Source: Planctomycetota bacterium (GTDB lineage: Bacteria > Planctomycetota > UBA1135 > UBA2386). From it: DNA of 64,000 nt. Location: positions 6,016,001-6,080,000 of the forward strand of contig JBKAGP010000001.1 of the NCBI GenBank assembly GCA_046290465.1, read 5' to 3'. The position numbers and the translations under genes are program-made. The stretch's first letter is position 1. Each line of letters begins with the position of its first letter. The notes beneath the pieces were generated by a model. That model was not told the origin of the DNA. It saw only the letters and a list, made by a program, of their open reading frames with translations, and searched no databases. Shown here in pieces: positions 1 to 64,000 of the stretch.

Positions 1-2
1 GG

Positions 3-992
3 TTCATCGAGGCGAGTGACGGCGTGCTGCAGCCGGGCATCCTCGAATGCGTCGACAAGCTGTACTTCTCCGTGACGCCGGCCAGCGCCGCGCTGTTGCG
101 GGGGCTCAACTACTTCACCGCCCGCAACGACGAGATCGACGGCGCGACGATCTTCGAGGTCACGTTCAGCACCACGGGGGCGAACTACGGCGAGGTCGTC
201 AACTTCCAGATCTTCCGGACCTACGTCGACCTCGGCGTGCCGATGGGCGCGGACATCGATGCGCTGGCGATGGCCGAGGCGCCCTACGGAGTCCCGCAGA
301 GTGAAGACCAGAGGGTGCATCGCATCGCCGCGGGGCAGCCGCTGCTGGTGGTCTCGTTCGCCGGCGATCCGTTGACCCTCGCCGGCGCGCCGGTCACCGA
401 CCAGCTGTGGGTCGTGGCCCGCACCGAACAGAACCTGCTGTCGGTGAACGATCCGCTGGCCATGCCGGGCGGCCAGCACGGCCGCGCGCTGCGCGACGCG
501 GCCGGCGGCCAGTTGGTCGGCCCGGTCGGCACGCTCACCGGCAACGTCAAGGGCGTCTGCAACTACGATCCCGAGGGCAGCTTCCGGTCGATCACCGCGG
601 CGTTCCCCGACGATGATGCCGTGGTGATCCCGCGCATGATCCTGAGCGCGGCCGCGACCCAGCCGAGCGTGGACGACGGCTGGGACCCCACGGTGGTCGA
701 CCGGTTCACGCTGCACGGCTCGGTCAGCGGCTGGGGCACGATGCCGGCGCAGCAGGCCTCGATGCTGCTCTGGATCGAGGTCGACGGTACGCCCTACTGG
801 CGTGCGCTGCCGCCGCGCGGTGCGGCCAAGGACGTCTACGACTTCGAGCTCGAACTGGAGTTCCCGCGCGACAACGCGCCGGGTAACGGAGGCATCAACG
901 ACTACCGCTTCTGCATCGTCTCGGCGGCCGCGGTGTCGCCGACGCAGGCCTGCTACTCGCCGTTCATGCTGCTGCACCGCGAGGCGCCGTAG
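3..992 (+). CDS. Hypothetical protein, 5'-truncated by the window edge
   Basis: Frame is open from position 3 (FIEASDG...) to TAG at 990-992, with strong GC3 bias. No recognisable motif. Confidence 0.7.
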   Translation, partial: FIEASDGVLQPGILECVDKLYFSVTPASAALLRGLNYFTARNDEIDGATIFEVTFSTTGANYGEVVNFQIFRTYVDLGVPMGADIDALAMAEAPYGVPQSEDQRVHRIAAGQPLLVVSFAGDPLTLAGAPVTDQLWVVARTEQNLLSVNDPLAMPGGQHGRALRDAAGGQLVGPVGTLTGNVKGVCNYDPEGSFRSITAAFPDDDAVVIPRMILSAAATQPSVDDGWDPTVVDRFTLHGSVSGWGTMPAQQASMLLWIEVDGTPYWRALPPRGAAKDVYDFELELEFPRDNAPGNGGINDYRFCIVSAAAVSPTQACYSPFMLLHREAP

Positions 993-1076
993 TCGAAATC
1001 CGCGCGCCGGACGTCCGGTTTCGTCGCGCTGGCCGCCCTTGGTTCTCGGACGCACGTTCGCGTCCGGGAATCACCG

Positions 1077-2429
1077 ATGACCCTTTCGACCTCCTCGGCC
1101 GGCCTCGCCGGCATCTCGCGCATCGCTCGCTGCGCATCCTTCTTCACCATCTGCGTTGCGGTCACCGCCCAGCAGGACGAACGTACCGTCACCACCATCG
1201 GCAATGCCGGCCTGATGGTCGCGACCGAGCCGACGACGCAGACCGTGCTCGCGCTCGACGACCAGGCCGGCGGCCCGATGGTGACGCGCCGGTTCGACGG
1301 CGCGACGTTCAACAACGTCGCCACCGCCGGCCCGAGCCTGCGCGCGCTCGGCGCGTTCTCGGCCTGCTCGTCGACCGAGATGGTGATGTTCGGCGGCACG
1401 CCGGCCGGCGGCGGCACGCCGCTCGGCGACACCTGGCGCTGGAACGGCAGCGCGTGGACGCAACTGACGCCGGCGATCGCGCCGGCGCCGCGCTTTGGCG
1501 CGGCGATCGCGCAGCTGCCGTCGGGGGCGGCGATGCTGTTCGGCGGTGCGTCGAGCAGCGCGCCCGGTGCGGTGCTGGGCGACACCTGGTTCTTCGACGG
1601 CAGCAACTGGACCACGCCGACCAGCAACCCGGTGCAGCCCTCGGCGCGTGTCGGTGCCTCGATGTGCCCCGACGGCAACGGCAACCTGCTGCTGTTCGGC
1701 GGCCTCGACGCAAGCGGCGCGTTCCTGTCCGACACCTGGCAGTTCGACGGCGTCAACTGGACGCAGCTGGTCGGTGTCGGCCAGCCGCCCGCGCGTGCCT
1801 ACGCCGGCATGGACCTCGACGCACTGCCGACGCTCGCTGGTCTGGTGCGCAACGACGTGGTGCTGATGGGCGGCCTGTCGTCGGGCACGATCCAGGACGT
1901 CTGGCGGTTCCGCAACGGCGCCTGGGCGGTGGTCCCCGGGCTGATCTACAACTCGGCGAGCACCTTCGTGACCGCGGCGACCGACGCCGTCCGGGACACG
2001 GTCGTCGCGGTCGACGCGGTGATCTCGCTGCCGGCGGCCAGCTGTGGTTCGCGCTTCACGACGTTCGGGGCCGGCTGCGGCTTCCCGATGACGCTCGCCG
2101 GCGACGACATCGTGGTCGCTGGCGGCAACCTGACGCTGACGATCGACGCGACCGGCTTCCCCAACGCGTTCCTGTTCGTGTCGTTCGACCCCGCTGCGGC
2201 TCCGGGCGCGGGCTTCCCGACGCCGTGGCCCGGCTGCGCGCGCTTCGTCGGCAACGCCGCGGGCGTCTCGGGCACCGTCGGGTTGGCGCTGACCGGTGCG
2301 GGAACCGGCACGCTGACGGTGACCGCCAGCTACTCGACGGCGCTGATCGGCACGCGGATCAACTACCAGGCCGCCGACTTCGCCGTCAACAGCCTCAGCA
2401 ACGCGCTCGAGGTCCGGGTCGGCAACTGA
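1077..2429 (+). CDS. Secreted Kelch/galactose-oxidase-like beta-propeller protein with C-terminal accessory module
   Basis: Signal peptide; repeated (L/M)FGG...DTW.(W/F)(N/D)G..W blades; C-terminus FGAGC...PWPGC...YQA...SNALEVRVGN. Confidence 0.8.
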   Translation: MTLSTSSAGLAGISRIARCASFFTICVAVTAQQDERTVTTIGNAGLMVATEPTTQTVLALDDQAGGPMVTRRFDGATFNNVATAGPSLRALGAFSACSSTEMVMFGGTPAGGGTPLGDTWRWNGSAWTQLTPAIAPAPRFGAAIAQLPSGAAMLFGGASSSAPGAVLGDTWFFDGSNWTTPTSNPVQPSARVGASMCPDGNGNLLLFGGLDASGAFLSDTWQFDGVNWTQLVGVGQPPARAYAGMDLDALPTLAGLVRNDVVLMGGLSSGTIQDVWRFRNGAWAVVPGLIYNSASTFVTAATDAVRDTVVAVDAVISLPAASCGSRFTTFGAGCGFPMTLAGDDIVVAGGNLTLTIDATGFPNAFLFVSFDPAAAPGAGFPTPWPGCARFVGNAAGVSGTVGLALTGAGTGTLTVTASYSTALIGTRINYQAADFAVNSLSNALEVRVGN

Positions 2430-2444
2430 GATCGGGGCGGGCCG

Positions 2445-4256
2445 TCAGTCCGTCGCCGCTGCGTGCGTCGGCCGGGACGCCGCCCGTTCGTCGATCGGGC
2501 GGCCAGTGGTGCGCAGCAGCAAGAAGAACGCGGCGCCGCCGCCATCGCGGTCGCGGTATTCGACGCCGCCGCCGTGCATGCGCGCCACTTCGGCCGTGAT
2601 CTTCAGGCCGATGCCGAGGCCGTCGGGCTTGTCGACCAGCACGTCGCCACCCTGGGCGAAGCGCTCGAACACGCGCTGGCGCTCGTCGGCGCGCAGCCCC
2701 GGCCCGCGATCGGCGACCTCGATCGAGTAGCTGGACTCGCCGACACGAACGGTGAGCTCGACCTGGCCGCCGTCGGGGCTCCACTGCCAGGCGTTGCGCA
2801 GCAGGTGTTCGATGGCCTGCACGATGCGTTCGCGGTCGCCCTGCAGCCGACAGGTGCGCTCGCAGAAGATCGAGACCTCGACGTTCTTGAGCTGCTGCAG
2901 CACCGCGGTCCGTCGGCAGGCTTCTTCGGCCGCCTGCTGCAGGTCGACCGGCCCGAGCGTCCAGCCGGCCTGGTCGCCGGCGAGCGCGGCGTACTCGAGG
3001 GTGTCGGTGATGCGCTCGGCGAGCCGGGTCGACTCGCGCAGGATCGTGTCGAGGAACTCGTGGCGCTCCTCCGCGCTGGCCTCCTCGCCGAACTGCTGCA
3101 GCAGCTCGGCCGTCGACTGGATGCCGGTCAGCGGGGTGCGCAGCTCGTGGCTCATGCTGGTCAGGAAGCCGTCCTTGGCCCGGTTGGCCGCCTCGGCGCG
3201 CGCGGCCTTCTCCTGACCGTCGGCGATCAGTTCCTGCATGGCAGCAGCCATCGAGTCGAACGACCGCCCCAGGCGGCTCAGTTCGCGGTCCGAGTCGAGT
3301 TCGCCGACGCGGGCGCCGAGGTCGCCTTCGCGCAGGCGCTCGGCCGCCGTGGTCAGCCGGCGCAGCGGCTTCGACATGCGCAGCGCGGTGCGGGTCGCGA
3401 ACAGCAGCCCGAACGCGATGGTGGCGCCGCCGATCAGCAGCAGCAGCGCGCGCATGCGGTCGCGCAGCGCGAACAGGCCGCCGAGTTCCTGGCCCAGGAA
3501 CACGATGCCACAATCGCCACGCAGCGGGGCGACGATGCCGAACGCCGTCGAGCCGGACACGTCGACCGACATCGGGCGGCCCTCGGGGGGCAGGTCCGCG
3601 GGGCGCGCGGCCAGCAGGTCGCCGAGCTCCGATGGCGAAGGCGTGCCGCTTGGCCACCTGGTGCCGAGCAGCCGACCGTCGTGCACCAGCGCGACGTCGC
3701 GGCCGGACAGCGCCCCGAGGTGCTCGGCGAAGTCCTGGTCGACCAGGCGGCCGTAGACGAGCGAGCCGAGCAGCACGTCGCCCTGCACCAGCGGAGCGAT
3801 GCCGACGATCGCCAGACCGTCGGGGTTGGGCCAGACGTGGGTCGCGCTGCCGAGCTCGTGGTGCCGTTCGAACCCGGGCATCCTCGACAGGTTGGTCGTA
3901 GCCGGCCAGGCGGCGCGGCTCGCCAGCACGCGTCCGTCCGGGCGCAGCACGGCGAGCAACTGCGACTCGACCTCGCCGAGCACGTCGAGCAGCGTGACCT
4001 CGTCGACCCCTTCGATGTCCATCATCGCGAGCAGGCGCGGTGATCGGGACAGTTCGCGGACCTGGCGGTCGAGCGTCTCCAGCAGCAGCCGCCGCTGCGC
4101 GTCCAGGCTGCTGCGGGCCTCGTCGTACTCGCGCGCCAACTGCTGCTCGAAGTAGCCGTCGACGACGTGCGCGAACGCGACGGCGCACGCACCGACGAAC
4201 AGCACCACCATCGCGGTGGTGCCGAGCATCAGGCGGGTGCGGAACGCGAGCTGCAT
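2445..4256 (-). CDS. Membrane-bound sensor histidine kinase (periplasmic sensor, HAMP, HisKA, HATPase)
   Basis: Two TM segments; HAMP (KPLRRL...DRELSRLGRSFDSM); H-box SHELRTPL; N-box LLRNAWQW; DRGPG; GLGIGL. Confidence 0.93.
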   Translation of the reverse strand: MQLAFRTRLMLGTTAMVVLFVGACAVAFAHVVDGYFEQQLAREYDEARSSLDAQRRLLLETLDRQVRELSRSPRLLAMMDIEGVDEVTLLDVLGEVESQLLAVLRPDGRVLASRAAWPATTNLSRMPGFERHHELGSATHVWPNPDGLAIVGIAPLVQGDVLLGSLVYGRLVDQDFAEHLGALSGRDVALVHDGRLLGTRWPSGTPSPSELGDLLAARPADLPPEGRPMSVDVSGSTAFGIVAPLRGDCGIVFLGQELGGLFALRDRMRALLLLIGGATIAFGLLFATRTALRMSKPLRRLTTAAERLREGDLGARVGELDSDRELSRLGRSFDSMAAAMQELIADGQEKAARAEAANRAKDGFLTSMSHELRTPLTGIQSTAELLQQFGEEASAEERHEFLDTILRESTRLAERITDTLEYAALAGDQAGWTLGPVDLQQAAEEACRRTAVLQQLKNVEVSIFCERTCRLQGDRERIVQAIEHLLRNAWQWSPDGGQVELTVRVGESSYSIEVADRGPGLRADERQRVFERFAQGGDVLVDKPDGLGIGLKITAEVARMHGGGVEYRDRDGGGAAFFLLLRTTGRPIDERAASRPTHAAATD

Positions 4257-4257
4257 G

Positions 4258-5298
4258 TCAGTACTTCTTCTTGTAGGCGCGGCCGTGCTTGTTGGTGTGC
4301 GGGGCGCGCACGCGGTCTTCGCGCACCTCGAGCGGCACTTCGATCCGGGCGCGGGGATCGACCACCAGCTCTTGCCGCAGGCCCTTGGCGAGCGCGTGCC
4401 AGACGCGCAGCGTGTAGGTGCCCGGTGGCACGTCGGGGATGTGCCAGTGGCCGCCGGCGTCGGTCACCGCGGCGCGGCGCGTGTTGAGCACCAGCACGTG
4501 CGAGGACATGTCCGCGTGGATGTTGCAGTGCACCTTGACCAGGCCCGGCCGCAGCATGGTCTTGCGCCTCGCCTTGCCCTTGCCGTAGGTGCCGAGGTCG
4601 AACGCGTTGCCGCGCGACAGCGAGAACACGTTGTGGAACACCACGTCGTCGTTGGGGAACTCGACCGTCGTGCCGGTCGTGACCACCAGCACCGCGGGGT
4701 CGAAGCGCCGTCCGCGCTGCGAGATCCGCGGTTCGCGCGGCAGCGGCTGCGGCCGATCCCGGGCCGACTCGAGGAACACCACGAGGCCGTCGGCGTCGGC
4801 GACGGGCGCTCCCTGGCGGTCGAGCAGGCGCACCGTGCCGTGCACGAGGCCGTCGCGGTTGGGGAACCAGCCGCGCTCGTCGTTGCCGTCGCGGTTGTGC
4901 AGGTGGCAGCGGGTGCAGGCGCCGCGCAGCGCCGCGAAGTCGTAGCGGCCACTCGGCCCGTGGCTCGTCGACGGCTTCTCCAGCGCGCCGATCGCCGCCT
5001 CGACCTGGGCCACCGTCGCGCGCGCCAGCTCCGGCGACGGCATCGTCGCGGCGTGCTGCGACAGCACCGGGAGCACGCCCCGCATCTGCTGCAGCAGTTC
5101 GCCCGGTGGCCGCGCCGCGGCGTCGGCGTCGAACATGCGCCCGAGCCGGCTGGTGGCGTCCGAGAGCTGCTGCATGGCGGTCGCCAGGTCCGGTCCGGTC
5201 GCGTCCTGGGCGCGCGCCGTGGTCGCGAGCAGCAGCCACAGCGGCAGCCACGCGATCCGCGTGGTGCCTTCGAGAAGCGTGCGGTGGGGGTGGGACAT
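4258..5298 (-). CDS. Secreted fusion of a helical c-type cytochrome domain and a cupredoxin-like/Ig-like domain
   Basis: ATG at 5298; signal peptide ending ARA-Q; CTRCH at 4903-4917; FHNVFS and CNIHADM (4507-4527) resemble a type-1 copper site; VPPGTYTLRVWH. Confidence 0.8.
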   Translation of the reverse strand: MSHPHRTLLEGTTRIAWLPLWLLLATTARAQDATGPDLATAMQQLSDATSRLGRMFDADAAARPPGELLQQMRGVLPVLSQHAATMPSPELARATVAQVEAAIGALEKPSTSHGPSGRYDFAALRGACTRCHLHNRDGNDERGWFPNRDGLVHGTVRLLDRQGAPVADADGLVVFLESARDRPQPLPREPRISQRGRRFDPAVLVVTTGTTVEFPNDDVVFHNVFSLSRGNAFDLGTYGKGKARRKTMLRPGLVKVHCNIHADMSSHVLVLNTRRAAVTDAGGHWHIPDVPPGTYTLRVWHALAKGLRQELVVDPRARIEVPLEVREDRVRAPHTNKHGRAYKKKY

Positions 5299-5300
5299 GA

Positions 5301-6536
5301 TCAGAAGCTGAACACCAGTTCGGCCGCGGTGAATACGCGCGTGTCGTTGGGCAATCCGCTCACGTCGGTCGCCTGCAGGTGGTCGAAGCCGACCTCGGCC
5401 TTGACGGTGAGCTCCGGCGCGAAGTCGTAGCTCAGGCCGGCTGCGACCCGCTGCAGCTGCGACAGGTCGAAGCCGTAGCTCGCCACGCCGTTGCCGTAGG
5501 GGCGGCTCTCGAAGGCGTAGCCCTCCTGGGAGTCGAACGTGCCGACCCCGCTCCAGCGACAGGTTGCCTGACACGACGGCGCGAACCGCCAGCTCGGTTC
5601 GATCGTGAACCAGTAGATCGTGCGGTCGAAGGCCGAGACGTCGTCGTCGACGATCGCGGTGCCGGCCTCGGCCTGGACGTGCAGCGTGCTCGTCGGCTGC
5701 CAGCGAACGTCGACGCACGCGACCGTCGATCGCACCTCGGCGCTCGGGCTGACGCCGGCGGCACCGCCGGCGACCGGCGTCAGCAGCGAACCGCCGAAGC
5801 ACAGGGCGCTGACGTCGGCTTCGTGGATGTAGAGTCCGCTGGCGCTGACGTAGAGCCCGTCGCACGGCCGCGCGTGCAGCCGCAGCGTCGTCGCGGGCGC
5901 CACGCCGGACGCGGAGTTGCGGCTGTAGGTGCCGTCGGTGATCGACGCCGTGAAGCCCCAGCTGCCGCGGTCGCTGTAGGCCATCACGCCTTCGTCCCAG
6001 CGATACGGGATCGCCGCCGGAAAGCCGATCATGCGGTTCTTGTTGGGGTCCTCGAGCAGGTACCACTCCCCGAACGGCAGGTCGAAGCGGCCGACCTTCA
6101 GGTTGAGCGTGCCGTTGGCCTCGCCGCTGCCGAGCACGTCGTCGATGCGGATGTAGGTCTCGCCGAGCGAGACCTCGTTCTGCCCCGCTTCCTGGAAGTA
6201 GTCGTAGCGCAGTTCGACGAACGCGCTGGCGACGTCGCGCACCGACATGTCGAGGAACAGCGTGCCGGCCTGGATGCCGAGCGCGCCGTCCGGGCGCGCG
6301 CCGCCGCGGGCCGTGTCGAAGTAGCGGCCCGCGACGAAGCCGTAGATCTGGAACCGGTCGATCCAGTCGTCGAGGGCGCGACCGGCGCGGCCGAACGCAT
6401 CCTGCATCGAGTCGTGCTGGTCCTCGCCGAGGTCGACGCCGCCGACCTCGGGCTCCTGCGCGAGCAGGCCGGTGGCGGGCAACAACAGGGCGAGCGTCGG
6501 GACCAGGGCGCGCCGCAGCGCGAAGGGGGCGTGCAT
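5301..6536 (-). CDS. Putative outer-membrane beta-barrel porin
   Basis: Signal peptide; amphipathic strands; LKVGRFDLPFG motif seen in OprO/P-like barrels; ends in aromatic beta-signal ELVFSF. Confidence 0.75.
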   Translation of the reverse strand: MHAPFALRRALVPTLALLLPATGLLAQEPEVGGVDLGEDQHDSMQDAFGRAGRALDDWIDRFQIYGFVAGRYFDTARGGARPDGALGIQAGTLFLDMSVRDVASAFVELRYDYFQEAGQNEVSLGETYIRIDDVLGSGEANGTLNLKVGRFDLPFGEWYLLEDPNKNRMIGFPAAIPYRWDEGVMAYSDRGSWGFTASITDGTYSRNSASGVAPATTLRLHARPCDGLYVSASGLYIHEADVSALCFGGSLLTPVAGGAAGVSPSAEVRSTVACVDVRWQPTSTLHVQAEAGTAIVDDDVSAFDRTIYWFTIEPSWRFAPSCQATCRWSGVGTFDSQEGYAFESRPYGNGVASYGFDLSQLQRVAAGLSYDFAPELTVKAEVGFDHLQATDVSGLPNDTRVFTAAELVFSF

Positions 6537-6545
6537 ACGCCCGTG

Positions 6546-6573
6546 TCATCGGCCCGTCCGGCTCCGCACTTGA
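6546..6573 (-). promoter_or_regulatory. Possible sigma-28-like promoter for the porin operon
   Basis: Minus strand reads TCAA-N16-GCCGATGA, ending 9 nt before the porin ATG. The consensus is T(A/C)AA-N15-GCCGATAA, so spacing is one base long. Confidence 0.4.
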
Positions 6574-6626
6574 GCCCAGGTGGGGGCGCGGCGGTTGCCG
6601 GGCGCCCGGTTGGGGGGGGGCGTCGA

Positions 6627-7703
6627 TCAGGCGTAGTACTTGCCGAACCGGTTCGCCAGGAACTGCTCGTAGTCGACGTCTTCCATCTTGAGGAAGCCCT
6701 CGCCCGGCAGCTTGCCCTCGTGCAGCAGGTCGACGATCGCGCAGACGCCCGCGGCGGTCGTGATCTGGATGCCGCTCCAGTTGCGGCCGTCGATGTTCTG
6801 GTGGTAGATCGTCTTGGCGTAGGTGCGCTCGGCGAGGCGGCCGCGGTACTGCCCGGTGGCGCTGACGAAGATCACGATCTGGTCCTGGAACGTCGCCGGC
6901 AGCGACTTCTCGAAGATCTTGCCGAGGCCTTCCTGGTCGTCCTGCATCTGCAGGTCGTGCAGCAGGAACTTCATCAGGTCGCAGTGACCCGGGTAGCGCA
7001 TCGTCTTGTAGTTGACGTTCTTGACCTTGTCCTTGAGCGTGATCGCGAGCGTGCCGAGGCCGCCCGACGTGTTGAATGCCTCGTACTCGACGCCGTCGAT
7101 CGTCAGGTGCTCGAGCTGCTCCATCGGCGGCACCGTGGTCAGCTCGCCGTTCTCGACCGACTCGCACGGGTTGCAGTACTCGTTGATCAGGCCGGCGGTC
7201 GACCAGGTCAGGTTGTACTTCAGGCGGTTGGACGGGTAGCGCGGCAGCGCGCCGACGCGCAGGCGCAGGTCGCTGACCTCGGTCATCGACTGCATCAGGT
7301 GGTTGGCCGTGATCGTGATGAAGCCCGGCGCGAGGCCGCACTGCGGCGCGAACAGCGATTTGCTGCCCTCGGCCAGCTTCTTGACCTGGGCGGTGACCTC
7401 GACGTCCTCGGTCAGGTCGAAGTAGTGCACGCCGTGCTCCTTGGCGCGCTCGGCGATCAGCGGGTTGCAGTGGTAGGGCGCGCAGCTGATCACGGCCCAG
7501 GCGCCCTTCAGGATCGCGTCGAGCGACGCGCCGTCGGCGAAGTCGACGACCTGGCCGTCGACCGCTTCGAACTCCTTCTTGATGTGGTCGATCGCGGCCT
7601 GCGAGGCGTCGCCGATGCGGACCTTGTAGGAGCCGCTGTGCGACATGAAGTGGCAGACCATGCGGCCGATCTTGCCGGCGCCGAGGATGACGAGTTCGTT
7701 CAT
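6627..7703 (-). CDS. Saccharopine dehydrogenase / lysine 6-dehydrogenase family oxidoreductase
   Basis: ILGAGKIG Rossmann motif; HYFDLTED; CGLAPG; YNLTWS; EAFNTSGGLGTL; YKTMRYPGH. Confidence 0.9.
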   Translation of the reverse strand: MNELVILGAGKIGRMVCHFMSHSGSYKVRIGDASQAAIDHIKKEFEAVDGQVVDFADGASLDAILKGAWAVISCAPYHCNPLIAERAKEHGVHYFDLTEDVEVTAQVKKLAEGSKSLFAPQCGLAPGFITITANHLMQSMTEVSDLRLRVGALPRYPSNRLKYNLTWSTAGLINEYCNPCESVENGELTTVPPMEQLEHLTIDGVEYEAFNTSGGLGTLAITLKDKVKNVNYKTMRYPGHCDLMKFLLHDLQMQDDQEGLGKIFEKSLPATFQDQIVIFVSATGQYRGRLAERTYAKTIYHQNIDGRNWSGIQITTAAGVCAIVDLLHEGKLPGEGFLKMEDVDYEQFLANRFGKYYA

Positions 7704-7871
7704 TGAGCTGAGCAGAGTTGCCGGTGGGCTGTGGTGGGCTTTCAGGGCGTGGCAGCGCCGCGTTCTCGGGCGAACATTCTTCGGCCGCCGGGCCGCCGGT
7801 CAAGAGTTGTCGCGCAGATGTCGCCGTTCTGGCCATGGCAGCGGCATACTGACGGGAAGGAAACACCGCCG

Positions 7872-8162
7872 ATGTCGTCGCAAGCCGTTGTCATGATGGA
7901 GGTCCCGCAGAAGGCCGAGCCGCTGCCGTTGTCCGACTTGTTGGGGCAGGCGCCCGGCGGCTTGCTGTGGCTGCTGATCCCGGCGATCGGGCTGCTGCTG
8001 CACCTGGGCCTTTCGGTGGTGGTGCTGATCGACGGTCGCAAGCGCCGGACCGAGATGATGGCGGCGCCGCTGTGGGCGCTGCTGGTGTTCTTCACCGGCC
8101 TGATGGGCTTCTTGGTCTACTGGCTGGTCAACCGCGAGGCGCCGCGGCGCGACCCGGGCTAG
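7872..8162 (+). CDS. Small membrane protein (PLDc_N/YxlD-like hairpin)
   Basis: Hydrophobic helices with ID.RKR...WALLVFFTGLMGFLVYWL. Start codon uncertain. Confidence 0.6.
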   Translation: MSSQAVVMMEVPQKAEPLPLSDLLGQAPGGLLWLLIPAIGLLLHLGLSVVVLIDGRKRRTEMMAAPLWALLVFFTGLMGFLVYWLVNREAPRRDPG

Positions 8163-8169
8163 GCGCCGC

Positions 8170-8454
8170 GTGTCCGGCGCGTCGCAGCGTGGCGAAAGCC
8201 TGCTCGAGACCCTCGTGCGGCTGCTCGACGAGCATCAGGTCGCGCGCCTGCTCGTCTACGCGCTGCTCGCGGTCGCCGTCGTGCACGTCACGCTGGCGAT
8301 CGTGGTCTGGGTGCACAGCCGCAAGGTCGAGCTGCAGTACCTGTCCCGTTCGGGATGGACCTGGACGGTGCTGTCCTCGGGCGTGCTGGCCGCGATGGCC
8401 TACTGGATCGTGCACGTCGTCGCGGCACCGGACCAAACCCAGGACCCCGACTGA
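8170..8454 (+). CDS. Small membrane protein, probable paralog of the upstream gene
   Basis: Similar hydrophobic pattern (H..L..VV....RK...W......G.....YW). Confidence 0.55.
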   Translation: MSGASQRGESLLETLVRLLDEHQVARLLVYALLAVAVVHVTLAIVVWVHSRKVELQYLSRSGWTWTVLSSGVLAAMAYWIVHVVAAPDQTQDPD

Positions 8455-8548
8455 CCCCCCAAAACACCGCATACCGACACCGCATACCGAACCGGGTGGC
8501 GCAGCCTGCACCACGGCTCGGCATGCGGTGCGGCGTGCGTGTCGGGGG

Positions 8549-9385
8549 TCAGTTCTTGCGGCCGACCACGATCGAGATCCAGGCCTCGTCCATGTCGCCG
8601 ACCTCCTTGCGGCGGAAGACGCCGTTGCCCTCCATGGTCTTGAGGTCGGTGCCTTCCCAGAGCACGTGCACGTCGTCGAAGCCGGCCTCCTCGAACAGCT
8701 CGCGGATCTCGGCGAGCGTCCACAGACGCCAGTCGTAGACGAACGCGTTCTTCATCATCGAGCCGTCGGGGAACTCGAAGTGGATGGCGCAGACGAACCG
8801 GTGGCTGATCGGGTCGTACGAGCGCTGCTCCCAGTGGTAGTCGAACCCTTCCTTCTCGGTGACGTCGGTGTTGGCCTGCATCACGTCCGGGCCGCCGAGC
8901 GCGTCCATGTAGAACACGCCGCCGGGCTTCAGCGACTTGTAGACCGCCTTGATGTAGGCGCCGAGCGCCTTGCGGGTCGTGAACACCTGGTAGCTGAAGT
9001 TCAGCGCCAGCACGCAGTCGACCTTGGGCCTCGTGACCTCGAGCACGTTCTTCTCGAGCAGCGTCAGGCGGCTCTGCTGCTCCTCGTCGAGCAGCACCTC
9101 GACGTTGTGCTCGATGCCCCAGTCGAGCGTCGGCCGGTGCAGGTCGACGCCGATGGCGGTGTTGTCCTTGTGGTTCTTCACGTGGTGGCACGCGAGGATC
9201 GCGGTGCCACAGAAGTCCTCGCGCAGCGAACGCAGGTCGCGACCGGTGTACTTCTTGAACCAGCGGGCGTAGGTCTTGGAGTCGACGTCGGGCGCCTGCA
9301 CCGACAGTTGGTAGAGCACGTGCTTGTCCGCCGTGCGCGCGGTCAGCGCCTTCTTCTTGGTCTTGGCCTGCTTCTTCGATGCCAT
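8549..9385 (-). CDS. Class I SAM-dependent methyltransferase
   Basis: LREDFCGTA motif-I variant; GVDL; ALNFSY; LKPGGVFYMD. Confidence 0.85.
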   Translation of the reverse strand: MASKKQAKTKKKALTARTADKHVLYQLSVQAPDVDSKTYARWFKKYTGRDLRSLREDFCGTAILACHHVKNHKDNTAIGVDLHRPTLDWGIEHNVEVLLDEEQQSRLTLLEKNVLEVTRPKVDCVLALNFSYQVFTTRKALGAYIKAVYKSLKPGGVFYMDALGGPDVMQANTDVTEKEGFDYHWEQRSYDPISHRFVCAIHFEFPDGSMMKNAFVYDWRLWTLAEIRELFEEAGFDDVHVLWEGTDLKTMEGNGVFRRKEVGDMDEAWISIVVGRKN

Positions 9386-9395
9386 GGCGCCCTTG

Positions 9396-11363
9396 TTACC
9401 GCACTCCGCGCCGCGACTCCACGGTGCAGTAGGCGGCGCCGACGCGGGTCGGGTGCGAGCCGTTCGGCGAACGGTCGATCGCCCACGGGCCGAGCATGCG
9501 GTCGCAGGCGATCAGCAGCACGGTGTCGGCGTCTGTGGTGTGCTTGTCCGGCACCTCGAAGGACTCGCCCTGGTAGCGCACGCACTTCGACAGCCGCACC
9601 TCGTCGAGCTTGCCCGCGAACTGCGACGTCGGCGCGCCGCTGCGGTTGACGTCGGCGCCGATCAAGAACGGCAGCGCATTGGCGCGGCGGCGACCGCTGC
9701 CGGCCTTGCGCGCGATCACCTTGCCGTCGAGGTAGAGCCGCACCTCGTTGCCGTCGAACACCCCGGCGACGTGGTGCCAGGTGCCGGGCTTCAGCACCGC
9801 CTCGGCGCTGCGCGCGGTGACGTAGCCCTTGCCGAGGTAGACCGAGAAGTCGAGCACGCCGTCGCTGCAGAAGATGCCGAACTCGCTGCTCTCGGTCTTG
9901 GCCAGCATGCCGCGGCGGCCTTGGAAGTCGTCGCCGTTGCACCAGCACTCGAGCGTGATCGGGCCGTCGGGCAGCGCGACCGCGTCGCTGTCGACCCGCA
10001 GGCAGCTGCGGCCGTCGAGCACCAGCACGCCGCCGTGCGCGGCCTCGAGCCGGTCGAGCCCCTGCGGCGGCGGCAGGTCGATCGTCATCGAGCGCGCCGG
10101 CAGGCCGACGCGGCGCTGCCGGGCGAGGTAGTCGCAGCGGACCTCCATCGTCGGCAGCGAGAACGGCGCGTCCGAGGCGCTGCGCTGGATCGCGAACGTG
10201 GTCGTGCCCTTGCTCTTCGGCGGCACCACCAGGTGCTGGTGGTCGGGGCCGAACGTCCACGGCGCACCGTCCTGCGGGATGACCTCGAGCTCGATCGCGC
10301 GCGAGCCGACATTCTCGAACTGCAGCGTCGCGACCGCGTCGACGGTGCCGTCGACGGTGATCGCCGGACCGTCGCCAGCGGCGACCAGGTTCTGCACCTG
10401 CGGCCGCAGGCTGCGGTGCACGGCCAGCGCTTCGCGCGCCATCTCGTCGGTGATCTCCTGCGGGTCCATCACGCCGCCGACCGGGATCGCGGCGACCTTG
10501 ATGCCCTCGGGGCGGACCGTGACGACGTGGTACTGGTGCAGGAAGCCCGCTTCGGGCGCATCCATGCCGAGGTGCGCGCCGACCGAGGCGACGGTGTAGT
10601 ACTCGATGCCGTCGCGCACGCCGCTGAAGCCCATGTAGTGGATGTGGCCCGCGAACACCGCGCGCACGTTGCCGTTGGCGGCGAGCGCCTCGTGCACCTT
10701 CTGCCAGTCGTCGCCGTACTGCTTCAGCCAGCGCGGATGGTGCAAGAACACGAACACGTGCCGGGCGTCCTTGGCCGTCTTCAGCGTGTCCTTCAGCCAC
10801 GAGAACTGCGCGTCGCTGATGCGCTGGCACGCGGGCTTGTTGAAGTTCTTCTCGCCGGTCTTCGGGTTGCCCTCGTCGGAGTAGAGCACGACGAACCAGC
10901 AGTCCTTGTGGTGCACCGCGTACCACAGCGGGCCGAACACGGTCTCGTAGTGCTGCTCGTGCTCGCCGTCGGGCTTGCCCGGTCCGCGCCAGTAGATGTC
11001 GTGGTTGCCGGCGACCGGATACCACGGCATGCGCAGCTTGCCCATCGAGGTCTTGTACTCGTCGGCCTGCGCCATCCACGGCTCGGTGGTGTTGTAGCCG
11101 TTGATCAGGTCGCCGACGGTCAGCACCAGGTCGGGGTCGAGCAGGTTGGTGTCGACCACGGCCTGGTCGAGCACCTTGATGCCCTCGGCGGGGCCGCCGG
11201 TGCGGTCGCCGAACACGACGAAACCGAATGCGTCGTCCTCCTTGGGCAGCTTCAGCAGCTGCTTGCCGGTGGGGCGGTTGGTCAGGATGCGCGGCGTCTT
11301 CTGCGCGACGACGGCGCTCGCCAGCGCGAGCAGGACACAGAGGGTGCGGACGAACATGCGCAC
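9396..11363 (-). CDS. Secreted calcineurin-like metallophosphoesterase with C-terminal LamG/concanavalin-like domain
   Basis: GDRTG, VGDLI, AGNHD, HHP and GHIH metal motifs; WHHVAGVFDG...LYLDG...FAGKLDEVRLS LamG motifs. Confidence 0.9.
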   Translation of the reverse strand: MRMFVRTLCVLLALASAVVAQKTPRILTNRPTGKQLLKLPKEDDAFGFVVFGDRTGGPAEGIKVLDQAVVDTNLLDPDLVLTVGDLINGYNTTEPWMAQADEYKTSMGKLRMPWYPVAGNHDIYWRGPGKPDGEHEQHYETVFGPLWYAVHHKDCWFVVLYSDEGNPKTGEKNFNKPACQRISDAQFSWLKDTLKTAKDARHVFVFLHHPRWLKQYGDDWQKVHEALAANGNVRAVFAGHIHYMGFSGVRDGIEYYTVASVGAHLGMDAPEAGFLHQYHVVTVRPEGIKVAAIPVGGVMDPQEITDEMAREALAVHRSLRPQVQNLVAAGDGPAITVDGTVDAVATLQFENVGSRAIELEVIPQDGAPWTFGPDHQHLVVPPKSKGTTTFAIQRSASDAPFSLPTMEVRCDYLARQRRVGLPARSMTIDLPPPQGLDRLEAAHGGVLVLDGRSCLRVDSDAVALPDGPITLECWCNGDDFQGRRGMLAKTESSEFGIFCSDGVLDFSVYLGKGYVTARSAEAVLKPGTWHHVAGVFDGNEVRLYLDGKVIARKAGSGRRRANALPFLIGADVNRSGAPTSQFAGKLDEVRLSKCVRYQGESFEVPDKHTTDADTVLLIACDRMLGPWAIDRSPNGSHPTRVGAAYCTVESRRGVR

Positions 11364-11477
11364 AGCTTGGCTCGGCCGGGTGCGGTCCGGAAGGCGATGC
11401 CCGAGAAGATCGCGCCAAGGTGCGGCGCGCGGCCACCGACCCGGCGCGGTGGCCGGGGCATCGACGGGGCGCGCGCC

Positions 11478-11515
11478 AAAAAAAGCGGCCGCCCGGAGCG
11501 AGTCACCGGGCGGCC
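11478..11515 (-). terminator. Intrinsic (Rho-independent) terminator
   Basis: 10-bp GC stem (11487-11496 / 11506-11515) with a 9-nt loop, followed on the minus strand by GC-TTTTTTT (A7 at 11478-11484). Confidence 0.85.
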
Positions 11516-11710
11516 CTGTTTCCCTTCCGTTCCCGAAGTTTCCGCCTCAATACCCGCGGGGCAGGCCATTGGACGGGAAGACGTCGGGGGGTGGCTCTGG
11601 CAAGCCGTGTGGCTATCGGGATAGCCGGTTCGAGGGGGAGCGAGAGGGAATTGGTTCGGTCGTTGCTCCTAGTTAGGCGCGTGCAAGCGGTGACGCGTCA
11701 GCCAGGAATG
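11478..11710 (-). ncRNA. Candidate ~230-nt structured sRNA or attenuating leader
   Basis: Lies between a sigma-54 motif and a terminator; several helices can be paired by eye; no convincing ORF. Confidence 0.5.
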
Positions 11711-11720
11711 TGGATTTGAT

Positions 11721-11736
11721 TGCAAAGGGCGGGCCA
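11721..11736 (-). promoter_or_regulatory. Sigma-54 (-24/-12) promoter
   Basis: Minus strand TGGCCCGCCCTTTGCA matches TGGCACG-N4-TTGCA with exact GG-N10-GC spacing. Confidence 0.65.
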
Positions 11737-11823
11737 ACGAGGGGGTGGTGTGCTCGGATGGCACCGCCGCCAGGATGTAAGAGGCGGAAACGTCACGGGG
11801 CTGTACCGCGGAAAACGAGAAAA

Positions 11824-12786
11824 ATGAGCAGCACGCAGAGCGACGCCCGGGGAATGCGCGTCGGCATCGTCGGTGCGGGGCGGACGCGCCAGGGCCTCGG
11901 CCCCTTCCTCGCGCGCTGGTTCGAAAAGGCCGGGGCGCGCGTGTCCGGGGTCTCTGGACGCGATCCGCTACGGAATCGTGACGCGGCCGTTTCGCTGGCG
12001 GAACAGTTGGGGCACGACGTGACCCCGTACGACGACGCGCGCACGCTGGCGCGCAACGTCGACGCGCTGGTCGTCGCCTGTCCGGTCGAGGGCCACGCCG
12101 ACGGCCTCGACGCGGCGCTCGCCGCCGGTGTGCCGTGCCTGTGCGAGAAGCCGTTCGTGCCGTGGTGCGACGCCGACGCCGGCCTCGAACGGGTCGCGGC
12201 GTTCCGGCGGCGCGGCCTGCTGCTCGCCGAGAACTGCCAGTGGCCGTTCGCGCTGGCGGCGCTCGACCAGCTGCACCCCGAGGTCCGGCGCACCCCGGTG
12301 CGCTCGCTGGTGATGCGCCTGTCGCCGGCGTGGCCGGGCCACGCGATGGTCGAGGATTCGCTGTCGCACGTGCTGAGCCTGCTGCAGGCGCTGGTGCCGC
12401 TGCCCGACGACGCGCGGGTCGTCGACGTCGCGCAGTCGGACGGCGGCGACGCGGCGGTCGCCAACGTGGTGCGGTTCGCTGTCGTCGGTGGCATCGACGA
12501 TGTCGCCGTCGAGCTCCTCCTGCAATGTTGTCCACAGCAGCCGCGGCCGGCGTGGTTCGCCGTCGACGGTGTGCGCCTCGATCGCGAACTCGGCGCCGAC
12601 TACGCGATCTCGTTCCGCAGCGGCGACGGGCGGCTCGTGAACGTGCAGGACCCGCTCGATGCGCTCGTGTATGGTTTCGTGGCAAACCTGAAGGCAAACC
12701 ACCGTGAACGAACCGACGCCCTCGCAGCCGCCATCGCCCTCCGCATCCGCCTCTACGCAGGCGTCCTCGCCGGCCTCCGCGGGTGA
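11824..12786 (+). CDS. Gfo/Idh/MocA-family oxidoreductase
   Basis: MRVGIVGAG Rossmann start; DALVVACP; CLCEKP motif. Start re-assigned to ATG at 11824. Confidence 0.8.
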   Translation: MSSTQSDARGMRVGIVGAGRTRQGLGPFLARWFEKAGARVSGVSGRDPLRNRDAAVSLAEQLGHDVTPYDDARTLARNVDALVVACPVEGHADGLDAALAAGVPCLCEKPFVPWCDADAGLERVAAFRRRGLLLAENCQWPFALAALDQLHPEVRRTPVRSLVMRLSPAWPGHAMVEDSLSHVLSLLQALVPLPDDARVVDVAQSDGGDAAVANVVRFAVVGGIDDVAVELLLQCCPQQPRPAWFAVDGVRLDRELGADYAISFRSGDGRLVNVQDPLDALVYGFVANLKANHRERTDALAAAIALRIRLYAGVLAGLRG

Positions 12787-14014
12787 GTCGACGGGCAAGG
12801 CGGTCGAGCGGGTGCACGACTTCGCCGGCAAGCTGCAGCAGCCGAGCATGTGGCCGAAGGTGCTCGACTACGTCAAGTGGCAGCGCGCGCTGCGCAAGGC
12901 CGAGGCCGACGGCAAGCCGCTGCCGGACATGCCGGATCTCGCGCCGCTGTCGATCAACCTCGACCTGACCACCGCGTGCAACTACGCGTGTGACCACTGC
13001 ATCGACTGGGACATCCTCAACAGCAAGGAGAAGCACGAGGACGAGCAGCTGCGCGCGTCGATCGCGCGCATGGCCGAGCGCGGCCTGCGCAGCGTGATCC
13101 TGATCGGCGGCGGCGAGCCGACGCTGTATCCGGGGTTCGTCGAGTTCGTCGCATTCCTGAAGCAGCTCGGGCTGTCGGTCTCGGTCGTCACCAACGGCAG
13201 CCGCGGCGACCGCATCCTGAAGGCGGCGCCGTACTTCACCGAGGGGGACTGGGTGCGCCTGTCGCTCGACTCGGGCAGCAACGACACGTTCGTTCGCATG
13301 CACCACCCGTCGAAGAAGTCGCTGACGCTCGACGAGATCTGCAGCTGGATCCCCAAGATCAAGGCGGCCAACCCCAAGCTCGCCATGGGCTTCTCGTTCG
13401 TGATCACGTGGGTCGGCGGCAGCCGCGGCGACGTCAAGGTCGTCGAGAACATCGGCGAGATGGTGATGGCGGCGAAGCGCGCCTCGGACGCGCAGTTCGA
13501 CTACATCTCGTTCAAGCCGTTCCTCGAGCGGCAGGAGGACGGCGCCGAGGTCATGGACCCGGCCAAGAGCGAGGCCGAGCTGCAGGCGGTGATCGCCCGC
13601 ATCCAGCAGAACCTCGAGGAGGCGCGCGCCGCGGTGCGCGACGACTTCAAGGTGCTCGCCAGCACCAACCTGCGCGTGCTGATGAGCGGCACCTGGAAGG
13701 ACTACACCCACCAGCCGAAGGTCTGCCACATGCAGATGCTGCGCCAGGTGGTCACGCCGCTCGGCACCTACAACTGCCCGGCGCACCGCGGCGTGCAGAA
13801 GGCCAAGCTCGGCGACAAGAACCTCTGGGAGGTGCCGGCCGCAGGCCAGCACGACACCGCGCGCGTGCTCGCCGACTTCGACGCCAAGGCGGAGTGCGGT
13901 GAGGTGACCTGCCTCTACAACAGCACCAACTGGTGGCTCGAGGAACTGGTCGCCGCGAGCGCGGAGCTGCCCGAGGAAGCGCCGGGCCGCGAGAGCCGCG
14001 ACTGGTTCCTGTAG
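12704..14014 (+). CDS. Radical SAM protein with C-terminal Twitch/SPASM-like cysteines
   Basis: CNYACDHC (CxxxCxxC); GGGEP; VTNGS; RLSLDSG; C-terminal VCH...YNCP...EC...TC. Confidence 0.9.
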   Translation: MNEPTPSQPPSPSASASTQASSPASAGESTGKAVERVHDFAGKLQQPSMWPKVLDYVKWQRALRKAEADGKPLPDMPDLAPLSINLDLTTACNYACDHCIDWDILNSKEKHEDEQLRASIARMAERGLRSVILIGGGEPTLYPGFVEFVAFLKQLGLSVSVVTNGSRGDRILKAAPYFTEGDWVRLSLDSGSNDTFVRMHHPSKKSLTLDEICSWIPKIKAANPKLAMGFSFVITWVGGSRGDVKVVENIGEMVMAAKRASDAQFDYISFKPFLERQEDGAEVMDPAKSEAELQAVIARIQQNLEEARAAVRDDFKVLASTNLRVLMSGTWKDYTHQPKVCHMQMLRQVVTPLGTYNCPAHRGVQKAKLGDKNLWEVPAAGQHDTARVLADFDAKAECGEVTCLYNSTNWWLEELVAASAELPEEAPGRESRDWFL

Positions 14015-14148
14015 CGGGCCTGCTGTCCGGCTGGCCGTCGAGCTGGCTGCCTGGCTTTCCGGTGCCGTGGCCCTCGCGACGAGGGCCCGAAGGCCCTGCG
14101 GAGCTGCCGTCAGCCGTGCTGTCGACAGCAGGGCTCCGACAGCAGGAC

Positions 14149-16590
14149 CTACTGCGTGCCGAGCTTCAGCTCGACCCCGTTGGCGGTCCGCGCGCCGAGC
14201 GCGTTGACGGTCGGCGGCATCAGCACGACCCCCTGCGTCACGATGCTCGAACCCGACAGCGACGCCGTGTTCGGGATCGGCAGCGACCAGGTGTGCGAGC
14301 TCGAGAACACCGGGAAGCTCATCGTCTCGATGACCGCCGCCTGCGCGTAGAGGCGGCAGCCCGGCGCGCCGACGAAGCCGAGGTCGGTGCCGAACGGGAT
14401 CGTCTGGAAGCCGAGCACCACCAGCCCGATGCTCTGCGCGGGCTGCGGGATGTGGTCGAGCTGCAGGATCTGCGTGGTGCCGAGCAGCGGCCGGTTGACG
14501 CCGCTCCAGGCGAGCGGCGTCGCGTCGACCGACACCGACACCGGCATGCTGGCGCTGAAGTCCGTGTTCGGCGGCGTCTGGGTGTTGCCGCGCGTGAACG
14601 CCAGGATGCAATCGTCGGGCTGGTTGGGGATCTGCCGGTAGCGGTAGTCGACCGTGCCGTTCGGGTGGATCGCGATCTGCAGCGTATTGCCGGCGCCGGC
14701 CGGGCCCGCCGTGTAGGCCGGCACGTCGTTCCAGGTGAACACCGCCGAGCCGCCGACCACCTCGTAGTGGCAGCTGCCGCCGGCGGTCGGGTTCATGTCG
14801 AACCAGGCCGGACAGAAGCGCGCGCCGTTGCCGACCAGCTCGGCGATCGTCGGCGACCAGTCGGCCGCGGTCGACGACCCGAGCCAGACGTAGCCGTTGG
14901 TGCAGAAGCCGACCTGGTTGGTCGAGCCGCCCGGGTAAGACAGCGTGAACGGCAGCGTCACCTGGTGCACGTCGTCGTCGCCGAGGTTCAGGTTGCCGCT
15001 GCTCGGTGCGTTCCAGTTGGGCGCGCCGATCGCCATCGTGTAGCCGTTGCCGCTGGCGGTCGGCGTCAGGCGCACGTTGACCGCGAACGCCGACGTGCCG
15101 GCCAGGTCGAACTGGTTGGCCGAGAACAGTTCGGCGGCGGTGCCGAAGCTCTGGTAGCAGCCGGTGCCGTAGGCGACCGCCGCGGCGACGTCGCCGCCGC
15201 CGCTGCCGCCGAGCGTGTCGAGCACGGTGGCGCCGGTGCCGAGCGGGTCGAGCCAGTTGGACAGGCGCGAGCTGCTCGAGCCGCCGCCGGTCCACGACCG
15301 GAACATGCGGCCGTACCAGTCCGAGTCGTTGTTGCCGCAGGCCGCGTAGCCGCCGTGCAGCTGGCCGACGATGCGGTGGTTGCCGTCGAACAGCGGCGAG
15401 CCCGACGAGCCGGGCTCGGTCGTGCCGAGGTCCCAGTCGACGACGCGCACGTGCGAGCCGTTGTTGTTGGTGTTGTTGCCCAGGTAGTTGGTGATCTGCG
15501 TCGACTGGTTCTCGAACGAGATCTTCTTGGCATCGCCGCTCGGGTGGTGGATCGCGACCGCCGAGCCGTGCGTGCCCGAGCCGCGGTTCCAGCCAGCGTA
15601 GGTGACGCCCCAGGCCGGGTTCGGGGTGCCGTTCAGTTCGACCAGCGTGAAGTCCGAGGTGCTCCACGACGCGCGCCAGGTGGCGCCGATCGTGAACTGG
15701 TTGAGCGGCGCGTTGTTGCCGCCGCAGGTGGTGTTCTCGTAGTTCCAGTAGCAGACCAGCGACGGCGCCGCCCCCGACGAGATGCCGCAGTGGTTGGCGG
15801 TCAGGAAGAAGTTGCGGCCGTCCTGCGCGGTGTTGTTGATCATCGCGCCGGTGCAGAAGATCGAGCCGCCGGTCGAGTAGGCCGCGACCGACGAGATCTC
15901 GTCCTCCCAGCCCGATCCCTGCGAGCAGGTGACGTCGACGTTGCACGGGCCGCTGCCGTCGGTGTTGTTGCTCAGCGCGGTCGGGCCGGCACCGAAGAAC
16001 CGGTAGCCGGAGCCGACGTGCACCATGTCGAGCTGGACCTGGGCGACCGCCGCGGTCTGCACGTAGACCTCGCAGACGACGTCCTTGCCGTAGACGATCG
16101 GCGTCCACAGCTGCCCGGTCGGCTGGTGGTCGGTCTGGTCGAACGGCCGCACGACGCAGCTGCCGTCGGCGCTGTAGACCTGCATGCGCGCGCCGGCCGG
16201 CATCGCGAACGAACCGAACCCGAGGTTGACGTGCTCGGCCTCGGGGCAGCGGATGCGCAGCCGCCACAGCGACCACTTGCTGTCGAGCACCTCCCAGGTG
16301 CCGTGCGTCACCGGCGAGATCGACACGTCGTTGGCGATCGCGAAGCGGGCCGGCTGGCCGTTGCCGGCGCGGGCGACGTCCTCGGCGGCGATCTGCACGC
16401 GGTCGATCGCGGGCATCGTGACGCGCGCGACCGTGGCGAGCGGCGCGGCGTTGGGGTGCACGATGCCGATCGGCTGGGCGACGCCAGCGGTCGGCCCGCC
16501 CGCTTGGGCGGTCAGGGTCGGGGCGAACAGCGAGAACGTGCCGGCGAGAACGGCTGCCGCGACGGCGGCATGGGGCGAGGATCGGTCCAT
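14149..16590 (-). CDS. Secreted trypsin-like serine protease (Achromobacter lysyl endopeptidase type) with C-terminal extension
   Basis: ATG at 16590; signal peptide; propeptide; FLTANHC (His), SDFTL (Asp), TEPGSSGSP (Ser); IHHPSGDAKKIS. Confidence 0.92.
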   Translation of the reverse strand: MDRSSPHAAVAAAVLAGTFSLFAPTLTAQAGGPTAGVAQPIGIVHPNAAPLATVARVTMPAIDRVQIAAEDVARAGNGQPARFAIANDVSISPVTHGTWEVLDSKWSLWRLRIRCPEAEHVNLGFGSFAMPAGARMQVYSADGSCVVRPFDQTDHQPTGQLWTPIVYGKDVVCEVYVQTAAVAQVQLDMVHVGSGYRFFGAGPTALSNNTDGSGPCNVDVTCSQGSGWEDEISSVAAYSTGGSIFCTGAMINNTAQDGRNFFLTANHCGISSGAAPSLVCYWNYENTTCGGNNAPLNQFTIGATWRASWSTSDFTLVELNGTPNPAWGVTYAGWNRGSGTHGSAVAIHHPSGDAKKISFENQSTQITNYLGNNTNNNGSHVRVVDWDLGTTEPGSSGSPLFDGNHRIVGQLHGGYAACGNNDSDWYGRMFRSWTGGGSSSSRLSNWLDPLGTGATVLDTLGGSGGGDVAAAVAYGTGCYQSFGTAAELFSANQFDLAGTSAFAVNVRLTPTASGNGYTMAIGAPNWNAPSSGNLNLGDDDVHQVTLPFTLSYPGGSTNQVGFCTNGYVWLGSSTAADWSPTIAELVGNGARFCPAWFDMNPTAGGSCHYEVVGGSAVFTWNDVPAYTAGPAGAGNTLQIAIHPNGTVDYRYRQIPNQPDDCILAFTRGNTQTPPNTDFSASMPVSVSVDATPLAWSGVNRPLLGTTQILQLDHIPQPAQSIGLVVLGFQTIPFGTDLGFVGAPGCRLYAQAAVIETMSFPVFSSSHTWSLPIPNTASLSGSSIVTQGVVLMPPTVNALGARTANGVELKLGTQ

Positions 16591-16823
16591 GGGATGAGGA
16601 GGGCGCCTGATGGCGCAGGCGCTTCGTCTCTTCGACGTAACGAGCGCCGGGACGGGTTCCCCGAACTGCGCGTCGCCAGGGGAGCCTACGACCTGCGGCC
16701 GCGCGAGGCGGCGCGGTCGGCTCGACCCTCGGCCCCGCCGGCCCGATCGCGGCGGCGGCCGGCGCCGTCGAGGCGTCGCTGCCAGCGAGCCTTCGGCCGC
16801 GCGCCGGCAGCGCATCCGAGTCG

Positions 16824-18623
16824 CTACTGCGTGCCCAGGAACAGTTCGGTCGCGTTGGCGGTGATGCCGCCGAGCGCGTTGGTGCCCGGCGGCACCAGCA
16901 GCGCGCCCTGGGTCCAGAACGTCGACGCCGCCAGCAGCGGATCGTTGGGGATCGGCAGCGTCCAGACCATCGTCGAGCCGGCCAGCGGGAACACCGTCAG
17001 GATGTTCTGGTTCTGCTGGTAGACGCGGCAGCCCGGCGCGCCGAACGGCGCCAGGTCGACGCCGCCGGGGATGCCGACCGCGCCGAGCAGCACCAGGCCG
17101 ATCGAGCCGGCCGGGTTCGGGATGCCGTTGAGCGTCTGCACGAACGTGCCGCCGAGGATCGGGCGGTTGAGCGCGATCCAGCTGATGCCGCCGCAGCCCT
17201 GGCCGACGCTGGTCGCGCTGGCGATCGGGCCGTTGTCGACGATGTTCAGCTCGAGGCGGTACGGCTGGATCGCGTCGATGCCCGAGCCATTGACGCGGAT
17301 CGAGTAGGTGCCCGCGCTGATCGCGTAGCCGGCGATGGTCTCGGTCTGGCCGATGCCGGCCGAGCCCGAGAAGGTCAGCAGCGACGTGCCGGTGCCGTTG
17401 AACAGGAACACGTTCAGGTTGCGCAGCGTCGACGGGTTGAGCGTCGTGCCGGCGGAGCAGTTGCCGTTCTGCAGCTGCGGCCCCTCGATGTAGGGGGTGC
17501 CGACCGGGATCACCGAGATCGTCGCCAGCTTGTCGGACAGCACCGAGAACGTGAACTGGTCGAGGTCCGACGACGCGTCGATGCTGACGTTGGTGACGTT
17601 GGTGACGCCGTCGGAAACCTGGCCGAGGTCGGACGCCTGCGTGATCGAGTCGTTGGGCTCGAGCGGGTCGCCGTAGAGGCGCTGGCCGCTCAGGATGTCG
17701 TCGAACTGCGGGCCGCTGTAGAACGTCGAGATCAGCGGCTCCATCAGTTTGGAGTCGTTGATCGGGCAGACGTGCGCGATGCCGAGGCCGTGGCCGTGCT
17801 CGTGCGTCAGCACGTTGAAGAAGCGACGGTAGTTGGACGAAGGGTTGCCGAAGAAGCCGGCGTCGCTCGAGTCCAGCACCATGTCGCCGTCGTTGGGGTA
17901 GGCGTTGTAGGCGAGGATGTTGCTGCCGCCGTCGATGAACTTCATGCCGATGCGCACGTCGCCGCGCACGTTGATCTGGCCGCCGGCCCCGCCGTGCGTG
18001 GCGCCGTCGTCGTTCGGCTCGTAGACGTAGGTGATGCCGGTCAGTTCGCCCCAGCGATCGAACGCGCTGTGGATGATGTTCTGCCAGGTCGTCGGGTTGC
18101 CGAACTGCGCGTTGAGCACCGCGAACATGTTGCTGCCGCCCGCCGGCTCGCCGACGCCGCTCGGGATGAACGTGCCGTCCGGGACGAAGCTGTAGCGGAT
18201 CGTCGTCGGGTCGCCCCACTGCAGGCCGCCGCCGCTCGAGGCGGTCGAGGTCCAGCGCGTCACCGGCTGGAACGAGTTGGTGTTCTGGATCGCGGCGTTG
18301 AACAGCGCAGCCGCCTGCGGCGTCGGCATGTTCTGCCAGCAGCCGTGCACGACCGAGCGTTCGCGCGGCAGGCGGAACAGCCGCACGATCATGTCCTGGT
18401 GCGTCGGCGACAGCCACAGGTAGTCGTCGAGCGCGCGCGGCGCGGTGGTGTCGAAGTCGCCGTCTTCGGTGAAGCGCAGCTTGCCGAGCATCGGCTCCTG
18501 TGCCTGCAGCAGCGGCAGGTCCGGCGTCGGCAGCGTCGGCGGGGCCGACTGGGCCAGCAGCGGGGCCAGCAGGACGGGGGCGGCGAAGGCCGCTCGGAAG
18601 GCGGTGCGGACGAGTTCGTGCAT
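16824..18623 (-). CDS. Secreted matrixin (M10-like metzincin) metalloprotease with PPC-like and C-terminal modules
   Basis: HEHGHGLGIAH zinc motif; Met-turn KLMEP; LAYNAYP; EPNDS...DLDQF PPC-like segment. Confidence 0.9.
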   Translation of the reverse strand: MHELVRTAFRAAFAAPVLLAPLLAQSAPPTLPTPDLPLLQAQEPMLGKLRFTEDGDFDTTAPRALDDYLWLSPTHQDMIVRLFRLPRERSVVHGCWQNMPTPQAAALFNAAIQNTNSFQPVTRWTSTASSGGGLQWGDPTTIRYSFVPDGTFIPSGVGEPAGGSNMFAVLNAQFGNPTTWQNIIHSAFDRWGELTGITYVYEPNDDGATHGGAGGQINVRGDVRIGMKFIDGGSNILAYNAYPNDGDMVLDSSDAGFFGNPSSNYRRFFNVLTHEHGHGLGIAHVCPINDSKLMEPLISTFYSGPQFDDILSGQRLYGDPLEPNDSITQASDLGQVSDGVTNVTNVSIDASSDLDQFTFSVLSDKLATISVIPVGTPYIEGPQLQNGNCSAGTTLNPSTLRNLNVFLFNGTGTSLLTFSGSAGIGQTETIAGYAISAGTYSIRVNGSGIDAIQPYRLELNIVDNGPIASATSVGQGCGGISWIALNRPILGGTFVQTLNGIPNPAGSIGLVLLGAVGIPGGVDLAPFGAPGCRVYQQNQNILTVFPLAGSTMVWTLPIPNDPLLAASTFWTQGALLVPPGTNALGGITANATELFLGTQ

Positions 18624-18790
18624 GGCAAACGGAAGGCGGGCTGCAGGCATGGGCGGCGCCCGGGCGCGCGCCGCAGCAGGTAGTTTGCCCTGGTTCTTCG
18701 GCGCTTGTCCACTCCTTGCAGCGGCCGACGGAGCGTCTGGGCGTTCGCATCGGGCGCACCGCATCGCTACCCTGCTCGGCCCGATCGCCC

Positions 18791-20185
18791 ATGACCCACC
18801 CGCAAGTCGTCCGCGTCTACAGCACCTACCAGGACCCCGACTACGAATGCCCCTGGCAGAGCGTGGCGCCGCGCGGCAGCACCGGCTCGGGCGTGATCGT
18901 CGGCTCGCAGCGCATCCTGACCGGCGCGCACGTGGTCGCCAACGCGACCTTCGTGCAGGTGCAGAAGCAGAGCGACCCGAAGAAGTTCACCGCGCGCGTG
19001 CTGGCGATCAGCCACGACTGCGACCTGGCGCTGCTCGAGATCGAGGACAGGGCCTTCACCCGCGGCATCAAGCCGGCCGTCGTCGGCGACCTCCCCAAGC
19101 TGCGCGACGAGGTGCAGGTGGTCGGCTACCCGATCGGCGGCGAGGAGGTCTCGATCACCGAGGGCGTCGTCTCGCGCATCGAGGTGCAGCGCTACGAGCA
19201 CAGCCAGCGGCACCTGCTCGCGGTGACCGTCGACGCCGCGATCAACGAAGGCAACAGCGGCGGCCCGGTGTTCGCGCGCGGCAAGGTGGTCGGCATCGCG
19301 TTCCAGGCGCTGCCCGACGCCGAGAACGTCGGCGAGATGGTGCCGGCGCCGATCCTCAAGGTGTTCCTCGACGGCGTGAAGAAGAAGAAGCCGGCCGACG
19401 TGCCGGGCATCGGGGTGTCGACGCAGCCGCTCGAGAACCCGGCGTTGCGCAAGCACTTCGGCATGAAGAAGGCCGACAGCGGCGTGCTGGTGACCGCGGT
19501 GCAGTACGGCTCGAGCGCGTGGGGGCAGTTCGAGCCGGGCGACGTGCTGATGCAGCTGCACGGCCACAAGATCGCCGACAACGGCACCATCAAGTACCGC
19601 GGCCGCTACCGCTGCCAGTTCGACGCGCTGATCGGCGACTTCCACTGCGGCGACGAGGTCAAGGCGCGCGTGTTGCGCAAGGGCAAGGCCAAGGACGTCG
19701 AACTGCTGATGCAGCCGATGCAGTGGCTGGTGCCGCGCACCGAGTACGACCGGCGGCCGATGTGGTTCGTGTTCGGCGGGCTGGTGTTCCAGCGGGTGAC
19801 CGCCGAGTTCTTGCGCAACTGGGGCGACAACTGGTGGGACAAGGCCCCCAAGGGCCTGCTGCACGACTACTACTACGGGTTGCGGCGGCCGCAGCAGCAG
19901 GAGGTCGTGGTGCTGGCGCAGGTGCTCGCCGACGACGTCAACGTCGGCTACGAGTCGTTCGCCAACGACGCCGTGACCAGCGTCGACGGCAAGCTGCCGG
20001 TCGACATGGCCGACTTCGTCAAGCGCATGGACCGCGCCGACGGCGAGGTCGCGCTGCAGCTGGCGTCCGGGGCGACGGTGCTGCTCGACGTCGACGCGGC
20101 GCGCGCGGCCGAGGCGCGCATCCTCGACCTCTACCACCTGCCGGGGGACCGTTCGTCGGACCTGCCCAGGCGGCGGCGCCGCTGA
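18791..20185 (+). CDS. HtrA/Deg-family serine protease with PDZ domains (Deg2/Deg9-like)
   Basis: GSGVI, LTGAHVV, CDLALL, DAAINEGNSGGP; C-terminal FGGLVF PDZ-type segment; no signal peptide. Confidence 0.92.
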   Translation: MTHPQVVRVYSTYQDPDYECPWQSVAPRGSTGSGVIVGSQRILTGAHVVANATFVQVQKQSDPKKFTARVLAISHDCDLALLEIEDRAFTRGIKPAVVGDLPKLRDEVQVVGYPIGGEEVSITEGVVSRIEVQRYEHSQRHLLAVTVDAAINEGNSGGPVFARGKVVGIAFQALPDAENVGEMVPAPILKVFLDGVKKKKPADVPGIGVSTQPLENPALRKHFGMKKADSGVLVTAVQYGSSAWGQFEPGDVLMQLHGHKIADNGTIKYRGRYRCQFDALIGDFHCGDEVKARVLRKGKAKDVELLMQPMQWLVPRTEYDRRPMWFVFGGLVFQRVTAEFLRNWGDNWWDKAPKGLLHDYYYGLRRPQQQEVVVLAQVLADDVNVGYESFANDAVTSVDGKLPVDMADFVKRMDRADGEVALQLASGATVLLDVDAARAAEARILDLYHLPGDRSSDLPRRRRR

Positions 20186-20277
20186 TGTTGTCGTGGCGGC
20201 TGCGTAACGAAGCGCGCGCCCGCCGCAAGCACCCCGTCCGGCCGATCGCCGGGCACGCGCCTTGCTCCGGGCGCGGC

Positions 20278-20781
20278 ATGCGCCCCCTCGGCGTGCTGCT
20301 CGTGACCTCCCTCGCCTCGCTGTCGGCGCAGTGCGATCCGATCTGGGCCGGCGGCTACGGCTGCCCGGGCGTGGCCATGGAGGCCCGCGCGGCGACCACG
20401 TGGGACCCCGACGGCCCGGGCCCGCTCGGCGCCCACCTGGTGGTCGGCGGCTTCCTGCAGGTCGCGGGCCGCGCCGCGTGCGACAAGCTGGCGATGTGGG
20501 ATCCGCTCACGCGCACGTGGAGCGCGGTCGCGTCGCCGCCGGGCGAGGTGGCCTCGGCGCTCGCGGTGTTGCCGAACGGCGAACTGGCCGTGGCGACCCA
20601 CGCGCAGCCGTTCCCGTTCTCGGAGCCGACCGACGTCTACCGGTTCGACGGCACCAGCTGGCTCGCGATGGGCGGCACGTTCGACGAGCGCGTCGACGAG
20701 CTGCTCGTCAGCGCGACCGGCGAACTCTACGCCGCGGGCGCCTTCGCGCAGGTCGGCGGCGCTGCGATCGGCGCGTTCTGA
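20278..20781 (+). pseudogene. Probably truncated secreted beta-propeller repeat protein
   Basis: Signal peptide, WDPDGPGP motif and about 2.5 repeats (GG.F..(A/V)G...WD/FD...W), then a stop in mid-repeat. Confidence 0.5.
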
Positions 20782-20813
20782 CGATCTGCAGCTCGCCGGG
20801 AATCCTCGAGGGG

Positions 20814-20854
20814 TTGACACGAAGTGTGCTCACTGTTCTAGTTGATCTAGAACA
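20814..20854 (+). promoter_or_regulatory. Sigma-70 -35 box and YtrA-type operator palindrome
   Basis: TTGACA at 20814-20819; perfect inverted repeat TGTTCTAG-N5-CTAGAACA at 20834-20854 over the -10 region, just upstream of the GntR gene. Confidence 0.8.
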
Positions 20855-20869
20855 CTAGAGACACCTACC

Positions 20870-21274
20870 GTGATCATCCGCATCGACCCGACTTCGCCCG
20901 AACCCCTGTTCGAACAGGTGGTGTTCGCCGTAAAGGCATCCGTCGCGAAGGGTTCCGCCAATGCCGGCGACAAGCTCCCGAGCGTTCGCGAGCTGGCGCG
21001 GGAGCTCGCGATCAACCCGAACACCGTCGTGCGCGCCTACGAGGTGCTCGAGCGCGACGGCGTGATCGTGCGTCGCCAGGGAGCCGGGTGCTTCTTGACC
21101 GGCCACGGCGCCAGGAAGGAGCTGGCGACCGCCGAGCGCCGTCGCCAGCTGCACGAACTGCTGCGCCGCGCCGCGACCGAGGGCTTCCACCTCGGCTTCG
21201 ACGCCGACGAGATCGAGCGCGCGCTGCACAAGTGTCTCACCGAGTTGAAGTTCGATCCGCAGAGGAAGAAGTGA
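20870..21274 (+). CDS. GntR-family regulator, YtrA subfamily
   Basis: GDKLPSVRELARELAINPNTVVRAYEVLERDG; short C-terminus; upstream of an ABC ATPase. Confidence 0.95.
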   Translation: MIIRIDPTSPEPLFEQVVFAVKASVAKGSANAGDKLPSVRELARELAINPNTVVRAYEVLERDGVIVRRQGAGCFLTGHGARKELATAERRRQLHELLRRAATEGFHLGFDADEIERALHKCLTELKFDPQRKK

Positions 21275-22218
21275 TGACGACCCCGACGATCCGATTCGAT
21301 CAGGTGCACCGCTGGTTCGGTGCCCACCACGTGCTGCGCGGACTGAGCTTCGACGTGCAGCCCGGCACCGTCTACGCGCTGCTCGGCCGCAACGGTGCCG
21401 GCAAGACCACCGCGCTGCGGATCCTGCTCGGCTTCCTGCAGCCGCTCGCGGGCACCGCCTCGGTGTTCGGCCAGGACTGCGCGGCGCTCGGTGCCGAACA
21501 CCGCGCCCGCATCGGCTACGTCGGCGAGGAGCACCGGCTCTACCCGACGATGAGCGTCGCCGGCGCGATCGCGTTCGAGGCGGGCACGCGGCCGACGTTC
21601 CGGCGCGAGTTCGCCGAGGAGGCGGTCCGCCGCTGCGGCCTGCGCGGCAAGCAGCGCGTGCCGCTGCTGTCGCGTGGCCAGCGCGCGCAGCTGAGCCTGG
21701 TGCTCGCGGTCGCGAGCGCGCCGGAGCTGCTGATCTGCGACGACCCGGCGCTCGGGCTCGACGTAGTGATGCGGCGCGAATTCCTCGATGTGATGATCGA
21801 CCTGCTGGCCGACACCGGCTGTTCGGTGCTGTTCAGCTCGCACTTCCTCAGCGACGTCGAGCGCGTCGCCGACCACGTCGGCATCCTGCACGAGGGCCGG
21901 CTGCTGGTGGACGCGACGCTCGACGACCTCAAGCGGCGCGTGCGTCGCTGCGTGTGGTTGCCCAACGACGGCGAGGCGGCGCCGGTGGCAGGGGACGAGG
22001 TGCTGCGGGTCGGCGCCCGGCGCCAGGGGTTCGAGCTGACGCTGCTCGACGCGGGCGATGCGACGTTCGCCGACCTGCGCGCTCGCGGCGACCTGTCGGA
22101 GCCGGTCGCGCCGTCGCTGGAGGACCTGTTTCTGGACCTGACCGGGCCCGCAGAGCCAGGGCTGCTGCGCGAACCGATCGACCGGATGTTGGCCGCGCGG
22201 GCCGGAGGTGTGCGATGA
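21274..22218 (+). CDS. ABC transporter ATP-binding protein
   Basis: Walker A GRNGAGKT; signature LSRGQ; Walker B LLICDDP; SSH switch. Confidence 0.93.
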   Translation: MTTPTIRFDQVHRWFGAHHVLRGLSFDVQPGTVYALLGRNGAGKTTALRILLGFLQPLAGTASVFGQDCAALGAEHRARIGYVGEEHRLYPTMSVAGAIAFEAGTRPTFRREFAEEAVRRCGLRGKQRVPLLSRGQRAQLSLVLAVASAPELLICDDPALGLDVVMRREFLDVMIDLLADTGCSVLFSSHFLSDVERVADHVGILHEGRLLVDATLDDLKRRVRRCVWLPNDGEAAPVAGDEVLRVGARRQGFELTLLDAGDATFADLRARGDLSEPVAPSLEDLFLDLTGPAEPGLLREPIDRMLAARAGGVR

Positions 22219-24173
22219 ACGGGTTGCTGCGCAAGGACTGGCCGTGGCTTTGGACCATGGCGTTCGGCGGCGCGCTCGCGCTCGGCATGGTGGCGGCCAG
22301 CCAGGGCTTCCTGCAGCTGTTCGTGATGACCCCCGGCCGCTCGGAGGACCTGTTCTACACGGCGGGTTCGATGGGGCTGTTCGTCGGCGCGTTCGCGGGC
22401 ATCTGGGATCCGCTGCTCGGGACGCGCGAGTTCCTGCGGCACCGACCGGTCTCGACGGCGCAGCTCGCCAGCGCCCCGTTGCGCGCGGTCGGCCTCGTGC
22501 TGCTGACGTGGACGCTGCTGGTGCCGCCGGTCGCCTGGGTGGTGGCGTCGTTCTGGAGCGGCTTGTTCGAGCCGGGCCACTGGGCCGGCTACTGGGAGAT
22601 CGTCGCGGCGGTCGCGATCGCGTGGCCGGCGGCCGCCGTCGGCTGCGCGGCGGTCGCGCTGCCGGCACCGTGGTGGACGCGGCTTGCGTTCGGGGCAGCC
22701 GGCGCGCTGGTCGTCGGCTTCGTCGTCGACCGCGGCTCGCAGACCGACGGGCCGTTCGCCGATGCCTCCGTCTACGCCGCGCTGTGCGTCGGCCTGGCGG
22801 TGCCGTTGTTCTGGCTGGCGCGCGACGCCGGCCGGCTGCAGGCCGACCGCGATGCGCCATGGACGCCGCGCACCACCGCGATCCACGGCGGCGCGCTGGC
22901 GTTGACGCTGGGCCTGCTGTTCGCCGGCGTCGCGCTCGACGGGCAGAAGATCGCGCTGCACGAACTGCAGGGCGCCTACCCGCAGCTGTCGCTGGTCGGT
23001 CGCGAGGTCGTGCTGTGGCATCGGGGCGAGCACTGGCGCGACCGCGTGATCTGCGACGCGCAGCACGCAGAGACCGATGCAAAGCTGTCGCCGGACAACG
23101 ACGACCGGCTGCGGTTCCGCGAGCCGCGGCCGCGCTCGCTGTTCGAGATCGAAGCGCCCCGTTGGCACCGTCACGGCCACATCGCCTACGACTTCGGCCT
23201 CGGCGACGGCGTGACGCTGCTGGTCGACCATGCCGGCCGTTCGTGGGGCTACCTCAACAAGGAGCGGCGCCTGGTCGCGATCCAGCGTGACGGCCGGGAG
23301 GGCGAGCCGACGTTCTCGCCGGGCAGCGAGCTCGAGCACCTCGAAGACCTCGACCTGCGAGCCACCCGGCGTCGCACCGCGTTCGTCGTCGATGCGGCCG
23401 ACGGTTCGCTGTGGCAGTTCGACCGCAGCAAGGGCGCGTTCGTCGCGTTTGCGCTGCCGGGCGGCGATCGCTTCCGTAGCCGCGGCTACCTGCGGCTCGG
23501 GCAGGACGTCGACCTGTCGGACTCGCCGCTGCTCGAGTCGGCGCTGCGTGCTGATCCGGGCGACGACGTCGAATACGTGCAGGGGGAGCGCGGCGCCTAC
23601 GCGATCCGCGGCGGTGCCTGGGTCGAGGTCCAGCTGCCGCCGCGCGAGCCGTCCGGCCCGGGGCCGATCGAGCCGGTGGTCGTCGGCGACGACCCGGTGC
23701 AGTTCGTCGTCGAGCTGCCCGAGGGCGATCGCCACGCGGCGTTCCGGCACGAGTTCCGACCGCGCACGCTGGCCGAACGGGCACACCTCGCGCATGCCAG
23801 CGCCTGGTCGCTGCTGCGGCCACCGGTGCTGCAGGTGGTCGCGTTCGCGCGCTGCCGCGCCGACGACCGCCAGCCGTCGGTGTTCGACGACCACCTGCTG
23901 CTGGACCGTTCGCGGTTCTGGCTGCTGGCGCTGTGCGTGCTCGGCGCGCTGGCGTCGGGTTGGTTCGTCCGTCGTCGGCTGCGGCGGCTCGGCGCCGACG
24001 CCGCGGTCGTGCGGTTCTGGTCGCTGGTGGCCGTCGTCACGGGCGTCGCCGGCGTCGTCGCCAGCGTGCTGTGCGTGCGGCCGCGCTCGCTGCGTCGGCC
24101 GACGATCGAGCCGGCGCCGCCGCCGCGCATTCGCACCGAGACCCGGACAAGGACCCAGGAGGTGATGTCATGA
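22215..24173 (+). CDS. Polytopic membrane protein, probable ABC permease with a large extracytoplasmic domain
   Basis: Several N-terminal TM helices, EFLRHRPVS loop, soluble middle domain, C-terminal TMs; overlaps the ATPase stop (ATGA). Confidence 0.7.
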   Translation: MNGLLRKDWPWLWTMAFGGALALGMVAASQGFLQLFVMTPGRSEDLFYTAGSMGLFVGAFAGIWDPLLGTREFLRHRPVSTAQLASAPLRAVGLVLLTWTLLVPPVAWVVASFWSGLFEPGHWAGYWEIVAAVAIAWPAAAVGCAAVALPAPWWTRLAFGAAGALVVGFVVDRGSQTDGPFADASVYAALCVGLAVPLFWLARDAGRLQADRDAPWTPRTTAIHGGALALTLGLLFAGVALDGQKIALHELQGAYPQLSLVGREVVLWHRGEHWRDRVICDAQHAETDAKLSPDNDDRLRFREPRPRSLFEIEAPRWHRHGHIAYDFGLGDGVTLLVDHAGRSWGYLNKERRLVAIQRDGREGEPTFSPGSELEHLEDLDLRATRRRTAFVVDAADGSLWQFDRSKGAFVAFALPGGDRFRSRGYLRLGQDVDLSDSPLLESALRADPGDDVEYVQGERGAYAIRGGAWVEVQLPPREPSGPGPIEPVVVGDDPVQFVVELPEGDRHAAFRHEFRPRTLAERAHLAHASAWSLLRPPVLQVVAFARCRADDRQPSVFDDHLLLDRSRFWLLALCVLGALASGWFVRRRLRRLGADAAVVRFWSLVAVVTGVAGVVASVLCVRPRSLRRPTIEPAPPPRIRTETRTRTQEVMS

Positions 24174-25960
24174 TCCGTTCGTTCGTTCGTGGTGCCGCGC
24201 TCGCCGTGCTGGCGTGCGCCGCCGTCCCCGCCCAGATCAACGCCGACGGCCCGGCGATCAGCCCGTTCCGCGGCATGCGCAAGGTCGACCAGGGCATCGA
24301 GGTGCAGGTGCTCGACGACACCTGGTACCGGCTCGAGTCGGTCGCCGGCGTCGACACCGCGACGCTGCTGCAGGAGGCCAGGCGGCTGTGCCGGCCGGGC
24401 AACGACTGGAAGCGCATTACCGAGGACCTGCCCGCCCTGCTCGACGCGATGGGGCACGAGGTCGGCACCGACGTCGACGTGCGGGTGCGCAGCCTGCAGA
24501 ACGGCAAGCTGCGCACGTTCGAGGACGTGCGCATGACCGGCGAGAACCGCCGGCGCGTCAAGGAGGCGCAGCGCGGCGGGCGCCGCGGCGCCGCCCCGGC
24601 GGTCGCCAACCGGCGCGGCGGCACGATCACGGCCGCGGCCGCGCGCGAGGACCTGCAGGTGTTCCACAAGCTGCTCGCCGAACGGTTCGCCTACCGCGAA
24701 CTGCGGCCCGTCGACCTCGACGGGCTGCTGCGCCGCATCGGCGCCGAGCTGCCCGACGACGGCCTGCCGGTCGAACGGTTCGCCGCGCAGCTCGACGGCG
24801 TGCTGCGCGCGTTCGGCGACGGCCACTCGCGGCTGCGCGGCAGCGTCGGCCGCAACGAGCGCTGGCTGCCGTTCCTGATCCAGCAGGTCGACGGCGGCTA
24901 TGCGGCGTTCGCCAGCGATCGCGACGGCTTCGTGTCCGAACGGCATCCGTTCGTGCAGGCGATCGACGGCGTGCCGATCGAGCGCTGGCTGCTCGCCGCG
25001 CGCGAACGCGTGACCAGGGGCTCCGAGGTGATGCAGCGCGGCCAGTCCGAGCGGCTGCTGCGCAACCTCTCGGAGCTGCGCCGGGCGCTGTCGCTGCCCG
25101 ATCGCGACGCGGTCGCGGTGACGCTGCGCGGCGAGTCCGGCGAGCACCGGGTCGAACTCGAGGCGTCGCGCCGCAAGCCGATGTTCGGCGCCTGGCCGCG
25201 CAAGGCGACGGCGGTGCTCGACGGCAACGTCGGCTACCTGCGCATCGAGCGCATGGAGGGGGACGAGGCTTCGCTGCGCTTTCTCGACCAGGCGATGCAG
25301 AACTTCCGTGGCACGAAGGGGCTGGTGATCGACGTTCGCGGCAACGGCGGCGGCCGCCGCGACCCGCTGCGACGGCTCGCGCCGTACTTCCTGCCCGAAG
25401 GCGAGGCGGTGGTCGGCAACGTCGCCGCGTTCCTGCTCGAGGAAGGCAAGCCGGCGCCGCCCGACGCGCTCGCCAACCGCTACCTGTACCGCGCCGACTG
25501 GGACGGTTGGAACGACCGCCAGCGCGTCGCGATCGGCGCGTTCCTGCGCGGCTTCCGGCCGTCGTGGAAGCTGCCGAAGGGCCGCTTCTCGCCGTGGCAC
25601 TTCCTGGTGCTCGATCGCAGCGACAACGAAATGGCGTTCCACTACGACCGGCCGGTCGTGGTGCTGATCGACCGCGGCTGCTTCTCGGCGACCGACATCT
25701 TCGCCGGCGCCCTGCAGGCGATCGACACGGTCACGGTGGTGGGGGAGCGCTCGGCGGGCGGCAGCGGCCGCGCGCGCGGCTACCAGCTGCCCAACAGCGG
25801 CGTGCGCCTGCAGCTGTCGACGATGGCGTCGTTCCGCCCCGACGGCACGCTCTACGAAGGCCACGGCGTCGCGCCCGACGTCGAGGTCGTGACCCGGGCG
25901 ACGGACCTGATCGGGCGGACCGACACGGCACTGGCGCGGGCACTCGAGTTGCTACGGTAG
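24170..25960 (+). CDS. Secreted S41-family peptidase
   Basis: Signal peptide; DGHS; VGYLRI; LVIDVRGNGGG; CFSATD (catalytic Ser); GHGVAPDV. Confidence 0.88.
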   Translation: MIRSFVRGAALAVLACAAVPAQINADGPAISPFRGMRKVDQGIEVQVLDDTWYRLESVAGVDTATLLQEARRLCRPGNDWKRITEDLPALLDAMGHEVGTDVDVRVRSLQNGKLRTFEDVRMTGENRRRVKEAQRGGRRGAAPAVANRRGGTITAAAAREDLQVFHKLLAERFAYRELRPVDLDGLLRRIGAELPDDGLPVERFAAQLDGVLRAFGDGHSRLRGSVGRNERWLPFLIQQVDGGYAAFASDRDGFVSERHPFVQAIDGVPIERWLLAARERVTRGSEVMQRGQSERLLRNLSELRRALSLPDRDAVAVTLRGESGEHRVELEASRRKPMFGAWPRKATAVLDGNVGYLRIERMEGDEASLRFLDQAMQNFRGTKGLVIDVRGNGGGRRDPLRRLAPYFLPEGEAVVGNVAAFLLEEGKPAPPDALANRYLYRADWDGWNDRQRVAIGAFLRGFRPSWKLPKGRFSPWHFLVLDRSDNEMAFHYDRPVVVLIDRGCFSATDIFAGALQAIDTVTVVGERSAGGSGRARGYQLPNSGVRLQLSTMASFRPDGTLYEGHGVAPDVEVVTRATDLIGRTDTALARALELLR

Positions 25961-25965
25961 CGGGC

Positions 25966-27294
25966 ATGCTCGCTGCCCTCCCCGCGCTCGCCGCCTGCAC
26001 TGTCCTGTTTGCGCCACAGCAGGCACCAGGGCAGGAATCGCCACAGCAAAGCGCACAGAAGCCGCTCGCCGCAGCGCTGGCGGTCGCGGTCGACGCGGCC
26101 ACGCCGGCCGAGCGGCGGGCCAAGGTCGACGACCTGCTGACGATCTCGAGCGACGTCGACGCGTGGCTCGAGGCCTGCCGCACGTTCGGCAGCTTCGCGC
26201 AGCTCGAGGCGGGCCCGCACCAGCACGTGGTCGAGCTGTCGGTGCTCCAAGAGGTCGAGAAGACCGAACTGCACGTCTACGTGCCGCGCCGCTACGACCC
26301 GAGCAAGCCGGCGCCGCTGCTGATCTGGCTGCACGGCTCGGGCGGCAGCGGCGCGGGCCAGCACGGGCATTGGCAGCAGGTCAGCGAGCAGCTCGGCATG
26401 CTGGTGCTGGCGCCGACCGAGCCGATCGAGACGGTCTACGCCAAGACGCCGCGCGAGCGCGCGTCGGTGCTGGCGGCGCTGCGCTGGCTGCGGCGGCGCG
26501 CCAACGTCGACGAGAACGGGATCTTCGTCGGCGGCTGGTCGCGCGGCGGCCACCTGGCGTGGGACCTGGCGCTGCGCTTCCCCGACCGCTTCGCCGGCCT
26601 CGCGCCGTGTGTCGGCGGCCCGCGCATCGAGCTCGGTCCGGGCAACAACATCCGCTACCTCGAGAACGTGCGCCACCTGCCGATCCGCGACCTGCAGGGC
26701 AGCCGCGACGACGAGCGGCTGCTGATGAACCTGCGGCTGGCGTTCAAGCAGCTCGAGAAGTGGCGGAGCAAGGACGCCGAACTGATCGAGTTCCCCGAGC
26801 TCGGCCACAGCGCCGAGCTCGGCGCGGTCGACTGGGCGACGTTCTTCCAGAAGCGCCGTGAGCCGTGGCCGAAGCGGGTCGTGCGGCTCGTCGCCGAGCC
26901 CTCGGAGGCCCGCAGCGCCTGGCTCGAGCTGACCGGCCTGCGCCGCAAGGTGCAGGTCGAGGCCCAGCCGCAGGTGGCGGCCGCGCGCTGGCAGCGCATG
27001 GACGAGATGCAGAAGCGCGCCTTCCTGGTCAAGGCGCTCGGCAGCTACACCGCGCGGGTGCAGATCGAGGACAAGGGCAAGGGCCGGTTCGTTGCCGACG
27101 GTTCGGGGGTCACCAGGTTCGCGCTGCTGCTGCAGAAGGACCAGCTGGGCAAGGGCGGCAAGGTCGAGGTGCGGCTCAAGCGCAGCAAGCCGATCCGCAA
27201 GGTCGGCACGCCGTCGGCTCGGGTGCTGTTGCAGGACTTCGTCGAGCGGTTCGACCGGGCGCGCCTGCCGGTCGTGCGCATCGACGTGCCGTAG
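25966..27294 (+). CDS. Secreted alpha/beta-hydrolase (esterase/PHB-depolymerase-like)
   Basis: YVPRRYDPSKPAPLLIWLHGSGG; nucleophile GWSRGG; GSRDD; ELGH. Confidence 0.85.
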   Translation: MLAALPALAACTVLFAPQQAPGQESPQQSAQKPLAAALAVAVDAATPAERRAKVDDLLTISSDVDAWLEACRTFGSFAQLEAGPHQHVVELSVLQEVEKTELHVYVPRRYDPSKPAPLLIWLHGSGGSGAGQHGHWQQVSEQLGMLVLAPTEPIETVYAKTPRERASVLAALRWLRRRANVDENGIFVGGWSRGGHLAWDLALRFPDRFAGLAPCVGGPRIELGPGNNIRYLENVRHLPIRDLQGSRDDERLLMNLRLAFKQLEKWRSKDAELIEFPELGHSAELGAVDWATFFQKRREPWPKRVVRLVAEPSEARSAWLELTGLRRKVQVEAQPQVAAARWQRMDEMQKRAFLVKALGSYTARVQIEDKGKGRFVADGSGVTRFALLLQKDQLGKGGKVEVRLKRSKPIRKVGTPSARVLLQDFVERFDRARLPVVRIDVP

Positions 27295-27304
27295 CGGGCA
27301 CGCC

Positions 27305-27345
27305 GCGGCGATCTCGCGGCGGCGATCTCGCGGCGATCTCGCGGC
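27305..27345. repeat. Short tandem repeat, GCGGCGATCTC x3
   Basis: Three copies seen directly downstream of the hydrolase stop codon. Confidence 0.7.
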
Positions 27346-27402
27346 GGCTGGGGGGCGCGACGCCCCTCGTCGTTCCTTCATCCAATTCGGGGACGACTCT
27401 GT

Positions 27403-27417
27403 TGAGACCGCGTCTCA
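27403..27417 (+). promoter_or_regulatory. Palindromic operator, Fur-box-like
   Basis: TGAGAC-CGC-GTCTCA, 21 nt upstream of apbE; resembles the 7-1-7 TGAGAAT-N-ATTCTCA type of Fur site. Confidence 0.5.
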
Positions 27418-27438
27418 GTATCGTTAGCGTGCCGCCCC

Positions 27439-28488
27439 GTGATGTGCGCCCGGTATTCCCTGACCCCCACCCTGCTCGCCTCTTGCGTGGCCGTCTGCGG
27501 CTGCGCGGTCGGCGAACGGGTGGGGGAGACGGGATCGCCGCCGGCCACCGTCGACCGGCTGGTGGTCGCGATGGGCACCTCGCTGCAGCTCGAGGTCGTC
27601 GCCGCGGATCGGGCCCAGGCGCTGCAGGCCTCGGAGGCGGCGGTGCGCGCGGTCGAGTCCGCCGAGCAGCGCCTGTCGAGCTGGCGGCCCGACTCGGAAC
27701 TGTCGCGGTTCGTCGCGACTCCGGTCGGTGCGCCGTTCGCCGCGAGCGCGGCGCTGTGTGACGAGCTGCGGCGCGCCGTGACGTGGGCGCGCGCCACCGA
27801 CGGCGCGTTCGACCCGACCATCGGCGCGCTGGTCGAGGCCTACGACCTGCGTGGCGCCGGTCGCTGGCCGACGGCCGCGGAGCTCGCCGCCGCGCGCCGC
27901 CGCTGCGGCATCGACGGGCTGCAGATCGCGGCCGGCGAACTGCGCCGCGCGACCGACCTGCAGCTCGACGCCGGCGCGTTCGGCAAGGGGGCCGGACTCG
28001 ACGCGGCGACCGACGCGGCGCTCGCCGCGGGGGCGACCGCGGTCACCTTCGACTTCGGCGGCCAGCTGCACGTCGCCGGCGCCGCGGCGCCGCGCTCGAT
28101 CGAGCTCGCCGATCCACGTGACCGCGCGCGCCCGGCCCTGCGCATCGCAGGCCTGCGCGGCAGCGTCGCGACCACCGGCAACGAGCAGCGGCGGCGCGTC
28201 GTCGACGCGGGCGCGCTCGGCCACCTGCTCGATCCGCGCAGCGGCCGGCCGGCGGCCGACTTCGGTTCGGTCACGATCGTGGCCGAGCGCGCCCTCGACG
28301 CCGACTGCCTGTCGACCGCCTGCTTCGTGCTCGGGCCGGACGCGGCGATCGCCTTCGCCGAGCAGCACGACGGCGTCGAAGCCGTCGTGCTGCTCGCCAC
28401 CGAACGGCCGCGCCGCCTGACGGCGCGCGTCTCCAGCGGCCTGCGCGCCTCGGTCGCGCCGCTGCTGCCAGAACTGACCATCCAATGA
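27439..28488 (+). CDS. apbE: FAD:protein FMN transferase
   Basis: AMGT; SSWRPDSELSR; TDGAFDPTIGAL; DAGAFGKG; DFGG; HLLDPRSG; ADCLSTA; lipoprotein-like leader. Confidence 0.92.
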   Translation: MMCARYSLTPTLLASCVAVCGCAVGERVGETGSPPATVDRLVVAMGTSLQLEVVAADRAQALQASEAAVRAVESAEQRLSSWRPDSELSRFVATPVGAPFAASAALCDELRRAVTWARATDGAFDPTIGALVEAYDLRGAGRWPTAAELAAARRRCGIDGLQIAAGELRRATDLQLDAGAFGKGAGLDAATDAALAAGATAVTFDFGGQLHVAGAAAPRSIELADPRDRARPALRIAGLRGSVATTGNEQRRRVVDAGALGHLLDPRSGRPAADFGSVTIVAERALDADCLSTACFVLGPDAAIAFAEQHDGVEAVVLLATERPRRLTARVSSGLRASVAPLLPELTIQ

Positions 28489-29756
28489 AGACCTCTTTGA
28501 ACTCCCTCACCATCTGCGTCGCGATCGCCGCGGCGCTCGCGCCGACCGCAGTGGCGCAGTCCCTCGAACAGCGCCTCGACGCGCTCGAGAAGCAGAACCA
28601 GAGCCTGCAGCAGCAGCTCGACGCGATCTCGCAGGACGTCGAGAGCATCGACCTCGGCGGCCTGGTGCCGCCGCTCAGCGAGCCCAAGCGCGGCGTCGGC
28701 CAGGGCGCCGCCAAGGTCTACGACATCGAGCAGGGCCTCTCGATCGGTGGCTACGGCGAGTTCCTGTTCACGCAGCGCAGCGGCCGCACCGACTTCGCCG
28801 ACGCGCAGCGCGTGATCCTCTACTTCGGCTACAAGTTCTCGGACAAGTGGGTGTTCAACTCGGAGATCGAGGTCGAGCACGGCACCACCAACGGCGGTAG
28901 CGGCGAGGTCAGCCTCGAGTTCGGCTACCTCGACTACATGCACAGCGACGCGCTCAACCTGCGCGCCGGCATGCTGCTGTCGCCGCTCGGCCTGGTCAAC
29001 GAACTGCACGAGCCGACCACGTTCCTGACGGCCAGCCGGTCGCAGACCGAGTCGCGCATCATCCCGACGACGCTGCGGGAGATGGGCGCGGGTGCCTACG
29101 GCGACGTCGGCGACTTCTCGTACCGCGCCTACGCGATGACCTCGCTCGACGGCGCCAACTTCTCGTCGAGCGGCCTGCGCGGCGGTCGGCAGCGCGGCAG
29201 CAAGGCCGAGGCCGACGACTGGTCGCTGGTCGGCCGGCTCGACTACGTCGGCGTCAACGGTCTGGTGGTCGGCGGCTCGGCGAGCTACGGCGACACGGGT
29301 CAGGACAATCTCGACGACACCACGCCGACGCCGAACGCGGTGCCGAACCTGACGACGACGATCCTCGAGGCGCACGTCGACTACCGCACCGGGCCGTGGC
29401 AGCTGCGCGCGCTGTGGGCGACCGCCAACATCCAGGACGCCGCGACCTTCAACGCGACGACCGGCAACAACCTCGCCGACCGCCTGACCGGCTACTACGG
29501 CGAGGTCGGCTTCGACGTGCTCAGCGTGCTGGCGCCCGGCCAGCGCGCGCAGCTGACGCCGTTCTTCCGCTACGAGAACATCGACACGCAGGACCAGGTG
29601 CCGACCGGGTTCGCGCCGGTCACAGCGCAGCAGAACGAGATCTACACGATCGGCGTCAACTACAAGCCGATCCCGCAGGTCGTGGTCAAGGTCGACTACG
29701 AGAACTGGGACAACAACTTCGATCGCCTGAACGTGCTGTTCGGCTACGTCTTCTAG
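28485..29756 (+). CDS. Putative outer-membrane porin with an N-terminal coiled coil
   Basis: Signal peptide; LEQRLDALEKQNQSLQQQL coil; IGGYGE, FNSEIEVEHG, NELHEPTTF; ends in FGYVF. Confidence 0.8.
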   Translation: MKTSLNSLTICVAIAAALAPTAVAQSLEQRLDALEKQNQSLQQQLDAISQDVESIDLGGLVPPLSEPKRGVGQGAAKVYDIEQGLSIGGYGEFLFTQRSGRTDFADAQRVILYFGYKFSDKWVFNSEIEVEHGTTNGGSGEVSLEFGYLDYMHSDALNLRAGMLLSPLGLVNELHEPTTFLTASRSQTESRIIPTTLREMGAGAYGDVGDFSYRAYAMTSLDGANFSSSGLRGGRQRGSKAEADDWSLVGRLDYVGVNGLVVGGSASYGDTGQDNLDDTTPTPNAVPNLTTTILEAHVDYRTGPWQLRALWATANIQDAATFNATTGNNLADRLTGYYGEVGFDVLSVLAPGQRAQLTPFFRYENIDTQDQVPTGFAPVTAQQNEIYTIGVNYKPIPQVVVKVDYENWDNNFDRLNVLFGYVF

Positions 29757-29768
29757 GAGCGCGCGACG

Positions 29769-30407
29769 ATGCGACAGACCCTGGTGCTGGTGTTCGTCCT
29801 GCTGGTCGCCGCGCTCGCGGCGCCGGCGCAGGGCAAGGTGTTCCTGACGACCAAGGAGGCGCTGTCGCTGGCGTTCCCGAAGTGCAAGGTCGAGCGCAAG
29901 AAGTACGTGCTCGACGAGGATCGCAAGGCCAAGGCCGAGAAGCTCGCCGGCCACGCGCCGCGGCGCGCGATGGTCTACGCCTACGAGGCGCGCAAGAACG
30001 GCAAGCTGGTTGGCACCGCCTACTTCGATCGCCACCGGGTGCGCTCCAAGCAGGAGCTGGTGATGATCGTCGTCGATCCGACGAGCAAGGTGCGCCGCAT
30101 CGAGGTGATCGCGTTCGAGGAGCCGACCGACTACCTGCCGCGCGGCTCGTTCTATGCGCAGTTCGTCGGCCGCGGCCTCGACGCGAAGCTCTCGACCAAG
30201 CGCGACATCGTCGGCGTCGCCGGCTCGACCCTGACGGTCAACGCGACCATCGAGGCGGTGCGTCGGATCCTGGCAGCGCACATGGTGCTGCACCCCGATC
30301 AGGTCGCGCGCCAGAAGAAGAAGAAGGCGAAGCCGAAGCCGAAGCCGAAGCCGAAGCCGAAGCCGCGGCCGCCGGTCGGCGTGGTCGGGAGCGCCGTCGG
30401 CAGGTGA
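29769..30407 (+). CDS. Secreted FMN-binding (flavinylated) protein
   Basis: Signal peptide; FEEP..Y; FYAQFVG; DIVGVAGSTLT resembles the D-x-x-[ST]GAT flavinylation motif; adjacent to apbE. Confidence 0.8.
   Translation: MRQTLVLVFVLLVAALAAPAQGKVFLTTKEALSLAFPKCKVERKKYVLDEDRKAKAEKLAGHAPRRAMVYAYEARKNGKLVGTAYFDRHRVRSKQELVMIVVDPTSKVRRIEVIAFEEPTDYLPRGSFYAQFVGRGLDAKLSTKRDIVGVAGSTLTVNATIEAVRRILAAHMVLHPDQVARQKKKKAKPKPKPKPKPKPRPPVGVVGSAVGR
30330..30365 (+). repeat. Hexamer microsatellite (AAGCCG)x6 encoding (KP)6
   Basis: Six perfect copies in the 3' end of the FMN-binding protein gene. Confidence 0.9.
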
Positions 30408-30832
30408 AGCGCGCCGACAAGCGGTTCACGTACCTGTCGGTCGCGTGCGCGGCCGGCAGCGGGCTGCTGTACGGTTACCTGCTCTACTTCGGCGAGACCG
30501 AGGACGAGTTCGGGCCGGTGCAGCACCCGTGGGTCGCTCCGCTGCAGGGCCTGCACGTGGTGACGGTGCCGCTGTTCGTGTTCGCGCTCGGGCTGATCTG
30601 GCACTACCACGTGGTGCAGAAGCTGCAGAGCGGCGCACCGCAGCGGCGGCGCACCGGCATCGCGTTGCTGAGCCAGGCGTTGCCGATGATCGCGACCGGC
30701 TACCTGCTGCAGGTCACCGTCGACGAGCTGTGGCGTGCGGTGTGGATCTGGTCGCACCTGGTGACGTCGCTGCTGTTCTGCGTGGCGTTCGTCGCCCACC
30801 TGCTGGCGCGCGCTACGAAGCGTCGAGCGTGA
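30404..30832 (+). CDS. Four-TM membrane protein with intramembrane histidines (cytochrome b-like)
   Basis: GTG start overlapping the upstream stop; four hydrophobic helices; His pairs GLHVV...WHYHV and WSHLV...VAHLL. Confidence 0.7.
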   Translation: MKRADKRFTYLSVACAAGSGLLYGYLLYFGETEDEFGPVQHPWVAPLQGLHVVTVPLFVFALGLIWHYHVVQKLQSGAPQRRRTGIALLSQALPMIATGYLLQVTVDELWRAVWIWSHLVTSLLFCVAFVAHLLARATKRRA

Positions 30833-32435
30833 CGAACAGCCGGTCCTGCGTGAACAGCAGCACGAACAGCTCGCGCAGCGTTGCATCGTCGTAGCCGGTC
30901 CGCGGCAGGTCGCCGTGCTCGGCCAGCAGCGCGCGCACCCGGGCGAGCGCCCGGTCGTCGCCGCGCAGCCGCACGTCGCCGTAGCCGTCGACGGCCGGCA
31001 GCGGTTCCCGTTCGAGGAACGCCTGCACCGCGTCCTGCATGCGCTGCCAGGTTGCGTACGGCGTCAGCCCGAAGCGGATCGGGCGCTGCTCGAGCGGGTC
31101 GGCCCACGGCAACCAGGCGGCGATCTGTCGATCCAGCTCCGGCAGGCCGAGCTCGGGGTGCGCGCGGTCCAGCGTGAACGCCGCGAACAGGTGCGCGTAG
31201 AGCGGGTTGGGGGCGCGTTCGCCGGCGCGCAGCGCGGTGGTCGTGCGCAGCCAGGACGGCTCCGCCGCGAACGGCTCGTGCGCCAGCAGCTGGCAGCGAT
31301 GGTCGCGACCGCCGAGCCACAGCGCGTCGTCGCCGTCGCCGCGCCGGTTGTGCCGCAGGTCGCGCGCCGCGCGCGGCCGCAGCACCACCTTGCCGTCGCC
31401 GGTGCGGGTCGGCACCGAGCCGCCGAACCAGCGCAGCCGTTCGAGCCGCAGGCGGTGGCGCAGCGTGCCCTCGCCGCCAAGGAACGCGGGGTGTGGCCGG
31501 GGCTCCTGCACGACGGCAGCCGGGGCGTCGTCGCGGCGCGCGCAGACGACGAAGTTGGTGCGCAGCTCCTGCCACAGGTCGAGGTAGTGGAGCACGAAGC
31601 TCTGCGAACGGCCCTGCATGCCGAGGCGCTCGGCCATGCGGTCGGGCTGCGCCCACGGTCGGTGGAACCAGAACGACGCCTCGAGGCCGGCCTGCTGCAG
31701 CAGCCCGCCGAGTTCGAACGCGGTGAAGCCGCGATCGCCCGCGTGCAGGAAGCCGTCGACGACGCCGGCGTCGTTGCGGCTGTCGGCGTAGGTCGTGAAC
31801 GCGTAGCGCAGCGGATGCGCCGCCGGCAGCGCCCGGACGAACCGCCGCAGCAGCGCGGGGTGGTGGCGTTCGTTCGCGGTCAGTCCGAGCAGCCTGGCGA
31901 CCCGTTGCACCTGGAAGATGCGCTGCCGCGAGTAGTGCGGGTAGACCATCACGCGCAGCACGCCGCGCGGCGTCAGCCGCCGGCGCAGCCGCCGCAGCGC
32001 GGTCGCCGGGTCGGCGAGGTTCATCAGCACGCCGTAGCACTCGATCAGGTCGAACTCGCCGTCCGGCCAGGTCGACTCGTCGCCGAGGTCGACCGGCGCG
32101 AACCGCACGTGCTTCTGCCGGTGCACGGCGCAGCGGCGGCGCGCGACCGCGAGGCTCGGCTCGCTCAGGTCGGTCGCGACGATCTCGGCGTTGGGGTTGG
32201 CGACCGCGAACGCATACGGCTGGAACGTGCCGCAGCCGGCGATCCAGATCCGCGGCCGCGCCGGCGCCGCACTGCTGCCGCAGCGATCCCACAGCCACGC
32301 GACGTGCAGCTCCCACGGGTGGGTGCTCGGCAGGTTGGCCAGCAGCGGCACCTGCGGGTAGGGCCAGGCCGCGTACTGCTGCTTCATCACCTCGGCCTTG
32401 TCGGCCGAGGTCGGGTCCGCCTGCTTCGTCGTCAT
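30813..32435 (-). CDS. Class I SAM-dependent methyltransferase with C-terminal extension
   Basis: QYAAWPYP; RIWIAGCGT; TDLSEPSL; FDLIECYGVL; LTPRGVLRVMVY. Confidence 0.85.
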   Translation of the reverse strand: MTTKQADPTSADKAEVMKQQYAAWPYPQVPLLANLPSTHPWELHVAWLWDRCGSSAAPARPRIWIAGCGTFQPYAFAVANPNAEIVATDLSEPSLAVARRRCAVHRQKHVRFAPVDLGDESTWPDGEFDLIECYGVLMNLADPATALRRLRRRLTPRGVLRVMVYPHYSRQRIFQVQRVARLLGLTANERHHPALLRRFVRALPAAHPLRYAFTTYADSRNDAGVVDGFLHAGDRGFTAFELGGLLQQAGLEASFWFHRPWAQPDRMAERLGMQGRSQSFVLHYLDLWQELRTNFVVCARRDDAPAAVVQEPRPHPAFLGGEGTLRHRLRLERLRWFGGSVPTRTGDGKVVLRPRAARDLRHNRRGDGDDALWLGGRDHRCQLLAHEPFAAEPSWLRTTTALRAGERAPNPLYAHLFAAFTLDRAHPELGLPELDRQIAAWLPWADPLEQRPIRFGLTPYATWQRMQDAVQAFLEREPLPAVDGYGDVRLRGDDRALARVRALLAEHGDLPRTGYDDATLRELFVLLFTQDRLFVTLDAS

Positions 32436-32560
32436 CCGTCGGTGACATCGGCCGAACGGGCCGCCGGCACTGAGCGCCGTCGACGGATTCGGGCGGGTCG
32501 CGGCCAGGATTGCTATGCTGCGCGCGGGCGCCCGGCGCCCGGAAGGAGACCTACCGCCAG

Positions 32561-33568
32561 ATGCAATCCCATCCCGTCCTGCTCGCCCGACTCGCCGTCC
32601 TCTCGTCCGTCTGCCTGATGGCCTCGTGGGCCCCGGCCCAGATCCAGGCGACGCTGCTCGCGCCGCAGCCGCTGGTGCTGCAGAACAGCAGCGGCACCCA
32701 GAGCGTGCAGCCCGCCGGTCCGCTGACCTCCGCGGCGCTCGCGATCGGCCCGGCGTCGCTCGCCTGCAGCCTGGCGCCGTCGGCCAACGGCTGGCTGCTC
32801 GAGTCCGACCAGAACTGTCCGCTGGCGTCCTCGGGCTACTACCTGGCGGACACCGAACTGCTGGTCTCGTTCTCGTCGCCGACGCCGGTCGTCTGCACGC
32901 TCCGGCTCGAGAACCAGCTCGGCGGCGACGCCGGCGCCTACACGACCGTCGACGTCGGTGACGACGGCGTGCTCGAGTACGCGGAGCTGTGGGGTTCGAG
33001 CGCGCTGCTGACCACGCGCGACCACCTGGTGGTCACGGTCGGGCCGACGCCGCTCTCGGTGCGGATCACGCAGCAGTGCGGCGGTTGGCCGATCAGCGAG
33101 TCGCACCTCGACCTCGCACTCGAACCGTGGAGCCCGCTGGGGACGCCGGCGGCAGCGGGCGCGGGCGGCATGTTCACCTACGGCTCGTTCCCGCCACCGC
33201 AGATCCGCAGCGACCACCTGCTCGACCTGATCGACGACGGCGTGCCCGGCAGCTCGGGGCTGCTGCGGGCGCGCGGGCTCGGCCAGTTCGAGGTGTTCGT
33301 CGCGTCGCTGCAGCCCAACACGCTGCCGCTGCAGCTGCCGGCGCCGTTCGCAGAGACCTGCGACGTGCTGGCCAACGTCGGCGCGGTCGCGCCGGGCACG
33401 GTCGTGGCCGGCGGGTGGCTGTCGGACTCGTCGTGGGACCTCCGTCTGCCGCAGCTGCCGGCCGGCGTGACGTTCTACGTGCAGCACCTGTGCGCCAAGC
33501 TGCCGACCCAGTCCTGCCCCGGCAACACGCTGTTCGACGCGAGCAACGTCGTGCGCATCGATACCTGA
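32561..33568 (+). CDS. Secreted hypothetical protein with a divergent C-terminal module
   Basis: Signal peptide ending APA-Q; VDVGDDGVLE; C-terminus LRLPQLPAGVTFYVQ...ASNVVRIDT. Confidence 0.7.
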   Translation: MQSHPVLLARLAVLSSVCLMASWAPAQIQATLLAPQPLVLQNSSGTQSVQPAGPLTSAALAIGPASLACSLAPSANGWLLESDQNCPLASSGYYLADTELLVSFSSPTPVVCTLRLENQLGGDAGAYTTVDVGDDGVLEYAELWGSSALLTTRDHLVVTVGPTPLSVRITQQCGGWPISESHLDLALEPWSPLGTPAAAGAGGMFTYGSFPPPQIRSDHLLDLIDDGVPGSSGLLRARGLGQFEVFVASLQPNTLPLQLPAPFAETCDVLANVGAVAPGTVVAGGWLSDSSWDLRLPQLPAGVTFYVQHLCAKLPTQSCPGNTLFDASNVVRIDT

Positions 33569-33570
33569 CG

Positions 33571-33630
33571 CATCCACACCGGGCTACATCGAGACCGGGC
33601 CATATCGAGACCGGACCACTCCGACACCGC
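33571..33630. repeat. Degenerate 16-bp tandem repeat (about 4 copies)
   Basis: CATCCACACCGGGCTA / CATCGAGACCGGGCCA / TATCGAGACCGGACCA / CTCCGACACCG between convergent genes. Confidence 0.55.
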
Positions 33631-33659
33631 CATCGGGGGACACCGGCATGGCGGCGGCC

Positions 33660-34802
33660 CTACAGCTCGTCGTCGTCGTCGGCCCCGTCGTACATGTCGG
33701 CGATCTCCTCGACCGCCGAGTGCAGGTCGTCCGGCGTCTTCAGCGGCAGGAACCGGCCGCGGCGGCCATTGCGCCGCACCTGCAGGAAGTTGGTCGACAG
33801 GTGCGCGGTCATCTCGCCGATCAGGTGCTCGACCTGCACCGCGTCGCGGCCCTCGACCTGCTTCTCGACGTAGTACCAGCCGAGGTCGAAGTCGCGGTCG
33901 AGCGATTCTGCCGAGAACGTGAACGTGTTGGTGTTGAACACGTCGACGATGTTCGGGTCGAAGCCGGCCGGGTAGCGCAGCTGCTCGATCAGCTGGGTTC
34001 GGCCGAGATACTGGAACGGCGAGCCGCCGACGTCCTCCGGCCACTTCGGCGCGACCTCGACGGTCATCTCGCAGCCGCTCTGGATGTGGTGGCCGAGCAC
34101 GATCGGGTCGATGCGGGCGCCGAGGTTGTCGACGTTGCGCACCAGCAGGTAGCGGCCGCCACGGTCGAGGAACCGCTGCAGCGCGCCGCAGCCGCGGAAC
34201 GCCGCGGCGAAGTCGCCGTGACCGGGGCCGTACGGCGACGGTTCGCCGTTCTCGAGTTCGAACAGCTCGCCCTTCTGCGTCAGGCGCACGGCCACGAACT
34301 GGGTGAAGTGCTCGATCGCCTCCGCGTCGAGGCCGAAGTTGTCGTGCTCGGCGAAGTGCGCCTTGGTGGCGTCGTCGGTCGCGAAGCTGTTCATGCAGAA
34401 CAGCGACACGTCCCCGGGCGTCGAACGGCGGTGGTGCAGCACGTCCTCGACCCCGAGGCCGAGGAACGACCGCGACGACGACAGCACCGGCACGACGCCC
34501 TTGACGACGCCGCCGAAGCGGGTCGCCATGCCGCCGTTGAGCACGACGACGCCGAGCTGGCCGTTCTTGATCGCCTCGAGGCCGATCTGCTCGAGCTCCT
34601 TGTGGGCGCGCGTCGCGCCGCCCGGCAGCTTCTGCACCGAGCCCGGCGGCGGCGCCAGCAGATCGCCGCTGACGGCGTTGGTCTCCCGGCTCAGGCGACC
34701 CTCGGCGATGTCCTTCTGCCAGCGTTGCTGCAGCTCCGCGTCGAAGCCGTAGCGCTGCAGTTCGTTCCGTTGCTGCTCGTTGAGCTCTTTCAAGCGGCGC
34801 AC
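33660..34802 (-). CDS. UDPGP-family (eukaryote-like) UDP-sugar pyrophosphorylase
   Basis: VLNGGMATRFGG..K; MNSFAT; PGHGD; NVDNLGA; FNTN; FLPLKTPDDL. Confidence 0.85.
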   Translation of the reverse strand: MRRLKELNEQQRNELQRYGFDAELQQRWQKDIAEGRLSRETNAVSGDLLAPPPGSVQKLPGGATRAHKELEQIGLEAIKNGQLGVVVLNGGMATRFGGVVKGVVPVLSSSRSFLGLGVEDVLHHRRSTPGDVSLFCMNSFATDDATKAHFAEHDNFGLDAEAIEHFTQFVAVRLTQKGELFELENGEPSPYGPGHGDFAAAFRGCGALQRFLDRGGRYLLVRNVDNLGARIDPIVLGHHIQSGCEMTVEVAPKWPEDVGGSPFQYLGRTQLIEQLRYPAGFDPNIVDVFNTNTFTFSAESLDRDFDLGWYYVEKQVEGRDAVQVEHLIGEMTAHLSTNFLQVRRNGRRGRFLPLKTPDDLHSAVEEIADMYDGADDDDEL

Positions 34803-34855
34803 AAGCTACCAACCGGGACGTTCCGTGGCGAGCCCGTCTCCGTTACACCAACAGC

Positions 34856-36820
34856 ATGGGTGGTACGTCGGACGGCGAACTCGCGAGCGAGGCTGCGCAC
34901 GGTGCGCTGTCGCCGGACGCGCCGTTGACGATGTTGCCCGGCATCGGGCCGACCACGGCGAGCCGGCTGGCGGCGGCGGGCCTGCGCCGCGCCTTCGACC
35001 TGGTGCTGTGGTTCCCGCGCCGCTACCGCGCGCTGCGCGAGGTGCGCGGGCCCGACCAGTCGCTGGTCGGCGAGCTGGTGCGCATCCAGGCGGTGGTGCA
35101 CAACGCGTCGCTGGCGTGGCTGCCGCGGCGGCGCGCGATGGTCACGATCACGTTCGCGTGCGACGACGGCAGCACGTTCGCGGCGCAGTTCTTCAACCAG
35201 CCGTGGATGAAGAAGAACTACCCCGTCGGCCAGCGGCGGCTGGTCGAGGGCACGCTGCAGGTCAAGGCGCGCCGGTTCGTGGTGCAGCAGCCGAAGATCC
35301 TGCCGGTCGGCGCCGATCCGGACGGCGAGGTGCAGCTGCGCTACCCCGAGATCGACGGGGTCTCCGACAACAAGCTGCGCCAGTGGATCGGCACCGTGCT
35401 CGACGGCCTCGACTACCGGGCGGTGGAGATGCCGCCGATGCCCAAGGGCCTCGAGGAGCTGACGCGGTCGGCGCGGCAGCTGCTGCTGGCGATGCACCGG
35501 CCGCAGGACGTCGCCGAGCACGAGCACGCGCGGCGGCACTTCGCGGTGCGCGAAGCGCTCGAACTGTTCGCCCGGGTCGAGCGGGCGCGGCAGGCGCGTC
35601 GGCGCCGCAGCGCGCGCGCGTTCCCGATCGATCCGCAGGTCTGCGAGCGGATCCTGTCGCGCATCCCGTTTGCGCTGACCAACGACCAGCGCGACGCGGT
35701 CGAGCTGCTGTGGCAGCGCCTGGCCGGCCCCGGCGCGATGGGCGTGCTGCTGCAGGGCGACGTCGGCACCGGCAAGACCGCCGTCGCGATTGCCGCGGCG
35801 CTGTCGGTCTGCGCGCGCGACGGCCTGGTGGCGTTCCTGGCGCCGACCGAACTGCTGGCCGAGCAGCACCACGAGTCGGTGTCGCGCTGGCTGCACGGCT
35901 CGGGCATCGACGTCGCGCTGTGCACCGCCTCGCACCGTCGCGAGGTGCCGAGAAGCGGGCCGCGGTTGGTGTTCGGCACGCACGCGCTGATGGCCGGCGA
36001 CGTCGCGATGCCCGGCCTCGGTCTGGTGATCGTCGACGAGCAGCACCGTTTCGGCGTCAACCAGCGCATGGCGTTGGTCGACAAGGGCGACAACCCGCAC
36101 GTGCTGGTGATGACGGCGACCCCGATCCCGCGCACGCTGGCGCTGGTCCTGTTCGGGGATCTCGACGCCGTCGTGCTGCGCGAACGGCCACCCGGCCGCG
36201 GTCCGGTGCGCGCCGTGCACGTGCCGGCGGCCAACTGGTCGCGCGCCGTGCACAGCATCGCGCGCGCGGTCCGCCGCGGCGGCCGCGTGTTCGTGGTCTG
36301 CCCGGCCGTCGGTGAGGACGGCGAGAAGGGCGGCGTGCTGCGCGTGTTCGAGACGCTGCGCAAGACGTTCCGCTGCGGCCACGTGCACGGCCGCATGAAG
36401 GCGAGCGAACGGCAGCGTCAGGTGGCGCTGTTCCGCGAGGGCATCACCGACGTGCTGGTCGGCACCACCGTGCTCGAGGTCGGCGTCGACGTGCCCGAGG
36501 CGACGCTGATCGTGGTGGTCTCGGCCGAGCGCTTCGGCATTGCGACCCTGCATCAGCTGCGCGGCCGCGTCGGCCGCGGCCGCCGGCGCGGCCTGGCCCT
36601 GCTGTGCGGGGACAAGAGCGAGCGGGTCGCCGCGATCTGCCGCACCACCGACGGCTTCGAACTGGCCGAGGCGGACCTCGCGCTGCGCGGCAGCGGCGAA
36701 CTGCTCGGCACCCAGCAGAGCGGCTTCGGCGAGCTGCGCGCGCTCGACCCGATCCGCGACCTCGAACTGCTGCGCCGCGCCCGCGACGCGGTGCGCACCG
36801 ATCCAGAACCGACGCCATGA
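34856..36820 (+). CDS. recG: ATP-dependent DNA helicase RecG
   Basis: FFNQP wedge; LLQGDVGTGKT; LAPTELLAEQH; DEQHRFG; MTATPIPRTL; LHQLRGRVGRG; DGFELAEADL.LRG. Confidence 0.97.
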   Translation: MGGTSDGELASEAAHGALSPDAPLTMLPGIGPTTASRLAAAGLRRAFDLVLWFPRRYRALREVRGPDQSLVGELVRIQAVVHNASLAWLPRRRAMVTITFACDDGSTFAAQFFNQPWMKKNYPVGQRRLVEGTLQVKARRFVVQQPKILPVGADPDGEVQLRYPEIDGVSDNKLRQWIGTVLDGLDYRAVEMPPMPKGLEELTRSARQLLLAMHRPQDVAEHEHARRHFAVREALELFARVERARQARRRRSARAFPIDPQVCERILSRIPFALTNDQRDAVELLWQRLAGPGAMGVLLQGDVGTGKTAVAIAAALSVCARDGLVAFLAPTELLAEQHHESVSRWLHGSGIDVALCTASHRREVPRSGPRLVFGTHALMAGDVAMPGLGLVIVDEQHRFGVNQRMALVDKGDNPHVLVMTATPIPRTLALVLFGDLDAVVLRERPPGRGPVRAVHVPAANWSRAVHSIARAVRRGGRVFVVCPAVGEDGEKGGVLRVFETLRKTFRCGHVHGRMKASERQRQVALFREGITDVLVGTTVLEVGVDVPEATLIVVVSAERFGIATLHQLRGRVGRGRRRGLALLCGDKSERVAAICRTTDGFELAEADLALRGSGELLGTQQSGFGELRALDPIRDLELLRRARDAVRTDPEPTP

Positions 36821-37440
36821 CGCATCCCAACGCATTGACCGTCGCGCAGGCCCGCGCGATCGACCGTGAGGCCCACGACCGCCTCGGCATGCCGACCGTG
36901 CTGCTGATGGAGAACGCCGCGCGGTCGGTCGCCGAAGCCGCGCGCACGCTCGGCCAGCGGTTCGTGATCCTGTGCGGTGCCGGCAACAACGGTGGCGACG
37001 GCCTGGCGGTCGCGCGCCACCTCGGCTTCGCCCGCTGCGCGATCCACCTGCTCGCCGAGCCCGATCCCGAGCGCGCCGCCGACGCGGCGCTGCAGCGCGA
37101 CATCCTGCACCGGGCCGGCGCCCGCCTGCGGGTCGCGCAGGCGCCGGATCCGGCCGAGCACTCCGGCGCGGTCTGGATCGACGCGCTGTTCGGCACCGGC
37201 CTGACCCGCGAGCTGACCGGTGCGGCGCGCGACTGGGTCGAGGTGTTCAACTACGCGACCGGCCACAAGCTCAGCGTCGACATCCCGTCGGGCCTGCACG
37301 GCGACACCGGCGAGGTGCTCGGGATCGCGTGCCGGGCCGACCAGACCGTGACGTTCGTGGCCCCGAAGGTTGGCATGCGAACCGAGACCGGCGAAGCGCA
37401 CTGCGGCCGCATCACGGTGGTGGGGCTGGGGCTGCCGTAG
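36817..37440 (+). CDS. nnrE: NAD(P)H-hydrate epimerase (stand-alone YjeF_N)
   Basis: LLMENAA; CGAGNNGGDG; IDALFGTG; SVDIPSG; ADQTVTF. Confidence 0.93.
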   Translation: MTHPNALTVAQARAIDREAHDRLGMPTVLLMENAARSVAEAARTLGQRFVILCGAGNNGGDGLAVARHLGFARCAIHLLAEPDPERAADAALQRDILHRAGARLRVAQAPDPAEHSGAVWIDALFGTGLTRELTGAARDWVEVFNYATGHKLSVDIPSGLHGDTGEVLGIACRADQTVTFVAPKVGMRTETGEAHCGRITVVGLGLP

Positions 37441-37499
37441 GCCCGCGCACGGACCGGCCGGCAGCAGCACCGGGCCGGGTCGACGGCTACGATCGCCGC

Positions 37500-39668
37500 A
37501 TGCTCCGGGTCCTCGCGGCAGTCGTCGTCACCCTCGTCACCGTCCCCTCCAACCCCGCGCAGCAGGCGCCCGACCGGCAGACGCCCGACCGGCAGACCCC
37601 CGACCGGCAGACCCCCGACTGGCAGCCGCTGGTCGAACGGCTGCGGACCGTCGAGGCGGTGCCGCCGTTCGGCAACGACGTGCCGATGGACGTGCGCGCG
37701 TGGTCGACGGCGGTCGTCGAGGGCGTGTCGGCCGAGGATCGCGCGCGGCTGTTCGCCGAGGGGCTGCGGCGCGACGACGTCGGTCGCGCGGTCGCCGTCG
37801 TCACGCTGCTCGCCGCGGCCCAGCGCGAGGCGGCGACCGCGGCGCAGGTCTATCGCGAGCTGATCGCCTGCCACGTGCTCGAGAACGTCGCGCGCTCGGC
37901 CGAGGTCAGCGGCAACGTCACCGCGTCGCGCACTCCCGAATGGCTCAAGAAGGTGCGGCCCAAGGCGCGCGCCCGCGGCCTGACGCTGCTGGCCAGGATG
38001 CTGCGCGAGTTCCCCGGCGATTTGCACACTGCGCGCGCGATCGCGCAGGGGGCGCTGGGCCTGGTCGACGAACCGAAGGTCGCGCTCGACGTCGAGGCGG
38101 CGGCGCGGCAAGCCGCGCTGCAGCAGCTCGGCGACGACGCGCGCGCCGAGGACTACACGGCGCTGTTCGGCCTGCAGCTGAAACGGCGCGACCTGGACGG
38201 CGCGCGCGCGGCGCTGGCCCGTGCCCGCAAGGCGCGGCCGCCGTTCGATCTGGCGCGGCGCGAACGCTTGCTCGAATCGTTCGAGCTGGCCGAAGTGACG
38301 CTCGCGCGCGTCGCGGCGCTGGAGCGGCGGCTGGCCGCCGGCGACGACGCGCCGCTGGTGCGGCTGCAGCTGGCCTGCGCGATCGCCGCCGACGACGTCG
38401 AGCAGCGCTGCCGGGCGCTGGTCGCCGATGGCTTCGAGCACGCGCTGCCGGACACCGTGCTGGCGCTGCGCGCGCTGGCGGCGGGGCGGCGCGACGACGC
38501 GGTCGCGCACACCGAGCGCGCCCGTTCGCTGCCGGGCGGGGACGAGGGCGTCGCGGTGCTGGTCGCGATGCTGCAGTGGCCGCAGCTGCAGCAGAAGCTG
38601 CTGCAGGCACCCGGCGACGATGCGACCGCGCTCGAGGTCGAGAAGCTGCTGGCCGAGATGGACGAACTGCTCGGGGAAGGCGACAGCGCCGCGGTCGCGA
38701 TGTTGCGCGGACTGCGCGATGCCGGCTGGCCGCAGGTGCCGCAGCAGCAGGTCACGCGGCACCTCGCCGAGGTCTACGGCGGCCAGCAGCGGGCGCCGAC
38801 GTCCGCGGCCGAGTACTCGCTGGCGATGGCCGGGGTGCTGGCTGGGCTGGTCGAGGCCGGCGGCGACGTCGCGCCGGCGCTGCGCTTCCTGCAGGTGCCA
38901 GTGGCGGAACCGCTGGCGCAGCGGCCGCTGCTGATGCGCCAGCGCTCCGCGTGCGCGACCACGGTCGCGGTCTGGGCCGACATGCACGACGCGTCGGCGC
39001 AGGTGCTGGCCGAGGCGCGACGGCTTTCCAAGGCCGCGCGGGACCGCAGCCGCGGTCTCGACGACGGTGCATTCGCCGGCTACCTCGACGCGGTCGAGGC
39101 CTGGGTCGCCGCCGACGGCGAAGCAGCACAGCGCGCCGTGCTGGCGTCGTTGCGGTTGCTCGATGGCTCACCGGTCCAGTCCGGCGCGTGGCTGCCCGGT
39201 TCTGCGCCGATGGTGCTCGGCAGCGCGCTCGACGGCAGCTTCGATCGCGACGCGTTCGTCGCCCTGCGCGTCGTCACCGGCCAGGCGCGCAAGCCGGTCT
39301 CGCTGATCCCGCTGGCGGTCGCCGGCATGGTGCGCGAACCCGAGGCGTCGCGGCAGATGACGGAGTACCTGCGGTCGGCGGTGACCGACGGCCGCGGCCG
39401 CAACGTGCTCGCGGTCGCCGAGATCGAAGGCGGCGCGGCGCCCGCGGTGGCCGCTGCGCGCGCCCGGCAGGTGCTGGCCAGTGACGACTGGAGCGACGAC
39501 GAGGCGCGCGAACTGCAGCACGGGGTCTGGCTGCGGTTCCGCCTCGACTGGGGCCTCAACTACAACAGCCGCGGCCCGCAGCTCGACGTGGCCTTGACCT
39601 GCGAGCCGGTGCTGCTGCCGAAGTTGCCGTCGGCGACGAAGCTCGACCGCTACGTGCGGCGCCGCTGA
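37500..39668 (+). CDS. Large secreted alpha-helical hypothetical protein
   Basis: Signal peptide; Ala/Leu-rich, helical-repeat-like; good codon bias. Confidence 0.65.
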   Translation: MLRVLAAVVVTLVTVPSNPAQQAPDRQTPDRQTPDRQTPDWQPLVERLRTVEAVPPFGNDVPMDVRAWSTAVVEGVSAEDRARLFAEGLRRDDVGRAVAVVTLLAAAQREAATAAQVYRELIACHVLENVARSAEVSGNVTASRTPEWLKKVRPKARARGLTLLARMLREFPGDLHTARAIAQGALGLVDEPKVALDVEAAARQAALQQLGDDARAEDYTALFGLQLKRRDLDGARAALARARKARPPFDLARRERLLESFELAEVTLARVAALERRLAAGDDAPLVRLQLACAIAADDVEQRCRALVADGFEHALPDTVLALRALAAGRRDDAVAHTERARSLPGGDEGVAVLVAMLQWPQLQQKLLQAPGDDATALEVEKLLAEMDELLGEGDSAAVAMLRGLRDAGWPQVPQQQVTRHLAEVYGGQQRAPTSAAEYSLAMAGVLAGLVEAGGDVAPALRFLQVPVAEPLAQRPLLMRQRSACATTVAVWADMHDASAQVLAEARRLSKAARDRSRGLDDGAFAGYLDAVEAWVAADGEAAQRAVLASLRLLDGSPVQSGAWLPGSAPMVLGSALDGSFDRDAFVALRVVTGQARKPVSLIPLAVAGMVREPEASRQMTEYLRSAVTDGRGRNVLAVAEIEGGAAPAVAAARARQVLASDDWSDDEARELQHGVWLRFRLDWGLNYNSRGPQLDVALTCEPVLLPKLPSATKLDRYVRRR
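37566..37625 (+). repeat. 15-bp tandem repeat x4 encoding (A/T)PD(R/W)Q
   Basis: GCGCCCGACCGGCAG ACGCCCGACCGGCAG ACCCCCGACCGGCAG ACCCCCGACTGGCAG. Confidence 0.85.
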
Positions 39669-39671
39669 TCG

Positions 39672-40484
39672 CTACGCCCAGAAGTCGCCGACCACTGCGC
39701 TCCAGGCCGCGGCGTCCTCGAGCGGCGACATGTGGCCGGTGCCGGCGATCACCTCGAGGCGCGCGCCGGGGATCTGCGGCGCCCACCGCTCGGCCTCCTC
39801 GAGCGGCGTGATCGCGTCCTGGTCGCCTGTGACCACCAGCGTCGGGATCGAGAAGCCGGGCAGTTCGTTGCTGCGGTCGTCGCGCTGCTGCAGGCCGCGC
39901 TGGTCGGCGACGATGGTCTCGGCGGGCAGGCCTTCGATCATCGTGCGCAGCTGCGCCTGGTGCAGCGGGTCGGCGCCGGGCGCGAGCAGCTTCGGCAGCA
40001 TGCCGTCGGCGATCGCGCTGCGCCCCTTCGTCGCGACCGTCGCGATCGCGGCGTCGCGGCCGGCGCGCTGCGCGTCGCTGTCGGCGGCGGCCCGGGTGTT
40101 GCTCAGCACCAGCGAACGCACCAGCTCGCGGTGCTGCCGGTGCAGCGCGAACGCCACGTAGCCGCCCATGCTGAGGCCGCACACGTCGGCCGGCTCGTCG
40201 CCGAGCGAACGGATCACGTGCGCGACGTCGTCGGCCAGGCGTTGCATCGTGTGCACCGGATCGCCGCGCCACGGCGACTGGCCGTGGCCGCGCAGGTCGA
40301 CCGCGCACAGCGTGCGGCGGCGGCTGAGCTCGCCGTGCATCACCTCGAGCCACATCCGGTGGTCGAGCGGGAAGCCGTGGATCAGCACCGCCAGCGGGCC
40401 GTGGCCGCGCAGGTGCACGGCGATGCGTGCCGGGCGCTGGCCCTCGGGTGCGGTGGCGATGTCGACGATGCGGGTCTCGATCAT
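39672..40484 (-). CDS. Alpha/beta-fold hydrolase (PcaD-like)
   Basis: LIHGFPLD; DLRGHGQS; GLSMGG; GDQDAITP; GHMSPLE. Confidence 0.9.
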   Translation of the reverse strand: MIETRIVDIATAPEGQRPARIAVHLRGHGPLAVLIHGFPLDHRMWLEVMHGELSRRRTLCAVDLRGHGQSPWRGDPVHTMQRLADDVAHVIRSLGDEPADVCGLSMGGYVAFALHRQHRELVRSLVLSNTRAAADSDAQRAGRDAAIATVATKGRSAIADGMLPKLLAPGADPLHQAQLRTMIEGLPAETIVADQRGLQQRDDRSNELPGFSIPTLVVTGDQDAITPLEEAERWAPQIPGARLEVIAGTGHMSPLEDAAAWSAVVGDFWA

Positions 40485-41764
40485 GCGTGCTTGCGGCGCA
40501 GCCGGGCCACGCACTCGACGTGGTAGGTCTGCGGGAACATGTCGACGGCCTCGACCGACAGCAGTTCGTAGCCGCCGTCGACGAACGACCGCAGGTCGCG
40601 CGCCAGCGTCTGCGGGTCGCACGAGACGTAGTGGATGCGTTCGGCGCCGAGCTCGAGCAGCATCGGGATCGCCGGCTTGGCGCCGAGCCGCGGCGGGTCC
40701 ATCAGCACCAGCTCCGGCTTCTCCTTGTTGGCCGCGAGGAACTGCTCGGTCGTCTTGCGCAGGTAGTGCACGTTGTTGCAGCGGTTCATCTTGGCGTTGA
40801 CGCGGCCGAGCGTCGCGGCGCGCCGCTCGTCCTCGACCGACACCACGCGCTCGAACCGCTGGCTCAGCGGCATCGAGAACAGCCCGACGCCGGCGTAGAG
40901 GTCGAACGCCAGGCCGCCCCGTTCGTCGCCGATGCCGCACTCGACCAGCTTGTGCACCAGGTGGCGATTGCCCTGGAAGAAGCTGTCCGGCTCGATCAGG
41001 TAGCGGAAGCCGAGCACCTCGTGCTCGACCAGGTCCTTGCGCATGCCGGGCATGTCGGGCGACCACGACGCGCCGTCGACGCCGCACGAGCCTTCGACCT
41101 GGTACGGCCACTCCTTGCGCGGCAGGCCGGTCAGCGCCTGGCGCACCTTGCCGACGCCGTGCCACAGGTCGGGCGCCAGCACCGGACACTCCTCGAGGTC
41201 GAGCACCGAGTGCGAATGCGCGCGGTGGAAGCCGATCACCGGCACCTTCGGCGTCGGCGCCCCGTCGTCCGGCTGCGGTTGCCGTTCGTGGCGACGCAGC
41301 CGGCCCTCGCTGCCGTCGGGGCGGCGGCCCGAGGTCGCCTTGAGCTTGAGCTGCGTGCGCGAACGGTACGACCACGGCTCGGCGTGGTGCACCGTGACCT
41401 CCTCCGGCCAGTCGAAGCGGCCGATGCGCGTCAGCGCGTCGCGCACGAACTCCTGCTTGGCGCGCACCTGCGCCTCGTAGGAGACGTGCTGGTAGTTGCA
41501 GCCGCCGCATTCGCCGAAGTGGCGGCACTTCGGCTCGACGCGGTCGGGCCCGGGCTCGACGATCTCGACCAGCTTCGCGCGCAGGAACGACTTCTGCACC
41601 TCGGTGACCTCGACGCGCACCAGCTCGTCCGGGGCCGCGAACGGCACGAACACCGCCATGCCCTGGTGGCGCGCGATGGTCGCGCCGCCGAACGCCAGAC
41701 GCTCGGTGCGCAGTTCGAGGATGGTGCCGGGCTCCGGCGCGGTGTCGGTCGTCGGGTCGCTCAT
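40481..41764 (-). CDS. rlmD: TrmA/RlmD-family RNA (uracil-C5)-methyltransferase with TRAM domain
   Basis: TRAM domain; C.HFGECGGC..QH Fe-S motif; SFFQGN; DLYAGVGLF; DPPRLG; YVSCDPQTLARD; DMFPQTYHVE. Confidence 0.9.
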   Translation of the reverse strand: MSDPTTDTAPEPGTILELRTERLAFGGATIARHQGMAVFVPFAAPDELVRVEVTEVQKSFLRAKLVEIVEPGPDRVEPKCRHFGECGGCNYQHVSYEAQVRAKQEFVRDALTRIGRFDWPEEVTVHHAEPWSYRSRTQLKLKATSGRRPDGSEGRLRRHERQPQPDDGAPTPKVPVIGFHRAHSHSVLDLEECPVLAPDLWHGVGKVRQALTGLPRKEWPYQVEGSCGVDGASWSPDMPGMRKDLVEHEVLGFRYLIEPDSFFQGNRHLVHKLVECGIGDERGGLAFDLYAGVGLFSMPLSQRFERVVSVEDERRAATLGRVNAKMNRCNNVHYLRKTTEQFLAANKEKPELVLMDPPRLGAKPAIPMLLELGAERIHYVSCDPQTLARDLRSFVDGGYELLSVEAVDMFPQTYHVECVARLRRKHA

Positions 41765-41849
41765 CGTGGGGGCGACCAGGGTAGCGCCGGTGGGCGTGGA
41801 AGCGAGTTCGCGGTCGCGCGGGGCGGATCGGGCCCCGATCGGGTACATC

Positions 41850-43106
41850 ATGTCGATGCCCGCGACCCTCGTCCTGCTCGTGTCGGTCCTGTTCGCCTGC
41901 CTCGCCGCGCCCGCTGGTTCGGCGCAGCGGCCGCCGAACGTCGTGATGATCATCTCCGACGATCAGGCGTGGACCGACTTCGGCTTCATGGGCCATGCGG
42001 AGATCGAGACGCCACACCTCGACGCGCTGGCGCAGCGCAGCATCGTGTTCGCCAACGGCTACGTGCCGTCGAGCCTGTGCCGGCCGAGCCTCGCGACGAT
42101 GATCACCGGGCTGTATCCGCACGAGCACGGCATCACCGGCAACGACCCGCCCAAGGGCACCGAGCGCGACCGCATGCTGCGCCACATCGAGGCGGCAAAG
42201 ACGCTGCCGAAGCTGCTTGCGCCGCTCGGCTACCGCAGCCTGCAGACCGGCAAGTGGTGGGAGGGCAACTGTCGCTGCGGCGGCTTCACCGACGGCATGA
42301 CCCACGGCGAGCGCGGGCGTGGCGGCCGCCACGGAGACGAAGGGCTGAAGATCGGGCGCCAGACGATGCAGCCGATCTACGACTTCGTCGACGCGTGCGG
42401 CGACGAGCCGTTCTTCCTGTGGTATGCGCCGTTCTTGCCGCACACGCCGCACAACCCGCCCGAACGGCTGCTGAAGAAGTACCGTCGGGACGGCAAGAGC
42501 GTGCACGTCGCGAAGTACCAGGCGATGTGCGAGTGGTTCGACGAGACCTGCGGCCAGCTGCTCGACCACCTGCGCGAGAAGGGGCTCGAGGACGACACCC
42601 TGGTGGTGTTCGTCACCGACAACGGCTGGATCCAGCGGCCGAACGCACGCGGCTACGCCAAGCGGTCCAAGCGCTCGCCGTACGAGGGCGGCGTGCGCAC
42701 GCCGATCCTGCTGTCGTGGCCCGGCAGGCTCGCGCCGGGAGCGCGCGACGACCTGGCCAGCTCGGTCGACCTCGCGCCGACCATCCTGCGCGCGTGCGGC
42801 GCCGACGTGCCCGCGGCGATGAGCGGTCGCGACCTGCGCGACCCGAAGACCGCGCGCGGCGCGGTCTACGGCGAGACGTTCTCGCACGATGTCGCCGACC
42901 TCGACCGACCGACCAAGGGCCTGCAGTACCGCTGGATGATCCGCGACGGCTGGAAGCTGATCGCGCCGCACCGGGACGGCGCATCCGCCGAGCTCTACCA
43001 CCTGGCGAACGATCCGCACGAGCGGGCCGACCTGGCGCAGCAGCACCCCGAGCGCGTCGCCGAACTGCAGCGGGCGCTCGACCAGTGGTGGCAGCTGCCA
43101 AAGTAG
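41850..43106 (+). CDS. Secreted S1 sulfatase-like hydrolase
   Basis: PNVVMIISDD; ETPHLD; SLCRPSLATMITG; TGKW; PHTPH; TDNG; YEGGVRTP. Confidence 0.9.
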   Translation: MSMPATLVLLVSVLFACLAAPAGSAQRPPNVVMIISDDQAWTDFGFMGHAEIETPHLDALAQRSIVFANGYVPSSLCRPSLATMITGLYPHEHGITGNDPPKGTERDRMLRHIEAAKTLPKLLAPLGYRSLQTGKWWEGNCRCGGFTDGMTHGERGRGGRHGDEGLKIGRQTMQPIYDFVDACGDEPFFLWYAPFLPHTPHNPPERLLKKYRRDGKSVHVAKYQAMCEWFDETCGQLLDHLREKGLEDDTLVVFVTDNGWIQRPNARGYAKRSKRSPYEGGVRTPILLSWPGRLAPGARDDLASSVDLAPTILRACGADVPAAMSGRDLRDPKTARGAVYGETFSHDVADLDRPTKGLQYRWMIRDGWKLIAPHRDGASAELYHLANDPHERADLAQQHPERVAELQRALDQWWQLPK

Positions 43107-43115
43107 CGGTACGGT

Positions 43116-43179
43116 ACCTGGTTCATCCTCCAACTTCCGCGAGCGCTCGCGCTCGCGGAAGTTGGAGGATGAACCAGGT
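43116..43179. repeat. Perfect 30-bp inverted repeat with a 4-nt loop
   Basis: ACCTGGTTCATCCTCCAACTTCCGCGAGCG (43116-43145), CTCG, then the exact reverse complement (43150-43179), between convergent genes. Confidence 0.95.
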
Positions 43180-43186
43180 CGCACCG

Positions 43187-44923
43187 CTACTTTGGGGTGA
43201 GGATGCGGACTTGGGGGCCGTTGGCGATGGCGATGTGGGTGCGGTCGGGGCTGGCGGCGAGGCAGTGGGCGGTGTGCAGGTCGCGGGGAACGGGCCAGGT
43301 CGCCTCGGTCTGGCGGCGGTGGGGGTCGCAAAGCTGCAGGGTGCCGGCGGCGCGTCGGCCCGCCTGGTCGGCCTCGCCGGCGACGGCGACCAGCAGCAGG
43401 CCGTCGCGCCAGGGCACGGCGTCGAGCCAGTCGGCCCGGAAGCTGCCGAGTTCGGTCAGGTCGGTGGTCCGGTAGCCCTTGACCAGGCCGTGGCCGCCGA
43501 GCCAGATCGCCTGCTCGCGCTCGTCGGCGGCGAACCACGCCGGGATCAGGTCGCAGGGTTCGCGAACACGCTTGCGGCCGTCCTTGCCGAGCGCGGTCAG
43601 CCACGCGTCGTAGCCGCCGCTGGCGAGGTCGCGCGAGCCGGTCACCAGCAGCAGTTCGCCGCGGCGCGGCAGGGGCAGCAGGCCGATGACGTCGGCGTGG
43701 CGGCCGTCGGCAACGGCTTCGAACGTGCTGCCGTTCCATCTGGACAGGCCGATGCCGTCCCCGAGCACGCGCCACGGCCGGCCGTCGAAGCTCACGACCG
43801 GGGCCGGCCTCCACAGCCCCCAACCATGCACGGCGAGGTTCCAGGCCGAGTAGTCGGTCTGCGGCGCGTCGACGACGACCGACGTCGCGGGGTCGGTCGC
43901 GACGACGTCGCCGACGACCCGGCGCGAGCCGGCGTGGTAGCGCCACGCGCGGCCGCGCTGCAGCAGCCAGAACTCGCTCGAGATGCTGCCGGCGCAGACG
44001 ATCGACGAGCCCGGCTGGTCGTGCACGACCGCGCCGGTGCGGTCGACGATGCGCACGCCGCCGGTGGTGCCGATCGCGAGGAACCGGCCGTCGGGGGAGA
44101 ACACCAGCCGCCGCACGGTGCCGGCGTGGGCGGAGCGCACGGTCGGCTGCCGGTCGCCGTCGGCGACGAAGTGCAGCTGGCCCTGGTGGTCCGCGACCAG
44201 CACGGTGCCGTCGTTGCTCACCGCCGCGCGCGCGATCCACGTCTCGGCACACGTGAACGTGTAGCTGCGCTGTTTCGACCGGATCTCGGGCTGGGACAGC
44301 TGGTGGAACTCGAACCGTTGGCGGCCGTCCGCAGAACGGGCCTCCCGGTCGCGCGATGTCCAACCGGGATCATCGCTGGTCAGCGCCCCACGCTCGTCGA
44401 ACCGCACGCCGATCCGGTCGCCCGGCACCCGCTCGACCGTCGCGGTCGGTTCGCGGCGCAAATCGTCGGGATCCAGGTCGTCCGGATCGAGATCGTAGAT
44501 CCAGGCCCGGTGGCCGAGGCGCACGGCGAAGCGGCCGCCGCCATCGTCGAGGCACATCGTACGCAGTTCGCGCTCGAACCACGGCGTCGCCGCGCCGGTG
44601 CGGAGGTCGACGACGTGCACCGCGGTCGGATCCCCGCTGCCACCCTCGGTCCAGCCGACCACGGCCAGCGGTTCGCTCGGGTGCAGCACGGCCTGGGCGA
44701 ACGGGCGGCGCGCGGCCACGTAGCTGACGGCCTCGCGTGTCGCGAGGTCCCACCAGACGAGGTCGCCGTGTTCGCCCGTGGTCAGCGCGTGCCGCTGGTC
44801 CTTCGAGATCACGATGCTCTGGACGTCGCCGCCGAGCGCCAGGGCGCGACCGACCTCGACCGGGGCCTGCGCGGTGACCAGGCTGCCGAGCAGCGCCGTG
44901 CATGCTGCGATTGCGTTGTCCAT
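43187..44923 (-). CDS. WD40-like beta-propeller protein
   Basis: TTGEHGDLVWWDL; AHAGTVRRLVFSPDGRFLA; LAASPDRTHIA; signal-like N-terminus. Confidence 0.75.
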   Translation of the reverse strand: MDNAIAACTALLGSLVTAQAPVEVGRALALGGDVQSIVISKDQRHALTTGEHGDLVWWDLATREAVSYVAARRPFAQAVLHPSEPLAVVGWTEGGSGDPTAVHVVDLRTGAATPWFERELRTMCLDDGGGRFAVRLGHRAWIYDLDPDDLDPDDLRREPTATVERVPGDRIGVRFDERGALTSDDPGWTSRDREARSADGRQRFEFHQLSQPEIRSKQRSYTFTCAETWIARAAVSNDGTVLVADHQGQLHFVADGDRQPTVRSAHAGTVRRLVFSPDGRFLAIGTTGGVRIVDRTGAVVHDQPGSSIVCAGSISSEFWLLQRGRAWRYHAGSRRVVGDVVATDPATSVVVDAPQTDYSAWNLAVHGWGLWRPAPVVSFDGRPWRVLGDGIGLSRWNGSTFEAVADGRHADVIGLLPLPRRGELLLVTGSRDLASGGYDAWLTALGKDGRKRVREPCDLIPAWFAADEREQAIWLGGHGLVKGYRTTDLTELGSFRADWLDAVPWRDGLLLVAVAGEADQAGRRAAGTLQLCDPHRRQTEATWPVPRDLHTAHCLAASPDRTHIAIANGPQVRILTPK

Positions 44924-44955
44924 GCCGGTCCTGCTAGCGCTGGCAACGGGTCCGG

Positions 44956-45870
44956 TCACGCTTCGTTGCTCCGCTTCGCGCTGGTCTGCAGCCACAGCCC
45001 GCACGCCACCAACCCCAGCGCCACGAAGAACCGATGCCCCGGCGCCGGCGCGCCCATCAGGTAGTTGACGCTCGCCGCGACGATCGGCTGGAGGTTGATG
45101 TAGAGCGCGACGTTCGAGCTGTTGGTATGCCGCAGCGCCCAGGTGTTGAGCACGTAGGTCAGCACGGTCGCGCCGAGGATCGTGTACATCGCGAACCACA
45201 GCACCGGCGGCGTGAACGTCGTCGCCACGTGCGCCGATTCGACCGACGGACCGCTCCACAACGAGATCATCAGCAGGCCCTGCACGAACAGGATCGCGAC
45301 CGTCGTCCACGGGTCGAGGTTGCGGCCGATGCGGCGCATCATCACCAGGTGCACGGCGAACGCGAAGCCGTTGGCCGCGGTCAGCAGGTCGCCGACCAGG
45401 GTCTCGCTGCCGAAACCCTCGCCGTCGCCGCGCAGCATCCGGTCGAAGCCGAGCAGGTAGAGCACCCCGCACAGCGCGAACACCACCGCCAGCACGCGCC
45501 GGCCCTGCAGCCGTTCCTGGCCGATCGCGACCGCGACCAGCAGCGTCCAGGTCGGGATCGCCGACGTGACCACCGCGGAGTGCTCGGGCGTGGTGCGCGA
45601 GAGCCCTTCGGTGAACAGCACCTGGTTGAGCGTCACGCCGAGGAACGAGGCCACCAGCAGCGCCAGCATCGTGCGCAGGCCGGGCAGGCCGCGCTGGCGC
45701 CGCAGCCACAGCGCCATTGGTACCAGGATGCAGGTCGCCGCGGTGATCCGGAAGATCACCCACGAATCGGCCGGCACCGCGTCGAGCACGCGCTTGGTGA
45801 ACACGAAATGGCAGCCGAACAGCACGGAGACCGTGATCAGCGCCAGGTGGACTCGGATCGGGGACGGCAC
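44956..45870 (-). CDS. DMT/EamA-family transporter
   Basis: About 10 TM helices in two repeats; GLSRTT; GDLL; NTWALR; YINLQPIVA. Start approximate. Confidence 0.88.
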   Translation of the reverse strand: MPSPIRVHLALITVSVLFGCHFVFTKRVLDAVPADSWVIFRITAATCILVPMALWLRRQRGLPGLRTMLALLVASFLGVTLNQVLFTEGLSRTTPEHSAVVTSAIPTWTLLVAVAIGQERLQGRRVLAVVFALCGVLYLLGFDRMLRGDGEGFGSETLVGDLLTAANGFAFAVHLVMMRRIGRNLDPWTTVAILFVQGLLMISLWSGPSVESAHVATTFTPPVLWFAMYTILGATVLTYVLNTWALRHTNSSNVALYINLQPIVAASVNYLMGAPAPGHRFFVALGLVACGLWLQTSAKRSNEA

Positions 45871-46080
45871 GATGGGGGCGAGCACTGTGCGGGCGCGCCG
45901 CGCCGATGCAAGGGGCGCCCGGTGCGGAGCCGGGGCGCCCGATGCCACCGCCGGTTGTGGCCGTTTGCCGGGCAAACGGCGGCAGTTGCAGAGTCGCGGG
46001 CCGTCTGACGCTATGATCCCGCGCACGTCCGAGGCCGCAGAACGACCCCCTCTGCAGCCGATCTCCCTCGGTCCTGCCCC

Positions 46081-48975
46081 ATGACCCTCGCAGCCACCAT
46101 CCTCCTTTCCGTCGTCCCGCAGGTCTTCCCGGGCGGCGACATCAAGCTCCCGCCGAAGAAGCCGACCGTCACAGAGCAGCAGGAGGTCCGGCCGCAGAAC
46201 GAGATCGATCGCTTCAAGCGCGACCTGCTCGACATGAACGGCCCGCGCGTCAAGGTCGAGGCCAAGCTCGACGAGATGGGCCGCGCCTACCCGCGCATCG
46301 AACTGCTGATCCTCGAGGTCGCCCGCACCGCGCGCGCCAACGAGTTGAAGAACCTGATGCCGGTCGCGCGCCGCTTCGGCCGCACCTCGGGCACGTCGCG
46401 GGTCGCCGACGAACTGCTGTTCCAGCTGCTCGCCCGATCCCTGCGCGACGCGACCCGTCCGGTGATCGAGACGATGGCGACGCTCAAGGGCAGCGAGGCC
46501 AAGGGCGCGCTCAAGCAGTGCGTGCGCGCGACGATCCCGCTGGTGCGGCGCCACGCGGTGCAGGTGCTCGGTCCGATGTGCGGTCAGGACGACGTGCCGT
46601 TCGCGCTGCAGCTGTCGCGCGAGCAGTCGCTCGACCTGCGCCTGCGCGGCGTCGACCTGCTGAAGGCGATCGGCGGCGATGCGGCGACCCGCCGGCTGGT
46701 CGAACTGCTGGCCAAGGACCCGGCGCTGGCCGCGGCCGCGTGCCGCGCGCTGGTCGCCGTCGGCACGCCGGCGGTCCCGGTGCTGACCGAACGCGTCACC
46801 GCGCCCGCGGTCGATCGCTCGTTCGCCTACGCGGCGTTCGCGCTGGCGCAGATCGGCGCCGACGGCAGCACCGAGGTGCTGCCCGAGTCGCTGCTCGACC
46901 CGCTGGCGAAGCGGCTGAAGTCGCCCGAGGCGCTGACCCGCGTGCTGGCAGCGGTGCCGTTGTCGGACCTGGTCTACCGGGCCTCGCCCGGCGAAGGCGA
47001 CCAGGTCGACGACCGGATCTCGCAGCTCGACCGCGACCTGGTCGAGACGCTGCTGCTGGTGGTCGAGCCCAAGCAGTTCGTGCCCAACCTCGACATGCTG
47101 CGCAACCCGGCCGAGCAGCGGCTGCTGCGCCACACCGGCCGCGTCGTGGCCGCGGCCGAGCCGCTGTCGTGGCGCGAGTGGTGGGACACCAACCGCGACA
47201 CCTTCCTCGGCGTGCGCGCGCAGCTGTCGGTCACTGAGAAGAACGCCGGCACCGCGGTCGTGACGCTGCGCCAGCAGGGGCGCGTCGTGCGCGTGCTCGG
47301 CGAGCACATGGCCGGCCTCGAGGTGCACCAGGACGCGATCGAGGTGCTGCTGCCGGCCGATCGCATGCAGCAGCTGATCCAGAAGCTCGAGAACGACGGC
47401 TTCGGCAACCCGGCCGCGATGCACGTCGACAGCGCGCTGCCGCGCGTGCGTTCGATCGACGTGCGCGTCTCCGGGGGCCGCAGCAGCGTCGCCGTCACCG
47501 AACGGGAGCACCTGGCGTTCGACAGCATGGTCGCGGCGGTCGAGGCGGTCGTCGACGCGCAGCTGTGGCAGCTCTACCGGGTCGCCGCCGACGAACCGAA
47601 TCGCGGTGCGTTCTGGCGCTCGGAGCGGCGCTGGCTCGACGAGAACCCGGACGAACTGGTGCGGGCTCGCCGCTTCGTCGAGCGCGTCGTGCGCGGCTGG
47701 GCCGGCTGGAACGAGACCCTGCAGGCGCGCGCGATCGGCTACCTGGCGTCGCACCCGCAGCGCAAGGCGCTGCTGCGCGAGCAGGACGGCGACGCGATGC
47801 TGAAGGCGCTGCGCGAGCTGCCGAAGCTCGAGAAGTTCGACCTGCAGCTGCTCGAGGTCGCGGCCAGCGTGCCGGGCGACCGGGTCTGGCGCGACTGCGT
47901 CGAACTGGCGATCACCGCCGACGGCGGCGGCCGCCAGGCGGTCAAGTCGGTGTTCCAGGTGCTCGGTCCCGATGCCGTGCTCAGCGCGCTCAAGGACGAA
48001 CGTCCGCTGGTGCGCCGCGCCGCCGTCGACGAGGTCGTCGCCGGCCGCGACCTGCGCGCCGCGCCGACGCTGGTCGCGATGCTCTCCGACAGCGACTTCC
48101 AGGTGCAGCGCGCGGCGGTGTTCGCGTGCGGCCACCTGCGCATCACCACGGCCAGCAGGCCGCTGGTCGACCTGATCGTCGACGAGAAGACCGACCCGCA
48201 GCTGCGTCGCGAGACGCTGCGTGCGCTCGGCCGCGTCGGCGGCCCGCTGGCGTTCGAGGTGCTCGAGAAGGCGATGCAGGCGCCCGGCAAGGCCGACAAG
48301 GAAGCGGCGCTGCGTGGCCTCGGTGAGCTGCGCGACCCGCGCGCCGCGCACCTGCTGTGCGAGTTCGTCGTCGTCGGCCACGGCAAGGAGTTCGGCGAGC
48401 TGGCCAAGTTCAACCTGCAGCGGCTCGGCGGCGTGCTGGTCACGCCGGCGGTGCGGCGGCAGATCCCGCTGGTGCAGGACGAACGCATCCGCGCCGACCT
48501 GGTGCTGCTGCTCGGCCTCTACCAGGACCCGGAGAACGTGCCGGAGCTGATGGACCTGCTGCGGCAGCCGCGCTACGCCGGTGAGGCTGCGCCGCTGATC
48601 GAGGGCGCGACCGGCGTCGACCTGGCCAACGCTCCCGACCGCATCACCGAGATCGAGACCTGGTGGCGCGAGCACAAGGACGACCCGCAGTGGCGCTGGT
48701 TCCTCGACGGGCTGCGCGAGGCGGGCGTCGTGCACAAGCTGAAGCCGGCCGACTTCGCGCTCGGGGCCGAACTGGCCGCGGTGCCGGAGCTGTGCCGCCT
48801 GATGGTCGAGCTCGAGTCGCCGCGCCTGTGGGTGCTGGCCTCGGCGGTGCTGCGCACCGTGGCCAAGGAGGACAACGGCGTGGTCACCATGCAGACGCCG
48901 CCCGACATCCGCGAGGGCATCGCCGGCCGCTACCGCGTGCTGGCCGACACGGCGCGCGCCGCGAAGGGCAAGTGA
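46081..48975 (+). CDS. Large HEAT-repeat protein, probably exported
   Basis: Repeats such as ALKDERPLVRRAAV, MLSDSDFQVQRAAVFACG, ALRGLGELRDPRA; hydrophobic N-terminus. Confidence 0.8.
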   Translation: MTLAATILLSVVPQVFPGGDIKLPPKKPTVTEQQEVRPQNEIDRFKRDLLDMNGPRVKVEAKLDEMGRAYPRIELLILEVARTARANELKNLMPVARRFGRTSGTSRVADELLFQLLARSLRDATRPVIETMATLKGSEAKGALKQCVRATIPLVRRHAVQVLGPMCGQDDVPFALQLSREQSLDLRLRGVDLLKAIGGDAATRRLVELLAKDPALAAAACRALVAVGTPAVPVLTERVTAPAVDRSFAYAAFALAQIGADGSTEVLPESLLDPLAKRLKSPEALTRVLAAVPLSDLVYRASPGEGDQVDDRISQLDRDLVETLLLVVEPKQFVPNLDMLRNPAEQRLLRHTGRVVAAAEPLSWREWWDTNRDTFLGVRAQLSVTEKNAGTAVVTLRQQGRVVRVLGEHMAGLEVHQDAIEVLLPADRMQQLIQKLENDGFGNPAAMHVDSALPRVRSIDVRVSGGRSSVAVTEREHLAFDSMVAAVEAVVDAQLWQLYRVAADEPNRGAFWRSERRWLDENPDELVRARRFVERVVRGWAGWNETLQARAIGYLASHPQRKALLREQDGDAMLKALRELPKLEKFDLQLLEVAASVPGDRVWRDCVELAITADGGGRQAVKSVFQVLGPDAVLSALKDERPLVRRAAVDEVVAGRDLRAAPTLVAMLSDSDFQVQRAAVFACGHLRITTASRPLVDLIVDEKTDPQLRRETLRALGRVGGPLAFEVLEKAMQAPGKADKEAALRGLGELRDPRAAHLLCEFVVVGHGKEFGELAKFNLQRLGGVLVTPAVRRQIPLVQDERIRADLVLLLGLYQDPENVPELMDLLRQPRYAGEAAPLIEGATGVDLANAPDRITEIETWWREHKDDPQWRWFLDGLREAGVVHKLKPADFALGAELAAVPELCRLMVELESPRLWVLASAVLRTVAKEDNGVVTMQTPPDIREGIAGRYRVLADTARAAKGK

Positions 48976-49325
48976 GCGGCCGCGGCTCGTGGCCGCCGCT
49001 GGTGGCGTTCGCGGCGCTGTTCGTGCTGGCGTTCTGGCTGCAGCGCAGCCGCTCGACGTTCCTGCGGATCGAGCGGCAGCGCGAGCTGGCCCTTGCCATC
49101 GCGAACGAGCGCGACCTGCCGCTCGCCGACGTGTTCGCGTTGCGCGACCTGGTCGGCGTCGACGCGCCACCGGTGCGCTGGCGCGAGGCCGCGCGGCGGC
49201 TGCAGCAGGCCCGTCAGGGCGGTGCGTTGGCGCACGGCCTGCTGGCCCTGACCAGCGACGAGGTGACGGTGCGGCGGTTCGAGCTGTTACGAGAACGCTT
49301 CGCCGCGCGTCATCCTGGCTATTGA
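48972..49325 (+). CDS. Small membrane-anchored hypothetical protein
   Basis: GTG overlapping the upstream TGA; N-terminal TM WPPLVAFAALFVLAFWL. Confidence 0.55.
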   Translation: MSGRGSWPPLVAFAALFVLAFWLQRSRSTFLRIERQRELALAIANERDLPLADVFALRDLVGVDAPPVRWREAARRLQQARQGGALAHGLLALTSDEVTVRRFELLRERFAARHPGY

Positions 49326-49377
49326 GGAGTGTTGGTGCGCCGCTAACGTTGTCCGCCGATTTTCGAACGGACCGCCC

Positions 49378-50367
49378 ATGACCGACGTCGCCGCCATCGC
49401 CCAACGAATCCAAGCCGAGAGCCGGACGCTCCAGGCCGTGCGCACGTCGCTGCAGAGCGTCATCGTCGGCCAGGACGCGCTGCTCGACGGCCTCCTGATC
49501 GCCCTGCTCGCCGACGGCCACGTGCTGCTCGAGGGCCTGCCGGGCCTCGCCAAGTCGCTGGCCGTCAATGCGCTGGCGCGCACGGTCGGCGGCGAGTTCC
49601 GCCGCATCCAGTTCACCCCGGACCTGCTGCCGGCCGACCTGGTCGGCACCCACGTCTACAACCCCAAGACGGGCGACTGGCAGGTCAAGGAGGGGCCGGT
49701 GTTCGCGAACTTCGTGCTCGCCGACGAGATCAACCGGGCGCCGGCCAAGGTGCAGTCGGCGCTGCTCGAGGCGATGCAGGAACGGCAGGTCACGCTGGCC
49801 GGCGACACCCGCAAGCTGCCCGATCCGTTCCTGGTGCTGGCGACGCAGAACCCGGTCGAGCAGGAGGGCACCTATGCGCTGCCCGAGGCGCAGGTCGACC
49901 GCTTCCTGGTCAAGCTGGTGGTCGGCTACCCGAGCAAGGACGAGGAGCTGAAGATCATCGACCGGATGGCCGGCCTGTCGTCGTCCACCGACGTGCAGCA
50001 GGCGACCACGCCGGAGGAGCTGCTGAAGATGCGGCAGCTGCTCGACACGATCTACCTCGACGACAAGGTCAAGGGCTACATCGTCGACCTGGTGTTCGCG
50101 ACCCGCGAGCCCGAGCAGGTCGGCCTGCAGAAGCTCGCGCCGCTGATCCTCTACGGCGCCTCGCCGCGCGCGTCGCTGGCGCTGGCCCGCACCGCGCGCG
50201 CCCGCGCGTTCCTCGAGGGCCGTGGCTTCGTGACGCCGCAGGACGTCAAGGCGGTCGGGGCGATGGTGCTGCGGCACCGCGTGCTGACCACCTACGAGGC
50301 CGAGGCCGAGGGCATCGACAGCGAAGCCGTGCTGCGCACGGTCTTCGACACCGTGCCGGTCCCGTAG
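49378..50367 (+). CDS. moxR: MoxR-family AAA+ ATPase
   Basis: GHVLLEGLPGLAKS; RIQFTPDLLPAD; LADEINRAPAKVQSALLEAMQE; ATQNPVEQEGTY; GASPRA. Confidence 0.96.
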   Translation: MTDVAAIAQRIQAESRTLQAVRTSLQSVIVGQDALLDGLLIALLADGHVLLEGLPGLAKSLAVNALARTVGGEFRRIQFTPDLLPADLVGTHVYNPKTGDWQVKEGPVFANFVLADEINRAPAKVQSALLEAMQERQVTLAGDTRKLPDPFLVLATQNPVEQEGTYALPEAQVDRFLVKLVVGYPSKDEELKIIDRMAGLSSSTDVQQATTPEELLKMRQLLDTIYLDDKVKGYIVDLVFATREPEQVGLQKLAPLILYGASPRASLALARTARARAFLEGRGFVTPQDVKAVGAMVLRHRVLTTYEAEAEGIDSEAVLRTVFDTVPVP

Positions 50368-50386
50368 CACCGCGGACGCTCGAGGC

Positions 50387-51343
50387 ATGACCGGCGCGCT
50401 CGATCCCGAACTGCTGGCCGAGGCCCGCCGCATCCAGCTGCGCGCCGACCGCATGGTCACCGACGTGATGTCGGGCGGCTACAGCTCGGTGTTCCGCGGC
50501 TCGGGTATCGAGTTCGACGAGGTGCGCGAGTTCGCCGAGGGCGACGAGCTGCGCAGCGTCGACTGGAACGTCACCGCGCGCGTCGGCCGGCCGTTCGTCA
50601 AGAAGTTCGTCGAGGAGCGCGAGCTGACGGTGCTGTTCCTGCTCGACGTCTCGTCGTCGATGGACTTCGGCACCCGGCCGGCGGCGCGCCGCCGCGAGTC
50701 GCGCACCGCCGCGGCGACCGCGGCGCTGTTCGTCGGCTGCGTCGCGTTCGCCGCGGCGCGCAACAACGACAAGGCCGGGCTGATCACGTTCTCCGACGAC
50801 GTCGGCCGCTACGTGCCCGCCAAGAAGGGGCGCAACCACGTGCTGCGGTTGATCCGCGAGGCGCTGGTGCCGCCGCTGCCGCAACACGGCACCGACCTGC
50901 AGAAGGCGCTCGACTACGCCGGCCGCGTGCAGCGCAAGCGCGCGATCGTGTTCGTCATCAGCGACTTCCTCGCGCCCGGCGGCGTCGGCGCCTACGAGCG
51001 CGAACTCAAGCTGCTGTCGCGCCGCCACGAGGTCATCGCGGTGCGCGTGCGGGACCCGTTCGCCGCCGGCCTCGACCGCGCGCAGGGCGACGTGGCCCGG
51101 CTGCCCGACGCAGGCCTGCTGCACCTGGTCGATCCCGAGGACGGCCGCAGCGTCGTCGTCGACACCGGCAGCCGCCAGGTGCGCGACGAACTGCAGCGTC
51201 GCTGGCGCGACGAACGCCAGCGGCTGCGCGAAGTCTGCCGTCGCAGCGGCGTCGACCTGCTCGACGTGCCGACCGAGGGGTCGGTCGCCGACCCGCTGGT
51301 GCGGTTCTTCCGCATGCGCGAGCTGCGGGGGGCAAAGCGATGA
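50387..51343 (+). CDS. DUF58 (VWA-like) protein
   Basis: SVFRGSGIEFDEVREFAEGD..RSVDWNVTAR; DVSSSM; ISDF. Confidence 0.93.
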   Translation: MTGALDPELLAEARRIQLRADRMVTDVMSGGYSSVFRGSGIEFDEVREFAEGDELRSVDWNVTARVGRPFVKKFVEERELTVLFLLDVSSSMDFGTRPAARRRESRTAAATAALFVGCVAFAAARNNDKAGLITFSDDVGRYVPAKKGRNHVLRLIREALVPPLPQHGTDLQKALDYAGRVQRKRAIVFVISDFLAPGGVGAYERELKLLSRRHEVIAVRVRDPFAAGLDRAQGDVARLPDAGLLHLVDPEDGRSVVVDTGSRQVRDELQRRWRDERQRLREVCRRSGVDLLDVPTEGSVADPLVRFFRMRELRGAKR

Positions 51344-52368
51344 GGCGCGCCGCCTCGATCGCGGCCCTGCTGATGACGCTGTCCGGCTGCAGCGGCGGGG
51401 GCGGGGCGTCGCCGTGGTCGACGCCGCCGACGCTCGCGGTCGACGTGCGGGTCACGGTCGAGCCGACCGAGGTCGCGCTGCTGCATCCGGTCACGGTGAC
51501 CGTCGACCGCTACCGCCGCGACGGCGTCGAGGCCACCTTCGCGCCGGCCTTCGACGACAAGGTCTGGGTCGAACAGGCGCGGCAGGACACAGACGAGCGC
51601 GCGCTCGGCGACGGCCACTGGCAACGCTCGACGTTCACGCTGCTGCCGATCGACGGTCCGGGCGAACGGCGCGTGCCGGCGTTCCGCGTCGAGACCGTAG
51701 TCGCGGACGGCGACGCGCCGGAGGTGGCGACGACCGAGGAGGTCGTCGTGCTGGTGACGTCGACGCTGTCCGACGCACACGGCGCCGAGATCGAGGCGCC
51801 GGGCGAGCCGTTCGCGACGCCGCTGTCCTGGTGGTGGTGGGCCGGGGCCGCGGCGGCGCTGCTGCTGGTCGCCGGGTGGGTGCTGCTGTCGCGGCGGCGG
51901 CGGGCACCGCGGCCCGAGCACCTGACGATCGACGCGCCGGCGCACATCCGCGCGCTGCGCGAACTGCAGCGCTGGCGCACCGCGCCGCGCACGACGCCGC
52001 AGGAGATCGAGGCGTTCTACGTCGGCGTGTCGCAGGTGCTGCGCGTCTACCTCGAGGAGCGCTTCGGGCTGCACGCGCCGGAGCGCACCACCGAGGAGTT
52101 CCTGCGCGACCTCGAGGCCGGCGACGAGCTGGTGCGCGAGCACCGCGACGAACTGGAGCACTTCCTGTCGCAGTGCGACATGGTCAAGTTTGCCCGCCAC
52201 GTGCCGACCGGCGAGGAGCACGACCTGGCGTTCTCGCTGGCCGAGGCGTTCGTCGAGTCGACGCGCGTCGATCGCGCGCCCGAGCGCGACGGCGTTGGCG
52301 GCCTCGGCGGCGATACCGGCAGCGGCCTCGGCGAGGGGCGCCTCGGCGAACGGGAGGTCGCGTCGTGA
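51340..52368 (+). CDS. Bat-cluster accessory membrane/lipoprotein
   Basis: Lipobox-like LSGC; one TM; LRVYLEERF...APERTTEEFL...DMVKFA, typical of the gene between DUF58 and batA. Confidence 0.75.
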   Translation: MRRAASIAALLMTLSGCSGGGGASPWSTPPTLAVDVRVTVEPTEVALLHPVTVTVDRYRRDGVEATFAPAFDDKVWVEQARQDTDERALGDGHWQRSTFTLLPIDGPGERRVPAFRVETVVADGDAPEVATTEEVVVLVTSTLSDAHGAEIEAPGEPFATPLSWWWWAGAAAALLLVAGWVLLSRRRRAPRPEHLTIDAPAHIRALRELQRWRTAPRTTPQEIEAFYVGVSQVLRVYLEERFGLHAPERTTEEFLRDLEAGDELVREHRDELEHFLSQCDMVKFARHVPTGEEHDLAFSLAEAFVESTRVDRAPERDGVGGLGGDTGSGLGEGRLGEREVAS

Positions 52369-53333
52369 CGCTGCTCGGCTACACGCTGCTCGATCCGTGG
52401 TTCCTGCTGGCGATCCCGCTGGTGCTGCTGGCCGTCTGGCGCCGGCTCGCGACGCGCCGCGCGGCGCTGCCGACCGCCGCTGCGCACCTGTTCGCGGGCC
52501 TGCCGCGCACGCTGCGGCAGCGGCTGGCGTGGCTGCCGCTGCTGCTGCTGGCGATCAGCGGCGTCGCGCTGGCGCTGGCGCTGGCGCGGCCGGTCGAGCG
52601 CGAGGTCGTGCCGCTGCGCGAGGACGGCATCGACATCGTGCTGGCCGTCGACGTCAGCTCGTCGATGCTGCAGGAGGACATGCGCGCCAACGAGGCCTAC
52701 CGGCGCATGGACGCCGCGCGCGAGCGCGCCGAGCAGTTCGCGGCGGCGCGCAACCGCGATCGCGTCGGCGTGGTGGCGTTTGCCCGCTACGCCGAACTGC
52801 GCTGCCCGCCGACGCTCGACGAAGAGGCGCTCGGCGCCTTCCTGCGGGTGCTCGACACGGTGCCGCGCGGCAGCGAGTTCGACGCGACCGCCATTGGCGT
52901 CGCGCTGGCCAAGGCGGTCGAGGTGCTGTCCCGTTCGGACGCCAGGTCCAAGGTCGTGATCCTGCTCAGCGACGGCGAGAACAACGTCGACTCGATCCTG
53001 CCCGAGGACGCGGCGCGGCTGGCCAAGGACGCCGGCGTGCGCGTGCACACGATCGGCCTCGGCCACGGCCGGCCGTCGGCGTTCGGGTTCATGCCGCTGG
53101 CGTTCGACTCGCTCAAGCAGATCGCCAACGCGACCGACGGCGAGTTCTTCGAGGCGCGCAGCGACGACGACCTGGCCGGCGTCTACGAGCGCATCGACGA
53201 GCTGGAGACCAGCGAGCGCGAGGATCCGCGCTACCGCACCGTCGACCGGTTCGAACTGCCGCTCGCCGTCGGCCTGCTGCTGCTGCTGGTCGGCGTGCTG
53301 TTCGAGGCGTTGGTCGTGCGGAGGGTGCCGTGA
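52365..53333 (+). CDS. batA: VWA-domain protein BatA
   Basis: N-terminal PWFLL; ALARP; MIDAS DVSSSM; TAIGVAL; ILLSDGENN; HTIGLG. Confidence 0.9.
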   Translation: MTLLGYTLLDPWFLLAIPLVLLAVWRRLATRRAALPTAAAHLFAGLPRTLRQRLAWLPLLLLAISGVALALALARPVEREVVPLREDGIDIVLAVDVSSSMLQEDMRANEAYRRMDAARERAEQFAAARNRDRVGVVAFARYAELRCPPTLDEEALGAFLRVLDTVPRGSEFDATAIGVALAKAVEVLSRSDARSKVVILLSDGENNVDSILPEDAARLAKDAGVRVHTIGLGHGRPSAFGFMPLAFDSLKQIANATDGEFFEARSDDDLAGVYERIDELETSEREDPRYRTVDRFELPLAVGLLLLLVGVLFEALVVRRVP

Positions 53334-54319
53334 GCGACCTCGAGTTCGCGCGCGGGGAGCTGTGGCCGTGGCTTTTGACGCTGCCGGTGGTCTGGGCCGT
53401 GCTGTGGCTGGTGCTCGATCGCAACCGCGTCGCCAGAGCCCGCTACGGCGCCGAGCCGCTGACGCGGGTGCCGTCGCCGCTGTGGCGATCGCTGCGCCTG
53501 AGCGCGCTGCTGGGCCTCGGCTTCGTCTGCTGGCTCGACCCGCGCTGGGGCGACGAGGTCGTCGACGTCGAACGCCGCGGCCTCGACCTGATCTTCTGCC
53601 TCGACACGTCGCAGTCGATGCTCGCGCGCGACATGCAGCCGACGCGCCTCGACCGGGCCCGTCGCGACATCCGCTCGGTGCTGCGCCACATCGAGGGCGG
53701 CGACCGGGTCGGCCTGGTGGTGTTCGCCGGCGAGGCCCGGCTGTGGGTGCCGCTGACGCACGACGTCGCGTCGTTCGAAGGCCTGCTCGACGAGGTCGAC
53801 ACCAACATCGCGCGCACCGGCGGCACCGACCTCGGCAAGGCGCTGCGGCGCGGCCTGGAGCTGGCCGATCCCGACGACGTGCAGACGACCGTGGTGGTGC
53901 TGATGACCGACGGCGAGGACCTCGCCGGCGCCGGCCAGCAGGCGGCGTCCGAGCTCAAGGACCAGGGGCTGATCGTGTTCACGGTCGGCTACGGCAGCGC
54001 GCTCGGCAGCAAGATCACGATCGAACGCGACGGCAAGGAGCAGTTCCTGCGCGATCGCGACGGCAACGAGGTCGTCACGAGCATGGACCCGGAGAGCCTG
54101 CGCAAGGTCGCCGCGGTGACCGGCGGCGAGTTCGTGCGGGCCGAGGCGATGGCGCTGCCGCTGGTCGAACTGCACCAGAAGCGCTTCGTGCCGATGCAGA
54201 AGCGCGCCTACGACGCCGGGGAGGAGACCGGCAAGCAGGCCCGCTACCAGCTGGTGCTGCTGCCGCTCGTCGTTCTGCTACTGTTGGAGATCGCATTCGC
54301 GCACGGACGCCACCGATGA
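53330..54319 (+). CDS. batB: VWA-domain protein BatB
   Basis: PRWG; LDTSQSMLARD..PTRL; DRVGLVVFAGEA; PLTHD; MTDGED. Confidence 0.9.
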   Translation: MSDLEFARGELWPWLLTLPVVWAVLWLVLDRNRVARARYGAEPLTRVPSPLWRSLRLSALLGLGFVCWLDPRWGDEVVDVERRGLDLIFCLDTSQSMLARDMQPTRLDRARRDIRSVLRHIEGGDRVGLVVFAGEARLWVPLTHDVASFEGLLDEVDTNIARTGGTDLGKALRRGLELADPDDVQTTVVVLMTDGEDLAGAGQQAASELKDQGLIVFTVGYGSALGSKITIERDGKEQFLRDRDGNEVVTSMDPESLRKVAAVTGGEFVRAEAMALPLVELHQKRFVPMQKRAYDAGEETGKQARYQLVLLPLVVLLLLEIAFAHGRHR

Positions 54320-55479
54320 AGATGCTGTTGTCGACGATCGCCGCGCTGGCCGTCGCCCTTGGCGGCGGGGACCGCGAGGAAGGGCTGAAGCTCTACCGGC
54401 AGGGCAAGTACGCCGAGGCCCAGGCGGCGTTCACGCGCGCGCTCGAGCAGGACCCCGACTCCGCCGAACTGCAGTGGAACCTGGCGCTGGCGGCGTGGCG
54501 GGCCGGCGATCTCGCCACCGCCGAGACCGCGGCCGAGACCTACGCGGCGAGCTCCGAGCGCGCCAAGGAGGACCGGCACCGCGGCATGCTCGGTGCGATC
54601 CGCTACGCGGAGGCCGAGCAGTTCGAGCGCGACGCGGACGCGGCGCTGGCAGCGCCGCCGCCGCCGCCCGAACCCGGTCCCGACGACGAGCCGCCGAGCG
54701 ATCCGATGCCGCTGCTGGAGCGCGCGGTGCAGAAGGCGTTCCAGGCGAAGAACCACTTCGTGCGCGCGGTGCGCGCCAACCCGACGCCCGAACTGGTGCG
54801 CAACGCCGAGCGCGCCATCCAGAAGCTCGAGCAGCTGAAGAAGCGCCTCGAGGAGTTGATGGAGCAGCGCCAGCCGCAGCAACAGCCCGGGGACGGCGAC
54901 CAGCAGGATCCGCCGAACGAGGACGACCCGAAGCAGGACGGCGACCCCAAGCAGGGCGACCCCAAGCAGCCCGACCCCAAGCAGCCGGGCGAGCAGAAGG
55001 ATCCGCAGTCGCCTGAAGAGCCGTCGCCCGAACCGCAGTCGCCCGAGCAGCAGCAGCCCGAGAATGGGCAGCAGCCGCCGGAATCGCAGCCCGGGGAGGG
55101 CGAGCAGCCGCAGCCGGGCCAGGGCGAGGGCGCGCCGGAGGCACCCGAACCGAAGCCGGACGCATCGTCCGGCAACGAGCCTGGTGAGCCGCAGCCCCCG
55201 GAAGGCAAGCCAGACGGCAAGCCCGGCGACGAGCCCGGCGAACCGCAGCCGCAGCCGACCGACGAGCAGCAGGGCCAGCCCGATGGCTCCGACAAGCCGA
55301 TGGGCGCGCCGGAGCCCGAGCCGCGCACCGACGCGCCCGGTGAGGGCCTCGAAGGTCGCGAGCTGACTCCCGAACAGCAGAAGCGCCTGCTGGACCGGCT
55401 CAAGCAGCTCGATCAGGAGATGAAGAGGGCGCGGGCACGAGCGCGCGCCGGGCGCAAGCCGGTGGAGCGCGACTGGTGA
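54316..55479 (+). CDS. batC: TPR protein with a Q/P/E-rich low-complexity linker (BatC-like)
   Basis: GLKLYRQGKYAEAQAAFTRALEQDP TPR; QPE-rich tract; C-terminal KPVERDW. Confidence 0.8.
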   Translation: MKMLLSTIAALAVALGGGDREEGLKLYRQGKYAEAQAAFTRALEQDPDSAELQWNLALAAWRAGDLATAETAAETYAASSERAKEDRHRGMLGAIRYAEAEQFERDADAALAAPPPPPEPGPDDEPPSDPMPLLERAVQKAFQAKNHFVRAVRANPTPELVRNAERAIQKLEQLKKRLEELMEQRQPQQQPGDGDQQDPPNEDDPKQDGDPKQGDPKQPDPKQPGEQKDPQSPEEPSPEPQSPEQQQPENGQQPPESQPGEGEQPQPGQGEGAPEAPEPKPDASSGNEPGEPQPPEGKPDGKPGDEPGEPQPQPTDEQQGQPDGSDKPMGAPEPEPRTDAPGEGLEGRELTPEQQKRLLDRLKQLDQEMKRARARARAGRKPVERDW

Positions 55480-57950
55480 TCGGCGCCTGGCGGTGGTTGG
55501 CGGCAGTGCTGGTGACGACGGTCGCGGTGCTGGCGCAGGAGAAGCTCGAGGTCGACCAGCCCGAGCCCGGCACGATCCGGCTCGGCGACGCGTCGCGCGT
55601 CGCGATCCGCATCGAGGGCAAGACCGCCAATCCCAGGCGGCCGGAGGTTCCCGAAGTCGACGGCCTGCGCATGCGGTTGCTCGGTCCGTCGCGCCACAGC
55701 AACACTTACTACGACGGCCGCCGCCTGATCGAACAGGTCGGCGTGCAGTACGTGCTCGAACTGCAGCCGTCGCGGCCCGGCGTGTTCGAGGTGCCGTCGT
55801 TCCCGATCTGGACCGGCACCAAGGAGCAGCGCACCCCGGTGCTGCGGCTCGAGGCGCGGCAGGACCTGGTCGGCGCCGAGTTGGGGTTCCTCGAGGTCGA
55901 CGTCGAGCCCAAGCGGGTCTACGTGCACGAACCGGTGCGCGTGCACCTCGACTACGGCGTGCAGCAGGGCGTGCGGCTCGCCGACGCGGTCGTCGACCGC
56001 TACCGCTACCAGGACATCGAGGTCCAGGCGGCCTGGCTGGACGACTTCCCCGGCGGCGAGCGGCTCGAGATCGCGCAGCCGACCGGCGACACGCGGGTCG
56101 CGGTCTGCAACCGCAAGCTGGTCCGCGCCGGCTTCGACGGCGGCCACCAGCGCGAGCAGAAGGTCTGGCAGCACTACTCGTTCGACCGCGCGTTCCTGCC
56201 GACGCGGCTCGGGCGGATCACGCTGCCGGCGCCGATGCTGCGCTTCCGGGTGGTCCGCGGCCGTCCGCAGACCAACCGCTTCGGCCGGCCGATCGGCGCG
56301 GCGACCGAGAACTACTCTGTCTACGGCAAGCCGGTCGAGATCGAGGTGCTGCCGATCCCGGAGGAAGGGCGGCCGACGCCGTTCTACGGCGCGGTCGGTC
56401 GCTTCACCGTCGCCGCCGGACTCGACCGCAGCCAGGTCCGGGTCGGCGAATCGGTCAAGCTCACGCTGACCGTGCGCGGCAGCGGCAATCTGGAGTTCCT
56501 GCGCCTGCCCGAACTCGACGAACTCGCGGGCTTCCACAAGCTGGGCTCCAACGAGGCGCAGCGCGACGCGGACAAGGTCGTGATCACCTACGACCTGACG
56601 CCGCTCAGCGAGGACGTGCGCGAGATCCCGGCGATCGGCTGGAACTACTTCGACACCACGCCGGGCGTCGAGGCGTTCGTCGAGGTGGCGACCTCGCCGC
56701 TGCCGCTCGACGTGCAGCCGCTGGCCAACGGCGAAGGGCTCTTGCCGCTGCCCGACGAGGTCGAGGCCGCGGTGACGCCCGGCGTCGACGACATCTTCGA
56801 CCTGCCGTCGCTCGACGGCACCGCGGTGCGGCGGGCGTCGCCGTCGGCGTGGCTCGGGGCGGTCGTCGTGGTGCTGCCGTGGCTGCTGGTGCTGGCGGCG
56901 GCGTTCGCGCTGCGCGCGCGCCGCCGCGCCGCCGCCGACGTGACCGGCCAGCGCGTGCGCGGCGCGCGACGCGCGTTCGAACGGTCGCTGCAGGCCGGGC
57001 ACGACGTGCTCGACGCGCTGGCGGCCTACCTCGGCGACCGGCTCGACGTGCCGGCGGCGGCCGTGATCACGCCCGAGCTGGCGCAGCGGCTCGCCGACAG
57101 CGGCCTCGACGACGCGGTGGCCCGCGAGGTCGCGGCGCTGGTCGATCGCGGCACCGCGGCGCGCTACGGCGGCGGCGAGTCGCTGTCGGCCGACGAGGCC
57201 CGCGGTGTCGTGCAGCGACTCGAAGGCGTGCGCTTCGGCGCGCGGCTGCTACCGCTGCTGTTGCTGCCGCTGGTGTTCGCGTGCGGCGGCGCGCTGCGTG
57301 CGCAGCACGACGAGGCGGTGCGCGCCTACCGCGCGGGCGACTACCAGGCCGCCGACGCGGCGTTCGCCGCCGCGTACGAGCGCACCGGCGACCGCCGGCT
57401 GCTGCGCGCGCGCGGCAACTGCCAGTACCGGATGGGTGACCTCGCCGGCGCGCGCTGGTCGTACGAACGTGCCCGCCTCGGCCTGCCGCGCGACGAGGAG
57501 CTGCTCGCCAACCTGCGCGTGCTGCGCCGGCAGCTGGAGCTGCCGCCCGAGCCGCCGGGCTTCACCGCCGAACTGCGCCGCCAGCTGGATCGTTGGACCG
57601 TCTGGGAACGCGCCGCAGTCGCGTCCGTCGCGATGCTGCTCGCCGCCGGTTGCCTCTTGTTCGGCTGGCGCCGCATCGGCCTGCGCTGGCTCGGGCTGGT
57701 GTGCCTGGTGCCCGGCGTCGTGCTCGCCGTCGACGTCGTCTGGCTGGCTCCGAGTCGGCCGGTCGAGGCGGTCGCGCTGCAGGAACTGCAGGTCACCTCG
57801 GAGCCGCGCGCCGACCTCGAGGCGGTCGCGACCGTGCGCCAGGGCGTGATGGTCGAACTCGGCGGCAGCACGCAGGGCGCGTTCGTGCGGGTGCGGGTGC
57901 AGGGCCGGACCGGCTACGTGCCGCGCGCGGCCGTCGGCGTCGTCGACTAG
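55476..57950 (+). CDS. batD: BatD-family protein fused to a BatE-like TPR/TM/SH3 region
   Basis: BatD motifs (GAVGRF, VGESVKLTLTVRGSGNL, YFD), then AYRAGDYQAA TPR, two TMs and SH3-like VRVQGRTGYVP. Confidence 0.8.
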   Translation: MIGAWRWLAAVLVTTVAVLAQEKLEVDQPEPGTIRLGDASRVAIRIEGKTANPRRPEVPEVDGLRMRLLGPSRHSNTYYDGRRLIEQVGVQYVLELQPSRPGVFEVPSFPIWTGTKEQRTPVLRLEARQDLVGAELGFLEVDVEPKRVYVHEPVRVHLDYGVQQGVRLADAVVDRYRYQDIEVQAAWLDDFPGGERLEIAQPTGDTRVAVCNRKLVRAGFDGGHQREQKVWQHYSFDRAFLPTRLGRITLPAPMLRFRVVRGRPQTNRFGRPIGAATENYSVYGKPVEIEVLPIPEEGRPTPFYGAVGRFTVAAGLDRSQVRVGESVKLTLTVRGSGNLEFLRLPELDELAGFHKLGSNEAQRDADKVVITYDLTPLSEDVREIPAIGWNYFDTTPGVEAFVEVATSPLPLDVQPLANGEGLLPLPDEVEAAVTPGVDDIFDLPSLDGTAVRRASPSAWLGAVVVVLPWLLVLAAAFALRARRRAAADVTGQRVRGARRAFERSLQAGHDVLDALAAYLGDRLDVPAAAVITPELAQRLADSGLDDAVAREVAALVDRGTAARYGGGESLSADEARGVVQRLEGVRFGARLLPLLLLPLVFACGGALRAQHDEAVRAYRAGDYQAADAAFAAAYERTGDRRLLRARGNCQYRMGDLAGARWSYERARLGLPRDEELLANLRVLRRQLELPPEPPGFTAELRRQLDRWTVWERAAVASVAMLLAAGCLLFGWRRIGLRWLGLVCLVPGVVLAVDVVWLAPSRPVEAVALQELQVTSEPRADLEAVATVRQGVMVELGGSTQGAFVRVRVQGRTGYVPRAAVGVVD

Positions 57951-57991
57951 GCGGGGGTCGAGGCAGTCCGACGAGCCAGCCGACCGACGCG

Positions 57992-58207
57992 TCAGCCGAG
58001 CATGCGCTTGGCGCGCCAGGCGACGATCAGCAGCAGGCCGCCGAGGATCAGGAACAGGCCGGCGACCAGATACTGCAGCAGCCACGGGTTGAACAGCAGC
58101 AGCAGCCCGAAGGCGAACACGCCGCCGCCGAGGAACATCAGCAGCAGCGGGAGTTGCGGGGGAATCGTCGGCATGCCCGGCATGCCGCCCTTCAAACGGA
58201 TGTCCAT
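57992..58207 (-). CDS. Small two-TM membrane protein
   Basis: 71 aa with two hydrophobic helices. Confidence 0.6.
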   Translation of the reverse strand: MDIRLKGGMPGMPTIPPQLPLLLMFLGGGVFAFGLLLLFNPWLLQYLVAGLFLILGGLLLIVAWRAKRMLG

Positions 58208-58217
58208 GTGGTGAGTC

Positions 58218-59360
58218 TCAGGCGCGGTCGGTGAGCGGGCGTTCGTAGACGCGGTAGCGCCGGTAGGGTTCGCAGCCCAGCGACTGCAGGGGGCCGAGCA
58301 TGTCGGTGTTGTCCTCGAGGATCCAGCTCGCTTCGACCGCCCCGAAGCCGGCGTCGATGCCGTCGCTGGTGACCTTGTTCATCAGCAGCATGTCGAGGCC
58401 GGTCTTGCGATATTCGGCGAGCGCGCCGAGCGTCAGCACGCGGATCAGGTGCTTGTGCTTCATCGCGCGCAGGAACTTCCACCAGCCGAACGGCAACAGC
58501 CGGCCGTTGCACGCCTTGGCGCCGACGTTGGTGTCGGGCAGCGCGAGCACGAAGCCGACCGGCTCGCCGTCCTTCTCGGCGATGTGCAGCAGCGACGGGT
58601 GCGCGACCTTCTTCAGGTCCTTTGCCTGCGCCAGGAACTCGCCCTCGGTCATCGGCACAAAGCCCCAGTTCCGCTCCCAGATCCGCTCGTAGAGGTCCCA
58701 GAGCACCCGGCACTCGGCGTCGAAGCGCTTCAGGTCGACGCGGCGGACCACGATGCCGGTGCGCTTCTCGATGCGCGCGGTCAGCTTGTCCATGCGGCCG
58801 CGGTCGAGCGTGTGCTCGGTGCCGTAGAGCGCCAGCAGGTCCTTGGCCTTGTGCATGCCGAACGACTCGATCCAGTCGGCGTAGGCCTTTGGGTTGTGCG
58901 GCATCATCATCACCGGCGGGCCCGGCTGGCCCTCGACCAGCAGCCCGCAGCGGTAGTTGGTCGACAGGTCGACCGGCCCGCGCAGCGCCGTCGCCGAGCG
59001 CTGCCGGCACCAGTCGGCGGCGTGCTGCAGCAGGTGGTGGGCGGTGGCCTCGTCCCGGGCCTCGAAGTGGCCGAAGAAGCCGATCCGGTCGCCGTGGAAG
59101 TCGTCGTGCAGCTGGTCGCGCGCGGTGCTGATCCGGCCGACGCATTCGCTGCCGCGATATGCCGCGAACTTGTCGAACTGCGCGTGCTGAAAGAACGGGT
59201 TCTTGTGCGGCTCGAGCTGCCACGACTCCGCCATCGTGATCGGCGGCACGTAGTCGGGGTCGCCCCGGTAGAACGCCCGCTGCAGGTCGAGGAACTGGCG
59301 GGCCGAGCGCACGGGGCGGATCTCGAGGTCCACTTGCAGGTCTTTCCGCGGGGCGGTCAT
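58218..59360 (-). CDS. YghO-like GNAT acyltransferase (bacterial ceramide-synthase-like family)
   Basis: YRGDPDYVPP; KNPFF; GRI; GFFGHFE; LRGP; GLLVEG; MPHNP; NWGFVP; GRLLPFGW; SWILEDN. Confidence 0.85.
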   Translation of the reverse strand: MTAPRKDLQVDLEIRPVRSARQFLDLQRAFYRGDPDYVPPITMAESWQLEPHKNPFFQHAQFDKFAAYRGSECVGRISTARDQLHDDFHGDRIGFFGHFEARDEATAHHLLQHAADWCRQRSATALRGPVDLSTNYRCGLLVEGQPGPPVMMMPHNPKAYADWIESFGMHKAKDLLALYGTEHTLDRGRMDKLTARIEKRTGIVVRRVDLKRFDAECRVLWDLYERIWERNWGFVPMTEGEFLAQAKDLKKVAHPSLLHIAEKDGEPVGFVLALPDTNVGAKACNGRLLPFGWWKFLRAMKHKHLIRVLTLGALAEYRKTGLDMLLMNKVTSDGIDAGFGAVEASWILEDNTDMLGPLQSLGCEPYRRYRVYERPLTDRA

Positions 59361-59378
59361 CCGGGTAGACGTTAGGGA

Positions 59379-60356
59379 ATGACGTTGTCCGTCGCCACGA
59401 ACCCGCGCGCCCGTTCTGCCCGCGTCGCCGCGAGCCTGCTCGCCGCGATCGCCGTGGCGGCGTGCGCCGGCACGCCCGAGACCTACACCCCGGGCGTGAT
59501 GACCAAGGAGCAGATCGCGCGCTGCCGCGAGGTCGCCCAGGCCTACTTCGATCGCAAGCCCGAATACCAGGCGATGCGCGACGAGCTGCGCGAGGACGAA
59601 CTCGCGAGCAAGTGGTTCGTGCGCTACCTGATCCACGGCATCGTCACGATGCGCGAAGGCCAGTCGGTGCTGCTCTCCGAGGAGAAGGTGCGGCTCGACA
59701 AGATCCGCCGGCAGCGCAAGGCGCCGCCGCGCTTCGACCTGCCCGGCCAGCGCGACGACCTGCGCGCGATCCACCAGATCGTCGCGATGGGCGAGCCGGC
59801 GGTCGAGGTCGTCATCGAGGACCTGCTCAAGGACCGGCAGGAGTTCCTGCGCACGATCGGGGTCGAGATCCTGGCCGGCGTCGGTGACGCGGCGGTGCCG
59901 AACCTGCTCGCGCTGGCCAAGGGTGGCGACGCCCGCCAGCAGGGTCAGGCGGCGCGCGCGCTGGGAGCGATCGGCGCGCGCGGCCCGGCGCTGGCGGCGC
60001 TGCGCGAGCTGGCCGGTTCGCCCGAGTGGCGGGTGCGCAGCGACGCGGCGCAGGCGCTCGGCACCGGCGGCGTCGAGGCGCGCACGCTGCTGATCGCGAT
60101 GCTGCAGGACGGGGATCCGTTCGTGCAGCGCAAGGCGGCGGAGACGCTGGCGAGCTACCCGGACGCGATCGCGGCCGGGGCGCTGGTTGACTTCCTCGAG
60201 TCCTGCAAGGAACGGAACGAATGGAACGGCGAGCTCGCGGCGCAGAACGCGCTGCAGCAGATCGCCGGCAGCAAGGGGCCGCGCACCGCTCAGGCGTGGC
60301 GGCACTTCGTCGAGCAGCTCCGTGAGGGGGGCGATCAGGCACAACATGGCCGATGA
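59379..60356 (+). CDS. HEAT-repeat lipoprotein
   Basis: Lipobox VAAC; AARALGAIG, WRVRSDAAQALG, LQDGDPFVQRKAAETL repeats. Confidence 0.8.
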   Translation: MTLSVATNPRARSARVAASLLAAIAVAACAGTPETYTPGVMTKEQIARCREVAQAYFDRKPEYQAMRDELREDELASKWFVRYLIHGIVTMREGQSVLLSEEKVRLDKIRRQRKAPPRFDLPGQRDDLRAIHQIVAMGEPAVEVVIEDLLKDRQEFLRTIGVEILAGVGDAAVPNLLALAKGGDARQQGQAARALGAIGARGPALAALRELAGSPEWRVRSDAAQALGTGGVEARTLLIAMLQDGDPFVQRKAAETLASYPDAIAAGALVDFLESCKERNEWNGELAAQNALQQIAGSKGPRTAQAWRHFVEQLREGGDQAQHGR

Positions 60357-60933
60357 GTGGAAGATCCAGCGGGACCGCGAGGGCTGCCAGAAGCCCGGCT
60401 GTCCGTTGCCGACCAGCAAGTCCTACTTCGCGGTACTGGAGTGGGGCGTCACCGAGGCGAAGTCGAAGGACGGCAAGTCCACCGGCGTCGAGATCCCGAT
60501 CTGCATCCGGCGCGAGATGTGCGACGCGTGCTTCCAGGACCACGAACGCAAGTGCGCCGAGGATCAGCCGCCGATCTTCTGGCGGGCGATGCGCAAGTCG
60601 TCGGGCAGCAAGGAGCCGGTGCTCGACCTGGTCTCGCTGCGGGCGCTGTTCGACCGGCTCGGCACGGTCGACGACGACCGCGCCCGGGCGCTGCGCTACT
60701 TCTGCGCGCTGCTGCTGCTGCGCAAGCGCGTGCTCAAGATGGTCAAGCCCAAGACCCGTGAGCAGGAGCAGGCCGACCTGGTCGTGCGCGACCCCAAGCT
60801 GAAGGAGATGGAGCCGGTCGCGCTCTACGCGCCGTCGATCGAGTCGACCGACATGTCGACGGTCAAGGACGAGCTGCTGGCCGCGATCGGCGAGACCAGC
60901 GACGAGGGCGAGCCGGCCGAAGCCGGCGACTGA
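60346..60933 (+). CDS. Hypothetical protein with Cys motifs (possible Zn ribbon)
   Basis: CQKPGC and CDAC; FWR; LRYFCALLLLRKRVLK. Confidence 0.7.
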   Translation: MADEWKIQRDREGCQKPGCPLPTSKSYFAVLEWGVTEAKSKDGKSTGVEIPICIRREMCDACFQDHERKCAEDQPPIFWRAMRKSSGSKEPVLDLVSLRALFDRLGTVDDDRARALRYFCALLLLRKRVLKMVKPKTREQEQADLVVRDPKLKEMEPVALYAPSIESTDMSTVKDELLAAIGETSDEGEPAEAGD

Positions 60934-60957
60934 TCGCGCGGCGGGGCGGCTCGCGGC

Positions 60958-61572
60958 TCACTTGAGCCACGAGATGTCCCAGACGAAGTCGTCGCCCTTG
61001 TCCATCACGGTGCGCGCCGGCAGCAGCAGGATCGCCTTGTCGCCGTCGCGGTCCGCGGTCACGCCGCGGCCGGTCGGCAGCACGCCGGACGAGATCACCT
61101 TGCCGGGCGTCTCGACCTCGAGGCGCAGCACGTCGCCGATCTCATGCGTTCGCCCGGTCGGATCGTAGGCCTTGGCGAGCTTCGCCCGGGTCGCCCGGTC
61201 GGGGGTCAGCAGCCGGACCCAGCGGGTGCCCTCGCCGCGCTGGATCACGACGCGCAGGCCGGGGCGGTCGCTGTCGAGCTGGGGCGCAAACGTGATCTCG
61301 CCGTCGGCCAGGTCCAGGGCGCCGATGTCGGCGAACGTGCCCTGGCTCGAGACCAGCCCGGCGTGCACGTTCCACTTGCCGCCCTGCAGGCGCCTGGCGG
61401 CATCGGGGGCCTCGCGGACCGGGGCCAGCGAGCGCAGCGTGACGGTTCCGGAGCCGTCCGCGGCGAGGTCGACGTGCATGCCGACGAGCTCGCCGCCGCC
61501 GCACGAGCACAGGGCCAGCAGGGCGGTCAGCAGCAGGAAGGACAGGGAAGCAGGGGGGCGCATCGGGGTCAC
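60958..61572 (-). CDS. Hypothetical lipoprotein
   Basis: Lipobox LCSC; DLAADGSGTVT motif. Start may instead be ATG at 61563. Confidence 0.65.
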   Translation of the reverse strand: MTPMRPPASLSFLLLTALLALCSCGGGELVGMHVDLAADGSGTVTLRSLAPVREAPDAARRLQGGKWNVHAGLVSSQGTFADIGALDLADGEITFAPQLDSDRPGLRVVIQRGEGTRWVRLLTPDRATRAKLAKAYDPTGRTHEIGDVLRLEVETPGKVISSGVLPTGRGVTADRDGDKAILLLPARTVMDKGDDFVWDISWLK

Positions 61573-61682
61573 TCGCTCGTTTGGCTTGGGGAATTGCGGG
61601 GCCGCGCAGATTTTTTCTGCGAGCCGGATCTCTTGTCAGCCGCTCCGTTGGGGTCGGACGGCATCCGCCCACACCATGGGAT

Positions 61683-61775
61683 GTGGAGGTGGGTGGTCGG
61701 TGGGGGTGAGTGGTGGGTGGGGGTGGTCTGGAGGTGGTGGCGCGTGGTTGACAGTGGGTGAAGCGTTGGTAGATT
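61683..61775 (+). promoter_or_regulatory. dcw promoter with MraZ-box direct repeats
   Basis: GTGG at about 10-bp spacing (61683, 61693, 61713, 61723, 61734, 61744, 61754); TTGACA at 61748-61753; TAGATT at 61770-61775. Confidence 0.75.
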
Positions 61776-61818
61776 CCATCGTGACAAGGGCGCGGGTTGT
61801 GTCCAGGTCACGGCGACG

Positions 61819-62292
61819 ATGGCCACCTACTTTGGCAGTTCGGAACACGGCATCGATGACAAGGGCAGGCTCACCCTGCCCGCGCGCATCCTTGACGAGC
61901 TCCCGAAGAGCCAATGGAAGTTCCATCTGACCGCTGGTCTGGATCGCTGCCTGCTCCTGCACGATGCCGAAGGGTTTCAAGAACTCGTCGACCAGATCGG
62001 TCGGGCCGTACCTGGCAGCCGGGCTCACCGGGCGCTGTGTCGGCGGTTCCTGGGTCACTCCGAGGCGGTCGTGCCTGACGGCAACCGGCGCATCCGTGTG
62101 CCCGAGCCGTTGCTCAAGTATGCGGGACTCGCTGCAAGCAAGCCCGTCGTCCTGGTAGGCACCGGCCGGGTCTGTGAACTCTGGTCGCCGTCGCAGCTGG
62201 ACGTCGCGCTCGCCGAAGCGAGCCCCGAGGAAGAGCAGCTCTTTTCCAGTCTGGTCGGTCCTGCCACACCATCGGCGCCCGCGGATTCGTAG
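61819..62292 (+). CDS. mraZ: Division/cell-wall cluster transcriptional regulator MraZ
   Basis: FGSSEHGIDDKGRLTLPA; GLDRCL; DGNRRIRVP; VGTG..CELW; upstream of rsmH. Confidence 0.93.
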   Translation: MATYFGSSEHGIDDKGRLTLPARILDELPKSQWKFHLTAGLDRCLLLHDAEGFQELVDQIGRAVPGSRAHRALCRRFLGHSEAVVPDGNRRIRVPEPLLKYAGLAASKPVVLVGTGRVCELWSPSQLDVALAEASPEEEQLFSSLVGPATPSAPADS

Positions 62293-62407
62293 TGACGAGC
62301 TTCGTCGCACGACTCCACGACAGGCAACGTGGTGAGGCGTGTCCTTGCACCCTCGGTCAGGGTGCGCGTTCGGCGACTGCTGTCGGGTGGTCAAGGGATG
62401 TAGCGCA

Positions 62408-63355
62408 TTGAATGCGGACACGCAGAGTAACGGCGGTGATGGGCACGGGAACAGGCATTCCGTGCACTTGCCGGTGTTGTTCGAACAGACGTTGACGATC
62501 CTCGATCTCCGCTCCGGACTCGTGGTCGTCGATGGAACGGTCGGGGCCGGTGGTCACGCGACAGGCATCGCGAAGGCCATCGGTCCGGACGGTTGTGTGG
62601 TAGGGCTCGATCGTGACGGGGAGATCCTGGCCGTGGCGCAGGAGGCTTTGGCAGCTGCCAAGGACACCGGCGCCGCGGCCAGTTTCTCCCTGCACCACTC
62701 ACCTCACGCCAACCTGCGCGAGGTCCTGGCAGGAATCGGTCAGTCCTGCTGCGACCGCGTGCTCCTCGACATCGGCGTCAGTTCTCTCCAGTTGGACCGA
62801 CCCGAAAGAGGGTTCTCGTTCATGGCCGACGGGCCACTAGACATGCGCATGGACGCCACGGCGAAGCTCACTGCCGAGCAGTGGCTCCACAAGGTGCCGG
62901 AGCAGCAGCTGGCGGACACGCTCTACCAGCTGGGCGAAGAACGGCACAGCCGCCGGATCGCTCGTCGCATCGTCGAGGAGCGCCGCCGCCGGCGGATCAC
63001 GCGGACCGGCCAGCTCGCCGAGCTGGTGGTCTCGGCGATGCCGGCGCCGGCGCGCAAGGGGCGCATCCACGCGGCGACGCGCACGTTCCAGGCGATCCGC
63101 ATGGCGGTCAACGACGAGCTCGGCGCGCTCGAGCGCGGCATGCAGGCGGCGGTCGACTGCCTGCGCCCGGGGGGTCGCCTGGCCGTCATCTCCTTCCACT
63201 CGATCGAGGATCGCGTCGTCAAGCACTTCGTGCGCGAGCACCTCGACGTCGTCACCAAGAAGCCGATCACCGCGACGCCCGCCGAGGCCAGGCAGAACCC
63301 TCGCGCGCGCAGTGCCAAGCTTCGTTGCGGGATCAAGTCGGAGGCGCAGGCATGA
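62408..63355 (+). CDS. rsmH: 16S rRNA m4C1402 methyltransferase RsmH
   Basis: HLPVL; DGTVGAGGH; DIGVSSLQLD.PERGFSF; GPLDMRMD; TFQAIRMAVNDEL; FHSIEDRVVK; NPRARSAKLR. Start approximate. Confidence 0.96.
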   Translation: MNADTQSNGGDGHGNRHSVHLPVLFEQTLTILDLRSGLVVVDGTVGAGGHATGIAKAIGPDGCVVGLDRDGEILAVAQEALAAAKDTGAAASFSLHHSPHANLREVLAGIGQSCCDRVLLDIGVSSLQLDRPERGFSFMADGPLDMRMDATAKLTAEQWLHKVPEQQLADTLYQLGEERHSRRIARRIVEERRRRRITRTGQLAELVVSAMPAPARKGRIHAATRTFQAIRMAVNDELGALERGMQAAVDCLRPGGRLAVISFHSIEDRVVKHFVREHLDVVTKKPITATPAEARQNPRARSAKLRCGIKSEAQA

Positions 63356-63606
63356 GGTGGTTGATCGCGGGATTGTTGTTCGCGCTGGCGGTGACGCTGG
63401 CGATCGGCACGGCGGCGCTGCGCGCCGAGAACGTCGGCAAGCGCCGTGAGCTCGAGCAGGGCTACCGGGCGGTCTGGGACCGCATCGTCGAGTTCAAGCG
63501 GATCCGGGTCGAGCAGCTCGAGTCGGTGTCGCCCGAGAAGCTGGCCGAACTGCACTGGCAGTGGCTGCATCGCGAGGGCGCCCGGCGCCAGGAGCGGCTG
63601 CAGTGA
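63352..63606 (+). CDS. ftsL: Putative cell-division protein FtsL
   Basis: Short TM plus coiled coil with SPEKL, located between rsmH and a PBP gene. Confidence 0.6.
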   Translation: MRWLIAGLLFALAVTLAIGTAALRAENVGKRRELEQGYRAVWDRIVEFKRIRVEQLESVSPEKLAELHWQWLHREGARRQERLQ

Positions 63607-64000
63607 AGGCCGGCGAGCTGCTGCGGGTGCGCGTCGCGTTCGGCGCGCTCGGCGCGGTGCCGGTGTTCCTGGCAGGCTGGCTCGGCTATGTGCAGGTCGC
63701 CCAGGCCGGCGAACTCGAGGACCGCAGCGGCCAGCCGCTGCCGCTGGTCGCCGCGACCGCCGACCAGCAGGCCTGGCGCAGGGAGACCGTGCCGGCGCCG
63801 CGCGGCACGATCCTCGACCGCAGCGGCGCGACGCTGGCCGCCGACTGCGAGACCTACGAGGTGCGCATGCGCATCTCGGTGCCGCGCACCAAGCGCGACG
63901 ACCTGACGCTGTTCCGGCCGTGGCTCGAGCAGCTCGCCGACCGGCTCGCGATGGCGCTGGTCGCCGATCCGGAGATTGCCGACCGCAGCGCGACCTACGC
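63603..64000 (+). CDS. ftsI: Class B penicillin-binding protein (FtsI-like), 3'-truncated by the window edge
   Basis: GTG at 63603; TM followed by QV; VPAPRGTILDRSG..LA PBP dimerisation motif; dcw synteny. Confidence 0.8.
   Translation, partial: MKAGELLRVRVAFGALGAVPVFLAGWLGYVQVAQAGELEDRSGQPLPLVAATADQQAWRRETVPAPRGTILDRSGATLAADCETYEVRMRISVPRTKRDDLTLFRPWLEQLADRLAMALVADPEIADRSATY

Follow-up and report, generated by a model that had tools for sequence, protein, structure and literature searches.

What does the minus strand encode between a metallophosphoesterase gene and a divergent oxidoreductase gene in this Planctomycetota genome, and does its product act on the downstream gene or elsewhere in the cell? 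The original prediction was of a sigma-54-driven structured RNA with its own terminator, serving either as a trans-acting small RNA or, ahead of the metallophosphoesterase gene, as a new attenuator or riboswitch. We analysed the locus in the window (the whole stretch of 64,000 nucleotides), in the genome to which it belongs (94% complete) and in relatives. Judged from sequence comparisons, positions 11478..11710 of the minus strand are a real gene for a structured small RNA, which carries a promoter and a terminator of its own; its expression is predicted and any partner putative.

A predicted small RNA gene and its neighbors

The predicted non-coding RNA (11478..11710, minus strand; approximately 233 nt, with both ends placed by prediction) was found as a single copy in a search of the genome. 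Its downstream neighbor on the same strand (9396..11357) encodes a secreted metallophosphoesterase with a LamG domain (PF00149 and PF13385; 653 amino acids on record), and its divergent upstream neighbor (11824..12786, plus strand) encodes a Gfo/Idh/MocA oxidoreductase, most of whose named close relatives are labelled Planctomycetota. Among the 91 family genomes, 85 have the oxidoreductase gene, and in the examined loci a radical SAM gene directly followed it (11824-14014, plus strand, in the window). The U tract of the predicted RNA lies 120 nt from the likely ATG of the co-oriented phosphoesterase gene (11357), close to the original estimate of about 115 nt. Past the terminator and ahead of the promoter of the phosphoesterase gene there is another GC-rich hairpin, with 8 bp (11431-11454, minus strand).

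An intrinsic terminator (11478..11515, minus strand), at which transcription would end near 11478, consists of a 10-bp stem (11515-11506 with 11496-11487), a 9-nt loop, two bases and U7 (11484-11478). This hairpin, already noted in the original description, stands out clearly (z -4.05; none of 200 shuffles equal). The fold of the whole RNA gave a z of -2.67 (2 of 200 shuffles equal), compared with -2.47 for the inner rod, -2.02 for the closed domain (11520-11650, 131 nt) and -1.04 for the 5' leader (11651..11710), which is variable and without conservation. Within the predicted fold we recovered the rod (11588-11532) and both small side hairpins of the original description; the one at 11626-11611, within the junction, differs in number and sequence among homologs, and the one at 11606-11593 is not conserved. 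The closing helix, which joins a C/U-rich tract (11636..11650) to a purine tract (11520..11534), has 13 of 15 possible pairs.

The closing helix and the rod had also been proposed to compete for the same bases. In this genome they do so in the folding model, where GGG 11534-11532 is taken up by an extension of the rod with a probability of 0.90-0.96 and by the inner closing pairs with a probability of 0.07-0.08. Here CUUCG is paired into the rod extension, and the outer closing pairs form with a probability of 0.45-0.64. However, of the 25 members described below only 10 can form the outer rod extension, so this competition does not represent a conserved two-state switch.

In agreement with the original view that the RNA belongs to no recognized family, Rfam 15 gave no matches in the window; at E<=10 there was one unrelated match of 9.5 bits outside the element, and 20 member loci gave eight scattered sub-threshold matches to different families. 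The SRP RNA (6160361-6160459), RNase P RNA (2158703-2159074) and tmRNA (6293791-6294143) of this genome lie elsewhere, and these identities were rejected. RF00013 matched the genome at one place only, over its full length, at G000:C1:83211-83420 (L031; 27.9 bits, below the Rfam cut-off), where a divergent 6S RNA of this lineage is probably encoded. We rejected a 6S identity for the element at 11478..11710, given that match and a closed domain of 131 nt where a 6S rod has approximately 180-190 nt; descent from the 6S-like RNA was likewise not supported, as local similarity was no better than with shuffles in most members. A small-protein gene was rejected because no short open reading frame common to the 25 members was found on either strand.

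Distribution within one Planctomycetota family

A DNA search of 61 relatives gave three clear matches, all at the same locus. For 50 of 71 phosphoesterase matches and 70 of 85 oxidoreductase matches we inspected the sequence upstream of the gene, and two covariance models were run against all 91 family genomes, most of them fragmentary. Matches to an element upstream of tRNA-Asp (see below), antisense matches and plain terminators were dropped after reading, and one member (G036) was recognized by its motif and by eye rather than by a covariance model. This gave 25 homologs in 9 of the 41 genera (7, 9, 2, 2, 1, 1, 1, 1 and 1 members per genus), which retain the layout of the RNA to an extent that is more than chance. 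Twenty-one adjoin the start of the oxidoreductase gene, three lie elsewhere and one is at a contig edge; in G085, G020 and G066 the RNA is away from both usual neighbors. The shortest member, in G103, has about 106 nt.

None of 17 inspected matches in 151-genome samples of the order and class was a homolog (they were generic terminators), in searches that scored 26-43 candidates per genome and from which weaker matches and G215 fell outside the inspected set. A pattern scan of metagenomes returned 42 loci, of which three were members (near-copies of those in G011 and G102) and 39 were chance matches, and none of the 10 loci from a viral pattern scan scored with the covariance model. Among the genomes sampled, the RNA thus appears so far to be confined to part of one Planctomycetota family. 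Even within this genus it is present in only 7 of 15 genomes. In G007, G012, G006 and others the usual neighbors are directly adjacent and the RNA is absent, and in G001 the promoter and 5' part are kept while the core is deleted. Several close relatives have lost the RNA or a part of it, so it is dispensable. Two individual loci differ in other ways: the 3' junction motif is tandemly duplicated inside the RNA of G109 (L246), and a CRISPR-like repeat array lies directly upstream of the phosphoesterase gene in L069 (G103:C595).

A rod, two junction motifs and a closing helix

The conserved core comprises the closing helix, with its 5' C/U tract and 3' purine tract, the rod, two junction motifs and the terminator hairpin. 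When each sequence was analysed on its own, free of any alignment, a single hairpin of 21-40 nt ended 0-6 nt before CUUCG in all 25 members; the purine tract and then a strong hairpin follow the rod. The conserved part of the rod, at 11542..11576 in the window, has a variable sequence (mean identity across genera 53%) and a tip that is often C-rich. In 16 of 25 members it surpassed each of 12 shuffled versions of the segment, and in G020, G066 and G104 it was not outstanding.

The only conserved letters flank the base of the rod, as a GCAUUC-like motif on the 5' side and ACUUCG on the 3' side. In this genome the 3' motif reads ACUUCGG (11533..11539), and the invariance of CUUCG in 25 of 25 members is partly circular since these letters served as the anchor by which members were selected. 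The 5' motif takes the form YAUUC in 14 of 25 members and differs here, reading GUCUUC immediately 5' of the rod (11577..11582); GCATTC occurs in 8 of 25 members, against 0.17 expected. The 3' motif also resembles a 16S rRNA hairpin and a three-copy repeat elsewhere in the genome; both likenesses were set aside because neither place has a rod or terminator.

The closing helix is, by comparison of sequences, a feature of the family. Taken over the members, 5' regions pair more stably with the purine tract of the same RNA than with that of another (-19.4 vs -17.7 kcal/mol; permutation p=0.00045 for 25 members, p=0.0007 for 21 de-duplicated members and p=0.0056 with one member per genus), p values that are overstated since the members are kin. 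With the region behind the terminator in place of the purine tract, the same comparison gave p=0.58. Matching changes on the two strands are clear in G081, G018, G085, G004, G036 and G013, and in 10 members, mostly of one genus (g58), the own 5' region ranked only 13th-22nd of 25. The covariation foreseen in the original prediction is therefore found in this helix, and the C/U tract, then read as a free anti-Shine-Dalgarno seed, is largely structural because it pairs best with the purine tract of its own member. Two further pairings were rejected, a pseudoknot between the rod tip and the purine tract (no cognate advantage, p=0.93) and a helix between the 5' motif and the 3' linker (p=0.42).

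Alignments gave a similar outline. A model-fitted alignment of 15 members had 96% of its cells paired and two-sided changes at 17 of 23 pairs, although such an alignment leans towards its model and kinship inflates the covariation. MAFFT/RNAalifold recovered the rod and terminator from the seven members of this genus, with two-sided change at 4 of 23 pairs, and misaligned the rod among 11 early members. We also examined contigs from four of 12 public runs, of which X1 and X4 are probably DNA. In a close relative represented by a run that is probably DNA, the core (11527-11600) differed at 3 of 74 positions while 11601-11743 had been replaced, in line with the comparative picture. The sole run on record as RNA (X6) covers just 10513-10777, inside the phosphoesterase gene, and another (X5), whose RNA origin is a guess, covers 11585-11834 and so extends beyond the predicted start, which makes it uninformative on expression.

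Promoter motifs among the members

The -24/-12 consensus of sigma-54 promoters served as the yardstick for the promoter motif. The minus strand carries TGGC-N7-TTGCA at 11736-11721, with GG (11735-34) and GC (11723-22) ten bases apart and a predicted transcription start at approximately 11710. This motif had been called exact; its GG/GC core and spacing are canonical, while one base of the -24 box is off the consensus, so the word applies to the core only. TGGC-N7-TTGCW occurs once within the 64-kb window. Genome-wide, this loose form is not enriched (95 sites vs 34-88 at other spacings) and the stricter TTGGCM form is (17 vs 3-8).

The motif (YGGC-N7-TTGC, or TCGC in G106) is found in 10 of 25 members, at the same spacing in all seven of this genus and in three of nine in a second genus (g58), and lies 44-247 nt upstream of the rod; a control scan at other spacings gave two chance matches. 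This genome has two rpoN paralogues (G000:C1:1164519-1164995 and 6172362-6172841), in line with the original prediction, and rpoN is present in 87 of 91 family genomes, mostly in two copies. This genus thus combines the motif at canonical spacing with rpoN, as expected of a sigma-54-dependent small RNA. Because rpoN is nearly universal, its copy number does not explain the presence or absence of the RNA, and a link between the two was rejected. In four members from other genera (G020, G069, G029 and G024), a -35-like hexamer is instead followed at a distance of 16-17 nt by RACGCT, a sequence similar to the -10-like hexamers that precede the phosphoesterase gene. The two readings overlap in G009, G011, G002 and G001. 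Sigma-54 drive as originally proposed is therefore predicted for the genus, where the motif is kept, and not for the family as a whole. In this genus the RNA would be made from a sigma-54 promoter, and in some other genera it may be made from sigma-70-like promoters.

Other elements in the lineage

A second conserved RNA-like element lies at G000:C1 ~3558520-3558690 (minus strand), between a divergent conserved gene and tRNA-Asp. It has a variable rod, a nearly invariant purine-rich stretch and a terminator with a U tract, and was seen here as well as in 13 relatives, which belong to several genera (L216, L218, L220, L223-L226, L230-L233, L235, L236). Its sequence is more conserved than that of the small RNA at 11478..11710. 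An intergenic repeat of 65-90 nt occurs in three copies (G000:C1 near 4027239, plus strand, and near 2684155 and 2960950, minus strand), in which a purine-rich part leads into a short inverted repeat; at least one copy lies beside foreign-looking DNA, and the repeat is possibly the end of a mobile element. In L009 (G012:C332) a thioredoxin-like open reading frame has an in-frame TGA at a redox-motif-like position and could encode a selenoprotein; tRNA-Sec is present in the genome under study.

Possible modes of action

We searched this genome for csrA (PF02599), hfq (PF17209), proQ (PF04352), Ro60 (PF05731, TROVE) and khpB. None was found in the 94%-complete assembly, in searches whose positive controls worked. 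An Hfq- or ProQ-dependent small RNA and a bacterial Y RNA were rejected on these grounds, and because none of the five was found, the RNA would work without Hfq, ProQ, CsrA, Ro60 and KhpB.

Our preferred reading, to which we assign a probability of roughly 0.45, is that the element encodes an independently transcribed small RNA that acts in trans and binds a protein through its junction. We favor it because the pattern of conservation fits a binding site: a fold kept by compensatory change, together with two short motifs at the base of the rod, suits such a site better than it suits a seed. In the folded RNA, the closing helix and the rod would frame an internal junction. This junction would be the site of protein binding, which is the weakest step and is suggested by the conservation pattern. 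The RNA may then serve in trans as a decoy or scaffold, titrating the protein when a sigma-54 activator fires. The small RNA genes of GlmY and GlmZ in the Enterobacteriaceae are described as having sigma-54 promoters which, depending on the species, may overlap with sigma-70 promoters or give way to them (PMC3045617), a turnover also seen among the present members, and GlmY is reported to act as a protein decoy (PMC4152352). The two systems differ in that there is no sequence or Rfam match, the phylum is another and hfq was not found here.

It is possible, with a lower probability, that the RNA pairs with mRNAs in trans without a chaperone, using as its seed the C-rich rod tip, ACUUCG or the CUCGCUCC motif. 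The independent promoter and terminator would suit this role, and a study of 6C RNA, a small RNA of high-GC Gram-positives (mycobacteria) with C-rich loops, provides a precedent for chaperone-free pairing (PMC6486639). The present RNA shares with 6C a chaperone-free setting, a GC-rich genome and a C-rich hairpin tip. It differs in that its single rod ends in CCC in only 14 of 25 members, and neither an Rfam match nor a target was found. CCC is more frequent at the rod tip than in terminator loops (5 of 25), and 9-10 of 25 5' regions, from four to five genera, contain CTCGCT, TCGCTC and CGCTCC, approximately ten times the genome background. However, a single genus supplies seven of the 14 CCC tips, the C content of the rod loops (56%) exceeds that of terminator loops (45%) by a small difference, and changes in the C/U tract go together with changes in the 3' tract. 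When four segments of the RNA were compared with 4,900 crudely predicted start regions, the best energies were about those of reversed-sequence controls. An SD-like motif is found at just 808 of 3,505 predicted ATG starts (crude gene calls), which speaks against this reading; many mRNAs of the lineage may be translated without a leader. Pairing with the element upstream of tRNA-Asp was weak (combined p=0.026 among kin), and 23% of random windows pair as well as or better than the site in this genome.

We consider it unlikely that the element is a cis-acting leader, an attenuator or riboswitch that originally belonged to an ECF sigma operon, controlled read-through by a ligand or protein at its junction and was kept after rearrangement. 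A closing helix around a conserved junction, with a terminator next to it, is a riboswitch-like layout, and every member is oriented towards its downstream gene. Five members from four genera precede ECF sigma genes and have poor U tracts, and since four of these five sigmas are closely related (57-76% identical), the RNA may still act there as a read-through leader. Yet the other 20 members precede genes of unrelated function, and this genome has no close relative of the linked ECF sigma (the best, at 40%, is to the protein of G069). In place of the consistent downstream function expected of a riboswitch or attenuator, we found six kinds of gene among the 25 members: phosphoesterase (11), methyltransferase (5), ECF sigma (5), DUF1592/cytochrome c (2), DcaP porin (1) and other (1). 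By this comparison, which the original prediction had proposed for telling cis from trans action, the RNA is independent of its downstream gene. Equilibrium folding predicted no antiterminator competing with the terminator in any of the 25 members, with a terminator probability of 0.86-1.0 in each.

The phosphoesterase gene, moreover, probably has a leaderless promoter of its own outside the RNA. In the window (11355-11369) and at homologous loci, a -10-like hexamer lies 5-8 nt before the ATG; in the window (11364..11369, minus strand) the distance is six bases. A hexamer at this distance from an in-frame start was found at 8 of 11 phosphoesterase loci with the RNA and at 22 of 38 without it, by a crude filter that missed the case in this window and a few of whose matches are not true starts. 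An attenuator of the phosphoesterase gene, as originally suggested, is thus unlikely: the RNA precedes six kinds of gene, the promoter motif is present with or without it and no antiterminator is predicted.

There was also no match at the locus to any Rfam cis element. In this genus the junction strands have what we take to be a superficial likeness to the glutamine riboswitch (RF01739) and to purine-type three-way-junction riboswitches. RF01739 gave no score at the locus at E<=10 and was rejected; the suggestive letters are not conserved beyond two genera, and there is neither loop-loop or pseudoknot covariation nor an antiterminator.

It is improbable that the locus holds no functional RNA, being instead a decaying remnant, a promoter and terminator whose gene was lost, or a DNA spacer that insulates the divergent genes. 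Such an origin would account for the patchy presence, the deletion of the core in G001, the genomes in which the neighbors are directly adjacent and a terminator stem whose sequence is of a type generic within this order. Against it, no remnant of a conserved open reading frame was found, and the relative in the public run keeps its core next to a replaced segment. Long-range compensatory changes in the closing helix and a rod kept at approximately 53% identity across genera also call for selection on a single strand.

The chance is slimmer still that the RNA is a miniature second promoter mimic, a 6S-like decoy that would bind a form of RNA polymerase other than the sigma-70 holoenzyme. 6S RNA has a closing stem, an internal unpaired region and a terminal stem, and it templates product RNAs. 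The RNA described here shares that overall arrangement and differs from 6S (RF00013) in its short terminal rod and in its closed domain, which has 131 nt here and fewer in several members, compared with 187 model positions. 6S RNA is described as binding RNA polymerase (PMC10578484). For the present RNA, the partner may be sigma-54, of which there are two paralogues in this family, or the ECF sigma that the RNA precedes in five genomes. If true, this would be a new RNA class and a feedback on alternative-sigma transcription in the Planctomycetota.

CsrB, RsmY and RsmZ sponges display GGA motifs in hairpin loops. That the RNA is a CsrA/RsmA sponge of this kind, as originally suggested for a short independent RNA with four clustered GGA motifs (confirmed in this copy), is refuted, short of a divergent CsrA that binds it, because csrA was not found and the predicted fold places the GGA motifs at the end of the rod and in the purine strand of the closing helix rather than in loops.

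Significance

The element is, on present sequence comparisons, a new RNA family within a known broad kind, the independent bacterial small RNAs. Neither Rfam 15 nor the literature searched, outside subscription papers and supplements, yielded a description of this family, and that literature showed no characterized regulatory small RNA of the Planctomycetota; the supplements of large motif catalogs (e.g., PMC5737381, PMC8040213) could hold the motif if it never entered Rfam. Its reach is limited to one family with mostly fragmentary genomes and a patchy presence. The two short junction motifs are ready targets for mutation in a search for the partner. As searches of the genome turned up no Hfq, ProQ, CsrA, Ro60 or KhpB, a conserved RNA linked to sigma-54 offers a testable entry to RNA regulation in a lineage that lacks the textbook machinery.
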